Assembly (NCBI GenBank): GCA_977017645.1
Contig: OZ360223.1
Location: 47,554,001 to 47,618,000, forward strand
Reading direction: 5' to 3'
Source of the DNA: Torpedo marmorata
Taxonomy: Eukaryota
Length of the DNA: 64,000 bases
Of the stretch, positions 1-64,000 are shown piece by piece (position 1 is the first letter of the stretch; each line of letters starts with the position of its first letter). The position numbers and the translations under genes were made by a program. The notes under the pieces were generated by a model. The model had not been told where the DNA came from, made no database searches, and worked only from the letters and a program-made list of their open reading frames with translations.

Positions 1-390
1 AAAAGGACAGATCTAACAAGTGGATATTGTAACAATATTTATATTGTAACAATACAAAACCTCAGTTAAGACCATATTGGAGTCCTTTGAGCAATCCTTA
101 GCACCAGAAATTAGGAAGAATCTACTGCCCTTAAATTTAGCAGATTGATAGCTGAACTCCAAGCATCAAATTACAAGGAAATTTGACTTTTAAGACCGAG
201 ATAAGGGTTTTATATTCTTGGAATTCTATGCTTAAACTTTGGATCCCATTCAGTATATTCAGGAAAGAGGTTGATCCGTTTTAGGATACAAAGAAAATTC
301 TGCAATATGGAAAGGGGGCTTGAAGTGCAGGATCACCCATGATTTTATTGAATGATAATGTTGACTCAAGGAGTCACATGACCTGCTCCT
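1..390 (+). mobile_element. Old, degenerate CR1-like LINE 3' fragment
   Basis: Decayed CR1 ORF2 C-terminal/3' UTR-like text (ctcagttaagaccatattggagt...; attgaatgataatgttgactcaaggagtcacatgacctgctcctgct); no intact ORF. Confidence 0.5.
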
Positions 391-3387
391 GCTATTTTTT
401 ATTTTCAAATAAAAATTGATCAAGGTCCAATAATATAAATAGATTGAGAGCTTTCAAAATGTGCAAGTGACAGTAACAAAGCACATTTTGCCATGAACAG
501 TTAGTTGTGAGATACCTAGTTAACTAATATTTTGTTTGTACGGAATTAAATTTTCTTCTAATTAGCAAATCATTTGCCAGTTAACCTCCAACCCTCCATT
601 TGTGGTTTGGAATTGGAATAACTTGAAGCTCATGTTCAATGAGCTCCATTGTTTCTTTCTCAAACAAATCAGCTAATGTCAGTAAGCACAGTTATTTTCA
701 TCATTAAACAGACTGGCATAGTTAACTGTGTCCAAGGAGACACAGTCTTTAAAATTCAACTATCATATAGAATGCATTTGTTTCATAATACCTGCTGGAA
801 AGAAAAGATTCTTCTGACAGCGATTTATTTTAAGAAACAAGGGTTTTGTTCAGAAATGAAGTGTTCTGTGTACAGTGTGTATCCCTATAGTGTGGTTTTT
901 GCTTGTACAAAGCAGGATATGGTGGCATTTGTTTGATTAACTTGCTCGACAAAAGTGACAGCTGCTGCGGGTGCATGTAGATGAGCTGCACAGTGCGGTT
1001 CCGCCTTTGTACATCTGTCAGTATAAAGGGAAAAATAAAGAGTGAAAAGAGACAAATTGGTCCCAAAAGGCAAGCTATTCAACTTAGAAGGTTTCTTCTA
1101 TTAAGATGCACAGTGTGAATCTTGAGTACTTGGTCGCTTATTTAATTTCATTTGGTTTGGAGGCTGACACCACACATGCTTCATTGAAGTTCTGCCTTGA
1201 ACCGAGTTTTTGGGAAAGTTTTCTTCTATCTCAGATCTTAATAGAAGAAAGTATATCTATAGTGGGGTTTTTTTACTGCTGGTTTTAAGATGGCTTTTTT
1301 TCCATATTTATATTCCTATAATGCTGTCGTAACAATATTTATAAAGTTTAATACATTCCAGCTTTGTTAGAACTTATTTTTATTGTTAACTGCATAAACC
1401 ACCAGGAAAATATTTCAATAACAAATGTGAAAGTTGCAAAGTGGAAATAATTAAGATAATGTAGATGAACAATGTATCTCTTAGATGTTGCTGTAATGAT
1501 TGAAAAGCTGTTTTTACTTGTGAAGAATAAGCACAGCTCTCAGGTTTATTTTAATGTGAGGCAATTAAATTTAATACATTTTAATTTCAAATGTTTCTAG
1601 TGGATCACATTGAGAGCATGGGTTTGAGTTGTGTCAACAACCTTATGTTTTTTTTAAGGCTGTTTCGGTGGTATATATGGATTATATAAGATATTTCATG
1701 CAAAAGTAAAATTTGATTTTGGAAGCTGCATTTACACACTACAAAAATAAGTTTAAGAAATCAAGCATTTTATATTAAAACACTTTTTTTTTTAAAAATC
1801 CAAGTAGATAACATGTTTAAAGTAAAACAGGTTAGATTTTAAAATTATTTATTTGAGGCAAATGAAGTAAGGTAGAGGTGTCCTTCCTTTATGGACACTT
1901 GACATTTGCACATTCAATTTCTGCAGAAACTATTTTAAAAATTGAATTAGGCTCGTGTGCAGCAAATTACCTTCCACAATGGCACATCGACAGAGAGCCT
2001 GATTGGCACCATATAGCTGTGTGTGAAAACACTGAAAATAGCAGCATTTTCACAAAAAAATACGAGCAACTGCAGAAAAAACAGATTTACAAAGAAAGCA
2101 CTTCAAAGAAACATTCTTTACCTTTGATAAACTGTAACAATTAAATTAATCACAAATAATTCCCAAAAGACCCCATTCCATGTAGCATACATTTTGCCAA
2201 TTACAGTTCTGTGGGAATAGAACACTGTAAAATACAAAATGCCCTTCTGAATGAGTTACACCATCCTTTCCAACCCAATGTATACATGGCAAATAAGTCT
2301 AGTGGAAGGATGCATGATGTGCTTTATTTAAGACTTGGTATTGTGTACACAATAGCTGCCTTGTAGAAATACTTCAGCAAAATCTCTACTTTGATATTGT
2401 AGAAGAGTCGGCTTCAGTCAGAACCATTCATCAAACGATTCCCATTTTAGAATGTTTGCATTATGCTGTCTTTCTAACAAATTTTATTTGTAACCCCTTT
2501 TTCAAGTTGTATAGACTCCCCTGCTGCTCACATTGTGTCAATGAGGCAATTACAGGAGTTTGAATCCTTTAGCATTTCTCTAACACCTTGGATCTGGAGA
2601 TTATCTCAAGATGCCCATTCAGCTTTCCCATGCAAATCTATGGCCAGGGTGAGAAGAAATTAGGCTGGCCCTGGTTTTCCCTAGCACATTATTTATCACA
2701 ATTTTAAGTAGATTTGAACTGCTTGGATTGCCTTCAGTTGGATAGAAAGTTCTGAAATGAGGGGTCACTGGTGTGGGTTTCTATGGTAATTGAGCAGTAT
2801 TGCCAATAGTTTTCCTCTCATGAGCAATAAAGCACATAATAATAGACAAACAACAGTGGTTAAAGCAAGCAGGTAGGATTACTATGTCCTTTTGTCGGAA
2901 GTACATAATGTGATATAGTCAGAATTAAAGACTTCTCAACCCCCCAAATCCTCCCTACAGGCACCTGCTGTGTCATTTTCTGAGCCTAATCTCCATCCGT
3001 TAACTACAGGCCTCTTGCTAATTTGAGGCAAATGGCCAGATTTGCTGCTGAATAGTGCAGTGAAAAGCCTTAACTCTGAAAACCCTCCAAGAAAAGTGAG
3101 CCAAATATAGCACTTGCATGACAAATCCATATGATCTTCTAACACAGGATACCATTGACTAGACTGCATTTCTTTCCCCTCACTTTAATAGTTTTCCCCA
3201 AAAAAATTGCAGAACTTCCACACTGGAGCAACCTCCCCCACAAAACTTGTCACTTCACATTGCTGTCAGTCACCACAATAACAATCATTTCATGCCTCCT
3301 GCTAATTGCAAGCACAGCTGGGGCCCAGCGGGGTGCTCTTGCACAGTCCCAGGCCTTTATACCAGTCCCAATCTGTTCTGTAGCATG

Positions 3388-3413
3388 CACACACACACAC
3401 ACACACACACACA
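3388..3413. repeat. (CA)n microsatellite
   Basis: Direct reading of cacacaca... run. Confidence 0.95.
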
Positions 3414-6400
3414 AAATTACTAGCAAAGGCAGAAAGAGGCAGAGTCACAGGTTGCTTGTAATCCCTCCACTTCCCCCTCTAAGAATTCAGCCCTAGCAAA
3501 ATTCTTGTTTTTGTTTTAGACTGTACAAAAGCTGCAGTGACCTTAAGTCACCAGAATTTATGTTCTGAATGAGAAACACAACTACTTCAGGTGCATTAAG
3601 CTGTGGCACTGCATCTGGCTCGATGCATTATGTTTGCAGCACCCCTGGAGTGAGTTGCGGCTTCCTGTAACATGTAAAATATGAGTGTGAACTCAAGGTT
3701 CGTGGCAGGGAGCAGGGAGGCTGAAGCAGGAGGTCAGGCAGCCTTTCAAATCTGGCTGAAGAACAAGGTTGCAGATGTTCCTGTGTAAGTGTAATGACAC
3801 CAGCTCCCCGAGAACACAGGAACCCAGTGCTTCCTTCTCCTCATTTTCACGAATGAATGCCATAATCAGTAAGCTGCTTGCAGATTTATTCAAATAGAGT
3901 TTTATTTTACATATTCAGAGATCAAAATGGCTTTAATGCAAGCTATGATGTTCAGATAAACAGTCTTCACTTTCAACTGAAGGTCCCGTATTAAAGGAGG
4001 ATACATGTTAGATTTTATTTTACTTCATTTTATTACCTTAGAATGTCAGTGCAAGAAAAAATATTTCAATATAAAATTACTTTCATTCAATTGCTCCATT
4101 CTTTCCTGAATTCATGCCTCGGACATGAAGAATGTCTTCCGAGGCAAGACATTTCCTTTATTGGATGACGATACAGAAACCAGTTGATTATGTTTTTGAG
4201 CTGTTAATAATTCAGTTTTCTATAAACCAGGCTTGACCACATTGTCTGGCAAGCGATTCAAATTGCTCTGGTATATTTACTGCTCTATTTGTGCTGTGTT
4301 CATCCCAGACACTTTGATTCCAGAGTGCTTTTGGAGAACTGAACTGTACATAAAAGACATAAAGTTCCCACCTTAATTTTGACACAACATCATGGAAATC
4401 CTGCCCAGTACTCAACCCCCACCTCCGGTGAAATCTGGTTGGATAGATTGGTCAGGATCATTGTGTTAAGTTGTTATATTGTATTTCCCTTTTAAGTGAG
4501 AACTTAGCTCCAGGTAATTTAGTCATGTGATCTGAGTGCCATGGTGCTGCTTGGATTGCCAAGAGTGTTTCCTGCTTCCAGAATGAGCCTTTCTGTATTG
4601 TTTCCTTACACTGAGTAAACACTCTCTGCTTATCAAAGGTGTTATTAATACCAGTTTGACTAGAATGGAAGATGAAATGGTGCAGGAGAAGCGTAGCTGT
4701 ATATTTAACACAATTCTGTGGAATAAATTCTCCACTTTGAATTTTATAGAGTGTACACTGTGGCATATAATAAATTAATGGAATTTACAACATAAAAACA
4801 TCCTATCTAGCTTCATTGTGCAATGCTGGCATTTATACGCCACATGAGCCTCCTTTCACCCTGTTCATTTCTCTCTGTAGTTATATTCTACAGTTCCTTT
4901 CTACCTCTGCCTGGCTTCCTCTTAAAAATATCCAAGATTTTCTTCTCATTACACTGTATATCAAGTTCCATAATTTAGAGTCTGGGTCGTTTTCCTGAAT
5001 TCCCTGCTGGATGTGTTAGTGATTATATATTCAGGACTCCCCACATCATCTTTGTCCACCTTGCTCTCTGTGATCCAAGAGATCTCTATCAGGTCACCAT
5101 CAGCTTTCTTTTTTTTATTTTGGTGAACAAAATGCTATTACAATCCTTCCCCAGATAATGACCCATTAAGTGGATGGTTTTAAATACATTATAAACTATG
5201 ATGTTATGAAAAACAAAATATGTCAACCATAAATGACTGCTCTTGGAGGTAGCAAGCTGACAGTTACTGTATCACTGGATGCAGATGCTGTGCTCAACAT
5301 CCCTGATCAATACGTTTAATGTCCCTTATAGTCATTTGAAACTCTGTTCATGATGTACACATGGAACTGTTAACATCCTACTTTTATTTTTTAATCTTTC
5401 TTTTACTTTTCACAATGCGAGAACTTCTCCATTTATGACTAAAAGCACACACTATTTTGCCTTCTCGAAGCCAAGGAACTTACTCGTCCTTTGCTCACTA
5501 GCTCAATAGTACAACCAAAATTCAGAATTAATCACATTGAGAACTGTGGATACAAGTTTTATGTTACTCCAAGAAACTACTGTGCTTTCCTCTCCACCAT
5601 TTATAGTTCTGACATAAATAAACGCTTCATGCCAAAACGTGCCAAATTCTCAAATGAAATCTCAAAGCTAAATTTCTACAACAAGGAATCACTTACATCC
5701 AACATGTGGCTCCCTTTATAGATAAAAAAAAAGTATGTAATACTAAGAATGGTGAGTGATTCAAAACTATATAGATTATAATGAAGGAAATTTCAGACCT
5801 TCTATTACCCAAACAAGCATTGAAAATAATTGGAGAAACTGAACAGTACCAGCAACTGAACTGGTTGCTGGAAATGATTCCTGTGACAGAATGTGCAGGC
5901 CCAAAGCCCAGTAAAGATGAAATTAGGCCATATGTAGACCCATCAATTGGGTTGACCACCTGTTCAAAATGCTAAAGTTCAAAGTAGAATAGCGCTGTGA
6001 TTTAACAGTGGTTCTAGCTTGTTTTGACTCCACCTAATTGAACATATTAACAGCTGTGGGTGCACGAGTTAATACCCTGGGGACTGAGTTATTACCCAGC
6101 AGCAAGCTCTGTATTCATTTTATAAATATTTTTTTTTTCGGATTCTACTGGCAACAATGTTTAAAGCTGATATTGTGGGAGCAGGCATTTAGTTAGCCTC
6201 AGGTTCCTGGTGGTGAGGGGGTGCTACTGCAAACCAGGCAGAAGGTCACTGCCTGATACCAATTAATTGCCTGGCACTGCAGCATACAGAAAATCAGGGC
6301 ACTTTCTAAAACCTGCTGTTGTCTCCTACCCAACCTATGCTCCCTCCAGCTTCCCGCTCCCAACAGTGGAATTCTGTCAGACAGTTAATCAGGCTGAGAT

Positions 6401-7859
6401 GGAAACAGGATTTTAAACACCGGAACTGTCCTTTCCAAATAGGAATGGACATCCACACTATTTCTTCCAGCACTATATCCTAAAGGGTCTCAGAGCAGAC
6501 AATAAGAATGTCTTTAGAAGCTGTCCATTCCTTGGGCTCTTTTCTCAGAAGAAAAATCCTCCAGGCACTTCTCCAATCCAGACCAATCCCAATCTACTCA
6601 CGCACTCCTAACAGCAAGAAACTTTTGAAGATGGCGACAATTGTTGGTGGTGTCACTTTTAGGATTCCCCTCTCCCTTCTGCCATCATTTCCCTGCTCCT
6701 TCTGTGATCCTGTTATCTCCTCCACTTCTTCCCCCCACCCCACCACTTGCCCCTGAACCAGGGGCCCAGTGGAGGCAAATGTCCATCAGAGCACAGAGGC
6801 TTGTGAGACAGAATTAATTAAATACTACAAACTAAACTTGTGTGAGCTAAATGAGCCAAATTTTGGCTGTTTCAGTCCCCTCCAACAACAATAAGAAGAC
6901 TGCAGAAATACTTCTGGTGAACAATCTGGCTTCTCTTTGGAACCCAGATAACATTAATGCTGTGGTTAGTTTTGCTGATACAAGGTGAATTAAATTGTGA
7001 GGTTCGATGAATTAATGTTCATTTCATAAAAATGAATGGTAAGCTTGATCTGAATTTTGCTAACCTGAAACCAGTTGACAGCATGCAATTACTCCAATGC
7101 TCTTGCATTATTCCAATATATATCCTATAACAAGGTTCCATGTTTAATGTCTGCTTTTGTGTGAAGTTGGGTGATCTTATTGGTGGGAATGATAGCAGTT
7201 GGCCTATTTACCATTTCCCCTTTCCTGTCTAATAATTGCTGGATTGTGAACCTGGAGACTAGTCGGTCAGGAACAGATTCCATTGTGCAGCTTTTAAGTT
7301 GAAATACCACTAGTATACAATTTTGTGAGTTTGTAATGAAAAAAAAAGCACTCTGATATTTAAAAGGAACAACTTCTCAACTGAAATAGGGGGTTAGGAA
7401 ATTGAAATGGTCCTTTGCAGTACTTCTTTTGCAACAACATGCTAGATTTCACAGCCCCTCCCCAGGCTGTTGATTCATTATCTGAATCCTTTTGCTTTTT
7501 TCAGCAAAACCACTTGGGAGCGCATGGTGAACACCGTGCATGGTGAAATCAAACATCTTTCAATTTTGTAAAATCATGTTTCAAATATTGATCATGTTTT
7601 TAAGCATTGGATGGATGTCAATTACTTATCTGCAAAATGAAATAGAAGTGGAATACTTCAGTCATGTTAATTTAAACATTGAGTCCAATTACAATTTATT
7701 AGCGTGCACAATGTAGAATGGAGAACTGTTCCTGTGCACCAGTTTATCCACAAACTACATCTGGAGACACAAAATCCACTGTGTGTTATTTTGTGGGTTT
7801 TGCAAGTTGCAATCAGAATTACATTCCTAAGTGGTATTTGAACTCAGAAGATGCCAAGA

Positions 7860-8200
7860 AATAACTATACAAGACATTGATGGACCGCACTTGGAGTATT
7901 GTGTGCAGTTTTGGTCACCCAGCTGCAGAAAAGATATAATTAAGCTGGAAAGAGTGCAGAAAAGATTAACAAGAATGTTACTAGGATTGGTGGGCTCAAA
8001 TTACAAGGATAGCCTGGAACATTTCTCCCTGGAGCCTTGTTGGCTAAGATAGAAATTAATAAAATCATGAAGGGCATAGACAAGGCAAATAGGCATAGCC
8101 TTTTCCCCAGTGCATCGATTTCAGGCGAGAGGTTAAAGAGTCGAAGGGACTTGAGAGGCACCTTCACACAGAGGGTTGTGGATCTATGGAACAAACTGCC
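7860..8200 (+). mobile_element. CR1 LINE 3' fragment
   Basis: Encodes PHLEYCVQFWSP..RKDIIKLERVQKRLTRML and FTQRVVDLWNKLP, as in the longer CR1 copies in this window. Confidence 0.9.
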
Positions 8201-8229
8201 TTATTGCATTTGAAATCTAAAGTAAACAG

Positions 8230-8340
8230 GAAGACAGGTAAACAGGTGTTTGCCTTACGGTAGACAAAAATTAAAGAATTTCATGTATGTTACATTCTAA
8301 ATGTAGTATTACATGACAATAATGGAACCTTTACCTTTAG
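8230..8340 (+). mobile_element. Short Rex1/Babar-type 3' tail
   Basis: tttgcct...aagaatttcatg...catgacaataa followed by (accttt)2; same end architecture as the Rex1 tails elsewhere in the window. Confidence 0.5.
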
Positions 8341-8364
8341 AACTGAGGCAGGACAATGGGAGCG

Positions 8365-8560
8365 AGTTTATTCCAATATTGTTGCTCTATATCAACCAAC
8401 GTCACTTAAAAATTAAATGAACTGGTCATTTACTCATTGCCATTTATAGGGACCTGGTGATGTAAATATTGTGTTATACACCGTATTAAAACCATGACTA
8501 CATCCTAAAAATGCTTAATGCTTGTGAAATAACTGATATGTCATCCATTTATGGACTAAC
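8365..8560 (+). mobile_element. Degenerate DeuSINE (SacSINE1/AmnSINE1-like) 3' remnant
   Basis: ccaatatt...tcaaccaacgtcact...ctggtcatttactcattgc...atgactacatc resembles the Deu-domain/tail consensus as recalled; not database-verified. Confidence 0.5.
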
Positions 8561-8868
8561 AAAAGTTTGTTATTCCTTTCAAAGTAACTACAGCATTTGA
8601 ATTGTTTATGTGTTTGGAGCAGCTGAATATTTCTTTGGGCAACAATACTGCATAAATTATACAGTGGTTCATGCCAATGCTCAGTTAGAATTCAAGTTCT
8701 GTCATTTAAGTTGGAGTGTGCCTGATAATGCCAAATTTGGATGGTCCTAACCAATGTTACCATCCATTTGCTGCTGCCCAGCATATAATCCTAACATTGA
8801 ACATGCATCTCAACACGACCAAACCCACTGTAATTCTTATGCTGGAGAATGTTGCCTTTTTATTCCAG

Positions 8869-8973
8869 CAATGGTACACGAGTTCCATGAATGTTCTCTG
8901 CACCTGGTTAACAGACCGCATGGACCTGCAGCTTCATATCTACCAGCTGAAAATCCTCATCAGGCTTGTAAAG
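8869..8973 (+). CDS. CADPS: CADPS (calcium-dependent secretion activator 1) penultimate coding exon
   Basis: Acceptor gttgcctttttattccAG| and donor aag|GTaaga. 105 nt, phase 0, translating [35 protein letters not shown], nearly identical to vertebrate CADPS. Confidence 0.96.
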
Positions 8974-10315
8974 GTAAGAAAAAGACCTTTTGACAATTGT
9001 ATCAAGAACCTGACCTTTACAACCAGAGAACCACCATTTCAGTAACTTGGAAAACCGGTCAACTTTGTTTAAAGCACATGAGTATATTGTACTTATTTTT
9101 TAATTAATGATGACCACCCAGAGATGCAACATTCCTTTGTGCAACAGCTATGTTCTTGGTTTTGGATGTAATGCCAAATTATACTGAGCTTTTTTTTTCT
9201 CTGCTGCAAATACATATTGCTCTCATGGCATCTTAGGTGCATGCTGTCAGTATATTTCAATGTTTTTGCAGAACAATTGTAGTTTGTAATAAGGATTATG
9301 GTCCAATAAGAGGAAGTGTAGTTTCCCCCGAAACAGGTGGCAAAGGCATCATGGAACTGAATAATACAGACCTGAAGCTCTGATGTGGTTTGCAACCTAC
9401 ACTGACCCAGATGGCTGAACACAATGGAGGCAACAATGGAGATGCTACAGCATCAACATCCCTGAGCAGAGAATCATGGAATAAAACAAAACCAAATAAA
9501 GTCATTCAGAGCATTGCATCTGTAAAGGTCATTTAATCCATTGCACTTTGGAAAAAAATTGCAGTGATCCCATTCCTCTGCTCTTAGAGTTTTAACTTCC
9601 ACATATCAAATTACATCTGAATTACAATTACATCTGATTCTGCACACTTCAGCCAATGTACAAGAACTAACTACATAAAGTAAATATTCCAAAGCTCCCT
9701 TTCTTGACCAATTATCCAAAATCGCTTTTGTTTGTTTATTGACCAACTCTATCAACGATCTTTGTATTTCTATGTATCTGATAAATCCCATCATGTCCTT
9801 GTTGACTCTGAGAGTGCCACTGTTTTTATTTTTACAGTATTTTTACTTATTTTTACTGTAAATCTTTTTTGCACTCTGTCTATGCCCCCACATTCTTCTT
9901 TTTGTGTTATACTCAAAATGAACAAATATTGCAGTGATTTATAAATGTGGGGCATGACATCCTTGTACTTTCACCTTTATTTGTCAGTTCAAGAATCTGT
10001 ATTAGTGACAAACCCATTGCTCTCCATGGGCAAGCTTACATCAGAAGTGCCTGTGGGCAACAAACAGGACCAAAAGGATTATCAGGGTCCCTACGAGCCT
10101 ATGATCTGCACTTGCAGAGGAGATGGGTGCCACTGGGTCACTCTTACCAAAGATTTACCTGTGATGCAAAGCAACACAAAAAACGTAACAGCAGTTGATG
10201 CTCAGCCCATGAACGAGCACTTATTTTAAAAAAAAATTATACAAAGTAAGTAAAATAGCTATGAAATACACTGCTGAGCATATCCAGGACAAGGAGGTTA
10301 GCCATGCTACAAATT

Positions 10316-11614
10316 GTGTTCACGGACATTTTCAACCTCTCATTGCGGCAGTCAGAGTTTCCCACCTGCTTCAAAAGGACATCAATCATCCCGGTACCCA
10401 AGAAGAGTAGTGTGAGCTGCCTCAATGACTACCGCCCAGTAGCACTAACTTCTACTGTGATGAAATGCTTTGAGAGGCTGGTCATGGCCAGAATTAACAT
10501 ACCTAAGCAAAGATCTGGACCCACTGCAATTCGCCTATCGCCACAATCGCTCCACAGCAGATAAAATATAGCTGGCTCTCCACTCGGCTCTGGACCACCT
10601 CGAAAACAGCAATTCATACATACGGTTGCTCTTCATCGACTACAGCTCGGCCTTCAACACCATTATTCCCTTAGTGCTGGTCAAGAAGCTACAAACTCTA
10701 GGCCTCTGTACCCCCCTCTGCAACTGGATCCTTGACTTTCTCATCGGAAGACCACAGTCAGTACGAATTGGAAACAACGTCTCCTCCTCACTGATTATCA
10801 ACACAGGCGCACCCCAAGGATGCGTGCTTAGTCCACTGCTCTACTCGCTATACACCCATGACTGTGTGGCCAGGCACAATTCCAATGCCATCTACAAGTT
10901 TGCCGATGACACCACAGTTGTCGGCAGAATCACAAACGGCAATGAGGAAGCGTACAGGAGGGGAGATAGATCAGCTCGTTGAATGGTGTAATGGCAACAA
11001 CCTTGAGCTCAACGTCAGCAAAACCAAGGAGATGATTGTGGACTTCAAGAGTAAGTCAGGGGAACACGACCCATCGAGGGCTCAGTCGTGGAGAGGGTCA
11101 AGAACTTCAAATTCCTGGGTGTCAACATCTCCAAGGATCTGTCCTGTGTTTTCGGAGATTCGGTCTGTCACTGCCTGGTATGGAGGCGCCAACTCCCAGA
11201 ACAAGAGTAAACTCCAGAAGTTTGTTAACTCAGCCTGTGACATCACAGGCACAAAGCTTCACTCCATCGAGGACATCTACATGAGGCGGTGTCTTAAAAA
11301 AGCAGCCTCTATCCTCAAGGACCCCCACCACCCAGGCCATGCCCTCTTCACCCTGCTACTATCGGGAAAAAGGTACAGGAGCCTAAAGACGAGCACTCAA
11401 CGCCACAAGGACAGCTTCTTCCCCGCTGCCATCAGATTCCTGAATAATCAATGAACCAAAGACACTGCCTTACTTTTCGTGCACTATTGTTTATAATTTT
11501 TTTATAGTAATGTCGTTAGATGGTTAATATGAATTTTAATTGCACTATGATGCTGCCGCAAAACACCGAATTTCATGACTTGTTCATGACAATAAATTCT
11601 GATTCTGATTCTGA
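10316..11614 (+). mobile_element. Rex1/Babar LINE, 5'-truncated with internal deletions
   Basis: [50 protein letters not shown]; 3' end catgacaataa(attctg)n. Lies in the last CADPS intron. Confidence 0.93.
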
Positions 11615-11989
11615 ATTGAGTACTGCATGTAGTGGAGGAATGTTGAATTCATGTAAGGAACCACAGTGTACATGGAGCAGATTTCATTTTAATTATTGTG
11701 GAAGCTGCCACAGGCTGTGAATTTCGTCTGGGCGAGGGAATGATAGTTAGCTAGAAGAATTAACAAAGAACCTCTTGATTAAGTATCCAAGTTCTGAAAT
11801 TCCTTTCCCCACCCCAAGTTTTATCAGCCTCACCTAATTCAACCCAAAGCTATCAAATCAGCGAAGAGTGTTACAAAATCTGCCAGAGCAAAATGATTTT
11901 AATAAACTAGCATTTGCCCATGACTTAATTACATATTAATCTTCATAATATCACATTAAACATTTACAAACTTTTTTCTTTCTTTGCTC

Positions 11990-13010
11990 CAGGCTAAAAA
12001 TAATAACTTGGGAAAGAATAGGTCCCCTTAAGGATCAACATAGTCATCTATGTGTGGAGCCACAGGAGATGGGAGAGGTCTTAAATGAATACTTTTAATC
12101 TGTATTTACCAAAGAGAGGGTCATGGAAGCAAAGGAAATGAGGTCAATGAGTAGTGATGTTTTGGAACATTTTCACATTCCAGAAGGGGAAGTGCTGGTG
12201 GTCTTAAAGCATATTAAGATCAATAAAACCCCAGGATCTGGCCAAGTGTATCCTCAGACATGGTGGGAAGCTGGGGAAGAAATTGCTGGGGCCCTGGCAG
12301 AGATATTTACATTATCAATAGGCACAGGTGAGGAGTCAGAAGACTGGATGGTGACTAATGTTGAACCTTTGCTGGATCTATTGTTGTTTGCCAACTATAT
12401 TAACAATTTGAAAAACAATGTAGTTAACTTGGTTAGTAAGTTGCAGATGACAGCAATGTTTGTGGTATTGTGGACAGCGAGGAAGGTTGGTTAAGTTTAC
12501 AACAAGATCTCGATCAACTGGGGAAGTGGGCCAAGGAATGTCAGATTGTATTTAAGTGTGAGGTGATGCATTTTGGAAAGTTAATCCAAGGCAGGACTTG
12601 CACAGTAAATGGTAGGGCCCTTAAGATGGTATGGAACAGAAAGAAAGATAGAGAAGGTGGTGAGAAAGGCATTGGCGTACTTGCATTCATTGGGCATAGA
12701 GCACAGATGGGGTACAAGTTAGGATATCATGTTACAAATGTTCAAGACGTTGGTATGGCCAGATATGGAGTATTGTGCACCTTTTTCCATGCAAGGATGG
12801 TTGGTACATGGAATGAGATGCCACAGGAAGCTGTAGAGGCAGATGGAATAGTGACATTTGAAGGACATTGGATAGGTACATGGATAGGAAAGTTTTAGAG
12901 GGTTGACGTACAAACACAGGCATGTGGGAGAAGGTTGGGTAGACATCTTGATTGGTTCAGACAAGATGAACCAAAGGACCTTTTTTCGTGCTGCATAACT
13001 ATACAACTCG
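11990..13010 (+). mobile_element. Degenerate CR1 LINE ORF2 pieces
   Basis: KTPGSGQVYPQT, LQQDLDQLGKWAKE, KCEVMHFG, VGTWNEMPQEAVEA; many deletions and frameshifts. Confidence 0.85.
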
Positions 13011-13299
13011 AATAGGCAATGGCTTTTTTTTCTTTTCTCCTTCACTTTGCTTCTGCTTTGCTCTCCACTTGCATTTCTCTTGCACCCATTTTATTTTTAA
13101 TCTCCAGACCTGCTACCATTTTATTGGAGACTTCATTTAAGTGCCCAAAGATTTACATGTTATGGAAAGCAAAGCAATCAACTGCAACCAATTGGAATGA
13201 TGTCATTTAGAAGTCAAGACTGCTTGGAGAAAATCCCTTTATACAAACAGATAAAGATCAAACAATACAATGTTAAAAATAAATGCCTTTACACCGAGA

Positions 13300-13590
13300 G
13301 TTTCTTTGTTTTGAGGGCCAGAGTCTCAGGATAAGGGTTCAAATATTTACAACTAAGAAGAGGAGAAACGTTTTGATTCAGGGATTGTAAATCTTTGGAT
13401 TTCTGTCCCTCAGAGAGCTGCAAATGTTCTATTGATTTTATTCAAAGTTGGGATAGATGGCTTTTTGAATACTGAGAGAAATTATAGGATAATTGAGTGG
13501 TAAAGTGGACACAAGGCACAGAATCAGCCACAATCTTATTCAATTGTAGAGCAGGCCCAAAGGGTCTATGCCTGCTTCTCTTTCTTATGT
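13300..13590 (+). mobile_element. Old CR1 3' end remnant
   Basis: gtctcaggataaggg...aactaagaagaggagaaac...ctttggatttctgtccctcagagagctg...gaatcagccacaatcttatt is typical of a CR1 terminus. Confidence 0.65.
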
Positions 13591-13944
13591 TCTCCTATTG
13601 TAATGTAGGTATAGGATCAATTCATTTACAATAACACTTTCATCAAGCAATGTCTCACAAATCGATTAGTCTCCACAGAACCACTACAAAATGTAAGTTC
13701 AAAACAAATCGTTGCAAACTTTGCTTCCACTGATCCCAAGCAATTCCAATTAAGAATTTGTAATATCAATCCACCTCAAATTCAGCCTTTTAGCATTGGT
13801 TACCCCACACTGATTTTTACCAGTTTTAGTTCTTGTCCATATCTGACAGGTGCCGACTGGACGTTGGTTTAAAAGCATTACGAGGTATAAAATAAATGCC
13901 AGCCTTTTTGCATCATCCACATCCAAGGAATTTTTTTTTAAGTA

Positions 13945-14148
13945 CAATAAAACCCCTGTATCCAGAATTCAAGCAACCGGCAAAAACAAATCGAGGAAAA
14001 TAAATAGGTAAAAAATACAGAAGTTTAAAATTGGCGCGCCTCACCGTTGGTTCGCCAATCGCACAACACGCGATCTCAAGCAACTGGAAAATACACTTAT
14101 CAGGCATCTACCAATCCCCATAGGTGCCGGATACCAGGGGTATTACTG
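13945..14148. mobile_element. MITE of Tc1/mariner-pogo (Tigger-like) type
   Basis: Imperfect TIRs caataaaacccctgtatcc...ggataccaggggtattactg flanked by TA on both sides; a second copy lies at ~37963-38168. Confidence 0.85.
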
Positions 14149-14682
14149 TAATGTGAACCACAGTAAAAATTGTTCCCATGAAATTAAATTATTCCCTTAA
14201 TGGCGTTTTTTGCAATATGGCTCACATCAATATTTAGATTTGTGTTCATAATTACTAATTACTCATGGGTAGCTTGTGAGCAGTGAAAGATTGTCCAAGT
14301 CCCCTGGTCCCATAACCACTCGAGTTTGCAGGAGGTGGAAAATTTCATCCCAAATTAGCATTGAAGCAAAGGAAGGACCTGGTTAAAATTTGGTTACAAC
14401 CCAGCTTTTTACAATTAAGATACTGACATTTTCCCACCTAGTGGAAAGCATGAGTCACATTACAAATATTGGCAAGCAAGTTGATTATGTTACTTAATAA
14501 CATTTACATCAAATACTTATTATTTTATAGCAGAGATATTTAAACCTTAAAAATTACTGTAAATTGTCCAAAATAATAATATCATTCTTGACACTTATTT
14601 AGATTCCTGCCATATAATGAATGTTGGGTTATTTTTATGTCGCATTTTACATTTGTTCTAATATATTTTTGTACACTTGTAG

Positions 14683-14862
14683 AAAGCATATCGAGACTTC
14701 CGGCTACAGGGAGTACTCGATTCAACCTTAAATAGCAAGACCTATGAAACCGTTCGGAACAGACTGACTGTAGAAGAAGCCACGGCATCAGTTTCTGAAG
14801 GTGGCGGTCTCCAAGGAATTACAATGAAAGACAGTGATGAAGAAGATGAGGAAGAAGATTAG
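14683..14862 (+). CDS. CADPS: CADPS terminal coding exon
   Basis: Acceptor tttttgtacacttgtAG|. 180 nt in phase with the previous exon: [71 protein letters not shown] residues match CADPS1 rather than CADPS2. Not in the ORF track. Confidence 0.97.
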
Positions 14863-15780
14863 ATCAGTTAGGTTTAGAGGCAGAATTTTGATGTAGCCTG
14901 ATAACAAATGCATGTACCACTGTTATCCCATTAGCCACAATAGGATCTTATTTTTCAACTACTTGTAATGGAAATGAAGGAACAGTTATCAGTAATATTG
15001 AAAGTTTAGCTGTGTGAAAAAACTAGCACTTATTTGAACCATTGATTTCAAAATTAATTTCTGTATGTTCATGAGCAGTATGGCGTAACCATTGTTTGAT
15101 AATGTTACGTGAGATATGTAAGAATATTGCTAGGTGTGTCCTGTAAAATGCAGAACTTATATGGCGCTTCATCAATGTAATGTACATATATATATCTTGA
15201 CGGTAAGATGTTGTGAAGATGAGTGAGTAATTTTATTTATTGATATTTCTTTACTGGCTGCCAACTGCTTAAAAAGAAAATGTTCCCTGTATTTGTGCAA
15301 TTTAAAGGTTTTATAATAACCTTAATACATTTTTGTTTAATTTTCTCTTTTCATTCTTGTGTATTTCCTAGTTAATTTTCTCTTTCTTGGATGCTTTTCT
15401 ATGTATGCAGAAAAGAATGTTACAATTGTTTTCTTTCGATATTTCTGAATTCAGATCTTTTTCTTTTGGGATGTTATGAAAGTGGTACATTTGTGCCCAA
15501 ATTAAAAGTGCTCAATTTTATTTATGAAAAATCATATTCTGTGATGATATTGAATAATCCGAATGAGTTATCTCCAAAATATACTCAATTTGTTCATCTG
15601 CCTTTTTATTTAAAGCCATAGTGAAACCTCAATTTTAAATAATCCATATTTTAAAAAATTCCTTTCAAATGATTCATTTGAGTAAAATCTGATATTTTCA
15701 TAAAGTTTGACTGTTTTTCTCCCCATACATATGCTTCACTTGTGGTTCCTTGTAAATATAAAGCTGTATAATGCATTTGG
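14863..15780 (+). promoter_or_regulatory. CADPS: Probable CADPS 3' UTR (end uncertain)
   Basis: AT-rich, repeat-free sequence after the stop codon; ATTAAA at 15501-15506; UGUANAUA Pumilio motifs at 15181 and 15751. True 3' end cannot be fixed from sequence. Confidence 0.55.
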
Positions 15781-16605
15781 AAAAGTAGCTGCATGATAAA
15801 GGGATCTCCTTTTTCTCCAAAAGCTATTAGTCTCTGTGTGAAGTAGCTGGTGGTGGAACAAAGCATCTTGCTTTGGCCTTAAGCCCACAGCAGTGCCATG
15901 GAAAACTGTGGATCCTGAGTAAATTGTACAAATGTCTATCATTTGTGCTTATAAAATCATGTTATCAATATGCTATTCTGTACTGTGACAATGTCCAAAC
16001 ATTTTTTTTTCTTGAATGCACAAATTCAGAATGAAACTGGCTGTTGAACAGAGGGTTTCAGGCAGTTAAATTTAGATAATATAGGAGACACTCATAGGTC
16101 AGGAAGCATCCCTGGAGAAAGGGACAATCACTTTTTATCAGAATTGAAAAGTTTTGAGCTTAAACCAACTTACTGCTATTATATTTAAAAGGTTCTATGA
16201 CTAACAACCTTCCAAATCTTACTTTGGAATGACATCAGGTGAAGGTGAAAGATCTGTGTGTAAACATTGACTAAAACTGGTGAATCATGTTACTTTGAAG
16301 TGACACAGTATATTTGTATCCAAGATCGAGTAAACCAAGATGATAATGACGTTTGCACTTGTCCTGTTTCACACAATATTAAACAGCCAGAAAATTCACT
16401 GAAAAAATTAATTGACTGCTTATTTTGCAAAGTGGAACCAGAGCACAGTATATTATTACGTTGGCATGGCTGTCTGAACTCAGTTAATCTGTTTATGAAT
16501 TGCAACATGTAGTAAGTAATATGTGATAACTCTATTGTGCTAGTGTATACCTATTAATAGCTAAACTTATTTGGGATTTCAACGTAGTGAAGATTAGTGA
16601 GGTTA

Positions 16606-16836
16606 AAAAACACAAAAGCTGGAGAACTCAGCAGGTCAAACAGTGTCTTTTATGTAGCAAAGGTAGAAATACATAACCAACGTTTCAGGCTTGAGCCCTT
16701 AAGGGCTCAAGCCTGAAACGTCGGTTATGTATTTCTACCTTTGCTACATAAAAGACACTGTTTGACCTGCTGAGTTCTCCAGCTTTTGTGTTTTTTACTT
16801 CAACCACGGTGTCTACAGATTTTCGTGTTTATTTTT
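16606..16836 (+). mobile_element. Penelope-derived palindromic mini-insertion
   Basis: ~190-bp near-perfect inverted repeat centred on cccttaaggg (16696-16705); right arm plus tail matches the Penelope 3' end at 63025-63145; 15-bp TSD agattagtgaggtta (16591-16605/16837-16851). Confidence 0.9.
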
Positions 16837-18351
16837 AGATTAGTGAGGTTATTTTTCTGTGACAATTTACCACGTATCCACCACCAAGTAGGCAGAAATG
16901 CCACCGATACCTCAGAAAAATGTAGTAAATCACATAGTTTTAACTAGGTTCCTCTAATTCTTTCACTCAAGTGTCAGATATCAAATAAAAAATTTTAAAA
17001 TCTGATTGGTAAATTCACCCCAAAAATAAGCACACACATCCTATCACATTTCTTTCCATTATTCTCAGTAATCAAGTTTTTTATTCACTTTAAATGATCA
17101 TTACAATTTCACATTTATTCTCATCTAATTTTTATAATTATTTTTGTCAATCCACTTATCATTCTCACATGATGAGTATCCATTGAAATGCATCTTCAAG
17201 TCGAGGGAAGTTTCCCATCTTTTTCAAGCCCAGTTTCGACATCTTTAACTTCCATTTCAAATTTTTAACTATTTGTAAATGGTGTTCTTTGTTCTTGCAT
17301 TCTTCCCCACTGTTCACGAGAGTAAACTTTAGAGAGAGCAGCTGAAGAAATGTGCAAGAACTCTATTTATCAATTTCAAGCAACCGGATTTGAGTCACTA
17401 TTTTAAAAGGACATTCCTTTCTCTGTCTCTCTCTCTGAATGAAGCAAATGATCACACATCCACTAACAACATCATAGTGAGCAAGAATATTACTTATTTA
17501 AAAGAGAGGCAAACTTCCGGCGCTACATGCTCATAAAATCAGGATCCACATTATAACCTGCTTACTCATAATTCCCTTATTGTCTATTAAATCTAACTTT
17601 CAGAATATTGATGGCAAAACCATTTTTATTTTACAGTCATGAATGTCAGGCGAGGTACTTTTTCAAAATTAAACCTTGGAAATATTTTTTTCTGCACAAG
17701 AAGCTTTGGAACTGTCCTTGATCGTATGAATATTAATTTCTAGCTACAGAATTCTTAGTTCTTGTACCAAAAATTTACAGCTTTGTAACGCATGTGCAAT
17801 GCCATTACTGACGACAAATTCTTCTGTCTTGCATCTGCATTTAATTTTTTAAACATCACATTTCATAACAAACCTGTATTTTGCCCAGGCATTACCTGGG
17901 GTCTCTCAAATCTTTTCAAATCATCTTCAGTTCACAACTGCACAAATATGACAATCAAACAGTTGTCATATTGCTGCATACGCCCATATTATAAGTACTG
18001 AGGAGGGCATTTTAACTCCAGAGGGACAAAATAATTAAATATTAACAACTGAAACCCAAGCTCGGTAGGGGACATGAGGGCATCCAATGCAACCAGGGAG
18101 TTAATTTGAACAAGAATTCTGACATTGATGGATTGAAAGTTATATCCCCTTGGTTAAGTACATCAAATTTTACCTTTTTTTTTTGACTTAACCTTCTCCA
18201 AGGCTTAAGAAACAAGGGAAGTTACAGACTACCAGATACAGCAGGCACGCTGCAGTTTCCTCAAACTAACTTCATGCCTGCCTTCCTCTCTGCAAACTCC
18301 AGATAAATCATTTGTGATGCAATCTCCTGATCTGTCTCTTTGCATAATCTC

Positions 18352-20492
18352 ATCATATAACCATATAACAATTACAGCACGGAAACAGGCCATTAGGCCC
18401 TTCCAGTCCGCACCGAACCAAACATTCCTATCTAGTCCCACCTACCTGCACCCTGCCCATAACCCTCCACTTCCTTCTCATCCATATACTTGTCCAACTT
18501 TTTCTTAAATAATAAAATTGACTCTGGCGCACATGCACGAAGATGGCCGCGCTGCCGGAGCCGCTGTAGCGGCAGCGCTGCCGCTGGTGCGGACCCGCGA
18601 GGAGCGTGGGAGCGGAGATACAGCGCTCCCGCGGGGTCCAGCCGCCCAGTCGACTGCCGTCGGTTCCGCACGGGCTTTGAACAGCCCGTTAAAGGAGCCG
18701 ACGGTGGTTTTATTTAAGATCCCGCGACCGCGGGGTCTGCGCCCAAGATGGCAGCGCCTATAAACCGGCAGCAGCCACGAGGGGCTGCAGACTCCGGGGA
18801 AGCGGGGGACTGGAGCAGGGCACCAGTGGACGGGAAGATCACCCCCGTCTGAGAAGGAGAAGCGGAGGAGACGACCCACGGGACGGTGACCAGGGCGGCG
18901 GACCGGTGAGGGGCTCTGAGGCTGAAGGACCAGTGCATGCGGCGGGCTGCTGGCGACTCGAGGCGAGGAACCCACGGAGGCTGTGGGCTGCTGGAGACTG
19001 CTGTCGGGGGACTCACGACGGGCTGCGGACTGCTGGAGGTTGGCTCGAACTGGCTGGAGGAGTACCAGGTATCGGAACCGGGATGTGAGGGGGTGCCGAG
19101 GGCGACCTGACCGTGTTGGAGGTTCGGATCTGGAGCTCGGGATGCCGATCGTTTGGACTGGACTCTGTGTGGCTGCGGAAGCGCTGGAGGCGAATCTATG
19201 GACACTTGGTGACTCTGGGGGGACTCTCTTTTGCTTCTCTTTCTCTGACTGTAAGGAATGTTAGAGGCGCCTAGGCAGTTTCTGCCGATGGCGAATCTGT
19301 CTGCCTTGGAGCAGGCAAAAAGAAATTTCGTGGTATATGACACTGTCGTATTGCTGTGACAATAAATTGAATCTTGAATCTACTTCTCCCGGAAGCTCAT
19401 TCCACACCGCTACCACTCTCTGAGTAAAGAAGTTCCCCCTCATGTTACCTCTAAACCTCTGCCCCTTAATTCTTAGCTCATGTCCTCTTGTTTCAATCTC
19501 TCCTGTTCTTAATGGAAATAGTCTATCCACATCCACTCTGTCTATCCCCTTCATAATTTTAAATACCTCTATCAAATCCCCTCTCAACCTTCTACGCTCC
19601 AAAGAATAAAGACCTAATCTGCTCAATCTCTCCTTGTACTCTAGATTCTTAAACCCAGGCAACATTCTGGTAAACCTTCTCTGCACTCTCTCCACCTTGT
19701 TGATATCCTTCCTATAATTTGGCGACCAGAACTGCACACAGAACTCTAAATTAGGCCGCACCAAAGCCTTATATAATCTCAACATCACTTCCCAACTCCT
19801 ATATTCTATGCAATGATTGATAAAGGCCAGCATACTAAAAGCCTTCTTCACCACCCTGTTCACATGAGTTTCCACCTTCAGGGAATGATGCACCGTTATT
19901 CCTAAATCCTTCTGCTCTTCTGTATTCATCAATGCTCTCCCATTTACTACATATGTCCTGTTCTGATTCTTCCTACCAAAATGAAGCACATCACACTTAT
20001 CAGCATTAAACTCCATCTGCCATTTTTCAGCCCACTTTTCTAAGCAGCCCAAATCCCTCTGCAATCCTTGAAAACCTTCTTCATTATCCACTATTCCACC
20101 TATCTTAGTATCATCTGCATATTTACTAATCCAGTTTACCACCCCATCATCTAGATCATTGATATATATAACAAACAACAACGGGCCCAATACAGATCCC
20201 TGAGGCACACCGCTGGTCACCTGCCTCCAACCTGACAGACAATTATCCACTACCACTCTCTGGCCTCTCCCTTCCAGCCAATGTTCAATCCATTTGACTA
20301 TCTCAGAATTTATACCTAAAGACTGCACCTTCCTAACTAACCTTCCATGCGGAACCTTATCGAAGGCCTTACTGAAGTCCATATAGACAACATCCACCGC
20401 GCTACCCTCATCCACATTCATAGTCACCTCTTCAAAAAATTCAATCAGATTGGTCAAACAGGACCTTCCGCTCACAAATCCGTGTTGAGAGT
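18352..20492 (-). mobile_element. CR1 LINE, 5'-truncated, RT intact up to a nested insertion
   Basis: ORF 20514-19261: SQHGF..GRSCLTNL, VYMDFSKAFDKVPH, SGVPQGSVLGP, KYADD; tail (atatggtt)n at ~18352; interrupted by the GC-rich element. Confidence 0.95.
18526..19380 (+). mobile_element. GC-rich non-autonomous retroelement, copy 1
   Basis: ~850 bp, CpG-rich, strongly similar to 23948-24740 (-) and ~53210-54074 (+); ends tgacaataaa(ttgaatc)n; splits the CR1. Confidence 0.9.
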
Positions 20493-20499
20493 TCCAAGT

Positions 20500-21570
20500 G
20501 TAATCTCTCCCCACTTTGCCTTAAAACCTGCCCATTCATTTAATATGATAATGACTGACCTTTGCTGGCCTTAAACCCTGTGCCATTCCTCCATACCCTT
20601 CTGCTTCTTGATCTAGCAAATATTTATCCACCCTCACTTTTAAGTATTTCCAATGATCCAGCTTCCTCCACTCAGCAGATTCACCACCTCTTGCAAAAAG
20701 AAGTTTCTACACATCTCCGTTTGAAATGACCAGTCAGTTATCATGTAGTTATGTCTCTTTTCTCGAGACTCTTCCACTAGCAAAAATATCCCAACATCTA
20801 CCATGTCAAGCCCTCCAAGGAACTTGTGTGTTTGAATAAAGTCACTTTTTATTCTTCAGAACTCCAAGGTATGCAAACTCAAACTATTTAGTCCCTCTTT
20901 GTAGGACAACCCTCTCATTCCAGAAATTAGCCCAAGAAATAGGAGCAGGAGTAGGCCATCTGGCCTGTCGAGCCTGCTCCACCATTCAATATGATCATGG
21001 CTGAAACTGGCCGTGAACTTCACTGCGCTTACCTGCCTGTTCTCCATAATCCTAAATTATTCTTCAAAAATCTATCTATTTGTGTCTTAAATACATTCAA
21101 TAAGGCAGACTCCATTGCTTCCTTGGGCAGAGAATTCCACAGATTCACTACTCTCTGGGAAAATCAGCTCCTCTTTATTTGTCTTAAATCTATTCCCCAA
21201 ATCCTGAAGCCATAACCCCTAGTTCTATCTCATCTGCCAGTGGAAACAACCTCCCTGCTTCCATTGTATCCCTTTCTTAATTTTATATATCTTTATAAGA
21301 TCCCCCCTCATCCTTCTAAACTTCAGTATTGCCCCAAGCTACTCATTCTTTCCCCACAAGCTAACCCCTTCATTTCCATAATCAACTTGGAGATCATTCT
21401 CCGCACCACCTCTAAAGCCAGTATATCCTTTGCTCAAGTGAGGAGAGCAGAACTGCACACAGTGTGTCAGGTGAGGCCACATCAGTAACCTGTACAGTTG
21501 CAGCAGGGCCACCCTGCTCTGAAATTCATTCCCTCTAACAATGAAGGCCAACATCCCATTTGCATTCTTG
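20500..21570 (-). mobile_element. Two older CR1 3' fragments
   Basis: agaaataggagcaggagtaggccat...atgatcatggctga CR1 terminus at ~20936; minus-strand ANGMLAFI..LYRLLMWPHLTHCVQFCSP. Confidence 0.8.
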
Positions 21571-22039
21571 ATCATGAATCTCCTTTGTACTGCAAGCACT
21601 GACCACAAGACATTAAATAACTCCACCTGGTAGAAAAATACCTTTGAAGAATCCCTACCAATAAATTTGGCTGGACTTCTTTCTTTCACACATGATCTGG
21701 TTTCTCAATGCTGAAGGGTAGTCCCATCTCTCTTGTCAGATACTGAAGCCATAATGATAGTCTCACCCAGTCCATGCTTCTGGGTCAGTTTCACAGCATC
21801 AATACTCGCATGTCCCTTAGGGAATCTTAATGGACTGTAATAACAGTGATCTAATAATTTTCATTCATTCAAAGTACACCATTCACTTTTCCACCTGCAC
21901 TTCACAACATCCTTAACTTATTTGATTTTATTTCTCACTCTGTTGGAAGAATCCATTTGGATGATGAAGTTATGGATGATTCTTAGAACAATCCCATTCC
22001 CCATTTATTTCTCCGTCACCTGTTCTCTTTTATATGCCC

Positions 22040-22240
22040 ATTAACATCTGATTCTCCCACCAGCACAAGTGGTCGTTTACAGCAGGTAATCATTACTAAC
22101 TTGCACTTCTTCGAGACACGAGTGGAAACTAGTACCCAGAGGTAACCAATGGGATCACAGACTCTACACAGATAGCAGAGGTCACGATTGAACCCAGGAC
22201 ACTGGAGCCGTGACACAGTAGCTCCACCTGATGCAGAACT
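22040..22240 (-). mobile_element. tRNA-derived SINE (HE1/V-SINE-like), degenerate
   Basis: Minus strand reads ggagctactgtgtcacggctccagtgtcctgGGTTCAATCgtgacctc..gctatctgtgtagagt: B box followed by a V-SINE-like core. Confidence 0.7.
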
Positions 22241-22319
22241 ATGCACATCAAAGGAAATCAATATACATTTCTAATAAAGGATTACTGATTTTAAAAAAAC
22301 TCAAAATGTAGAAGTGGGT

Positions 22320-23201
22320 TGTTACAAAATCAAACCAGCAACGACAGAAGACACAATGCAAAAGGGGTAAAATTGAAATTTATATTTATTAAAGACAATT
22401 AAACATATAATTTCACAACAATTAACCCCACTATAAACGTCTATAAACACTATTCTTATCTAAAAGGTGTGTGTGTGTGTGTGTGTGTGTAAAGCCCAGA
22501 CCATTACAGTCTGTGCGCAACCCTCATGTAAAAATGGAAAAACTTTCCCCAAAAACCCCAGGTCAGTCATAAAAACAAGTCAGTCAGAAAAATAATACAG
22601 TCCACAAAAATTCACTCTCTATGTTCAGGATCCAAATTCAGCTCTGTGTGCTGGCAAGAAGGACTTCTCAATGAACGTTGGAGAGAGACAATGACTGTTT
22701 ATGCTTACAAATACTTGGCCTGCTTTTTTTCTCTGATGACTTTCCTTTTTGGTAGAGATTCACGAGGATTGCGACTCCAAATCAGTATACCACTGATTGA
22801 GGCGTGTACTTGGATCTCACAGCTGGTCTCGCTGATCTCACGCCTGTTCTCCACAAAAGTTGCTTTAACTCAGGATTTTGCTGAGACAGGAGGCCATGTT
22901 CTATTCTCCCAGCCTTTTTCCCTGGGATGCACAAGCCTAGATTTTGCTGTGTTCTCTAGCCTTTGCAACTCCAAAACTGAATGCTTTTTGCAGAGGTTTG
23001 CACCTGCTTTTGCAAAAGTGCAACAAAGTATCTTTTCCACAGCCTGTCTCTCTCTCTGGTCTCTCTCTCTCTCTCTCTCAGGGTACACCAAGTCCTGGGC
23101 AAGTTAACTCTTTCAGTACCTGGTCCCAGTGTGTACTCCAAAAGGTTTCATCCTTCCTGCTGACCGTCCGCAGTCCAAATGGTCAGTCATGGTCCATAAC
23201 A
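22320..23201 (-). mobile_element. Solo LTR (882 bp)
   Basis: Termini TGTTA...TAACA; 4-bp TSD GGGT (22316-22319/23202-23205); AATAAA on the minus strand near 22386; internal (TG)n and (CT)n tracts. Confidence 0.85.
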
Positions 23202-23947
23202 GGGTATAAACAAACATATTCATGATCTTCACAGCAAAATTATCTTGGGAAAAGAGACTGCCCCAATATTAATAAACCCAACCCAAACCACAAAGATGGG
23301 GATGTGTCAATAAACAGTGGGGCAATGCCTTCAACTTAGTATTCGTTTCATTACCAACTTGACATCTGGAGATCTCTGAAGCTTGTAGCTAAATATATTA
23401 GCCAATCCCAATTTTCTGCTCCTGGATAACTCTGATATCACTGCATCATTAAAAAAAATCAACCTATTTAACTTATAGAGACAGTGACAACAGATTATTA
23501 AGAACAAAGCTTCCAGAGAAAAAGGTTTATTTTGTGAATTTTTTACCTAAATTGCCATATGGTAGATTTCAACATCTGTGGATGTGAGGAGTATAATCCC
23601 TGGATATGTGTAAGGACAAGAGGTTCAGAGTACAGGAAAAATCAAGACAAAAAGTCAAACTTCAGGTAATCAAATGGCCAGGCACTTAGGGCAAGACATG
23701 CATGACGTGAGGAATTAAGCAGACATCAAGAAAGTTGCAGTTCAATAAAATTAATAGGACGACGGGCAGAGCGGAATAAAATAATCCTTGGACACCAGGG
23801 CAGGAGGAGAGAATCCGTAAAACAATTGAATTTAAGGAGGAGAAATCAATCATTGGCATGCAGAAACAATGCAAGCACTTCAGTTCAGCTTTGCTGGATA
23901 GTACCCAGTTACTACCAATACAATAGCGTTTGTAAATTACCTCATAC

Positions 23948-24740
23948 TTCAAGATTCAAGATTCAATTTATTGTCATAGTAATAAGACAGTGTCATATTC
24001 CATGAAATTTCTTTTTGCCTGCTGCAAGGCAGACAGATTCGCCACCGGCAGAAATTGCCTAAGCGCCTCTAACATTCCTTACAGTCAGAGAAAGAGAAGC
24101 AAAAGAGAGTCCCCCCAGAGTCACCGAGTGTCCGTAAATTCGCCTCCATCGCTTCCGCAGCCACACAGAGTCCAGTCCAAACCATGGCAACCCGAGCTCC
24201 AGATCCAAACCTCCAACACGGTCAGGGCGCCCTTGGCAACCCCTCACATACCGGTTCCGATACCTGGTACTCCTCTGGCCAGTTCGAGCCAGCCTCCGGC
24301 AGTCACCAGCCCGGCATTAGTCCCCCGACAGCAGTCTCCAGCAGCCCACAGCCTCCGCGGGTTCCTCGCCTCGAGTCGCCAGCACCCCGCCGCATGCACT
24401 GGTCCTTCAGCCTCAGAGCCCTGGTCCTTCAGCCTCAGAGCCCCTCACTGGTCCGCCGCCGTGGTCACCGTCCCATGGGTCGTCTCCTCCGCTTCTCCTT
24501 CTCAGACGGGGGGTGATCTTCCCGTCCTCTGATGCCCTGCTCCAGTCCTCCGCTTCCCCGGAGTCTGCAGCCCCTCGTGGCTGCTGCCGGTTAAAAGGCG
24601 CTGCCATCTTGGGCGCAGACCCCGTGGTCGCGGGATCTCAAATAAAACCACCAGGGCCGTTCAAAGCCCATGCGGAACCGACAGCAGTCGACTGGGCAGC
24701 TGAACCCCGCGGGAGCGCTGTATCTCCGCTCCTACGCTCC
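23948..24740 (-). mobile_element. GC-rich non-autonomous retroelement, copy 2 (5'-truncated)
   Basis: Reverse complement of copy 1; tail (gattcaa)n at 23948; private ~21-bp tandem duplication at ~24399-24441. Confidence 0.9.
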
Positions 24741-25270
24741 CCGCTTTATACATAGTTAACACTTCTAAAACTTGAAAGTATTTTTGACTCCTGAAATTAT
24801 GTGATATAATAACACTTAAACGACCAACCTAACACTTGTTGATTTATGTTGTTGCATTGGACCGATTTGTGTGCAAGGGATGCTGGGCTGCAACCAATTT
24901 CAACTTAGAGACTCTTAAATTACAGACTTCAGAGTTTGATGCAAGTTTGTTCCATGAGCTTGTATGTATTTGAAACTAAAGTTCAGAGTGGATGGATTTA
25001 TTTCATATCCTATGAATACAAACAACAGATAATGAAGATTCTTTTCCAGAGTGAGCTGGGTATGAAGCCCAATTACAAATTAAGACATTTGTCTAACCAA
25101 ATGCAGCACCCATTCTCCGCATCCCTCAACATCAGTTCTGGCAATAGCATCCCTTTCTCTTAATGTTGTGGTACAAGATCTGAGGGCTTCTCTGGATGCT
25201 ACATTCACAACAAGGGCACAAATACAAGTCAAAATACTCGAAACCACAAGGCTTTTTAAATAATAATTGT

Positions 25271-26884
25271 CTTTATGCCCGCTTTGAGAAGAAGAACCAA
25301 ACAGTGCCTACTAGAATCCCTGAAAAGGCTGAGGACCCTGTGATATCTGTCTCTGAGGGCGACGTCAGAACATCATTCAAGAGGGTGAACCCTCGCAAGG
25401 CGTCAGGCCCTGACGGCATACCTGGCAGGGTACTGAAAATTTGCGCCAACGAACTAGCCGGAGTGTTCACGGACATTTTCAACCTCTCATTGCGGCAGTC
25501 AGAGGTTCCCTCCTGCTTCAAAAGGGCATCAATCATCCCGGTACCCAAGAAGAGTAGTGTGGGCTTCCTCAACGACTACCGCCCAGTAGCACTAACTTCT
25601 ACTGTGATGAAATGCTTTGAGAGGCTGGTCATGGCCAGAATTAACACGTACCTAAGCAAAGATCTGGACCCACTGCAATTCGCCTATCGTCACTATCGCT
25701 CCACAGCAGATGCAATATCGTTGGCTCTCCACTCAGCTCTGGATCACCTCGAAAACAGCAATTCATACATACGGTTGCTCTTCATCGACTACAGCTCAGC
25801 CTTCAATACCATTATTCCCTCAGTGCTGGTCAAGAAGCTACAAACTTTAGGCCTCTGTACCCCCCTCTGCAACTGGATCCTTGACTTTCTCATCGGAAGA
25901 CCACAGTCAGTACGAATTGGAAACAACGTCTCCTCCTCACTGATTATCAACACAGGCGCACCCCAAGGATGCGTGCTTAGTCCACTGCTCTACTCGTTAT
26001 ACACCCATGACTGTGTGGACAGGCACAATTCCAATGCCATCTACAAGTTTGCCGATGACACCACAGTTGTCGGCAGAATCACAAACGGCAATGAGGAAGT
26101 GTACAGGAGGGAGATAGATCAGCTCATTGAATGGTGTAATGGCAGCAACCTTGAGCTCAACGTCAGCAAAACCAAGGAGATGATTGTGGACTTCAGGAGG
26201 AAGTCAGGGGAACACGACCCAGTCCTCATCGAGGGCTCAGTAGTGGAGAGGGTCAAGAACTTCAAATTCCTGGGTGTCAACATCTCCGAGGATCTGTCCT
26301 GGAGCATCCACGTTGATGCAATCACAAAGAAGGCTCGTCAGCGGCTATACTTTGTGAGGTGTCTGCGGAGATTCGGTATGTCACCGAAGACTCTCGTAAA
26401 CTTCTACAGGTGTACCGTGGAGAGCATTCTGGCTGGTTGCATCACTGCCTGGTATGGAGGCGACAACTCCCAGGACAAGAGTAAACTCCAGAGGGTTGTT
26501 AACTCGGCCTGTGACATCACAGGCACCAAACCTCACTCCATCGATGACATCTACATGAGGCGGTGTCTTAAAAAAGCAGCCTCTATCCTCAAAGACCCCC
26601 ACCACCCAGGCCATGCCCTCTTCACTCTGCTTCCATGGGAAAAAGGTACAGGAGCCTAAAGACGAGCACTCAACGGCACAAGGACAGCTTCTTCCCCGCT
26701 GCCATCAGATTCCTGAATAATCAATGAACCAAAGACACTGCCTTACTTTTCGTGCACTATTATTTATAATTTTTTATAGTAATGTCGTAAGATGGTTAAT
26801 ATGAATGTTAATTGCACTATGATGCTGCCGCAAAACACCGAATTTCATGACTTGTTCATGACAATAAATTCTGATTCTGATTCT
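25271..26884 (+). mobile_element. Rex1/Babar LINE, 5'-truncated, RT frame open
   Basis: ORF 25196-26659 carries the full RT ([22 protein letters not shown]); the first ~25 codons are flanking DNA; (attctg)n tail. Confidence 0.95.
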
Positions 26885-27569
26885 TTAATTAGCAATGGCT
26901 GAAGTCTAAAGACAAGGAAATATGTCAGTTAGGAAAGGAAGGAACTGAGTGATAGAAGGTGAAAGTCAGAAACCTAAGCGACTTACTGACTTGTTCCTCA
27001 CTGCACTGAAAAAGACAACTGCTATGGATATAAATATCATGTATTTACATTCTAACCCGTGGGTCTACTGCATCTTGCGTCTGGTTTGGTTTGTTATTGA
27101 ACTGAATTGTCTGTTGTGACACTAAATTCACCACAGAACAAGATCATACTCCAGCAATTGTGACAGGACGTGCACCATAACAATCTAAAGTTGGGCTTAA
27201 CATTCCACTCAACAAAGGAAATAGAGCACAAAATTCAGCTAATTCACACGTGATAGTCTTTAAGACATGAAAATTTACTGGTGAGAAACATGCAAAACAT
27301 GCCACATTGCAAAGAAATTAATGTATTAATCAACAAGAACTGAGCACATCTCCCTCACTTGCTTTATTAGATGTCATGTTACTTGTTCCTTTATCCAAAC
27401 TATCAAATACAGTGCAATTCTTTACAATACATTGAAAGGAACAGTTCACATCGGAAACCAATTTGTTTTTCTCTGAGAACGTTGAAACACTGATATTGCC
27501 CTCATATTTACACACTACTTCAAGATTGCCTCAAGATTATGATGCAGTGAATTACTGCAAATTATAAAA

Positions 27570-27985
27570 TCATAGAATCATATAGTAAATAAACAGGTCC
27601 TTTGGCCCAACTCATCCATGCTGAGCTAGTCCCATTTGCCTGTATTTGGCCCTAAATCATCTCAATCCATGCACCTATCCAAATGTCTTTTAAGTGTTGT
27701 AATCTGTACAGCATCCTCTCGCAGCTTGTTCCCGATATGCACCACCCTCTTGGTAAAAATATTGTCAATCAGATCCCTTTCAAATATTTCCCCTCTCACC
27801 AATGCCCTCCAATTTGGGATTCCCCTACCCTGGGGAAAGACCATAATTATTTCCCCTATCTATGCCCCTCATGATTATATATACCTCTGCAAGCTCACAA
27901 CTTAGCCCCCTCCAGTCCAGGGTAAGAAGTGCTTGTCCATCCAGTCTCTCCTTGTAATTCAAGCCCCCCAGTCCCAGTAACATTA
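27570..27985 (-). mobile_element. CR1 3' fragment
   Basis: catagaatcatatag...aacaggtcctttggcccaac terminus; FTKRVVHIGNKL..FKRHLDRCM-like text on the minus strand. Confidence 0.8.
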
Positions 27986-30900
27986 AAATTATATTAAATA
28001 TTGAATATTAAATACCTGCGTGGACGAGTGTGTGCCCACGTGCAAATACAGGGTGTTCCCCGACCAGAAGCCCTGGATGAATCAGAGAATTCGCAACCTG
28101 CTGAGGGCAAGAACAAGTGCGTTTCAGGCCGGGGATCGGGATCTTACAAGAAGTCCAGGCACGACCTGCGGAAGGCCATCTCTGAAGCAAAGTGGCAATT
28201 TCGGAGGAAGTTAGAGACAGATACACGCCAACTATGGCAGGGAGTGCAGGCCATTACAGCCTACAAAGCGAGGGCGAACACTATAGACGGCTGTGATGCT
28301 TCACTACCCGATGAGCTGAACACCTTCTATGCCCACTTTGAAAAGAAGAACCAAACAGTGCCTACTAGAATCTCTGAAAAGGCTGAGGACCCTGTGATAT
28401 CTGTCTCTGAGGGCGATGTCAGAACATCATTCAAGAGGGTGAACCCTTGCAAGGCGTCAGGCCCTGACGGCGTACCTGACAGGGTACTGAAAATCTGCGC
28501 CAACCAACTAGCCAGAGTGTTCACGGACATTTTCAACTCTCATTGCAGCAGTCAGAGGTTCCCACCTGCTTCAAAAGGGCATTAATCATCTCGGTACCCA
28601 AGAAGAGGAGTGTGAGCTTCCTCAACGACTACCGCCCAGTAGCACTAACTTCTACTGTGATGAAATGCATTGAGAGGCTGGTCATGGCCAGAATTAACAC
28701 GTACCTAAGCAAAGATCTGGACCCACTGCAATTCACCTATCGTCACAATCGCTCCACAGCAGATGCAATATCGCTGGCTCTCCACTCAGCTCTGGATCAT
28801 CTCGAAAACAGCAATTTGTACATACGGCTGCTCTTCATCGACTACAGCTCAGCCTTCAATACCATTATTCCCTCAATGCTGGTCAAGAAGCTACAAACTC
28901 TAGGCCTCTGTACCCCCCTCTGCAACTGGATCCTTGACTTTCTCATCGGGAGACCACAGTCAGTACGTATTGGAAACAACATCTCCTCCTCACTGATTAT
29001 CAACACAGGCGCACCCCAAGAATGCATGCTTAGCCCACTGCTCTACTCGTTATTCACCCATGACTGCGTAGCCAGTGATGCACCATCAATAACTCCGAAA
29101 GACTAGAAGTTATGCAGGAACTGATAGGCTTTTATTCACATTGGAATGGGTGCACATTCCTGGTGGTTGTCTGTGCTGGACTGGGGAGGGAGCTGTGGCA
29201 CAATAGCCTTTATTCAGGGGTCTGTGGGAGGAGCCACAGGTACAGCCAGTAAGGGGCGTGTCCAAACGACCATAAACATATATACAGGTATATACAGTGG
29301 TTTACCACATTCACCCCTCCTTTTAAAAAAAGAGTCCTGCGGGGTGAAGTGAATTAAAGTTCTCACAGATTCAGTCTTTCAGGTGGTCTGGTCTGCCGCT
29401 GCGACCGTCGTAGTACCGGCTGCAGCGCAGCTGTTGCCTCCAGTCCTCAGTGGACCACCTGTATGATGTTGACGGCTCTGTCTTGGTGGATGAGTGGCGG
29501 CGAAGGATCTGGCAAGCCATCCCCGTGAGCTGGGTTCACTTGCCATGGTAAGGGTGCATCGTGGGTGGCAGTAGGTGGGGAGGGGGCAGGGCGGTTGTCA
29601 GTGGTGTCATGGACTCCTGAGGGCACCAGGTCCCGAACGGAGACTGTGTCCTCCCGCCCATCAGGGTACGTCACGTAGGCGTATTGGGGGTTGGCGTGGA
29701 GGAGATAGACCCTTTCGACCAGTGGGTCATGCTTATGGCTCCTCACAAGCCTCCGGAGTAGCACCAGCCCTGGGGACGTCAGCCAGGACGGTAACGTGGT
29801 CCCTGAAGCGGACTTTCTAGGAAAGAAAAACATTCTCTCATGTGGAGTGGCATTGGTGGCTGTGCACAAGAGTGATCTGATTGAATGGAGTGCCTCGGTG
29901 AGCACCTCTTGCCAGTGGGAGACTGGAAGACCTCTCGACCTTAGGGCTAGGAGGGTAGCCTTCCAAACGGTAGTGTTTTCCCTCTCCACCTGCCTGTTCC
30001 CTCGGGGATTATAACTGATGGTTCTACTCGTGGCGATGCCTCTGGCCAGCAGGTACTGACGCAGCTCATCGCTCATAAAAGAGGACCCCCGATCACTATG
30101 GATATAACAGGGGTACCCGAACAGGGTGAAAAGGTTACGTAGAACCTTGATGACTGTGGCCGTGGTCATGTCCGGGCAGGGGATGGCGAGCGGGAAACTT
30201 GAGTACTCGTCAATAATGTTGAGGAAGTACACGTTGCGGTCAGAGGAGGGAAGGGGTCCCTTGAAGTCGACGCTCAGGCGTTCAAAGGGGCGGGTGGCTT
30301 TTATCAGATGCGCTCTGTCTGGTTGGTAGAAGTGCGATTTGCACTCCGCACAGATCTGGCAGTTCCTGGTCATGGTCCAGACCTCCTCGATGGAGTAAGG
30401 TAGGTTGCAGGCTTTTATGAAATGGAAGAATCTGGTAACCCCGGGGTGGCAGAGGTCGCTGTGGAGGGTTTGTAGGCGGTCTATTTGTGCGCTGGCACAT
30501 GTTCTGCAGGAAAGGGCATCTGGGGGCTCATTGAATTTACCGGGCCGGTACAAGAAATCGTAATTGTAGGTGGAAAGTTCGATTCTCCACCTCAGAATCT
30601 TGACATTCTTTATTTTACCTCGCTGCTGGTTATTGAACATAAACGCAACTGAACGTTAGTCAGTTAGCAAGGTGAATCGTTTTCCGATGAGGTAGTGCCT
30701 CCAGTGCTGCACCGCCTCAACAATGGCTTGGGCCTACTTCTCGACAGAGGAGTGTCGGATTTCTGGGCCCTGGAGGGTGCGGGAAAAGAAAGCTACGGGT
30801 CTGCCCGCTTGGTTGAGGGTGACGGCCAGGGAGAAATCGGACGCATCGCTCTCCACCTGGAACGGGGTGGATTCGTCCACAGCGTGCATCTCGGCCTTGG

Positions 30901-31949
30901 TGATGTCCGCCTTGAAGCGGCTGAAGGCCGCATGGGCCTCTGACGTCAGGGGAAAAGAGGTGAATTTTTTCGAGGGTGCGGGCCTTGTCCGCATAATTGG
31001 GGACCCACTGGGCATAATATGAAAAGAAGCCCAGGTACCTTTTCAGGGCTTTGAGGCTGTGGGGAAGTGCGAGTTCAAACAGGCGGCGCATGCGGTCTGG
31101 ATTTAGGCCAATTACTCCATCCTGTACGACGCAGCCAAGGATAGCCAGGCGTGTTGTGCCAAAGACGCATTTATCCTTATAAGTAAGGTTGAGGAGCTTG
31201 GCGGTCTGAAGGAATTTTTGGAGGTTGGCTTCATGATCCTGTTGGTCATGGCCTCAAATTGTAATATTATCCAGATACGGGAATGTGGCCTGCAGCCCAT
31301 GCTGGTCAACCATGCGGTCCATCTCCCACTGGAAGTCCGAGACCCCATTGGTGACACAAAAGGGAACCCTCAAAAAATTATAGAAGCGGCCGTCTGCCTC
31401 GAAGGCAGTGTATTGGCGGTCCACCGGTAGGATGGGGAGTTGGTGGTATGCCGACTTTAAGTCGATGGTGGAGAACACCCGGTATTGGGCGATTTGGTTC
31501 ACCATGTCGGCTATGCGGGGGAGGGGGTATGCGTCCAGCTGCGTATATCGGTTGATGGTCTGACTTTAATCGATGACCATCCTGTTCTTCTCCCCATTCT
31601 TTACCACCACCACTTGGGCTCTCCAGGGGCTGGTGCTGGCTTCAATGATCCCCTCCTTCAACAGCCGCTGCACCTCCGACCTGATAATGGCCCTGTCCCC
31701 GGCACTGTATCGCCTACTTTTGGTGGCCACGGGTTTGTAGTCGGGGGTAAGGTTAGCGAACAGCAGTGGGGGGGGTGATCCGGAGGGTAGAAAGGCCACA
31801 GGTCATGATCGGTGGGTCGCTGGCTGGACGCAATTGGAGGGGGAACCGGGGAGCTACTGTGGGTGAGTTGCGATGGGCGGTTTACAAACTGCGGATTACA
31901 GACGGTAAGAGGGGGATGGGGCCCATCATACTCCAACGTCACACATTTT

Positions 31950-32032
31950 AAAAAAAATATTTTATTTTCATTTTTAACAAACAATAAAACAAAATACCGG
32001 TACTTCAAAAACAGATATCACATTATATGTGC
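31950..32032 (-). mobile_element. Tiny L1-type 3' tail inserted in the Gypsy protease/RT junction
   Basis: AT-rich insert ending aaaataaaatatttttttt on the minus strand, like the L1 tails at 45790 and 47740; interrupts the CHLK..VTLEY frame; flanked by ttttaa. Confidence 0.65.
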
Positions 32033-32419
32033 TTTTAAGGTGACATTGGAAGTCTAGCCCCAGTAGCACGTTCGCACAGAGCTGTGACATGACAAGTAAT
32101 TTAAAAAGTTTATACTCTGTGCCCAGCACAGTCAGGGTCACTACACAGTAACCGTGGATCTCTGCTGTGTGGGACTTGGAAGCCATGGAGAATTTGTGGC
32201 TTACTGGCATTACCGCAAGGTGGTAACGCTGTACCGTGTCAGGGTGTATAAAACTCCCCGTGCTCCCACTATTGAAGAGGCAGCTCATCTTGTGGCCATC
32301 CACCTCAATGTCCAATATCGATCTGGCCAGTTGATGGGAGCACCCTTGATCCAGTGTGACTGAGGCCAGTACTGAGTCGTTGTCGGGTTCTGTGGAGGTG
32401 ATGCGGTGTTCAGGTGTCT

Positions 32420-32595
32420 GAGATGGCGCCATTCAAGATGGCGGCCCCCATGGTTTGCCCGTGGCGCTGCTGAGTTGGGAAGATGGCGTCGTCCAAGATG
32501 GCGGCCCCCATGTTTCGCACGCGGCGCTGCTGAGTTGCGAAGATTGCTGCGCCCAAGATGGCGGCGACCTTTGCTCACACGCGGCGCTGCTGGGT
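32420..32595. repeat. Three 60-bp tandem repeats in the Gypsy gag-protease linker
   Basis: caagatggcggc...gcggcgctgctg units at 60-nt spacing, encoding SSAA(C/T)..GPPSW on the minus strand. Confidence 0.85.
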
Positions 32596-33768
32596 CTAGA
32601 GGGCAGTTTGGACTTGCAGACTTTTGCGTAGTGTCCCTCCTTCTCGCAGCTAGCGCAGACCACATCTTTCGCCGGGCAGCGTTTCCGGGGGTGCTTATCC
32701 AGCCCACAGAAGTAGCACTTCTGCTGATCGTGGATCATAGTAGCCGTGGTTGAGTCGCTTTCGGAATGTGGTGGTGTTCCACAGGCTTGTGGCCCTCCCG
32801 CATCCCAAGACGGCAGCGCCTTTGGCAACCACGATGCGGCCGCGCTATCGGCAGAGTACGCGTCCATATTTTGGAGGGCCACTTCTAGCGTGCCCGTTAG
32901 GTCCACAGCCCTCTGCAAGTCGAGCTCACCTTGCTCCAACAGTCTCTGCCTTATGTAGTTTGATCGGCAACGTAGGCGTCTCTTATGAGGTCCTCTGTGT
33001 ACGTCGCGGCCGTAACGGCCTTGCAGCTACAGGCCCGTAGGTACTCGTCGCTCGATTCCCCAAGTCGCTGTTTTCGAGTAGCCAGGAGATGTCTGGCATA
33101 GACTTCATTTACCTTCTTCAGGTACTGGCCTCTCAGCGTGTCACAATAACCTTTATTCAGGGGTCTGTGGGAGGAGCCACAGGTACAGCCAGTAAGGGGC
33201 GTGTCCAGATGACCATAAACATATATACAGGTATTTACAGTTGTCGGCAGAATCACAAACGGCAATGAGGAAGTACAGGAGTGAGAGAGATCAGCTCGTT
33301 GAATGGTGTAACAGCAACAACCTTGCGCTCAACGTCAGCAAAACCAAGGAAATGATTGTGGACTTCAGGAGGAAGTCAGGAGAACACAACCCAGTCCTCA
33401 TCGAGGGCTCAGTAGTGGAGAGGGTCAATAACTTCAAATTCCTGGGTGTCAACATCTCCGAGGATCTGTCCTGGAGCCTCCACGTTGATGCAATCACAAA
33501 GAAGGCTCACCAGTGGCTATACTTTGTGAGGTGTTTGAGGAGATTCACCGAAGACTCTCGTAAACTTCTACAGGTGTACCATGGAGAGCATTTTGGCTGA
33601 TTGCATCACTGCCTGGTATGGAGATGCCAACTCTCAGGAAAAGAATAAACTCCAGAGGGTTGTTAACTCGGCCTGTGACATCACAGGCACCAGACTTCAC
33701 TCCATCGAGGACATCTACATGAGGCGGTGTCTTAAAAAACCAGCCTCTGTCCTCAAAGACCCCCACCA

Positions 33769-34765
33769 GTTTGGGGTTAGTTGGGTTAGGCTTGTGGTTA
33801 GGGTTAGGGTTAGGTTGTCAATATGCGGACAGCAGGATGATTATCCCTCTTGTGTTCACTGGCCTCCCCTCTCAGAGATTCTGTGTCACTATAAACTGCC
33901 ACTTTTGGTTGATCCATGCTTTCATTATCCTGTACCTGTTTCTAGCTTTTTTGGTGGGATCAGTGCCATGCTTCTTCTCCGGTACTTATTGTGCCTTTTG
34001 GTATGTCCTGGGTTGAGACCATTCTCTGTCTAGTGGGTGACCTTATATTTATCCCTTAGGATTAGGGTTCGGTGTGGGATTTGGGATGGAGTTAGGTGTG
34101 AGATTAGGGTTAGGTTTATTTGGGGGGTTATGGTTTGGGTTAGGCTTGGGGTAGGGGGGTTGAGGTTGGGGTTATTTGGGGAGTTCAGATTGGGGTTAGT
34201 TGGGGGGTTAGGGTTAGGTTCTGGGTTGTGTTTGGGCTATGGTTTGTGATTGGGGTTAGGTTTAGTTGGGTGCTTCAGGTTAGGGTTAGTTGGGGGGTTC
34301 AGGGTTGGGTTAGTTGGGGATTTAGGCTTAGTGTTTGGGTTGGGGCTGCTGTAGGTGTTGGGGTTGGGGTAAGGCTTGAGTTTGGGGTTAGTTGGGGAGT
34401 TCTGGTTGGGGTTAGTTGGGGGGTTAGGGTTAGGTATTGGGTTGGGGTATGGGTTGGAATTGAGGTTACCACCGAATGTCTCAGATGGTGTCATCTCCTT
34501 GTTCACCCCTGGTGAGGGGGGTCTCCTTGTTCACCCCTGGTGAGGGGGTCTGGAATAACTTCACTCAAGTTAGTGTCGATCACTACAACTTGTCTTCACT
34601 AGTTTCACGGCACTATTTAGATTCTGGTTATTTCTATGTTGCTTCTCGTTTCGCTGTGGCTGGAAGTCGCCACTCCTTTCGCTTCATCAGGGGTCAAAGA
34701 GGTTGAAAAGCCCACGAGTCTGTGTTTTTAAGGGCTATCCATTCTCTCCTCCCTTTGGAGGGGCT
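33769..34765 (-). mobile_element. Unclassified ~1 kb insertion with degenerate (TTAGGG)-like repeats and a hammerhead fold
   Basis: Interrupts Rex1 at cacca|gccat with loss of 5 bp (cccag) and no TSD; degenerate ggttag/ggttgg arrays at 33769-33815 and ~34055-34468. Confidence 0.8.
34645..34718 (-). ncRNA. Type III hammerhead ribozyme-like fold (cleavage-site nucleotide abnormal)
   Basis: Minus strand: CUCGU-ggg(cuuu)ucaa-ccucu-uugaccc-CUGAUGA-a-gc..guggc-gacuucca-gccac..gc-GAAAC-GAG. All three stems pair by eye; the triplet reads GUG or lacks H17. Confidence 0.7.
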
Positions 34766-35070
34766 GCCATGCCCTCTTCACTCTGCTACCATCGGGAAAA
34801 AAGTACAGGAGCCTAAAGACGAGCACTCAACGGCACAAGGATGGCTTCTTCCCCGCTGCCATCAGATTCCTGAATAATCAATGAACCAAAGACACTGCCT
34901 TACTTTTTGTGCACTATTATTTATATATTTTTATAGTAATGTCATAAGATGGTTATAATGTTTGCACTGTGATGCTGCCGCAAAACACTGAATTTCATGA
35001 CTTGTTCATGACAATAAATTCTGATTCTGATTATATTTTTGAGTCTCATCACTGTTTTTTTTCAACAATA

Positions 35071-37473
35071 TTTTTTTTTTTTTTTATTATTTTATTTAAA
35101 TTTTTTAAATCACATAATACATAATTCAAAATCCAAAATATATAATTCCAAAATACAGTGATATAAATTTCCTCCCCCCACTCCCTCCCACCCCTCCCCA
35201 ACCCCCCAGTCCCACTATACTAAAAATAAAATAGATAAAGAAAAATAAAGAGAAAAAGAAAAAGAGATTAATAATGAGGAGAGAGCCATCTAAAAACTAA
35301 TTCTAATCTGGAGGTTAAACTCGCCAATAGACCTAGTTCCCAAAAAATTTCAAATCCTCAAACCCATAACCCTCATGTATGGGCTCCAAATTTTTAAAAA
35401 TAAATGATATTTATTCCGTAAATTATAGGTAATTTTTTCCAAAGGAATACATGAACGAAGTTCTGCATGCCATCTATCTAAATTCAAATCTAAATCTGAT
35501 TTCCAAGTAATAGCGATACATTTTTTTGAAACCGCTAAAACAATACGTAAAAACTCTACCTGATACATATTCAATCTGTTCCTAATACTAAATTTTCTAA
35601 TATCTCCAAATAAAAATAACATAGGGTCCAATAAAAACCTAACATTGAAAACTCTTTCTAAAAAATCCTTAACTTTAAACCAAAAATCTTGAATCTTAGG
35701 ACATGACCATGTAGAATGAACAAAAGAACCTACTTCATTCTTACATCTAAAACACAAATCTGACAATGCCGGATTAAATTTCTTTAGTTTTTTTGGTGTT
35801 AAGTATAATTGATGAAAAAAATTATATTGTACCAATCTATACCTAACATTAATAACTTTAGTCATACTTAACTTACATAAATCCTCCCAATGTTTTTGAT
35901 CTATACTAATATTTAAATCTAATTCCCATCTTAATCTTGATTTATGTAACCCTACTTTAGGCATTTTTTTCTGAAGTAATTTATACATTTGAGAAATAAA
36001 CTTATTAATATTTGTTTTAGTAATTAATAATTCCAACTCATTATATCTTGGAGTAATCAAATTATCTCCTAATTTCTCAACTAGAAAAGCTTTAATCTGA
36101 TAATAGACTAACCATGTATTATCTAATATATCAAATTTTTCTTTCAGTCTTTGAAATGTAACAAATCTTCCAGCTTCAAAACAATCTTTAAAATTTTTAA
36201 TACCTTTTTGAAACCATATTTTTAATAATTGATTATTCATAGAAAACGGTAAAAGTGGATTTTGATATATTGGCATATTTAATGAAATCTTACCTTTCCC
36301 ACCTATTCTTTTATCTACCTCTGTCCATATATCCAATAAATGTTTAATAATCGGTGAATTTTTCTTTTTAACTGATAATAATTTAGAATTCCACTTATAA
36401 ATAATATCCTCCTTATAATTTTCTCCGATATTATTTAATTCTATATTAATCCAAGCAGAAGTTTTAACTAAATCAAAAAATTCATTAACAAATTTTAATT
36501 GAGCTGCTTTATAATAATATTGAAAATTAGGGAGTTGCATACCTCCCATCTCATAACTCCATGTTAACTTCTCCATACTCACTCTTGCTAACTTCCCTTT
36601 CCATAAAAATTTCCTAACTATAAATTTTAAATCTTTAAAAAATTTTTTTGGAATTCCAAAAGGAATTGATTGGAAAAGATATTGAATTCTTGGAAAAATA
36701 TTCATCTTAATACAATTTACTCTCCCCATTAAAGTTATAGGTAAATCTTTCCAATTTTCCAAATCTTTCTTTATTTTTGTAAGTAAAGGTACATAATTTA
36801 ATTTATATAAATTCTCTAATTTTGTATCTACTTTTACTCCCAAATATTTAATTCCTTCTTTTGCCCATTTAAATTCCGTAACTTCTTTACATCTAGTATA
36901 ATCACCTTGAGATAAAGCCATTATTTCACTTTTATCCGCATTAATTTTATATCCAGAAATTTCACCATATTCTGTTAATATAATAGCTAAATGTTGAAGT
37001 GATGAAACTGATTTTGTCATATATATTAATACATCATCTGCAAACAAACTAATCTTATGCTCTTCTATACCAACTTTAATCCCCACTATATTAGGATCTG
37101 TCCTAATCAATTCAGCTACAGGTTCTATTGCCAAAACAAATAAAGCTGGTGATAAGGGACAACCCTGTCTTGTAGAACGCGTTAAAGAAAATTTTGACGA
37201 TATTTGTCCATTTGTAATTACTTTAGCTGTAGGTTCCTTATATATAGTTTTAATCCAATTTATAAAAGTATTCCCAAAACCAAATTTTTCTAATACCTTA
37301 AATAAAAAATTCCATTCTAATCTATCAAAAGCCTTTTCTGCATCCAACGTAATCACCAATGGTAAATCTTGTTTCTTTTTATGAAAATTAATTAAACTTA
37401 ATAATCTAGCTATATTATCTTTAGAGTATCTATTTTTAATAAAACCAGCTTGATCTGGATGTATCAAATTTGG
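35071..37473 (-). mobile_element. L1/Tx1-clade LINE, 5'-truncated, ORF2 RT and C-terminus open
   Basis: DQAGFI, LDAEKAFD, TRQGCPLSP, LFADD, CFRC..H.TWSC; poly(A) tail; TSD tttttcaacaata (35058-35070/37474-37486). Confidence 0.96.
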
Positions 37474-37962
37474 TTTTTCAACAATATTTAACAGTTTTTG
37501 AACTAACGAACATGGCCATAATTCAGTTGTGTTGGATGCAATATGGCATGCATACTTTTCACACAATCACAGCATTGACCATGCTCAATTAAGATGAAGC
37601 AGAGCTTTTTTTTTTTTGATTGCCATGAGTTATTTTCCTTGGTACATCAGACAGGAATTAAATACAAGGATGTAATTATTAAGGTGCACAATTTTTCAAA
37701 GTCAAGTCAGTGCTCGCAAACAGCAGGAACTTTTATTCTACGTTTTGGTGGACTTCAGACGCATTCCCTAATGCAAAGGATAGTGTCCTGATATGGAATT
37801 TTTAAAATGTTTTTGTCAATCAAAATCTCCAACCTTTTCACTGAATGTTTCATTCATTTACTATTATCTTTCAGTCACAGTAATCTAGACTCTCCATAAA
37901 CCCTGTAAACATATAGTTAGGTCTTACTTTTATTTTCTATATATCACCCCACTAGATGATTA

Positions 37963-38168
37963 CAGTAAAATCCCCATTATTCAATCAAACGGCAGCCTCA
38001 AGCAACTGGCAAAAAAAATTGTGGAAAACAAATAGGTAAAAAATACGAAAGTTTAAAATTGGTGCCCTTAGTTCGCCAATCACGCAACATGCAATCTCAA
38101 GCAACCAGCAAATTCTATCTGGCTTCTATCAATCCCCATATGCGCCGGATACCGGGGGTTTTACTTTA
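37963..38168. mobile_element. MITE, second copy of the 13945 family
   Basis: ta|cagtaaaatcccc...ggataccgggggttttac; shared internal aaataggtaaaaaatac..gtttaaaattgg..ttcgccaatc. Confidence 0.82.
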
Positions 38169-38304
38169 TAATGAATGTATTTTAAAATAAATTGTCTTTC
38201 TGAGAATCTTCCATTCACAAGTAGAAAGGAACCATCGTAGTTCACGTAACACTGAAGATTCAGCAAGCCTTGCAACTGTTCATTACAAATCCATTTGAAA
38301 TGCT

Positions 38305-38540
38305 GAAGCAACAAACAATCTGCTGGAGCAACTCAGCAGGTGGAGCAGCATCAGTGGAGAATAAGAATGGTCAACATTTCAGTCTGGAGCCTTTCATCAA
38401 GACCACAGACTTGAAGAAGGGTTCCAGTCTGAAATGTCAACCATCTTTCTTCTCCCACTGATGCTGCTCCACCTGCTGAGTTCCTCCAGCAGATTGGTTT
38501 GTGCTCTAGATTCCAGCATCTGCAGTATCCTGTGTGTCTC
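38305..38540 (+). mobile_element. Older Penelope-terminus-derived inverted-repeat element
   Basis: Two ~95-bp diverged inverted arms around an 8-nt spacer (38402-38409); each arm starts cttga(t/a)gaa.gg...gaaatgt; tail ttccagcatctgcagt. Confidence 0.8.
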
Positions 38541-38811
38541 CATTTATAAATATCTCCATGACACCAGGATTTAGGGCGGAGTGGACAGCGAGGAAGGCTT
38601 TGAAAGCTTGCAGTGTGATATGGAGCAGCTGGAAAAATGGGTTGCAAAATGGCAGATGAAATTTAATGTGGACAAGTGTGAGGTGTTGCACTTTGAGAGG
38701 ACAAACCAGGGCAGGACTTGCACGGTGAACGGTAGGGCACTGCGGAGTGCGGTAGAACAGAGAGATTTGGGAATACAGACACATAATTCCTTAAAAGTGG
38801 CATCACAGATA

Positions 38812-41800
38812 GTGAGGGATGTCTCTGATCGAGGACACAGCATTCTGGAGGGGGAGGCCAAGCAGCCAGATGTCATGGTCCACGTGGTGACCAATGATAT
38901 AGAAAGAAGTGGGGATGAGGTCCTGATGAAGGAATATAAGGAGTTAGGAAGGAAATTAAAAAGCAGGACCTCAAGGGTGGTAATCTCGGGATTGCTGCCT
39001 GTGCCACGCACTAGAGAGGGTAGAAATAGGAAGATGTGGAGGATGAATGCGTGGCTAAAGAGTTGGTGCTGGGGGCAGGGGTTCACATTTGTGGATAATT
39101 GGGATCTCTTCTGGGGAAGGTCTGACCTGTACAAAAGGGACAGGCTGCACTTGAACTGGAGGGGGACCAATATCCTGGCAGACAGGTTTGCTAGAGCTGT
39201 TGGGGAGGGTTTAAACTAGTTTGGCAGGGGGGTGGGAATCAGAATGAGAATGCGGAGATTAGGGTAGATTTGAAGGAAGAGAGGAACCAGAATGTTAAAG
39301 TTAATGAAGGAGAGGGTAATCGAAGGAGTGTATTTGGGGGACATTCTCTCAAGTGTATATATTTCAATGCAAGGAGCATTGTAAGAAAGGTGCATGAGCT
39401 TAGAGAATGGATGGATACATGGAAATATGATATTGTAGCCATCAGTGAAATTTGGTTGCAGGAGGGGCATGATTGGCAGCTAAATATTCCAGAATTCCGT
39501 TGTTTTAGGCGTGATAGAACAGGGGGGATAAAAGGTGGAGGAGTCGCATTGCTTGTTAGAGAAAGCATTACAGTGGAGCTATGGCAGGATAGATTGGAGT
39601 AGAATTGAGGAATGGGAAGGGCAAGGAAACACTGATAGGTGTATATTATAGACCACCTAATGGGCAGTGGGAATTAGAGGAGCAAATTTGTAAGGAGATA
39701 GCATATATGTGTAATAAACATAAGGTGGTGATTATAGGAGATTTTAACTTTCCACACATTGACAGGGACGCCCATACTGTAACAGGGCTGGATGGGGTGG
39801 AGTTTGTAAAATGTGTTCAGGAGAGTTTTCTAAATCAATGCATAGAAGAACCGACAAGAGAGGGGGCAGTATTGGATCTCCTATTTGGGAATGTGATAGG
39901 TCAGGTGACAGAGGTTTGTTTTGGGGAACACTTTGGGTCTAGTGATCATAATACTATTAGTTTTAGGTTGATAATGGAGAAGGATAGGGCTGGGCCTAAG
40001 GGTGAGATTCTTGATTGGAATAAGGCAAATTTCAAGGAGATGAGAAAGGATTTAGAGGGTGTGGATTGGGATAATTCATTTTCAGGGAAGGATGTAACAG
40101 ATAAATGGAGTATATTCAAAGGGAAATTTTGAGAGTACAGAGTCAGTTCGTCCCTGTGAGGATTAAAAGAAGAGTTAGAAAATATAGGGAGCCTTGGTTT
40201 TCAAAGGATATTGGGAATTTGGTTCAGAGGAAGAGGGATGTGTACAACAGGTATAGACAGCAGGGAATAGATGAGGTCCTTGAGGAATATAAGAAGTGTA
40301 AAAAAAATCTTAAGAAAGAAATTAGAAAGGCTGAAAGGAGATATGAGGCTGCTTTGGCAGGCAAGGTAAAAATAAATCCAAAGGGTTTCTGCAGGTACAT
40401 TAAAAGTAAAAGAATAGTGAGGGATAAAATTGGGCCCATTGACGATCAGACGGGTAGGCAATGTGAGAAGTCAGAGGAGATGGGGGAAATTTTTAATGAA
40501 TTTTTTTCTTCAGTATTTACAAAGGAAAGGAATATTGAGCCAGGTGAAGTAAGGAAATCTGGTAGTGAGGTCATGGATAATATAAAGATTAATAAGGAGG
40601 TAGTATTGGCTATTTTAAAGAGTATAAAGGTGGATAAATCTCCAGGTCCTGACAGGATATTCCCGAGGACCCTGAGGGAGGTTAGTGTACAAATAGTGGG
40701 GGCTCTGACAGAAATATTTAAAATGTCACTGGCCACGGGGGAGGTGCCGGAGGATTGGAGGGTAGCTCATGTTGTCCCACTGTTTAAAAAAGGCTCCAAA
40801 AGTAAACCTGGAAATTATAGGCCTGTGAGTCTGACATCGGTGGTGGGTAAATTAATGTAGAGTGTTCTTAGAGATGGTGTATACAGTTTTTTGGAAAGAC
40901 AAGCATTGATTAGGAGTAGTCAACACGGTTTTGTACGTGGTAGATCATGTTTAACAAATCTCATAGAGTTTTTCGATGAGGTTACTAAGAAGGTTGACGA
41001 GGGGAATGCTGTGGATGTTGTCTATATGGACTTTAGTAAGGCATTTGACAAGGTTCTGCATGAGGCTTGTTAGGAAGGTTCAAGCATTAGGTATTAACGA
41101 CGAAGTAGTGAAATGGATTCAACAATGGTTGGATAAGAGATGCCAGAGAGTAGTATTGGAAAATTGTTTGTCAAATTGGAGGCTGGTGACTAGTGGAGTG
41201 CCTCACGGATCTGTACTGGGTCCATTGTTGTTTGTCATATATATTAATGATCCAGATGATAGGGTGGTAAATTGGATTAGTAAGTATGCAGATGATACGA
41301 AGATTGGTGGTGTTGTGGACAGTGAAGAGGGTTATCAAAGCTTGCAGGGGGAGATAGGACAATTAGAAGAGTGGGCTAAAACATGGCAGATGGAGTTTAA
41401 TACTGATAAATGTGAGGTGCTACATTTTGGTAGGACTAATCAGCAAAGGTCATACGTGTTAAATGGAAGACAATTGAGGAGTGCAGTAGCACAGAGGGAT
41501 TTAGGAATTCTGGTACATAATTCCCTGAAAGTAGAGTCACACGTAGATAGGATGGTGAAGAAAGCATTTGGTATGTTGGCCTTCATAAATCAGATTATTG
41601 AATACAGGAGTTGGAATGTCATATTGAAGTTGTATAAGGCATTGGTGAGGCCAAATTTGGAATATTGTGTGCAGTTTTGGTCGCCGAATTATAGGAAGGA
41701 TATAAACAGAATAGAGAGAGTGCAGAGGAGATTTACAAGAATGTTGCCTGCGTTTCTGGGTTTGAGTTACAGGGAAAGGTTGAGCAGGCTGGGACTTTAT

Positions 41801-42200
41801 TCCCTGGAGCGTAGAAGGTTGAGGGGTGATTTGACAGCGGTATTTAAAATTATGAAGGGAACAGATAGAGTCAACGTGGACGGGCTTTTTCCATTGAGAG
41901 TTGGGAAGATTCAAACACGAGAACATGGATTGAGATTGAAGGGGGAAAAGTTTAGAGGAAACATGAGGGGGAATTTCTTCACTCAGAGGGTGGTGGGAGT
42001 GTGGAACGAGCTTCCAGCCGAAGTGGTAGATGCAGGTTCAATTTTAATGTTTAAGGAAAAGTTGAATAGGTATATGGATGAGAGAGGTGTGGAGGGTTAT
42101 GGGCCAGGTGTGGGTCAGTGGGACTAGGTCGGAGGTGTTCGGCATGGACTAGAAGGGCTGAACTGGCCTGTTTCTGTCCTGTAATTGTTATATGGTTATA
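38812..42200 (+). mobile_element. Near full-length CR1 LINE: ORF1 SGNH-esterase C-terminus plus ORF2 (APE + RT), several disabling mutations
   Basis: VMVHVVTNDI..RVVISGLLP..DRLHLN (esterase); YFNARSI, GVYYRPP, GDFNFP, SSDHN (APE); KSPGPD, KYADD (RT); tail ttatatggttata. Confidence 0.95.
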
Positions 42201-42456
42201 GAAGTTGGGATGTTATCTTGAAATTGTGCAAGACATTGGTGAGGCCAAATTTGGAGTATTGTATGCAGCTTTGGTCAACTACCTTCAGGAAAGATATCTA
42301 TAAGATTGAAAGAGTGCAGAGAAAATGTACAATGATGTCTCTGGGACTTGAGGTGTTGAGTTATAGGGCAAGATTGAATAGGTTGGGACATTTTTTCCCT
42401 GGTATGTCAGAGAATGAGGTGGAGATTTGATAGATGTATACAAAATTATCAGGGGT

Positions 42457-45400
42457 GCGCAATATAAGGCAAGAATAATTTCTGATCATTCGCCTCTTTT
42501 AATGTCATGTGTAATTCCAGAAAAAGAAAAAACTATATATAGATGGAGATTTAATTCCTCTTTATTGAAAAGAACGGATTTTTGTAATTATATAAGAAGA
42601 GAAATTCAAGAATTTTTACAGATTAATTCTGATTCCATTGACAATAAATTTATTATTTGGGAGGCTTTGAAAGCTTATTTAAAAGGTCAAATAATAAGTT
42701 ATTCAGCAAAAATTAAGAAGGAATATATTCAGGAATTGGATAATTTGGAGAAGGAGATTAAGCTTTTGGAGAAGGATTTGCAAAAAAAGAGATCAGAAGA
42801 AAAGAAGAAAAATTTAATTGAGAAAAAAATATATTATAATACGTTACAAACATATAAAATGGAAAAATTAATTGAAAGAACTAAGCAAAGATATTATGAA
42901 TTGGGAGAAAGAGCTCATAAAATCTTAGCCTGGCAATTAAAGAAAGAACAAACTTCTAGAACTATAACGGCTATAAAAAGCAATTCTAAGAAAATAACAT
43001 ACAAACCACGAGAAATAAATGATTCTTTCAAGGATTTTTATTTAAATTTATATAAATCTCAAACTGATAAAGATGATTCTAAAATTAATGAATTTTTATC
43101 TAAAATTAAGATGCCGAGGTTAAATATTCATAGTAAAGAATTTTTAGATTCATCGTTTACGATGAGAGAAGTTAATGAGGTTCTTAGTTCTTTAACAAGT
43201 GGAAAATCTCCGGGGGAGGATGGTTTCCCACCAGAATTTTATAAGGAATTTAAGGATTTATTGATACCTCCTTATATGGAGGTGTTAAAACAAATAACGG
43301 AAACTCATTCTCTACCGGAAACTTTTTCAAATGCAATAATAATAGTTATACCTAAAAAAGATAGAGATTTGTTGAAAACAGAATCATATAGACCAATTTC
43401 GTTGCTAAATGTGGATTATAAGATAATGGCGAAAACTTTAGCAAATAGAGTGGCTAAATATTTACCAGATTTAATTCATGTAGATCAAGCAGGTTTTATT
43501 AAGAATAGATATTCAAAAGATAATATAGCCAGATTAATTAGTTTAACAAATGTGGCACAAAAGAGAGAGGAATTAGCATTAGTATTAACATTAAATGCCG
43601 AAAAGGCTTTTGACAGATTAGAGTGGAATTACTTATTAAAAGTACTGGAAAAATTTGGTTTTGGAACTACATTTATTAATTGGATTAAAACAATATATAA
43701 AGAACCCTCTGCTAGAGTGGTCACAAATGGACAAATTTCTTCAAAATTTTCTTTGACTAGGTCAACCAGACAAGGTTGTCCTTTGTCGCCAGCATTGTTT
43801 ATTTTAGCAATAGAACCTTTAGCAGAATTAATTAGACAGGATATTAAGATTGTAGGTATTAAAGTTGGTAATGAAGAGCATAAAATTACTTTATTTGCAG
43901 ATGACGTATTGATTTATATGACAAAACCTATTACTTCTTTAGTGAGAGAATATGGGGAAATATCTGGTTATAAGATTAATTCTGATAAAAGTGAAATTAT
44001 GGCATTAACACAAGGGGATTATAGTAAATGTAAAGAAATTACACAATTTAAATGGTCTAAGGAAGGAATTAAATATTTGGGAATAAAGATTGATACAAAA
44101 TTAACTAATCTATATAAATTAAATTATCTACCATTATTTATGAATATTAAAAAGGATTTAGAAAGTTGGAAAGATTTACCTATAACTTTAATGGGAAGGG
44201 TAAATTGTATTAAAATGAATGTTTTTCCAAGAATTCAATATCTTTTTCAATCAATTCCTTATGAAATTCCTCAAAAATTCTTTAAAGATTTAAATTTAAT
44301 TATTAGGAAATTCTTGTGGAAAGGAAAGTTGGCTAGAGTAGGTATGGAGAAATTAACTTGGAATTATGAAATGGGTGGTTTACAACTTCCTAATTTTCAA
44401 TATTATTATAAAGCAGCCCAATTAAAATTTATTAATGAAATGTTTGATTCAGGAAAATCTTCTGCTTGGATTAGAATAGAATTAAATAATATAGGAGAAG
44501 ATTTGAAAGAAGAAGTTATTTATAAATGGAATTCTAAATTATTATTAACAAGAGGGAAAAATTCTCCTATTTTTAAACATTTGTTAGAAATATGGAATAG
44601 AGTGGATAGAGAGATAGGAGGAAAAGGGTTAATTTATCGAAAAATGCCTCTGTATCAAAATAAACTCATTCCATTTACTGTTGATAATCAATTATTTAAA
44701 ATTTAGTTCCAAAAGGGAATTAAGAAAATAAATGATTGTTTGGAAGCTAGTAAATTTATTACTTTTCAAAGAATGAAAGGTAAGTTTAATGTATCAAATA
44801 ATACACTTTTTGCTTATTATCAAATCATAGCATTTTTAGTTGAAAGGTTGGGCTATAGTTTGACTTTAGCAAGACAAAATGAACTGGAATTATTAGTTAC
44901 TAATGGAGGTGTAAATAAATTTATTTCTCAAATGTATAGATTGTTACAGAGGAAAATGCCTAAACCAGGAATTCATAAATCAAGATTAAATTGGGAATCA
45001 GATTTGAATGTAACAATAGACGAAGAACATTGGAAAGAATTATGTAAACAAAGTATGACGAAGATTATTAACGTTAGATATAGATTAGTGAAATATAATT
45101 TTTTTCATCAATTATATTTAACACCTAAAAATTTAAAGAAATTTAATCCGACATTATCTGGTTTATGCTTTAGATGTAATAGAGAGGAAGGTTCTTTTGT
45201 ACATTCTACATGGTTTTGTCCAAAGATATATGATTTTTGGTTGAAAGTTAAAAAGTTTTAGATAAAGTATTAAGAATTACACTCCCAATGGATCCTATGA
45301 TATTTTTGTTTGGAGATATTAAAAGAATTAGTGTTAAGATGAAATTAAATATGTATCAAACAGAATTTTTACGTATTGCTTTAGCTGTTTCTAAGAAATG

Positions 45401-45810
45401 TATTGCTATTACATGGAAATCTGATGTAGATTTAGGGTTAGAAAGATGGCATGCAGAACTTCGTTCATGTATACCACTTGAAAAAATTACTTATAATCTA
45501 CGTAATAAATATCATTTCTTTTTGAAAATATGGAGCCCATATATAAAAACTGTCGGTTTTAGGATTTAAGATCTCTGGATATCGGATCTGACTGGCAAAC
45601 CTGTCTTCCACAATAAAATTAGTTTATAGTTGTTCTTTTTTAGAGTGACATTCTCCTTACTTTATCTTTTTCTTGTTTCTTTCTTTCTTTTTGGGAGGGT
45701 TAGGGAGGGGAGGGAGGGGGGTGAAAATGTATCACATGTAATTTGATAATTTTGCATTTTAAACTATGTTCTGTGTGATTTAAAAAATTTTAAATAAAAT
45801 ATTTTTTTAA
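42457..45810 (+). mobile_element. L1/Tx1-clade LINE, 5'-truncated at the end of APE
   Basis: ISDHSP..WRFN, GKSPGEDG, YRPISLLN, LFADD, CFRC; poly(A); TSD aaaat(t/g)atcaggggt (42442-42456/45811-45825). Confidence 0.96.
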
Positions 45811-46507
45811 AAAATGATCAGGGGTATAGATAGGGTAAATGCAAACAGGCTTCTTCCACTGAGGTTGGATGAGACAAGAACTAGAGGACATGGGTTAAGG
45901 GTGAAAGGTGAAATGTTTAAGGGGAACATTAGGGGGAACTTCTTCACTCAGAGGATAGTGAGAGTGTGGAACGAGCTGCCAGTAGAAGTCATGGATGTGG
46001 GTTCGATTTTAACATTTAGGAAAAATTTAGACAGGTACATGGATGGGAGAGATATGGAGGCTGTGGTCCACGTGCAGATCAATGGGACGAGGTGGAATAA
46101 TACTTCTGCATGGACCAGATGGGCCAAAAGGGTCTGTTTCAAAAAAAATAAAAAAAATAAAAAAATAAAAAATACTGTAGTGTTCTATGCTGCTATAAAG
46201 CTCACCTCTTTGCCTGCTGCCTGAAGCTCCTAACCTCATAATGCAACGTGGAATTTTTCTGACCCACATGCCTGATGGAAGAAACAAATCCAGTTGATTA
46301 ACAGGATGTCAGCATCTGATCTGGGTGACTTTACACACCACACAGATGCCCTGATCATCAGCTTCATCCAAACAGAACTATTTTCTGAACAGATGTCATT
46401 GGTCCACAAGTTGACTTGCTTGAAATACAGACAGTGCCTTTGCTATGGAATGTTAATCTATTCTATCCAAAAACAATCCTATCCTTTGAGCCTCATAACC
46501 ACACACA

Positions 46508-47766
46508 TCATACTTTGTTTACATATTTCTTTCCAATGTTCTTCATCTATTGTTACATTCAAATCTGATTCCCATTTTAATCTTGATTTATGAATTCCTG
46601 GTTTAGGATTTTTTTTTTGTAATAATCTATACATTTGAGAAATAAATTTATTTATACCCCCATTGGTAACTAATAATTCCAATTCACTTTGTCTTGGTAA
46701 AATTAAACTATGACCCAACTTTTCAACTAAAAATTTTCTTATTTGATAATAAGCAAAAAGTGTATTATTTAATACATTAAACTTCTCTTTCATTCTTTGA
46801 AAAGTAATAAATTTACTGGCTTCAAAACAATCATTTACTTTTTTAATCCCTTTTTGAAACCAAATTTTAAACAATTGATTATCAATAGTAAATGGGATAA
46901 GTTTATTTTGTTATAAAGGCATTTTACGAGATATTAACCCTTTCCCTCCTATCTCCCTATTCACTTTATTTATTAATTATTAATGTTAGATATAGGTTAG
47001 TGCAATACAACTTTTTGCAACAATTTTATTTAACACCTAAGAAACTAAAGAAATTTAACTCGAGACTATCAGATTTATGTTTTAGATCTGATAGAGAGGA
47101 AGGTTCTTTTGTACATTCTACGTGGCTTTGTCCAAAGATACATGCTTTTTGGCTGAAAGTTAAAAAGTTTCTGGACAAAGTATTAAGAATTACACTCCCA
47201 ATGAATCCTATGATATTTTTGTTTGGAGATATTAAAAGAATTAGTGTTAAAATGAGATTAAATATGTATCAAATAGAATTTTTACGAATTGCTTTAGCTG
47301 TTTCAAAGAAATGCATTGCTATTACATGGAAGTATGATGTAGATTTAGGGTTAGAAAGATGGCATGCAGAACTTCGTTCATGTATACCACTTGAAAAAAT
47401 TACTTATAATTTACATAATAAATATCATTTCTTTTTGAAAATATGGAGCCCATATATGAAGACTGTGGGTTTAAGGATTTGAGGATCTCTCGATCTCAGG
47501 TCTGACTGGCGAACCTGTGTTCCACAATAAAATCAATGTATAGTTGTTCTTTTTTAGATTGACAGTCTCCAAATTCTATTCTTCTTCCTCTTCCTTTTTT
47601 TCTTTCTTTCTATATTATTAGAATAGTAGGGGTGGGTGGGTTAGGGAGGGGGAAGGGAGGGAGGAGAGGGTGAAAATATATCACATGTATTCTGATAATT
47701 TTGTATTTTATTAACGTGTATTATCGTGTGATTTTAAATTTAAAATAAAATATTTTTTTAAAAAAA
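46508..47766 (+). mobile_element. L1 3' fragment with 5' inversion (46508-~46972 minus; ~46975-47766 plus)
   Basis: The two parts are adjacent segments of the 42457 copy (..CKQSM | IINVRYRL..) in opposite orientation. Confidence 0.9.
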
Positions 47767-47814
47767 GAATTGTTCAATTCCACTTGACTCACTGAAATTC
47801 AAATTTTCAAAGTT

Positions 47815-48702
47815 CAATGTTCAACATTCAAATTTATTTGAGTACATACATGACATCACATACAACCCTGAGATTCTTTTTCCTGCAGGCCAGGCAGAAT
47901 TTTTACTTATAAGGAACTGTAAATTCTACTCAAGAAAAAAAGATACTCGTAACGTAAATAAACGTAAAAGATGCATAACAGACACAACAACTTTGCAAAC
48001 GTGAGTAAAACTAAGCAACTCAGAAGGGGGAAATCAGGGGAACACGAACCAGTCCTCATCGAGGGATCAGCAGTGGAAAGGGTTAAGATCTTCAAATTCC
48101 TGGGTGTCAACAACTCTGAAGATCTATCCTGAGACCTCCATGTCGATGCAATCATGAAGAAGGCTCGCCAGCGGCTAGACATCATGAGGAGTTTGAGGAG
48201 ATTTGGAATGTCAGCAAAGACTCTTGCAAATTTCTACAGGTGTATCGTGGAGAGCATTCTAACTGGTTGAATCACTGTCGGGTATGGAGGTGCTATTGCA
48301 CAGGACAGGAAAAGACTGCAGGGAGTTGTGACCTTGGCCACCGCCATCATGGGCATCAGTCTTCACTCTATTGAAGACATCTACAAGAGGTGGTGTCTCA
48401 AGAAAGCAGCCTCTATCCTCAAGGACCCACACCACCCAGGCCATGCCCACTTCACGCTGCTACCATGAGGAATGAGGTACAGGAGCCTGACGACGAACAC
48501 CCAATGGTACGAAAACAGTTTCTTCCCCTCCGCCATTAGATTTCTGAATGGACAATGAACCACAGACACTACCTTGCTTTCTCTTATTTTTGCACTAATT
48601 TATTTATTTCTTAAAAATGAATTTATAGCAATATTTGAACCTGTAATGCTGCTGCAAAACAACAAATTTTGTGACATGTTCATGACAATAAATTCTGATT
48701 CT
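47815..48702. mobile_element. Rex1 tail (minus, ~47815-47915) next to a Rex1 3' fragment (plus, ~48020-48702)
   Basis: Minus tail matches 50760-50843; plus piece encodes [26 protein letters not shown] and ends catgacaataaattctgattct. Confidence 0.85.
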
Positions 48703-49479
48703 ATACAAAAGAGAGAAATGTAAACAAGTACATGGCTGAAAGCTTGGAGGACTGATATAAACTTGGCTAAGGCTGAATTCTTAGCAGCCTGCACCTAAAT
48801 TTTCTGTTCGCTGAATGGCATGTGAGAAGATACACTTTCACCAGCCAAATAGAAATCCAATCTGAATTTCTCATTTGTTTTGCTTGGAGACCCACACATA
48901 GCAACAGAAGAACATAACAACAGGAATAGGTTGTTCCACTGCTCAAGCAATTCCCTAATTCAATTTGATCATATGTAATTCATATTGGAACTCAATTTAC
49001 CTGCCTCTGATCCACTTGATACTCTTACCTAATAAAAATGTTAATCAATCATAAAAATGTTAAGTTACTCAATATTTATAACCTTTTATGAGAGGTAATT
49101 TCAGAGCCACTTCCTATTTACAAAAAAAAGTGCCTCCTGACTTCACCCCTAAAATTGTTCTGTGATCTGGATTCTTCCAGCAAAGGAATAGATCTATTCT
49201 ACCAACTTAAATAACCCAACTATGTCACTTCATAATCTATCAAATTCATGCAGCTTTTTCTTATAGATTTTTAAGCAGTGGTATCATTCTGTGATGTATT
49301 TTCACCAAATTCTCGATGTCTTAAACAGAAAGAAACATTCCACATGACCAATACTCTGAAGAAGTGAAAAGTTACTTCATCCTCTTGTATTGAAGGAACC
49401 TGGAAATGAAAGCCAACATTCACAAACTTTTATGCGATTTTATTTCACATGTTCATACATGTGCCTACATTTTTCACAT

Positions 49480-50843
49480 GTGCCTATCGACCATTGGCAC
49501 TCACATCAACAGTGATGAAGTGTTTTGAAAGGCTGGTGTTGAAGCATATCAGCTCCTGTCTGAGCGGCAACATGGATCTGTTCCAATTTGCCTATGGTAG
49601 CAACAGGTCTATGGCAGATGCCATCTCACTGGCTCTACACAAAGCCCTGGAACACCTAGACAGCAAAGATGCATACATCAGGATGCCCTTTATCGACTAT
49701 AGTTTGGCATTTAACAACATCATCCCCTCAAATTTGATCAGCAAACTCCAAGACTTGGGTCTTAACACCCCACTGTGTAATTGGATCATGGATTTCCTCT
49801 CCTCTGGACCCCAATCAGTGAGGAGTTGTAAAAACATCTCCCCCACAATCTCCATCAGTACCGGAGCACCACAGGGGTGCGTTCTTAGCCCCCTGCTCTA
49901 CTCAATTTACACCTATGACTGTGTGGCTCGGTACAACAACACCCTCTACAAATTCGCTGACGATACCACGGAAGTGGGTTGTATAAAAAAGGGGTGATGA
50001 GTCAGCATTTAGGAGGGAGATTGAAAACTTGGCTGAATGGTGCACCAACAACAACTTTGCACTCAATGTCACCAAAACCAAGGAGCTGGTTGTTGACCAG
50101 GAAGGGAAAATCAGAGGTGTACGATCCAGTGATCATTGGTGGATCAGAGGTGGAGAGGATAAGCAAATCTATGTTCTTGGAGATCGCTATCTCAGAGGAT
50201 CTTTCCTGGACCCAACACACTAATGGCATCATGAACAAAGCACGTCAGCACCTTTACTTCCTCATGAGTTTGGTATGACATCGGAAACCCTGGCAAATTT
50301 CCACAGATGTGTGGTGGAAAGTGTGCTGACCGACTGCATCACGGTTTGGTATGGGGGCACCAATATCCCTGAGCGTAAAGCCCTGCAAAATATAGTGGAC
50401 ACAGCCCAGGACATCACAGGTAAAACCCTCTTCACTATCAAGAACATCTACAGGGAACGCTGCCGTCGGAGAGCAGCAGCAATCATCAAGGATCCACACC
50501 ACCCAGAATGCTCTGTTCTCGCTGCTGCCATCAGGAAAGAGGTATAGGTGCCACAAGGCTCACATCACCAGGTTCAGGAACAGCTGCTACCCCTCCACCA
50601 TCAGACTCCTCAACAACAACCTCACTCAGAGACTTATTTAAGGACTCTTACTTTTGCATTTTATTGATCTTATTTTCTATCTCTGCATTGCAGTTTGCTT
50701 ACATTTCTTTATTTGCTTACATGTGCACATTGAGTCAGTTTTTTTTTGCACTGCTAATAAGTGGTAATTCTGCCTCGCCCACAGGAAAAAGAATCTTAGG
50801 GTTTTATATGATGTCATGTATGTACTCTGACAATAAATCTTGA
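49480..50843 (+). mobile_element. Rex1/Babar LINE, second subfamily, decayed
   Basis: [41 protein letters not shown]; tail tctgcctcgcccacaggaaaaagaat...tgacaataaa. Confidence 0.92.
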
Positions 50844-50919
50844 CTACAGCTCTTCACACCCTGTCCCCTGACAAGGTAATATTCCTTTCTTGCAATTCCT
50901 CTGTCTCCATCGCATCTGC
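50842..50919 (+). mobile_element. Small Penelope thumb-domain fragment (target of the BEL insertion)
   Basis: gactacagctcttcacaccctgtcccctg...attcctttcttgcaattcctctgtctccatcgcatctgc aligns by eye with 62018-62082 (HPVPCK..IPF.QFL.L.RIC). Confidence 0.7.
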
Positions 50920-52038
50920 TGTAAGAGCCGTAGGCTTAATTACTTACCTTGGTCGCAGCGCTTCGATGGTCCCGGCGGGTTACGGAGGAGTCGCGGTGTT
51001 TGTAGGCCGTGCTAGGCCTATTTAGTACTTGCGCATGCGCTAGAGTGCCGTAGGGCGCATGCACAGTTGGGAATTGACGGCAGTGTGTGTGGTGGAGTGT
51101 GCGCGCTGGAGTATGCGCGGTGGAATAGGCGCAATGAGCATGTGCGAATCGGGAAAAATAATAGAAAAAGATGGCAACGGAGGAGGGTGAGTGAGATCGC
51201 CATATCTTTTATTGACCGTTTCATTGATCGTTTCATTGATGGTTTAAAGTCATTTAATTGAACATCTAAATACAGTCAAAGGAATCGTTTAAAGGAATAT
51301 ATTAAACATCGTTATCAGGAACTGTTTATTTCGTTTAAAGAAGATATTTAAGTCATTCAAGATTGCTGCAAGTCACGTGTGTAAATAAAGTTTTTTGAAC
51401 ATTTCGGACTTTGTTAGTAAATTAATTGAAACGCGTCAAAGACAAGTATCTTACCCAGCCTCCAAGTGACTATTGTTGGATTGAAGTCACTATATAATTA
51501 GTCAATGAAAGTGGTTGTTTGGAGTAGAAAATTGAAGGAAAGAAGATAGAATAATCTCTCTGTGCTTTGGACTGATATTTAAAATAAAATGGTGGCCATC
51601 TTGGAGATGCCTCGAGTTGGGGGCAGTTTGTAATCCACATCCATCTGCCATGAGTAACAGCCAGAGAGGGATTTAAAGCTTCAAATCTTATAGTAAAGTG
51701 TACTATAAATACGTTGGAGAAATTATTTTTGGAAAATCAGCGATATTATTGACGGATGTTGTGGTTGAAACTCGTTTGTGAATAGCAGCACATTACAGTC
51801 ATCTGGAGTGGTAGGCATATAAGTCTGTGGACTCCTTCTGTGTATCTTTGGCAAGTAAGAACACAGATTGGAATTGCTGCCGCCGGTCCATTGGGGACTG
51901 TTAAATTGGCTAGTGTTGTGTATGCTTGCAGGACAGTGGAACAAGACAAGTAAACTGGCCGCAGCAGCCTCTGATGCAGCAGCCACTGATGTATCAGCAA
52001 CTGACGCAGCAACTGCTGATGTTGCTGTTAAGGACCAA

Positions 52039-52155
52039 CGTATTGAAGACATGAAGGTTGCGGATATTAAAAAAGAATTGAAGCGACTGAAAAAAGATGT
52101 AAGTGGAAATAAAAAGGTTCTCATCGCAAGATTGAAGCAGGCAAAGGAAGAAGAG
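52039..52155 (+). other. SAP DNA-binding domain in the BEL gag frame (SLTM/SAFB-like)
   Basis: RIEDMKVADIKKELKRLKKDVSGNKKVLIARLKQAKEEE fits the SAP pattern; probable ATG at 51922. Confidence 0.85.
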
Positions 52156-53209
52156 GCAGCTTCGTTAGATGAACAAGAAGATAATGTGGAAATGGCTGAA
52201 ATTGTGTCACCAAATGAAGAGGATGAAGAAAATGAAGAGGATGAAGAAAATGAAGAGGATGAAGATGCAAAGGATGTACATGTCGAATTGGAGAAAGAGG
52301 TAAGTATGAAGACAACATATGACGTGCAGGACGAAATACAAGCAAGTGACAGTGTCTCAAATGCTGAAAGCAGGAGAAGCAAACAAAGTTCTGGTTCGAG
52401 CTCCAGAGTTTCTCGTACTTCAAGTTCTGCATCGTCACGTACAATGATTGATGTTAAATTGGCCGCTCTTCTTGCACAACAAAAAATGTTTAAGGATAAA
52501 CATATTTTAGAATAACAGGAGGAGCAGCTAAGACAAAAGGAGGAGCAGCTAAAGGAGCAGATAAGACAAAAGGAGGAGCAGCTAAAGGAGCAGATAAGGC
52601 AAGAGAAGGAGCAGCTAAGGCAGAGAAAAGAACAGCAGGAGCTGGAAGCAAACATTACTATTGCCAACGCAAAAAAGAAAGCAATAGAAGGCTCAATGGT
52701 ATCTGGTGCTAGAAGTAAATTATCTAAAGTGTCTGATAATAAAAGGACATATTTAAAAAAAGAGTCACAGGAAAAGAAACCAACCAAAAGGGTTGATATT
52801 TTAGAACCAGAGTTACAAGACTTACAAATACAAGGACAAATCTTTCAAGAGCATATTGATTTCGAGTCACATGTACCAGTGGTAACATCCGAAGAAAAAG
52901 CTGTGGCTTGGGTTCGGTCGAACGATGCAGCTCCCTTGTTATTTGAGTCAAGCCCATCAGAAATATGGTAGAAAATATACCAGTGAGGTTTCCAGATACA
53001 TTACCTGTAACAAGAGTCAGTGAACAGAGCAATGTATTGTCATCAAAACGAAGACAAAATGAAATTGCTACATCATTGATTCAGTTACAGTCTCTCTCTT
53101 CTTTACCCAAGAAAGAGATACAAACTTTTGATGGTGATCCACTTCAGTATCAATCATTTATGAGATCTTTCAAATGCAATATTGAAAATAAATGCCAAGA
53201 TCGTGGGGG

Positions 53210-54074
53210 CTCATTCCATCTAAATGGCGGCGCTGCCGGAGCCGCTGTAGCGGCAGCGCTGCTGCTGGTGCGGACCCGCGAGGAGCATGGGAGTGGAGAT
53301 ACAGCGCTCCAGCGGGGTCCAGCCGCCCAGTTGACTGCCGTCGGTTCCACACGGGCTTTGAACGGCCCGTTAAAGGAGCCGACGGTGGTTTTATTTGAGA
53401 TCCCGCGACCGCGGGGTCTGCGCCCAAGATGGCAGCGCCTTTTAATCGGCAGCAGCCACGAGGGGCTGCAGACTCTGGGGAAGCGGGGGACTGGAGCAGG
53501 GCACCAGAGGACGGGAAGATCACCCCCCGTCTGTTAAGGAGAAGCGGAGGAGACGACCCACAGGACGGTCACCACAGCGGCGGACCGGTGAGGGGCTCTG
53601 AGGTTGAAGGACCAGTGCATTCGGCGGGCTGCTGGCGACTCGAGGCGAGGAACCCGCGGAGGCTGTGGGCTGCTGGAGACTGCTCTCGGGGGACTCACGC
53701 CGGGCTGCGGACTGCTGGAGGCTGGCTCGAATTGGCTGGAGGAGTACCAGGTGACGGAACAGGGATGCGAGGGGGTGCCGAGGGCGACCTGACTGTGTTG
53801 GAGGTTCGGATCTGGAGCTCGGGATGCCGATCATTTGGACTGGACTCTGTGTGGCTGCAGAAGCGTTGGAGGTGTATCTACGGACACTCGGTGACTCTGG
53901 GGGGACTCTCTTTTGCTTCTCTTTCTCTGACTGTAAGGAATGTTAGAGGCGCTTAGGCAATTTCTGCCGGTGGCGAATCTGTCTGCCTTGCAGCAGGCAA
54001 AAATAAATTTCATGGAATATGACACTGTCTTATTACTATGACAATAAATTGAAACTTGAATTCTGAATCTTGAA
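53210..54074 (+). mobile_element. GC-rich non-autonomous retroelement, copy 3
   Basis: Same family as 18526; splits BEL gag between CQDRG and ECLYYLE. Confidence 0.9.
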
Positions 54075-54159
54075 TGTCTTTATTATTTGGAAATGTTCAC
54101 AAAAGGACATCCAAAAGAACATGTGAAGAGTTGTCAACATATGTCTTCAGAAAGAGGAT

Positions 54160-55103
54160 TAGAAATTAGGAAGCTTTAGACCACCCATTTCGTAGTTCCA
54201 GGTTAATTTCTCCAATCCTACTCTTGCCAACTTTCCTTTCCACAAAAATGTCCTAATAATTAAATTTAAATCCTTAAAAAACTTCTGAGGGATTTCATAA
54301 GGAATTGATTGAAAAAGATACTGAATTCTCGGAAAAACGTTCATTTTAATACAATTTACCCTTCCCATTAAAGTTATAGGCAAATCCTTCCATCTCTCCA
54401 AATCCTTTTTTATATTCACAAATAGTGGTAAATAATTTAATTTATACAAATTGGATAATTTTGTATCAATCTTTATTCCCAAATATTTAATTCCTCCCTT
54501 TGCCCATTTAAATTGTGTAATTTCTTTACAATCGCTATAGTCCCCTTGTGTTAAAGGCATAATTTCACTTTTTTCCGAGTTAATCTTGTAACCAGATATT
54601 CCCCCAAATTCTTTAAATAAAACCGACAATTGTGTTAGAGAATTAATAGGTTTTGTCATATATATCAATACGTCATCTGCAAACAAACTAATTTTGTGTT
54701 CTTCCTTACCAACTTTAATACCTGCAATCTTACTATCTTGTCTAATTAATTCGGCTAAAGGTTCTATTGCTAAAATAAACAATGCTGGCGATAAAGGACA
54801 ATCTTGTCTAGTAGACCTGGTTAAGGAAAATTTTGAAGATATTTGACCATTTGTGACCACTCTAGCAGACGGTTCTTTATATATAGTTTTAATCCAATTA
54901 ATGAATGTATTTCTAAAACCAAATTTTTCCAGTACCTTAAATAAATAATTCCACTCTAATCTATCAAAAGCCTTTTCGGCATCTAATGTTAATACTAATG
55001 ACAGTTCTTCTCTTTTTTGTGTTTAATCCGACATTATCTGGTTTATGTTTTAGATGTAATAAAGAGGAAGGTTCTTTTGTACATTCTACATGGTTTTGTC
55101 CAA
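54160..55103 (-). mobile_element. Internal L1 ORF2 fragment (minus, to ~55018) joined to a short plus-strand L1 piece, within BEL gag
   Basis: TRQDCPLSP, LFADD, GGLKLPNF on the minus strand; 55021-55103 matches 45141-45224. Confidence 0.88.
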
Positions 55104-56644
55104 AGAGCTACCTTAAAGGATTTGGTAAATTTTCTTGAACGACAGGTGTACATTGAAACAGATCCAATATATGGAAATACCAGAGATAATTCAATGGGCA
55201 AACATGTAAGGAGATCTAACACACAGCCTAGTCCGAAATTGAAAAGGAGTACTTTTGCTACTAATGTGTCCGTTGTAAATAAAGAAAAGGACAAAGTAAA
55301 TAAGGAAAAGGAAAGTTTGCCTGATGAAAATAGTTGTTTGTTCTGTAAAGGTGGACATGCTTTGGAAATGTGTTTACGATTTGAAAAGAAGGAACATAAT
55401 GAGAAGATCGCTTTCTTAAAGGAAAATGGAATATATTTTAGATGTCTGTGTAAAGGGCACATCAGTAAAAACTGCGAGAAGCGAATTAATTGTAACATAT
55501 GTAAGTTGAAACATCCTAGAATTTGCATATCCATCAAAGAAACAAGGAATTGGAAAAGGAACAAACAGAAACAAAGGAAACATCGGAAAATAACGTTATA
55601 ACCTCGGTTCAGACAAGTGGTCTTACCGGGGCCGGTATAGATAACTGCAAACTTTCAATAGTGCCTGTACGTCAAGACCAAGAAAGGGGATGCAACAGTA
55701 CATACATATGCATTTCTAGACCCAGGCAACACTGCATCTTTTTGCATGGAAGGACTAATGAACAAACTTAATATTCAAGGAAAAAGGTCAAGAATTATGT
55801 TGAAACCCATGGGAAAGAAAAGGTCATTGAAACCAGCATTGTTTCAGGCTTAGAGGTTGCTGGATTGGATGACAAAAAATGTTGTGATCTTCCAAGTTTA
55901 TACACTCAGAAGACTATGCCTGTGCATGAAGGAAATATTCCTCATCAAAATGATATCCATCATTTAGCTTATCTGTGGAAGGTTTATTTACCTGAAATTA
56001 ACTCTGAGATAGAAATGTTGATTGGTTCAGATGTGCCAAAGGTTTTGGAACCACTAGAAGTAATACAGAGTAGAAGGAATGGACCTTATGCTATTAGAAC
56101 CAAGCTTGGTTGGACAATCAATGGACCATTATAAAGAAATAATGATATTGCTCAGGAACAGTTAGCGATAAATATTAACAGGATTTCGGTTGTGAAAGTT
56201 GATGAGTTAAGGGAAGAGCAAAAGACTGTGAATAAGAAAATCACTTTTGAAGAAAAGAAAATAGATAAACATGAAAATAAACCAAAGGTATTTAAAACAA
56301 CATTGAAGGAATTATGTTCATAAGAAATGGATGAAATTGAAGTATTAGAAGATGTTGCAAATAATACTATTGATTATTCCTGTGTAATTGAATCAGATAC
56401 AGGAATAAAACAAGTGACTATAAACAAATCTGAATGTAGATTTTGTAGTACAGAGATTACAGCAGACCAAGTCAATGAAGAAATATTGCAATGTGATGTG
56501 AAAATGGAGAACGCAGAAAATTGTGCTGATGGAATAAAGAATAATGTGAATGATAATTTAATGCAATTGAATTCAGAGAACAAAATGTTGAAAGGGGAAT
56601 TGGAAATAGTAGATAATCATGAAAACAGTAAACAGAAAGATTTA

Positions 56645-56910
56645 ATTGTAAGTAAAATTCACAAAGTCAGAAAGCAGAAGAAAAGAATAACTGCTGAAGA
56701 AATGAATACAGTTATTGAGGAAAGAGATTCAGCATTATCAAAATGTAAAAGGTTGGAGGAAGAGATTAATATTTTGAAAGAGAACAAGTTATTGGTTAAT
56801 AACACAAAACAGTTGACTATAAAAAAACAATCAAGAATGTAAATTGAATGTTCAGCTATTAACAATGCAGAAAGAAAGTGATATTGTATTGCAGAAATGT
56901 AACAAGCAAG
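56645..56910 (+). pseudogene. MIPOL1: MIPOL1-like gene fragment inside the BEL element
   Basis: IVSKIHKVRKQKKRITAEEMNTVIEERDSALSKCKRLEEEI..NNTKQLT, then after a frameshift in the A-run at ~56821 NNQECKLNVQLLTMQKE. Matches recalled vertebrate MIPOL1 RITAEEMSALIEERDAALSKCKRLEQE..NNMRHLTAENNQERALKAKLLSMQ. Confidence 0.8.
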
Positions 56911-58103
56911 ATTAATTTCGCGGAAGGAACTGAGACTGAATTGAAAGTTGCAAAATTGGATTTGGAATTGCAGGAAAAGGCAATAGAAACCAAAGTGGTT
57001 AAAGAGACTCGTTTATTAAAATCGAGAGGATCAGATAAATATTCAAATTCTAATTCTAAGAGTTTAAATTCTTCACATGAGAAGTGGAATGCTGAAGAAA
57101 GGAATAAAGTGAAACGACATGCTAAAGAAGTGCCTCGTGTTAAATTCAAAAGAAATACTGTATCTATTTTGTCTGAGGGAGATTTGAGGTTTACTGGTCG
57201 ACGTTTTAACTCAAAGATTCTGGAGATAAAAGAACTTTGAAGAGACATTGTAATTATTATGGATGATTCAGCTCCTCTAAACTCCTGGTTACTTGGAAAA
57301 ATTATTGAGACTATTCAGGATAAAAGGGGACTTGTGCATCAAGTTCGAATTAAAACTAAGACTGGCTTTCTAAATAGACCTATTAACAAGGTCTGCCTTC
57401 TGTTGGAGACGGAGGAACTTTGATAAATACAAACTGACTTTATTTGTTGTTGTATACTTCACAGGTACAGACTTTTGTTGATTCAGAGTTATGGTAAACT
57501 CTGGTCTTATGAAGAAAGAAGAAAGAAGATTTGTATATTGTTTGAATGTTATATGGTTATTGTTATTCATAATTGATTGTGTAATTATTATTTAAGACAT
57601 TGTGTCTAATTATAATAATTAGGGGCTGGTGTAAGAGCCGTAGGCTTAATTACTTACCTTGGTCGCGGCGCTCCGATGGTCTCGGCAGGTTACGGAGGAG
57701 TCACGGTGTTTGTAGGCCGTGCTAGGCCTATTTAGTACTCTGCGCATGAGCTAGAGTGCCGACGGGTGCATGTGCAGTTGGGAATTGCCTTCAGTGTGTG
57801 CGGTGGAGTGTGCGTGGTGTAGTATGCGCGGTGGAGTATGTGCGGTGGAATAGGCGCAATGAGCATGCGCGAATCGGGAAAAAGAATAGAAAAAGATGGC
57901 GACGGAGGAGGGTGAGTGAGATCGCCATATCTTTAATTGACCGTTTCATTGATCGTTTCATTGATGGTTTAAAGTCATTTAATTGAACATCTAAATACAG
58001 TCAAAGGAATCGTTTAAAGGGATATATTAAACATCATTATCAAGAACTGTTTATTTCATTTAAAGAAGATATTTAAGTCATTGAAGATTGCTGCAAGTCA
58101 CGT

Positions 58104-58487
58104 ACTGTCCAAATTCTTCTTAAATGTTAAAATTGAGCCTGCATTCACCACTTCAGCTGGCAGCTCGTTCCACACTCCCACCACTCTCTGTGTGAAGAAG
58201 TTCCCCCTCATGTTCCCTCTAAAGTTTTCCCCTTTCACCCTTAACCCACGTCCTCTGGTTTGTATCTCACCTACCCTCAGTGGAAAAAGCCTACCTACAT
58301 TTACTCTGCCTATCCCTCATAATTTTAAATACCTCTATCAAATCTCCCCTCATTCTTCTATGCTCCAGGGAATAAAGTCCTAACTTGTTTAACCTTTCCC
58401 TGTAACTCAGTTCCTGAAGTCCGGGTAACATCCGAGTAAATCTTCCCTGTACTCTTTCTATCTTATTGATATCTTTCCTGTAGTTAG
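58104..58487 (-). mobile_element. CR1 3' fragment
   Basis: Reverse complement of NFFTQRVVGVWNELPAEVVNAG and KDINKIERVQGRFTRML coding sequence. Confidence 0.9.
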
Positions 58488-58515
58488 TGTGGTGATTGGA
58501 AGTTGGTGATCCTCC

Positions 58516-58533
58516 TGACCACTAGAGGGCGTC
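58516..58533 (+). promoter_or_regulatory. CTCF-like motif in the Gypsy LTR
   Basis: tgaCCACTAGAGGGCGtc matches the CTCF core CCASYAGRKGGCR. Confidence 0.6.
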
Positions 58534-60795
58534 GGAGATGGAAGGTCCCACCTCGGGTTAGATGCCCCAAATGGATGTGTCCCACGAGGTCGTGAGTTGA
58601 TAATAAAATATAATTAATACAAAAGAACCCAAGTTTCTTTATCACAATAGAAGAAACATCACATGGTATCAGGAGTCGGTATCAGCAGGAGACCTGGAGA
58701 GTGTGAAGCCGCCTGATGCTGTGAATTGGACTGGGAATGTCGACCACAAGTGGCAGTTGTTCAAACAACAATTCATGCTGTATCTGTAAGCCATTGGACT
58801 CGATAGCAAACCGGATGCACGGAAGATTGCACTGCTACTTACCGTGGCGGGACCTCAAGCACTAGAGGTTTTCAACATGTTTGTTTTTGCCGAGGCAGAT
58901 GACCAGGGCAAGTTTGACAAGGTTATCGAGATGTTTGATGGAAACTGCTCACCAAAGAAAAATGAATCATTTGAGAGGTACGTGTTTCGCTTGTGCATGC
59001 AACTGCAGACAGAAAGCTTTGATACTTTTTTTAATGGACTTGGAATTGAAAGCAAGAACATGCAATTTTGGATTGCTGCAAGATTCAATGATCCATGATC
59101 AAATTGTGTTCGGGATTATTGACAAGAAAGTGAGAGACAGGTTGCTATGAGAGACGGAGCTTACATTAGGTGGAGCTGTGAAGATATGCCACGCCAGTGA
59201 ATTAGCTCCGCAGCACACAAAAAAGTTCGGTGAGAGTGCAAGGGCAGGTGAAAACAAAGACACAGACGTAGCCACAGTGTCTGGACACACACATAAACAG
59301 AGAACGAGACATAGGAAACAACAACAAAAAGATGGAGAGACATTCAATTGTAAATGATATGGCATCCAACATGTACCAAAACAATGCCCAGCCTATGGAA
59401 AAGCCTGTAACAAGTGCAAAGGGCAGAATCACTATGCAAAGCAATGTTTTTCCAAAGGGAAACAAAACAGAAGTGAAAGTGTGCACACTATAGAAGAAAC
59501 TGCCCTCAGTGATACATTCTCCGTGGGCATGGTTAGTACAGGAAGGTTTCAAACCAACAGACACTGAACAGCCAAGCATAAACAGAGTTGAGCAGGACAA
59601 GTGGACATGGAGTGGACATTGTAAGCAAATGGAGCGGATATTCCCTTCAAGCTGGACATAGGGGCAAAGGCCAATTTGATCTGTGAGGGCGATGTCAGGG
59701 CAATGAAGATAAAGCCATACATCCATCCAAATTCTGCTCAGCTCAAGGCCTACAATGGACACCGCATTGACACGTAAGGCACATGTAGACTCAAGGTGAA
59801 AGTTAAAGGTAAAGAGCACCACCTCATGTTTGCAGTAGTCCCAGATGGACATGACTCACTGCTTGGTGACAAAGCATGTGAAAACATAGTCCTAGTCAAG
59901 AGGGTGTACTGCATTAACAGCACTAATGCACAGAACAGTGTAGAGGAAATACTGGATCAATTTCCAGACATCTTCAAGAGGTTTGGTTTTCTACCATTCA
60001 CCTATAAGATACAGTTAAAGGAGGACGCACAACCAGTAGTGCATGCCCCAAGGCGGGTTCCAGCACCACTAAAAGACAAGCTGAAGGAGGAACTCAACTG
60101 AATGACGTCACTAGGGGTCATAATGAAAGTGGAGGAGCCCACAGAATGGGTGGATTCAATGGTTTGTGTCAAAAAGAAGAACGGTGACCTACGCGTGTGC
60201 ATGGACCCAAAAGACTTGAATGTCAATATAAAGAGGGAACATTATCAGATTCCGACCAGGGATGACATTACAAGTGAGATGGCCGGTGTAAAGTTTTTCA
60301 CCAAATTGGATGCATCCCAGGGCTTCTGGCAATTAAAACTGCATGAAGATAGCACAAAATACTACACATTCAATACACCGTTTGGCCGATACTCCTGTTT
60401 AAGGATGCCTTTTGGAATTTCCTCAGCTCCTGAATTGTTCCACAGGACAATGGAGCACATCATAGAAGGCATAAATGGGGTACGTGTGTACATGGATGAC
60501 GTGATCCTATAGGGATCCACACAGGAACAACACAACGAAAGGCTCATCAAAGTGCCACAACGCATCCAGAAGTATGGATTAAAGCTAAACAGAGCAAAAT
60601 GTCAGTTTGGTGTGAAGGAAATCACCTTTCTGGGAGATAAGCTGTCGGAGGCAGGTGTGCAGCCAGACAAGAGCAAGGTGAAAGCAATTTTAGAGATGCC
60701 AAGACCCACAGACAAAAAGGGCATATTGAGAGTGCTGGGAATGATCAATTTCATTGGTAAGTTCATACCAAACCTGTCTTCCAAAACAATGTACC

Positions 60796-63152
60796 ACCGG
60801 AACTCCTAACGCCACAGCCAAGCCTACCCTAGCCTGGGTCCTGGCCGCCAACTCACCAGAGCTCCAAACGCCACGGCCGCCCACTCCTACCCGCGCCCCG
60901 GATGCCAACATGACGGTACTCCCGATGCCATGGCCGTCCACTTCAACCTGAGCCCCGAGCCCCTACACACCAGAGCTCCTGACGCCTCCACTGCCGACTC
61001 CTGACGCACACTGCTACCTGCAGGAGAAGACGCTGGAGCCTCCCTCGCTGACTGCCACTAGAGTCCTTATCTCGCTACTGGATCCCACTCACTTATCTCC
61101 CTCACTACTCCTTCCCTATCCTCCTACACCTCTCCCTACTCCACCCCCATCTCCCCTTCTCTGCAACCCTCTTCTCCCCAACCCTCAGACCTCACCCCCC
61201 CTCTCTCTCTGGCTACACCCCCTACCCTCCTCTCCCCCTCTCCTACCTCTCCCACCCCCCACCTCCCCCCTCCAACCTCCCCCACCTCCCCACCCCCCAC
61301 CTTTCCCCCCCTCTGACCTCCTCAACCACCCTCCCCCCGCCAACACTCCCAACCCCCCTCCTCCACTCTCCAACCTCCCCCACCTTCCATCTCCACCCTC
61401 GGACCTCCCCAATCCTCCCCCTCCCCCCAACACCCTCCACAACACCGATCCCCACTCTAACCCCTGCTTGGTTTTTACTATCCCCTCTGACCTACCCCTC
61501 TCTGAGACGGAGCGCTCGGTCCTCAGGAGAGGCTTCACCTTCGTCCCCCTCCACCAACACCTCAACAAGTTCCACGCACGCCGCGATGCCGAACACTTCT
61601 TCCGTCGCCTCTGCCTCTGGGCTCACTTCCATGACCATAACTCTCCACCCCCCACCCAAGACCCTTTCTCCCGCTTCAAGCCTTCTTCCTCTCCCTGGAT
61701 ACCTCGTCCTGGCCAGCTGCCCGCTCTGGACCTTTTTATTTCCAACTGCCGCCGAGACATCAACCATCTCAACTTCACCACCCCCCTCTCGTATTCCAAC
61801 CTCACCTCCTCAGAACGCTCTGCCCTCCACTCTCTCCGCAACAATCCCAACCTCACCATCAAACCCGCAGACAAGGGCGGTGCAGTTGTGGTCTGGCGCA
61901 CTGACGTCTACCTTGCCGAGGCCAGTCGACAGCTCTCAGACACCTCCTCCTATCGACCCCTCTCACAGGACCCCACCACTACACATCAAGCCACTGTCTC
62001 CAACACCATCTCCAACCTCACACCCTGTCCCCTGCAAGGATTCCATCCCCTTCCCTCAATTTCTCCGTCTCCGCCGCATCTGTTCCCAAGATGAGGTCTA
62101 CCAGTCTGAAATGTCTGCCTTCTAACACAAACGTGGCTTCCCCTCCACCACCATCAACTCGGCCCTCACCCGCCTCTCCTCCATTTCCCACTCATCTGCT
62201 CTGGCCCCCTCTGCCCCCAGACGCAACAAACATAGAATCCCCCTCATCCTCACCTACCACCCCACCAGCCTCCACATCCAACACATTATCCGCCGGAATT
62301 TCCGGCACCTACTACAGGATCCCACCACCAGACACATTTTTCCTTCTCCTCCCCTCTCGGCCTTCTGCAGGGACCACTCCCACCGCGGTTCCCTCGTGCA
62401 TTCATCCCTCCCCACCCATCGCACCCCCGGCACCTGCCCCTGTGCCCGTAGAAGGTGCAACACTTGCGCCTACACCTCCTCCCTCACCATGGTCCGGGGC
62501 CCCAAACAGGCCTTCCAAGTGAAGCAAAACTTCACTTGTACATCCAGACAACTTATTTACTGCATCCAGTGCTCCCTTTGTGGCATTCTACCGGTCGTAG
62601 ATTGGGAGATCGCTTTGCTGAGCACCTCCTCTCTGTCCGCAACAACAGCGACCTCCCAGTAGCCAACCATTTCAATTCCAAGTCACACTCCCACAGTCAC
62701 ATGTCTGTCCATGGCCTTATGTACTATCCCACCCAGACCACCAGCAAATTGGAGGAACAACACCTTATTTTCCGTCTCGGCACTCTCCAGCCAGATGGCA
62801 TTAACATTGACTTTTCTGCTTTCCACTAAACCTGCTCACCTTTTCCTTCCCCTCCCCCTTCCCTGTCCTTCCAGTTTTTCCACCCACCCAGCCATCCCTC
62901 CTCCCCCTCATTGCTGCTGTCCCCTCCCTCCTTTCTCCACCTATCATCTCCTGCCTTTGCCACCCCCCTTCCACCCCTCACTCTTTTGTTCGGACGCCTG
63001 CCGGCATTTTCTCATACTTTGATGAAGGGCTCAAGCCCGAAATGTCGGTTATGTATTTCTACCTTTGCCACTGTTTGACCTGCTGAGCTTCTCCAGCATT
63101 TATGTTTTTACTTCAAACCACGGTGTCTACAGATTTACGTGATTTACTTTTT
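60796..63152 (+). mobile_element. Penelope-like element with the RT core deleted
   Basis: N-domain LS..ERSVLRRGFTFVP, IKPADKGGAVVVW; jumps at ~62018 to thumb HPVPCKDSIPFPQFLRLRRICS; GIY-YIG-type FTCTS..LIYCIQC..C, RFAEH, PVANHF, LGTLQPDGIN; 8-bp TSD aatgtacc (60788-60795/63153-63160). Confidence 0.93.
63013..63053 (+). ncRNA. Minimal type I hammerhead motif in the Penelope 3' terminus
   Basis: uUGAUGA-a-gggc-ucaa-gccc-GAAA-uguc (cguc in the 16.7 kb copy), with stem I cata/tatg; the usual position for Penelope hammerheads. Confidence 0.75.
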
Positions 63153-63808
63153 AATGTACCTGAGGGATTTGTTACATGACAAATGTGAATTCAAGTGGAC
63201 GGCCAACGAGGAGGAAGAATGGGGACGACTGAAGACCATTCTAACTACAGAACCAGGGCTTTTGACGTTCTTTGACCCATCCAGAAGGACGAAAATATCT
63301 ACGGATGCTTCAAATATGGAATAGGTGCTGTACTACTTCAGGCTGTGGGAGAAGATTGGAGGCCAGTTGCATACGCATCAAGGACGATGACCACATCTGA
63401 ATGTCGTTATGTTTAGATAGAGAAAGAGTGCCTAGGTCTGGTCTATGGACTCGAGAAATTCCACAGTTATGTGTATGGTCTACCTGTGGCAGAGACAGAC
63501 CACAAGCCATTAATAGTGATAATCAAGAAAAACCTCAGTGAGATGTCACCACGAATCGAAAGACTGATGATGAAGCTACAATGTTATGACTTTGAATTGC
63601 TGTACACACCAGGGAAACTTATTGTGCTGGCTGATGCGCTGTCCAGGGCAACGACGCAGAGTGAAGCACACAATAAGAGTTCCACACAGATGTGGATCTC
63701 CACGTGAACCTGATCACTGAATCTCTTCCCGTATCTGACATGAAATCCAAGCAGATTGCAGCTGAAACAAAAAAGGACATAGTTCTACAGAAAGGTCATC
63801 AAGAATCG

Positions 63809-64000
63809 GTTACATTGCTATTACATGGAAATCTGATGTAGATTTAGGGTTAGAGAGATGGCATGCAGAACTTCGTTCATGTATACCACTTGAAAAAATT
63901 ACTTATAATTTACGTAATAAATACCATTTCTTTTTGAAAATATGGAGCCCATATATAAAAACTGTTGGTTTAAGGATTTGAAGATCTCTAGACATCGGAT
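63809..64000 (+). mobile_element. L1 3' fragment running off the window
   Basis: Nearly identical to 45402-45590 (IAITWKSDVDLGLERWHAELRSC). Confidence 0.92.

Follow-up and report, generated by a model that had tools for sequence, protein, structure and literature searches.

The window, a 64,000-nucleotide stretch of the Torpedo marmorata genome, contains at positions 33769–34765 an insert within a LINE fragment that we take to be Rex1. The boundaries were defined by comparing the window with itself. The left part of the host fragment (33237–33768, plus strand) is 90–93% identical to window copies at 10.9–11.3 kb and 26.1–26.6 kb, and ALKBH8_N is its sole Pfam match; the right part occupies 34766–35032 (plus strand), with 5 bp missing at the site. 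Three empty copies of the LINE in the same window confirm that insertion was accompanied by a 5-bp loss and no target-site duplication, as had been proposed from the sequence. Where the insert meets the right LINE segment there is a 7-bp microhomology with the inserted element. On the minus strand, the host LINE is flanked at 29.4–33.3 kb and 35.1–37.6 kb by a decayed gag-pol element and a 738-codon reverse transcriptase (RT) frame, presumably of LTR type and L1-like, respectively.

The insert reads on the minus strand, and its parts are numbered here by the 6,699-bp unit described below. The piece at 34548–34765, from the element's 'tail' region (unit nt 680–~897), is 90% identical to nt 680–895 of the master unit and 95% identical to another copy, L075. 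The hairpin that the sequence-only reading had placed at the terminus is present at 34763–34746, but it corresponds to unit nt ~682–699 and is internal in the full element. Likewise, the tandem duplication described as ~27 bp is found at 34494–34548 but has a period of 28 bp (TRF, 2.0 copies, 100% identity); it corresponds to unit nt ~6040–6067 and lies at the junction of two templates. Beyond it are an 85-codon ATG frame, a degenerate CCCTAA-like tract belonging to the element's 3' non-coding region (34057–34476, from tandem-repeat and unit comparison), a conserved 3' block (33809–34056) that contains a palindrome of the GGATAATTATCC type and ends at unit nt 6699 (...GACAACCTAAC), and a 40-nt telomere-like tail (33769–33808) that is missing from the empty target; tract, block and second telomere-like tract were all present as earlier described. 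Matches of 18, 14 and 17 nt in the tract of the element itself suffice to tile the 40-nt tail; this is suggestive only, as such words match easily.

Both unique parts of the insert are repeated in the genome. First-look searches returned 489 and 1,034 candidates, and the 40 scored of each, with the window itself excluded, had 90–95% and 94–98% identity. The parts are therefore not single-copy, and because both recur genome-wide at high identity, the features of the insert are not attributable to chance. A query across the 897-to-6040 junction was covered whole only by the window among 40 scored matches. By sequence comparison, the insert is a two-piece, non-autonomous, truncated copy made of unit nt 680–~897, nt ~6040–6699 and the 40-nt tail. 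The order of hammerhead followed by ATG, which had been taken as the layout of an element, is produced instead by this apparent template-jump junction, which omits ~5.1 kb.

What the tail-region piece carries of a predicted type I hammerhead is its 5' product (34548–34695, minus strand): the 5' arm of stem I, a CUGAUGA core, stem II, GAAA and a long stem III insert. The core boxes of the fold noticed earlier are there (CTGATGA at 34690–34684 and GAAA at 34652–34649, minus strand), but that fold cannot close because the 3' arm of stem I has been cut off and stem III is mutated, and this copy is predicted to be inactive. The piece stops within 2 nt of the predicted cleavage site at nt 897, where other copies are also broken (see below), and only the 5' product is retained. 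An Rfam scan of window positions 30–38 kb found no RNA family at E≤1. A type III hammerhead was rejected since its pairing needs window-specific changes and it offers no valid cleavage triplet. Between 34548 and 34665, four of the five CTAG words deviate from close relatives, among ~10 changes; one of the deviant words is shared with a dispersed piece, L301.

An autonomous parent unit and its relatives

Matches of the hammerhead part lie in periodic arrays. Extending the matches in search of an RT or endonuclease, as had been suggested, recovered an intact 6,699-bp unit that forms one array period (L071, on G000:C1672). Nt 1–897 constitute the tail, with the hammerhead motif at 750–902. ORF1 is intact and 545 aa long from its ATG; ORF2 (740 codons) is likewise intact, lies in the −1 frame and overlaps ORF1 by 25 nt. 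A T TTA AAC slippery heptamer (TTTAAAC) is located just ahead of the ORF1 stop, and no strong hairpin was predicted directly 3' of it. The 3' region of 1.8 kb consists of three related repeats followed by the CCCTAA-like tract and the conserved end block. Within ORF2, Pfam detects RVT_1 at aa 290–422 (E 4.8e-6, below the curated cut-off) and, C-terminal to the RT, GIY-YIG at aa 648–731 (E 4.7e-8, above the curated cut-off). A DKG motif (KPADKG) precedes the RT core, the RT–endonuclease linker at aa 610 contains CX4CX2C (CGNKQCGAC), which fits CX2-5CxxC, and the endonuclease has the CCHH motif (VYAIKCKQCHILYIGET, RLNGH, SRHF) with intact catalytic motifs. A comparison of ORF2 with solved structures gave no match. 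The C-terminal domain of ORF1 is of SGNH type: it is 42% identical over 173 aa to P0004, which matches Lipase_GDSL_2 at E 6e-6 (ORF1 itself reaches only E 0.13), and the SGNH residues are visible (GDS, G, N, DxxH). The insert thus derives from a ribozyme-bearing, telomere-associated Penelope-like retroelement, one of the origins considered at the outset. Two other suggested origins were rejected: a retrozyme, as the parent is autonomous with its own RT and GIY-YIG, and a tyrosine-recombinase retroelement, as only two ORFs of at least 200 aa are present in the unit and neither is a recombinase.

ORF2 is found in full in arrays on C45, C54, C1672, C1807, C2127 and C4220, and comparison of two copies over aa 1–565 gave a dN/dS of 0.24. 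The element is also present in contig sets X1 and X2 at mostly 90–99% identity, of which X1 may be the source sample; a search of sequencing runs listed no RNA holder of the element. A 4.8–5.4-kb derivative (L063, 3106–7943, on G000:C44; arrays on C2, C42 and C1807) has an intact ORF1 98% identical to that of the master, while its ORF2 is a decayed 5' stub (90%, with indels). Some arrays consist mainly of this ORF1-only derivative, a relationship reminiscent of HeT-A and TART; dN/dS between the ORF1 of the derivative and that of the master is 0.67 on 28 changes, an uninformative value. Older copies (L076–L079, on C76, C123 and C580) have large expansions of a 33-bp minisatellite in ORF1 at unit nt ~1545–1580.

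The full-unit hammerhead is predicted to be of type I with a long stem III, which encloses ~100 nt. Stem I closes at nt 898–902, which places the predicted cut after GUC 897. When nt 746–910 were folded without constraints, stem I paired as predicted and stem III gained four of its five pairs. Pair probabilities of the stems were ~0.3–0.6 in this 165-nt context and 0–0.07 with sequence to nt 1000, and no covariation was seen among 10 copies, which are too similar to one another. Three rearranged copies are broken exactly after nt 897, their partners being nt 4751 (C54), ~4000 (C80) and 2079 (C45). Five dispersed pieces cross nt 897 uncut, running from nt ~740–756 to a donor-like nt 1021, which points to incomplete cleavage. 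The start at nt ~740–756 is common to these five pieces and one array copy, pointing to a transcription start near nt 750. After nt 1021 the pieces (L301, L302, L303, L308 and L309) continue into unrelated repeat sequence, and they have the appearance of chimeric transcripts, started at the element promoter and spliced, that were retrocopied; L309 is ambiguous. A ribozyme at the nt 6699 end was also considered and rejected, as no canonical core was found there by inspection or folding.

The ATG at 34494 is present and opens the 85-codon frame (34237–34494, minus strand; MTPSETFGG...PN repeats), but this frame probably encodes no protein. The Pro-Asn repeats, previously read as one, belong to the 3' non-coding region; from copy to copy the frame is anywhere from 3 to 200 codons long, and it has no match in Pfam. 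Variation at codon third positions was indeed found (9 of 13 single variants), but the same pattern occurs in non-coding telomere tracts, in five of nine of which the T of CCTAAC is the commonest variant position. The predicted frame-specific bias did not emerge from the substitutions, with 9 synonymous versus 19 non-synonymous distinct changes (p=0.19), and the position of the ATG reads AGG in paralogous repeats. The frame could instead be a real third ORF, expressed from RNA spliced from the donor at nt 1021 to an acceptor-like CCCCCTCACCAG followed by G upstream of the ATG. We retain this explanation because of the acceptor-like site nearby, 14 nt ahead of the ATG; five retrocopies stop exactly at the donor, most copies of the last repeat retain the ATG, and several have a 59–60-codon frame. 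It is nevertheless very unlikely, since none of nine non-GT junction matches continues into the acceptor, and the variable frame length, the p value for synonymous excess and the variant pattern shared with non-coding tracts also argue against it.

Relatives were sought in metagenomes. A scan with a single protein found nothing, and a scan with an alignment found 78 loci, which formed 56 clusters. An overlapping ORF1 in −1 relation is present in 38 of the 40 clusters that have a long RT frame and upstream sequence, 27 of the 38 contain an in-frame TTTAAAC, and minimal type I hammerheads occur upstream of ORF1. Downstream of the RT in 44 clusters, CCTAAC is found 112 times, versus 7 for its complement and 19.7±4.3 in 100 shuffles, and the six CCCTAA rotations rank above all other permutations; 22 of these 44 clusters have same-strand telomere-like repeats there, on short contigs in which the chromosomal site is not visible. 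A quick tree, in which no named Neptune or Nematis references were included, places the element among these relatives and the catfish protein P0110. A well-supported sister group (L193–L226) mostly lacks the endonuclease and keeps ORF1, TTTAAAC and the hammerhead; several of its contigs have overlapping ends, suggesting tandem arrays. In L170–L186, as judged from the inspected sequences L170, L171, L174, L178, L182 and L186, the domain order is different, with the cysteine linker and GIY-YIG preceding the last RT segment (R.KNL motif). A self-overlapping relative contig (L163, 1–55 and end) breaks at ...CCTAACC, ~430 nt upstream of the hammerhead, which is the layout of the Torpedo element.

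Terminal arrays and dispersed copies

The host genome is 6.2 Gb in size and its telomere repeat is TTAGGG. Polar arrays of the element, interleaved with (CCCTAA)n, are located at five chromosome ends and on several unplaced scaffolds. Those at contig starts extend to ~92 kb (C44) and ~13 kb (C42), and those at contig ends occupy ~190 kb (C2), ~74 kb (C45) and ~30 kb (C54); arrays were read as samples, not each in full. On C44, the first ~570 bp are telomere repeats, after which truncated copies and repeats alternate. On C54 and C42, the copy lying deepest in the array adjoins perfect repeats, beyond which come degenerate proximal variants, and the variant at C54 is also that of element-free ends. 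A survey of 5–10 kb at each of the 74 ends of 37 large contigs found arrays at 5, telomere repeats without the element at 2, and neither tract nor element at 67. At the start of C43 and the end of C56 there is a telomere tract, with the element absent within 25 kb.

The exact 3' end at nt 6699 (...AACCTAAC) is joined to telomere repeats at 76 junctions, compared with 0 in the control. Of the 43 exact junctions on chromosome-scale contigs, 39 are no more than 200 kb from an end, all with the polarity of the telomere, which bears on the subtelomeric enrichment for which a test had been suggested. In the fetched array loci, every 3' block (144 of 144) has the orientation of the CCCTAA strand, and perfect telomere repeats directly cap 18 different sites of 5' truncation; both counts include overlapping loci, counted repeatedly, and secondarily amplified units. 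Amplification in periodic units of 8.7 kb, 4.8 kb and 0.3–0.7 kb inflates the array counts. The intact copies found at 99–100% identity are within arrays, along which age follows no monotonic gradient.

Dispersed 3' fragments number about a thousand. Their 3' ends were scored at 26 of the 30 best loci (L031, L050, L056 and L058 lacked the motif), representing 26 distinct sites with a duplicate locus removed. Twenty-four end no more than ~10 nt from nt 6699, and 15 of these have telomere-like tails; the other two continue into nt 1. The fixed 3' end at dispersed sites indicates that the end is set by the element and not only by the target, which parallels the internal initiation of the Anolis element (PMC11167929). 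The sequence at nt 6699, the inferred initiation site of reverse transcription, is complementary to the telomeric G strand. A flanking direct repeat of 8–12 bp, a candidate target-site duplication, was present in 3 of 28 dispersed rows, and none is present at the window insert. In four dispersed copies (L043, L046, L052 and L032), flanking pieces are inverted or the junction carries a telomere stub in inverted orientation.

In insects, TRAS and SART elements nick within telomere repeat tracts. The GIY-YIG endonuclease of the Torpedo element could similarly nick double-stranded (TTAGGG)n, such that the repeats at 5' ends would be pre-existing telomere and not new caps. The intact catalytic motifs, the telomere repeats on both sides of copies, the common 3' end at non-telomeric sites with its occasional direct repeats, and the age pattern along arrays are all consistent with such target-specific insertion. 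We regard it as unlikely, however, given that none of the 144 3' blocks has the opposite polarity and many copy-to-copy junctions have no intervening repeats. In addition, the endonuclease-less sister group retains ORF1, the slippery site and the hammerhead, indicating that this module can persist without an endonuclease.

Passive accumulation was also weighed. Here an ordinary dispersed Neptune element would have inserted close to a telomere on a few occasions, and recombination would have expanded it there into a satellite, with the window piece being a DNA patch from an array. Homogeneous periodic derivatives within arrays (4,838, 2,568 and ~300–700 bp), the abundance of dispersed 3' fragments and the microhomology at the window insert, with its lack of a target duplication, would fit such a history. 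It appears highly improbable because the 18 capped truncation points and the nucleotide-exact 3' junction would need repeated independent events; the confinement of the intact copies found to arrays, and the restriction of the whole 897-to-6040 junction to the window among the scored matches, also argue against it.

A model for propagation and comparison with known systems

With moderate confidence, we favour a model in which the insert is a truncated copy of an endonuclease-bearing Penelope-like element (PLE) that stacks among telomere repeats and whose RT starts internally, at a CCUAAC that pairs with G-strand ends. Transcription would begin near unit nt 740–756 and run through into the next unit, and some RNAs would be cut by the hammerhead after nt 897. 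A −1 frameshift at UUUAAAC would give ORF2 as part of an ORF1-RT-endonuclease fusion. A TTAGGG 3' end would then prime reverse transcription at nt 6699, ~900 nt inward from the RNA's 3' end. Upon drop-off of the RT, telomerase may cap the end; alternatively, the RT may jump to the 897 end of another RNA to generate full or partial tandems, with units later amplified by recombination. A single event at an internal break is the most likely origin of the window copy. A break in the LINE, or an endonuclease nick, is likely to have first gained ~40 nt of telomere-like sequence; copying would have proceeded from nt 6699 to ~6040, followed by a template jump, accompanied by a 28-bp stutter, to an RNA ending at ~897, and closure at nt 680 through the 7-bp microhomology with loss of 5 bp. 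A natural overhang and an endonuclease nick would look alike as primers, and terminal addition and endonuclease-led insertion predict similar flanks. Internal initiation at an AC-rich site has been demonstrated in vitro for the PLE of Anolis (PMC11167929). In that system homology with the target was not required for priming, and the in vitro reaction could do without ribozyme cleavage, which is a point against the proposed mechanism (PMC11167929).

Judged by its sequence features, the family is likely a PLE of Neptune type whose behaviour at chromosome ends resembles that of Athena, yet it is not Athena. The available part of PMC8557442 gives DKG, a CX2-5CxxC linker and a CCHH endonuclease as the Neptune/Nematis signature, and that of PMC5408684 (Rodriguez et al. 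2017) mentions esterases in Neptune-like elements of fish and molluscs. As far as these two sources extend, the Torpedo family shares with the Neptune clade an RT with C-terminal GIY-YIG, CX2-5CxxC, CCHH, DKG, a hammerhead in the repeat and tailed partial tandems. Neptune elements as described there are dispersed intrachromosomally with a 30–40-bp tail, whereas the Torpedo family forms polar terminal arrays with a ~900-nt tail, has a telomere-complementary initiation site, and has a stem III that encloses ~100 nt in place of the minimal form; minimal type I hammerheads in PLEs are described in the accessible text of PMC4209133. Craig et al. 2021 (PMC8557442), in the Figure 1 legend, mention a frameshifted ORF1 for some PLE type.

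In the portions available of PMC6431247, PMC3846280 and PMC8557442, Athena/Terminon and Coprina elements resemble the Torpedo family in their head-to-tail terminal chains, telomere-capped 5' truncations, coexistence with telomerase and GDSL esterase ORF. They lack an endonuclease, whereas that of the Torpedo family is intact, and they have a reverse-complement telomere stretch directly 3' of the hammerhead, whereas the Torpedo pairing site at nt 6699 lies 897 nt upstream of the predicted cut. The hosts reported in the same portions are rotifers, fungi, protists and plants, with no vertebrate among them. PAc/Poseidon of Anolis carolinensis (Frangieh et al. 2024, PMC11167929) is, like the Torpedo family, a vertebrate PLE with an endonuclease, tandems, AC-rich internal initiation and a hammerhead, but it has a single ORF, AT-rich targets, no telomere targeting and no primer-RNA homology. 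A GIY-YIG PLE of lake sturgeon beside integrated AciHV-3 (available text of PMC12031113) is a further fish PLE with an endonuclease and adjoining telomere-like repeats; it is degraded and was assumed there to be a random insertion, and array, polarity and mechanism are not analysed in that text. HeT-A and TART of Drosophila, TRAS and SART of insects and Tx1_Acar of Anolis, the vertebrate telomeric example in the accessible part of PMC10088271, are telomere-associated like the Torpedo family but are LINEs.

In having an ORF1-only derivative as the dominant component of some arrays, the family resembles HeT-A. Drosophila is without telomerase, whereas the Torpedo host keeps TERT exons. The exons encoding the RNA-binding domain of the host TERT are free of stops, and their best PDB matches we take to be vertebrate TERTs. 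MjPLE01 of the kuruma shrimp reportedly has a telomeric location. Its RT is also Neptune-like, but its endonuclease has been lost and its host is an invertebrate (PMC8557442, available part).

The literature, so far as PMC8557442 was available, divides PLEs into endonuclease-less terminal and endonuclease-bearing dispersed elements; the Torpedo family is both terminal and dispersed, bears an endonuclease and resides in a vertebrate that keeps TERT exons. The published work searched, to which subscription papers, Repbase and supplements were mostly outside scope, describes terminal chains only for endonuclease-less PLEs, with no analysed endonuclease-bearing vertebrate case. The family may already have a name, and the supplements of PMC8557442 or Repbase may list it or the frameshift. 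Its near-identical intact copies and nucleotide-exact TTAGGG-complementary site make recognition of chromosome ends by a telomerase-related RT testable, and the relation of internal initiation (PMC11167929) to telomerase templating can be tested on the same material. The family also provides candidate traces in the genome of hammerhead cleavage during the PLE cycle and a putative −1 frameshift signal that is clade-wide, and it cautions that a retroelement can deliver telomere-like tracts inside vertebrate chromosomes.

We put forward one broader reading tentatively, as possible though doubtful: that some telomeres of a vertebrate are built jointly by the host and a living retroelement related to telomerase. 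The internal CCUAAC would act like the telomerase alignment region, the CCCUAA-like tract of the element would be copied onto broken ends as a landing pad, an ORF1-only satellite partner would be supported in the manner of HeT-A and TART, and the endonuclease would be kept for dispersal. Were this so, the repeats in half of the relatives would mark a widespread, overlooked telomere-tropic PLE lineage intermediate between the terminal and dispersed types.

A 10-bp telomere-like satellite (CAGACCCTAA-type) is present at the ends of C53, C58, C60, C61, C62, C68, C69, C74, C75, C76, C78 and C80 and of many scaffolds of ~1.4 Mb. On C3043, it lies beyond a telomere tract that adjoins an array of the element.

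Follow-up and report, generated by a model that had tools for sequence, protein, structure and literature searches.

The window analyzed in this work is a stretch of 64,000 nucleotides from Torpedo marmorata (contig OZ360223.1, positions 47,554,001 to 47,618,000 of the forward strand). It was found to contain an interstitial insertion of approximately 1 kb that lies antisense within a LINE. About 5 bp of the target were lost at the insertion site, no target-site duplication was found there, and a short microhomology is present at the 5′-end of the inserted element. The insertion is a fragment of a Penelope-like element (PLE) with a unit of 6742 bp. It runs from unit position 6517 to 6742, jumps, continues through the 3′-UTR to a point designated here as site B, and ends in a few telomeric repeats. 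The features of the insertion are as follows:

33769..34765, minus strand: the whole ~1-kb interstitial insertion (delimited by empty LINE sites in 15 alignments of the window and other loci, and by BLAST to the 6742-bp unit)
34548..34765, minus strand: the 3′-terminal ~220 bases of the cut-to-cut unit (unit 6517-6742, 90% identical), ending at C17
34696..34705, minus strand: CAAC, the outer 5′-strand of stem I, with the CUCUUU bulge (4/4 pairing in five of five full-context read-through copies)
34691..34695, minus strand: 5′-strand of stem I, GACCC (GUCCC in telomeric copies), with its 3′-partner absent
34684..34690, minus strand: core C3-A9, CUGAUGA, with an extra A at 34683
34653..34682, minus strand: stem II, consisting of 2 bp, a purine-rich internal loop, 5 bp, and an 8-nt loop
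34649..34652, minus strand: core G12-A15.1, GAAA
34550..34648, minus strand: long stem III of 99 bases, with a 6-bp base (4/6 paired here, 6/6 in intact copies), 4 bp more, and an inner 7-bp hairpin
34548..34550, minus strand: position of the cleavage triplet, GAC here; C17 is 34548, the point of the jump to an internal part of the element
33806..34547, minus strand: 3′-UTR segment (to unit ~5848) with C-rich telomere-like repeats and, at its start, a 28-bp duplication (34494-34548)
33801..33831, minus strand: site B, a fixed internal join to (CCCTAA)n and the predicted telomere-priming site (146 joins in the genome)

The initial annotation placed a full-size type III hammerhead with a defective triplet at positions 34645 to 34718, within a vertebrate repeat. 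The strands that it named are present on the minus strand, with CUGAUGA at 34690-34684 and GAAAC at 34652-34648, and the window copy allows all of its helices to be drawn (stem III, 4/4; GGG/CCC, 3/3; ucaa/uuga, 4/4; stem II, 2/2 and 5/5). The core pattern was seen twice in the window against an expectation of 1.27, so that the motif alone is not above chance. The minimum-energy fold of the window motif is not a hammerhead (z = −0.51, equalled by 59 of 200 shuffles), and the scan with Rfam models that the annotation had proposed returned no hammerhead at the gathering score or at E values up to 10. The hammerhead core was nevertheless confirmed through its homologues, and the host is a jawed vertebrate (RAG2, E = 2e-141).

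The type III topology did not survive the comparison with these homologues. The annotated stem III needs a G at 34647, which was found in one of the 79 core matches (77 have T and one has A). This stem is 48% paired across 17 aligned variants and 2/4 paired in the five full-context read-through copies. An open stem III with an NUH triplet just 5′ of stem I, as in a type III hammerhead, was not found, and there is no valid triplet at the position of the annotated GUG in any copy read; the family triplet is GUC and lies outside the annotated motif, at 34550-34548. The core is kept in homologous copies, but the annotated stem III and triplet belong to the window copy alone and the homologues pair otherwise. 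The type III assignment was therefore rejected.

A search of the T. marmorata genome (6.2 Gb) returned 92 candidates, of which 40 were scored; many lie in tandem at scaffold ends. Copies of the family were counted as exact matches to a 29-base stretch downstream of the core, and there are 79 of these. The family fold was found to be that of a type I hammerhead, in which GAAA is followed by a 6-bp stem III with its 3′-strand approximately 90 bases later, then by GUC, and then by GGGAC, the partner in stem I of the five bases that precede C3. The initial annotation had left the choice between GUC and GUA to the family consensus. The triplet is GUC in 78 of the 79 copies, with GAC in the window copy, but it is located 142 bases after C3 and not at the annotated site. 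All helices, including the inner hairpin, are paired in each of the five full-context read-through copies. In these copies, stem I consists of 5 + 4 bp around a 6-nt pyrimidine bulge, stem II of 2 + 5 bp around a purine loop, and stem III of 6 + 4 bp closed approximately 100 bases further 3′. One of the five, from scaffold C76, has a change in the core. The features of a type I hammerhead (the C3-A9 and G12-A15.1 core segments, an NUH triplet, and three helices) were all found in intact family copies, and the stem II cells are paired at 100% and 94% in 17 variants. The extra nucleotide after the core is typical of Penelope hammerheads (PMC4209133). The intact ribozyme is likely to cleave itself after GUC in vivo.

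The window copy differs from the telomeric variant at 17 of the 188 bases compared up to C17, and against the type I fold it is paired 1/5 in stem I and 4/6 in stem III. Only a dead 5′-half of the type I, long-stem-III hammerhead is left in it. The initial annotation had also suggested that this copy may be inactive; it is indeed predicted to be inactive, but the cause is not a missing C17. The cause lies in the cut-site junction, at which the 3′-strand of stem I disappeared, and in mutations of stem III and U16.1. The proposed tertiary contact between the stem II loop and stem I is retained in altered form: the purine-rich loop has a plausible pyrimidine partner, but the likely partner is the CUCUUU bulge (34701-34696) and not the annotated cuuu. 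The annotation had further set this motif apart from the minimal type I motif of Penelope elements. It is indeed larger, but it is a Penelope element's own type I ribozyme and occupies the same position as the minimal ones of the relatives.

In 33 of 78 related loci (metagenome contigs), there is a minimal hammerhead whose loop III has 2-4 nt and which shares the extra A, and for this reason the Torpedo motif is regarded as an enlarged positional homologue of the Penelope minimal hammerhead. A long stem III was found in none of the 78 related loci of other organisms, many of which are on contigs not long enough to include the pLTR. In one relative, loop III contains the CUAG palindrome, and CUAG opens and closes the long stem here, which suggests that the long stem III arose by insertion into this palindrome. 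Such a stem is predicted to let a single ribozyme fold as a monomer without a partner. The Rfam miss may be due to the 99-base stem III, and if so, similar split hammerheads may be overlooked elsewhere. A contig from a sequencing run that may be of RNA spans the ribozyme with GUC unbroken and with six changes outside of the core and stems; it was not counted.

In the telomeric variant, the active fold was calculated to be 7-11 kcal/mol above the minimum at four folding-window sizes, and the pair probabilities of stems I and III are mostly below 0.15; neither calculation includes a pseudoknot term. The cost of forcing the hammerhead was determined to be 6.7 kcal/mol in the C123 variant and 26 kcal/mol in the window copy. 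The competing fold holds the same bulge-to-loop pairing in nested form, and this pairing could be a pseudoknot in the active fold. Covariation supports neither type I nor type III, since one of 33 pairs has changed on both sides, which is below the shuffled mean, in an alignment that mixes 5′-truncated, junction, and decayed copies and includes one misaligned old copy.

Thirty older loci (73-100% identical to an older copy) were also examined. The core is broken in all 30, and stem III is mismatched in 29. Many of these copies are subtelomeric, on many chromosomes (e.g., C47:552k, C41:288k, C44:267k, C45:113.37M, and C54:78.59M), and they mostly point outward, opposite to the young arrays. Changes of insert length spare the 4-bp extension of stem III; otherwise, the fold is not supported by the older copies, which resemble a duplicated subtelomeric segment in decay. 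Several of them are without stem II.

The complete element was defined from scaffold C45, in which the unit is 6742 bp (~6.7 kb) from cut site to cut site. The order within the unit is the cut site, ORF1, a slippery heptamer, ORF2 with RT and GIY-YIG domains, a 2.7-kb 3′-region, and the ribozyme. ORF1 (544-545 aa) is open in six of the eight C45 units and ends in an esterase-like region, and ORF2 (733-743 aa) is open in all eight. ORF1 ends at the heptamer UUUAAAC and ORF2 continues in the −1 frame, from which we infer that a −1 frameshift at this heptamer joins the two. With Pfam, ORF2 scores over the cut-off for GIY-YIG and just under it for RVT_1 (E = 4e-6). Its translation has a C-x4-C-x2-C linker between RT and GIY-YIG and a DKG motif; EN+ PLEs are defined by a CX2-5CxxC linker between RT and EN and by the DKG motif (PMC8557442). 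No match to ORF1 was found in Pfam or the PDB. It has GDSN, GINN, and DxxH motifs, and its Atlas look-alikes (0.93-0.94) are named GDSL/SGNH. A pLTR/tandem structure with the hammerhead is evident from the tandem units and from five solo copies of ~280 bp. By its domains, linker, DKG motif, and pLTR structure, all read from sequence, the host element is an EN+ Penelope-like element of the Neptune-like kind.

Two other assignments were considered. An endonuclease-deficient element of the Athena type was rejected because ORF2 has a GIY-YIG domain. A retrozyme is a short, noncoding unit bounded by ribozymes (PMC6765202), and a 6.7-kb unit with two long ORFs does not correspond to this. The family may already be catalogued in Repbase or Dfam. 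A total of 4485 relatives of ORF2 were found, the best of which mostly have both RT and GIY-YIG. Among 31 related loci examined further, the GDS motif is present in 21 and the same UUUAAAC heptamer in 15. Clusters of CCCTAA follow ORF2 in 8 of 14 related elements, a hint that priming on telomeric repeats may be wider in the clade.

Several variants of the element were noted. In one C45 copy (locus L038, 6260-8203), a duplication of 10 residues spans the YIG motif of the endonuclease and does not disrupt the frame. An RT-less derivative, with ORF1 and the ribozyme intact and ORF2 deleted or decayed, has been amplified at several ends (arrays of C2, C42, C44, C1807, and C2127). Minisatellites derived from a 33-bp segment of ORF1 (unit 648-683) and from a 45-bp segment of the 3′-region were found on C76, C123, and C580.

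Five chromosome-scale scaffold ends (C2, C42, C44, C45, and C54) hold 46 of the 79 copies in their outermost 200 kb, and the ribozyme strand is directed inward in all 46. The remaining copies are in arrays on four small scaffolds (22 copies) or dispersed (11 copies). The arrays at the five ends are 13-190 kb in length and interleaved with (CCCTAA)n. At the end of C45, pieces of the element and (CCCTAA)n tracts make up the outermost 73 kb. The C2 domain extends over ~190 kb and contains 8.7-kb blocks that recur together with the telomeric tracts in them. A single point, site B at unit ~5845, is where the 3′-ends are joined to telomeric repeats; it follows ACCTAAC and lies approximately 900 bases upstream of the cut site. 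Of the first 100 site-B joins listed among the 146, 75 are at the five ends, and 27 carry a C for the A of the template. We infer that such a substitution would be expected if a primer ending in TTAGGG paired with a terminal mismatch and overwrote the template. The 5′-ends are scattered and are capped by telomeric repeats with short overlaps. Terminal arrays, fixed orientation, and telomere-capped 5′-ends were thus all found, in a genome in which TERT is present.

Forty-six scaffold ends were surveyed, namely the five chosen for having the element and 41 others. Of these 41, 37 have no telomeric tract, three have a variant repeat, and one (C43 left) has canonical repeats; no element was found in the outer 6 kb of C43 left. 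The variant repeat, at C75 left, C76 right, and C77 right, is CCCTAA with a few extra bases. The inner edges of the C45 and C54 arrays carry the same 60-bp satellite of variant telomeric repeats.

The ribozyme copies were then distinguished by the sequence that follows the cut site, with 77 copies read together and the window and C11 copies read separately. Sixty-eight of the 79 read on past GUC into GGGAC. The other 11 form four distinct junctions:

Junction to unit 1182: C45, two copies
Junction to unit 3103: C80
Junction to unit 3884: C54, seven copies
Junction to the 3′-UTR: the window, at 34548

All four junctions are within one base of C17. Three of these (1182, 3103, and 3884) have at most one shared base and no untemplated bases, and at the window junction a short GAC is shared and the triplet is mutated. 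Splicing was rejected as the cause, as there is no GU donor after the site and no AG before the three clean acceptors. Under a uniform null, the probability that four of four junctions fall within 1 base over a 400-base span was calculated to be ~3e-9, and that for four of ~13 rearrangements (an approximate tally) over the nonrepetitive 4950 bases was ~1e-10. The former is the fairer figure because the loci were selected on the presence of the ribozyme, so that junctions close to it are overrepresented.

In the C54 array, a single telomeric join precedes seven cut sites at a spacing of 2568 bp, and no telomeric tract separates the units; five of the six complete units have 0-1 base differences, and the scaffold ends inside the array. 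In C45, the 1182 junction occurs twice within one tract-bounded insertion. Another C45 insertion has four cut sites between two telomeric tracts, with three identical 6699-bp units that differ by 6 bases over 3770 from another insertion. The C54 and C45 multimers fit one template copied several times. A circle is not thereby proved, since tandem structure by itself is insufficient: repeats with other junctions occur in the same family, including 291-bp units in C64, 600-700-bp units in C44, and the 33-bp ORF1 minisatellite.

A start at GGGAC beside host or telomeric DNA was found in none of 71 copies. The ribozyme-containing 5′-ends cluster approximately 150 bases upstream, which indicates that uncleaved RNA is also used, and two element-host ends are near the cut but not at it (−12 and +4). 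The five solo copies, dispersed on C11, C22, C50, C75, and C77, run from unit 6588-6601 through an intact ribozyme to unit 124-136. Uncleaved RNA is therefore also copied, and a second internal start exists. The 5′-ends of the solo copies, at the 5′-edge of the ribozyme, may mark the start of transcription. Their 3′-ends are at GGTAAG, a motif that resembles a splice donor.

We consider it probable (approximately 0.75) that the intact ribozyme cuts the RNA of the element in vivo after GUC and leaves a 3′-end through which the RT copies. We are slightly more confident that cleavage is what defines the C17 junctions. The four junctions are likely to be a genomic footprint of cleavage in vivo, and they fit either a circular or a self-jumping template. 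That the template is a true RNA circle, rather than a linear RNA on which the RT jumps, is given a little less than an even chance.

In the mechanism that we propose, each ribozyme would cut read-through transcripts into unit-length RNAs. The G-strand end of a telomere would then pair with ACCUAAC at site B and prime reverse transcription inside the RNA. On reaching the template's 5′-end, the RT would continue at the cleaved 3′-end, either around a ligated circle or by a jump. Full-length templates would give intact GUC|GGGAC multimers, and templates shortened at the 5′-end would give junctions of GUC to internal sequence, such as that in the window. Telomerase would cap the truncated 5′-end, and the window fragment would be part of one such product, inserted into a LINE.

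The strongest competing explanation keeps the cleavage but dispenses with the circle. The RT would jump once, and the multimers would form later, either from transcripts that were read through uncut or at the DNA level, where telomeres would undergo unequal exchange or break-induced replication with one another. In its favor, these arrays hold many tandem repeats whose junctions are not at the cut site, several ends share the RT-less derivative, and the C2 blocks are repeated together with their telomeric tracts. This explanation is, however, less comfortable with a C45 junction that recurs inside a single tract-bounded insertion, with a C54 junction repeated seven times after one telomeric join, and with three clean junctions that lack untemplated bases. 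We regard it as possible, though less likely than not.

A second alternative does without RNA cleavage altogether. The structured pLTR would be a preferred start or landing site of the RT, or a hot spot of DNA breakage where the element's own endonuclease nicks, and would coincide with C17. Penelope RT is described as starting inside its own RNA, and the endonuclease as capable of nicking the pLTR of its own element (PMC11167929); the Torpedo element has two further fixed internal ends, at site B and at unit 124-136 of the five solo copies, and the active fold is not the predicted minimum. The cut site was, however, predicted from the hammerhead fold, and four junctions match it to the base. 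Insertion at the DNA level predicts GGGAC after the inserted copy, and telomeric repeats were found instead. This alternative is considered to be improbable. It is more improbable still that the motif is a nonfunctional relic throughout the family, with the junctions placed by chance or by assembly error. The lack of covariation and the broken core of every older copy agree with such a relic, and conservation says little in so young a family, but the four junctions come from four scaffolds and two of them from diverged interstitial copies, with a chance probability of ~3e-9, and the older copies resemble a decayed subtelomeric duplication. Finally, a full-size type III hammerhead confined to 34645-34718 is hardly credible, since it can be drawn in the window copy but is refuted by the homologues.

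Cleavage by the ribozyme followed by copying through the cut end, the explanation preferred here, bears on earlier proposals. The function of the hammerhead in EN+ elements has been called unclear (PMC8557442), and cleavage and circular templates were proposed for PLEs without in vivo evidence (PMC4209133). Four independent junctions at the cut base, one of them present sevenfold in one insertion, constitute a natural and testable record of the cleavage step. The Torpedo element can be cloned and assayed because intact and nearly identical copies exist. No report of genomic junctions at the cut site of a Penelope hammerhead was found in the literature searches, nor was one of EN+ Penelope telomeric arrays in a vertebrate, including the vertebrate Neptune elements. 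Penelope elements are not mentioned in passages of a preprint on lamprey telomeres (10.64898/2025.12.15.694513).

Minimal type I hammerheads were described in the pLTRs of metazoan Penelope-like elements by Cervera and De la Peña in 2014 (PMC4209133). Their loop III is a palindrome of 2-4 nt, whereas the Torpedo stem III has 99 bases and 6 + 4 bp; the Torpedo ribozyme also differs in having an internal loop in stem II and genomic junctions on the cut site. It also resembles the hammerheads of the endonuclease-deficient PLEs of fungi and protists, which are type I with a large helix III and belong to telomere-associated elements, and one such fungal ribozyme was reported to cleave as a monomer in vitro (PMC4209133). 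In contrast to those elements, the Torpedo host is a jawed vertebrate and the element keeps its GIY-YIG domain.

As described for Athena, Coprina, and Terminon (PMC8557442, PMC6431247, PMC3846280), the Torpedo element forms head-to-tail arrays at chromosome ends with 5′-truncated, telomere-capped copies, a reverse-complement telomeric motif at the attached 3′-end, a putative frameshift at ORF1, and a putative GDSL esterase. Those elements are without an endonuclease, whereas the endonuclease motifs are intact here. Their telomeric motif is immediately 3′ of the ribozyme, whereas the Torpedo join is at unit ~5845 and the cut site at 6742. The likeness to the EN+ Neptune PLEs of fish and molluscs lies in the RT, the cysteine linker, the C-terminal GIY-YIG domain, an esterase-like ORF, and a bias toward simple repeats (PMC5408684, PMC8557442, PMC12602865). 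The EN+ PLEs are described in these sources as inserting throughout the genome, whereas the Torpedo element is found in telomeric arrays.

For the Poseidon element PAc of the green anole, reverse transcription was reported to start approximately 90 bases past the cut site, compared with 124-136 in the Torpedo solo copies (Frangieh et al. 2024, PMC11167929). Cleavage was dispensable for PAc in vitro, and no reads ended at the cut site in the experiments described there, whereas the Torpedo genome has four junctions on this site. A further comparison is with a ribozyme outside of retroelements. The discontinuous hammerhead of mammalian Clec2 genes has type III topology, with the insertion in stem I. 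The Torpedo ribozyme resembles it in having a core split by a long insertion, but the Clec2 hammerhead is a regulator in the 3′-UTR of an mRNA (PMC6765202) and that of Torpedo is part of a retroelement.

Telomeric arrays built by retroelements, known from flies, rotifers, and fungi, are now found in a jawed vertebrate that has TERT, and the element responsible has an endonuclease. We suggest tentatively that an EN+ Penelope element may extend chromosome ends beside telomerase, with a monomer-competent hammerhead that would cut and circularize the RNA and with telomere-primed, rolling-circle reverse transcription that would add tens of kilobases per event. If this is correct, the C17 junctions directly record, as genomic fossils, the RNA circles that the ribozyme makes during Penelope retrotransposition, and the telomere-like 3′-motifs of the relatives suggest that a wider clade does likewise.

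Two other retroelement remnants were observed in the window. On the minus strand, positions 31500-32999 hold a broken gag-pol frame of an LTR retrotransposon, with a zinc-knuckle-like stretch and an aspartyl protease, and a 60-bp tandem repeat lies inside this frame at 32421-32592. On the plus strand, positions 61501-62596 hold the remnant ORF of a different Penelope-like family, which is 27-34% identical to ORF2.

Follow-up and report, generated by a model that had tools for sequence, protein, structure and literature searches.

The window, by which is meant the whole 64,000-nt stretch of Torpedo marmorata DNA that was analysed, carries one decayed member of a non-autonomous BEL/Pao family that is present in many copies. 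In this element the pol core has given way to in-frame pieces, free of introns, from three host genes, namely BRCA1, MIPOL1 and ELOA (Table 1).

Table 1. Features of the BEL/Pao copy, in positions of the window
Feature	Position	Strand	Remarks
5' LTR	50920..51497	+	~575 nt
Gag N-terminal half (acidic tract, SDSVSN motif, coiled-coil repeats)	51925..53205	+	Common to RT-bearing relatives
SAP domain, gag N-terminus	52042..52143	+	Pfam PF02037, E 3.9e-9; native to RT-bearing parent lineage
Private insertion, unrelated GC-rich repeat	53206..54070		Missing here in other copies; matches in 22/284 loci
Private insertion, inverted LINE RT fragment	54164..55102	-	RVT_1, E 5.9e-24; displaces ~285 nt of gag
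Gag C-terminus with three Cys/His knuckles, then aspartic protease to switch point	55103..56216	+	88-93% identity to RT-bearing parents
BRCA1 fragment: 3' part of one exon spliced to start of large central exon	56217..56645	+	70% and 79% nt identity to host exons
MIPOL1 exons A1 (3' part), A2 and A3 (5' part), spliced	56638..56915	+	82-87% nt identity
Deletion site in window copy	56911..56924	+	~87 nt gone, including the putative back-splice junction (A3 end / exon B start)
MIPOL1 exon C, in the gene upstream of A1-A3	56925..56997	+	89% nt identity; order reversed
ELOA (elongin A) fragment, two exon pieces	56997..57218	+	82% and 90% nt identity; 37-codon internal deletion
DUF5641 tail (integrase C-terminus)	57241..57423	+	Pfam PF18701, E 1.6e-11; normal BEL ORF end
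Polypurine tract (PPT)	~57618..57629	+
3' LTR	57630..58103	+	Shortened by LINE fragment at 58104

The first-pass annotation had recognised LTRs, a PPT, gag, protease and the integrase C-terminus, and each of these is borne out by the LTR pair (433/459 aligned bases identical), the PPT, the knuckles and the DUF5641 match; the motif it gave as GDIVII reads RDIVII in the window. It had also proposed that the RT/RNase H/integrase core was replaced by same-strand sequence. None of these domains gave a plus-strand Pfam match in the window (12 frames scanned), and TKLGW..NRISV (~56100-56190) is separated from the RDIVII motif by ~1 kb of coding-like sequence on the same strand. This replacement had been described as largely open, which is true of the family but not of the window copy, where stops are found at 56323, 56842 and 57240 along with frame changes. 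Similarly, its description as coiled-coil applies to the MIPOL1 third of the cargo only, the remainder being BRCA1 and ELOA. The A-richness that had been noted is borne out in that the cargo has drifted towards the A-rich composition of the element, with an A content of 0.44 against 0.38 in the host pieces.

Both private insertions are missing from all 18 of the 20 fetched copies that cover their sites. The 3' LTR is cut by the LINE fragment, hence a target-site duplication is unreadable in the window. A search of Rfam with one full copy gave no match. Among the sequencing-run contigs, X2, X3 and X4 cover 30/30 bins of the stretch and X13 covers 5/30, and no listed piece spans it. The three gene identities, the putative back-splice junction, the selection on frame and not on protein, and the two private insertions are additions to the first-pass annotation.

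The family and its RT-bearing relatives

The cargo-for-pol architecture is common to 20/20 fetched copies, in agreement with the earlier view that the element propagated as a family and was not a one-off. The copy number is likely in the thousands; all copy sets used here consist of top-scoring matches, that is, non-random samples. The dispersed copies lie on many contigs, each with its own target duplications, which points to further retroposition as a non-autonomous element. For example, 5-bp duplications surround L038, L041, L149 and L228, and L033 with one mismatch. Three subfamilies (A, B and C) are set apart by in-frame deletions and by their backbone. The LTRs end in TA in subfamily A and in CA in subfamily B. 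Subfamily C is the least diverged, its copies being 92-98% identical to the host exons, and A and B show 70-90% identity to them. The gag of P0003 contains DUF1759 (E 1.5e-6), and three Cys/His knuckles are read in both P0002 and P0003. The Pfam match of the protease is weak (E 0.07), with the LDPGS motif kept in P0002 and P0003.

An autonomous partner, whose existence had been implied from the start, was sought, and RT-bearing relatives were found in the same genome. These autonomous BEL/Pao elements (Belpaoviridae) have a single ORF that encodes RT, Peptidase_A17, an integrase zinc finger and rve. They resemble the cargo family in their LTRs (71-93% over aligned parts), gag-protease (88-93%) and integrase tail (81-95%), and a SAP domain is present in both; they differ in that the cargo family has none of the four domains. 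Since RT, RNase H/Peptidase_A17 and integrase are missing in the window and in 20/20 copies and are present in the parent family, the cargo family is a non-autonomous derivative. The first RT-bearing family encountered (~72% identity, LTRs ~400 nt) was dropped as direct parent in favour of a closer one.

The SAP domain and the gag N-terminus had been taken for captured host DNA. Rather, both are common to the RT-bearing relatives: the same SAP domain is found in 10/12 RT-bearing parent loci and also in a more distant RT-bearing sister family, hence it is native. An Atlas search on the origin of the SAP domain gave leads that were all under 0.8. In trees, the cargo groups subfamily C with the host, next B and next A, and the protease groups A with the RT-bearing parents, with a bootstrap for the latter grouping of 94/89, just below the starred level.

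Host sources of the cargo and the reversed MIPOL1 join

Matches of the replaced segment to host genes, on which the idea of a gene-fragment carrier depended, were found for BRCA1, MIPOL1 and ELOA, each gene being placed on its own contig, three contigs other than that of the window. The identity of MIPOL1 is drawn from 114 matches in a set of 4120 candidates, every match having one and the same pair of Pfam domains (best E 1e-37), and that of ELOA from 88% identity to Narcine elongin A. The window BRCA1 piece is without an 8.7 kb host intron and the MIPOL1 piece without host introns of 29 and 78 kb. Likewise, exact intron losses in subfamily C number three for BRCA1, four for MIPOL1 and two for ELOA. 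All three subfamilies retain the BRCA1 piece and the coiled coil of MIPOL1, the RING and BRCT domains of BRCA1 lying outside the captured part. Other parts of the cargo were lost differently among the subfamilies, and A and B lost the entire elongin A domain. The ELOA piece of these diverged subfamilies alone showed no relative by Atlas or homolog search (50 candidates, none of which scored) and was identified only via subfamily C. The subfamily B segment after MIPOL1, considered as an integrase remnant, is ELOA.

The host-derived spliced cargo and the candidate microhomologies at switch points are consistent with the proposed template switching onto cellular mRNAs, which no longer extends to SAP and the N-terminal part of gag. 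The candidate microhomology in A and B is 5-6 nt at the BEL-to-BRCA1 join and 8 nt at the BRCA1-to-MIPOL1 join, both of which are secondary joins. The B-to-C deletion, also a secondary join, shows 6 nt. The original joins in subfamily C have ~2 nt of overlap or a linker of unexplained origin, and ~20-24 nt between MIPOL1 and ELOA match no known source.

In 30/30 subfamily C loci the last base of MIPOL1 exon A3 directly adjoins the first base of exon B, and the host neighbours of these two bases are GT and AG. The join runs from the end of a late exon to the first base of one that lies 206 kb further upstream in the gene, and it is exact at donor and acceptor. It is also present in 27/30 A and 29/30 B loci; in the window copy it is deleted, with the reversed exon order kept. 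As read from the sequence, this join is a back-splice signature, and the MIPOL1 piece most likely a captured circular RNA, back-splicing being by far the commonest origin of such reversed exon joins. A literature search found no report of circMIPOL1. The flanks of the putative circle hold no notable inverted repeat within 10 kb, with one 188-nt match at 69%.

A linear template could have given the same order if the MIPOL1 mRNA had been trans-spliced or exon-repeated, if B-A3 had been transiently duplicated in tandem, or if the RT had switched by chance at both exon ends on a 2-3 nt overlap, which is available at any such join. However, a random switch would strike both exon ends with a chance of 2e-4 (a rough estimate), and the join is exact in every C locus. 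Each captured MIPOL1 exon is single in the 400 kb host locus, with no exon duplication there now, and the captured part is confined to exons B-A3, less than one turn of the circle. Together with the commonness of back-splicing, these observations make a linear template unlikely, even though other routes to non-colinear junctions have been noted (PMC4897178) and one Drosophila element has switches near exon junctions (PMC5131818).

Selection on the reading frame

Among copies, dN/dS separates the knuckle and protease region from the cargo. The former is under purifying selection, with a dN/dS of 0.23-0.32 against ~0.62 under neutrality and 0/300 simulations that low (A-B, A-C and B-C); subfamily A versus the parent is not significantly below neutral. 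The cargo evolves neutrally in its amino acids (dN/dS 0.70 against 0.71 under neutrality), with values of 0.69-0.81 between subfamilies against a neutral expectation of 0.71-0.85. It contains no fixed frameshift and no fixed stops, against 7-10 stops expected, and 0/300 simulations were stop-free. For example, subfamily A shows 0 fixed stops among its 161 differences from the host exons, and 16/220 private changes are stops. Three apparent stop columns are located where non-homologous B and C sequence was forced onto the A reference. The modal anchor spacing of subfamily A is a multiple of 3 in 11/11 intervals, and A and B keep the frame at all their modal junctions. In subfamily C the last join, which returns to BEL sequence, is seldom in frame (2/13), the stop position is variable, and several intervals have weak in-frame shares, e.g. 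10/15 and 5/9. In A, B and the parent, ~190-230 nt separate the end of the ORF from the PPT downstream. Neutral amino acids without a fixed stop imply that the frame is selected, and not the host protein.

It is improbable that the cargo peptide itself helps the element, for example by giving the particle a coiled-coil scaffold or by acting as a decoy for BRCA1/elongin complexes. The frame held across all junctions in A and B and the persistence of the MIPOL1 coiled coil and BRCA1 piece would suit such a role, as would the lower dN/dS of ELOA versus the host (0.24-0.48), but this comparison is lowered by synonymous change in the host lineage. Moreover, the cargo evolves at the neutral rate between subfamilies, what has been deleted differs from one subfamily to the next and in A and B takes in all of the elongin A domain, and the RING and BRCT domains were never captured.

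Still less probable is an effect at the RNA level, by which small RNAs against the element would cross-target the three captured host genes, with silencing or DNA repair weakened as a result. It is plausible that BRCA1 antagonises retroelements, and the C copies would be close enough to the host exons for cross-targeting; however, the captured genes are outside the piRNA pathway, and the retention of frame would be left unexplained. The precedent proposed for Drosophila telomeric elements saw almost no host-mapping piRNAs at 79-82% identity (PMC13534243), a range within the 70-90% of A and B. That the cargo is a pure passenger with nothing selected is very improbable and already largely refuted, as the neutral amino-acid change and the somewhat in-frame bias of microhomology deletions in coding DNA do not account for the missing stops and the in-frame modal junctions.

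Proposed mechanism and relation to known systems

We consider it quite probable that a non-autonomous BEL/Pao family gained spliced in-frame pieces of BRCA1, MIPOL1 and ELOA by template switching, with MIPOL1 likely derived from a back-spliced circle and the cargo likely kept as an open-frame stuffer and not as a working host protein. The RT would have switched onto co-packaged host RNAs and likely copied the cargo pieces from them, one template likely being the putative MIPOL1 circle. The element would make its own Gag and protease and borrow RT and integrase from its RT-bearing relatives. Recombination with such helpers may have renewed the element backbone, and microhomology deletions may have trimmed the cargo. 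Early-stop variants would replicate less well, the likeliest reason being that translation of the genomic RNA has to reach the usual stop ~200 nt before the PPT; escape from long-3'-UTR RNA decay and translation-coupled packaging are candidate routes.

The capture of host mRNAs by BEL/Pao elements, even of two genes together, is known in insects. LTR-mediated retrocopies in animals include the two-gene Drosophila Pao element BATUMI and mosquito BEL18; the three tabulated BEL entries are all insect, and the LTR cases from zebrafish, five in number, belong to ERV, Gypsy or DIRS (Tan et al., 2016; PMC5131818). As in the ray family, spliced host fragments stand in place of the internal ORF, more than one parent gene can contribute, and the product is mobile as a non-autonomous element; microhomology is seen at the switches, for which the ray family has candidate overlaps. 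The ray family adds to these a third gene, the putative back-splice join, its subfamilies, a proposed exchange of backbone, and frame selection as measured here. Pseudogenes derived from circRNAs have likewise been described, such as the 33 mouse circRFWD2 copies with LTR-rich flanks (MMERVK10C-int, Fig. S1), treated as pseudogenes and with the mechanism left open (Dong et al., 2016; PMC4897178). They too have a non-colinear exon-exon junction in the genome, no poly(A) tail, several copies and an LTR association. Unlike in those copies, the junction in the ray family has mapped switch points on either side of it within a defined LTR element, and is in frame with gag-protease and two other genes.

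Gag-only non-autonomous LTR elements, e.g. plant TR-GAG, have kept a selected gag and lost pol as the ray family has; we know of no captured host cargo filling the frame in elements of this type. Maize Bs1 is a plant element of another superfamily and has a low copy number. It is an LTR element with transduced segments of three host genes that form a chimeric ORF, and the part of the account consulted reports no back-splice join (PMC13317346). There are thus precedents both for LTR elements that captured several genes and for pseudogenes derived from circRNAs; a combination of the two in a vertebrate BEL family that has been amplified did not turn up in the literature searched.

On balance it seems probable that an RT in a BEL/Pao particle crossed the back-splice of a host circRNA, chained BRCA1 and ELOA mRNA pieces to it in frame, and founded a high-copy ray family with the cargo as mere open-frame stuffer; such a molecular fossil would supply the missing mechanism for circRNA-derived pseudogenes. 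A back-splice join between mapped switch points in an LTR element points to co-packaging and template switching. If true, this would be one route for circRNAs into genomes and a record of past germline circRNA. Similarly, a cargo that is neutral in its amino acids and has no fixed stop is a natural experiment on the need of LTR RNAs for a full-length frame and, if the reading is true, LTR elements need translation through to the normal stop. Fragments of BRCA1, MIPOL1 and ELOA, likely in the thousands and with 70-98% identity, will complicate the mapping of reads, the annotation of genes and the calling of circRNAs in this lineage, and they could be a source of small RNAs directed at the three genes.

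Host-gene cargo in place of the pol core

The non-autonomous BEL/Pao element of the window (G000:C22:47554001-47618000 in the 6.2 Gb host genome) lacks RT, RNase H and the core of the integrase. The view of the first-pass annotation that LTRs, gag, protease and the integrase C-terminal tail persist without them is borne out by the LTR pair and the Pfam domains, and its proposal that host-gene fragments replace the pol core is upheld by the identification of intron-less pieces of three genes, BRCA1, MIPOL1 and ELOA. The first part of the cargo matches residues 201-354 of a skate BRCA1 protein (50%, E 6e-32), the middle part MIPOL1 (114 matches among 4120 candidates, best E 1e-37) and the last part elongin A (ELOA), and the closest named proteins are those of the electric ray Narcine bancroftii, so that the host is likely a batoid. 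BRCA1, MIPOL1 and ELOA map to the host contigs C61, C40 and C41, respectively, and the window pieces share 70-90% nucleotide identity with the host exons. Since the introns are missing at exact splice sites, processed RNAs served as the templates.

Where the large BRCA1 exon begins, the cassette (window 56330-56348) keeps 2-3 codons which are absent from the host gene (G000:C61:25488549) and present in the skate protein; the capture is probably older than a deletion that the host gene underwent.

Features of the element in the window
Feature	Position	Remark
LTR pair	50920-~51497 and 57630-58103	433/459 bases identical between the two
SAP domain		E 3.9e-9
gag knuckles, then protease		present
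Private insertion 1	53206-54070	
Private insertion 2	54164-55102	inverted LINE RT fragment
BRCA1 piece	56217-56645	
MIPOL1 piece	56638-56997	
ELOA piece	56997-57218	
DUF5641 tail		E 1.6e-11

The window copy is decayed, with stops and frame changes within the replaced segment and a truncated 3' LTR. Next to it, at 58488-64000, lies a decayed LTR element with a TGG primer site, which from its motifs is presumably Gypsy-like; a C-rich, LINE-like fragment interrupts it at ~60800-63100.

The SAP domain had also been counted among the captured fragments, and here the annotation did not hold. The same domain occurs in 10 of 12 RT-bearing parent loci (six whole, four half) and also in the more distant RT-bearing sister family. 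In the parent family, one ORF encodes DUF1759, RVT_1, Peptidase_A17, an integrase zinc finger, rve and DUF5641. By this distribution, SAP is native to the BEL lineage in question. Among the cargo-bearing loci it was detected in 4/8 of subfamily B and, as a weak match, in only 1/20 of subfamily C.

The back-splice join in MIPOL1

The host MIPOL1 exons, whose labels are separate from the subfamily letters, run in the order B, C, D, one small exon, A1, A2, A3, each being single in the 400 kb locus, and 206 kb separate the start of exon B from the end of A3 further downstream. In all 30 subfamily C loci, which were selected for similarity to exons B and C and not for the join, the last base of A3 directly adjoins the first base of exon B. 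The same join is found in 27/30 A and 29/30 B loci; in the window copy and two others (L002, L003) it has been removed by deletions of 87-90 nt. The host bases are GT after the A3 end and AG before the exon B start, and the captured MIPOL1 starts within A1, ends within D and stays inside exons B-A3. A random template switch falling at both exon ends would have a rough chance of 2e-4, some exon lengths being approximate. The simplest reading of these sequences is a circular RNA template, although no strong inverted repeat flanking the putative circle was found within 10 kb. At exon B (G000:C40:64591881), two AG acceptors lie in tandem at a distance of three bases, and the back-splice used the first.

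Copies, subfamilies and a probable exchange of backbones

A query with window 56130-57440 returned 5452 candidates at first look, and most of the 40 that were scored reached 96%; two other queries returned 5927 and 2704. These are candidate numbers rather than direct counts; thousands of copies are likely and tens of thousands possible. The cargo stands in place of pol in all 20 copies fetched with flanks, which agrees with the earlier suggestion that it was propagated as a family and not as a one-off, and the single frame sought by the annotation exists as 756 aa in one natural copy, where it begins at the knuckles, crosses protease and cargo and stops at the DUF5641 end. Several copies carry 5-bp target duplications. 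Within the 590 kb fetched for host genes there are four cargo-bearing copies, all in the 400 kb MIPOL1 region and inside the gene itself (G000:C40:64320001-64720000, L053-L092), and none at BRCA1 (120 kb) or ELOA (70 kb); chance, a high overall density or a bias may account for this.

Subfamily A is the type of the window copy. Subfamily B has its 5' junctions in common with A, joins MIPOL1 exon B directly to ELOA and has no DUF5641 tail. Subfamily C, found by a search with two host exons, matches most host exons at 92-98% identity. Its cargo consists of four BRCA1 exons, MIPOL1 A1-A2-A3-B-C plus the first part of D, then a linker and, last, four pieces of ELOA exons; natural copies have one frame of 413 aa spanning BRCA1-MIPOL1 and one of 242 aa spanning MIPOL1-ELOA. 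The linker (L233:1765-1787), ~20-24 nt long and placed after exon D of MIPOL1 and before ELOA, has no match among the loci examined and may represent a fourth template; its start resembles the element's LTR. A and B are deletion derivatives, and their joins lie on microhomologies of 5-8 nt.

Other arrangements were also seen. For example, in L047 and L048 (G000:C42:30183000-30210000) internally deleted copies follow one another head to tail every ~3.9 kb, the units sharing LTRs and being 98-99.5% identical. Likewise, L259 (G000:C59:41764000-41772000) holds A-type and C-type copies in tandem with an LTR-like stretch in common. Subfamily A LTRs (L033, L038, L041) end in TA, not CA, yet carry 5-bp target duplications; those of B end in CA.

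In the sequencing runs X1-X5, with four organism labels, 0.22-0.80 of sampled words were present, and a 183-nt skip in X2 and X4 fits the missing DUF5641 tail of subfamily B. The family therefore likely spans several species.

Trees were built on the BRCA1 piece and the protease (24 and 34 rows, at most 8 copies per group, too-short copies left out). The tree of the BRCA1 piece places C with the host (100/100) and A as a long-branched clade among B copies; for the protease, C groups with the distant sister family and A is mixed with the RT-bearing parents (94/89). Backbone identity to these parents is only 75-80% in C and 88-93% in A. Together, these groupings and identities suggest that the cassette switched backbone through recombination with helpers. 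As terminal branches are alike in all three groups, mostly 0.01-0.04, the extra divergence of A from the host, ~0.15, would have been gained in the replicating lineage.

Selection, proposed mechanism and known cases of gene capture

Codons were counted against the commonest codon per column in 26 A, 30 B, 30 C and 20 parent loci, after removal of 4/5 tandem duplicates from the A set, and compared with 300 neutral simulations of the same mutation spectrum. For knuckles and protease, dN/dS is 0.23 (A-B), 0.25 (A-C) and 0.32 (B-C) against a neutral ~0.62, with 0/300 simulations as low; for A against the parents it is 0.39, with 8% as low. The gag core gives a weaker signal (0.29, 0.45, 0.61), and the cargo values of 0.81, 0.70 and 0.69 compare with neutral ones of 0.85, 0.71 and 0.75. 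Simulation predicts 7-10 stops in the cargo, and none of the 300 runs was stop-free. Relative to host exons, no fixed stop is present in A (161 differences/354 codons), B (122/358) or C (52/591), the counts of A and B not being independent owing to their common history. Three apparent stop columns proved to be misaligned non-homologous spots. Among private changes, stops make up 16/220 in A, 28/490 in B and 36/676 in C.

Modal anchor spacing is a multiple of 3 in 11/11 A intervals and all 10 listed B intervals; those of C are in frame except two sparse 3' ones, including the join back to BEL (2/13 in frame). The ORF ends ~190-230 nt before the polypurine tract in A, B and parents and variably in C. 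Because B has no DUF5641, the frame is not kept for its delivery. Selection has acted on gag-protease and, in the cargo, on the open frame only.

Spliced RNA of three genes was captured, with a back-splice join, and amplified. Host RNAs would have been co-packaged and joined by template switching, with helpers supplying RT and integrase. Translation up to the usual stop may be needed in cis, the favoured cause being RNA decay in response to a long 3' UTR.

Retrocopies made through LTR elements have been described before (PMC5131818), with microhomology, with chimeras of several genes, among them BATUMI of the Pao group, and with renewed retroposition. In the part of that source covered here the BEL entries are three, all from insects. 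In the mouse, 33 circRFWD2-derived pseudogenes have LTR-rich flanks, and their mechanism is left open by the authors (PMC4897178). Maize Bs1 (PMC13317346) and anti-silencing capture in Drosophila (PMC13534243) are treated elsewhere. The literature listings searched, which take in only a minority of subscription papers, showed neither this family nor any BEL carrier in a vertebrate, nor a circRNA within an LTR polyprotein. The family is real and represents a previously undescribed variant of gene capture by LTR elements; it holds a likely circRNA fossil and gives a clean signal of selection for frame only.
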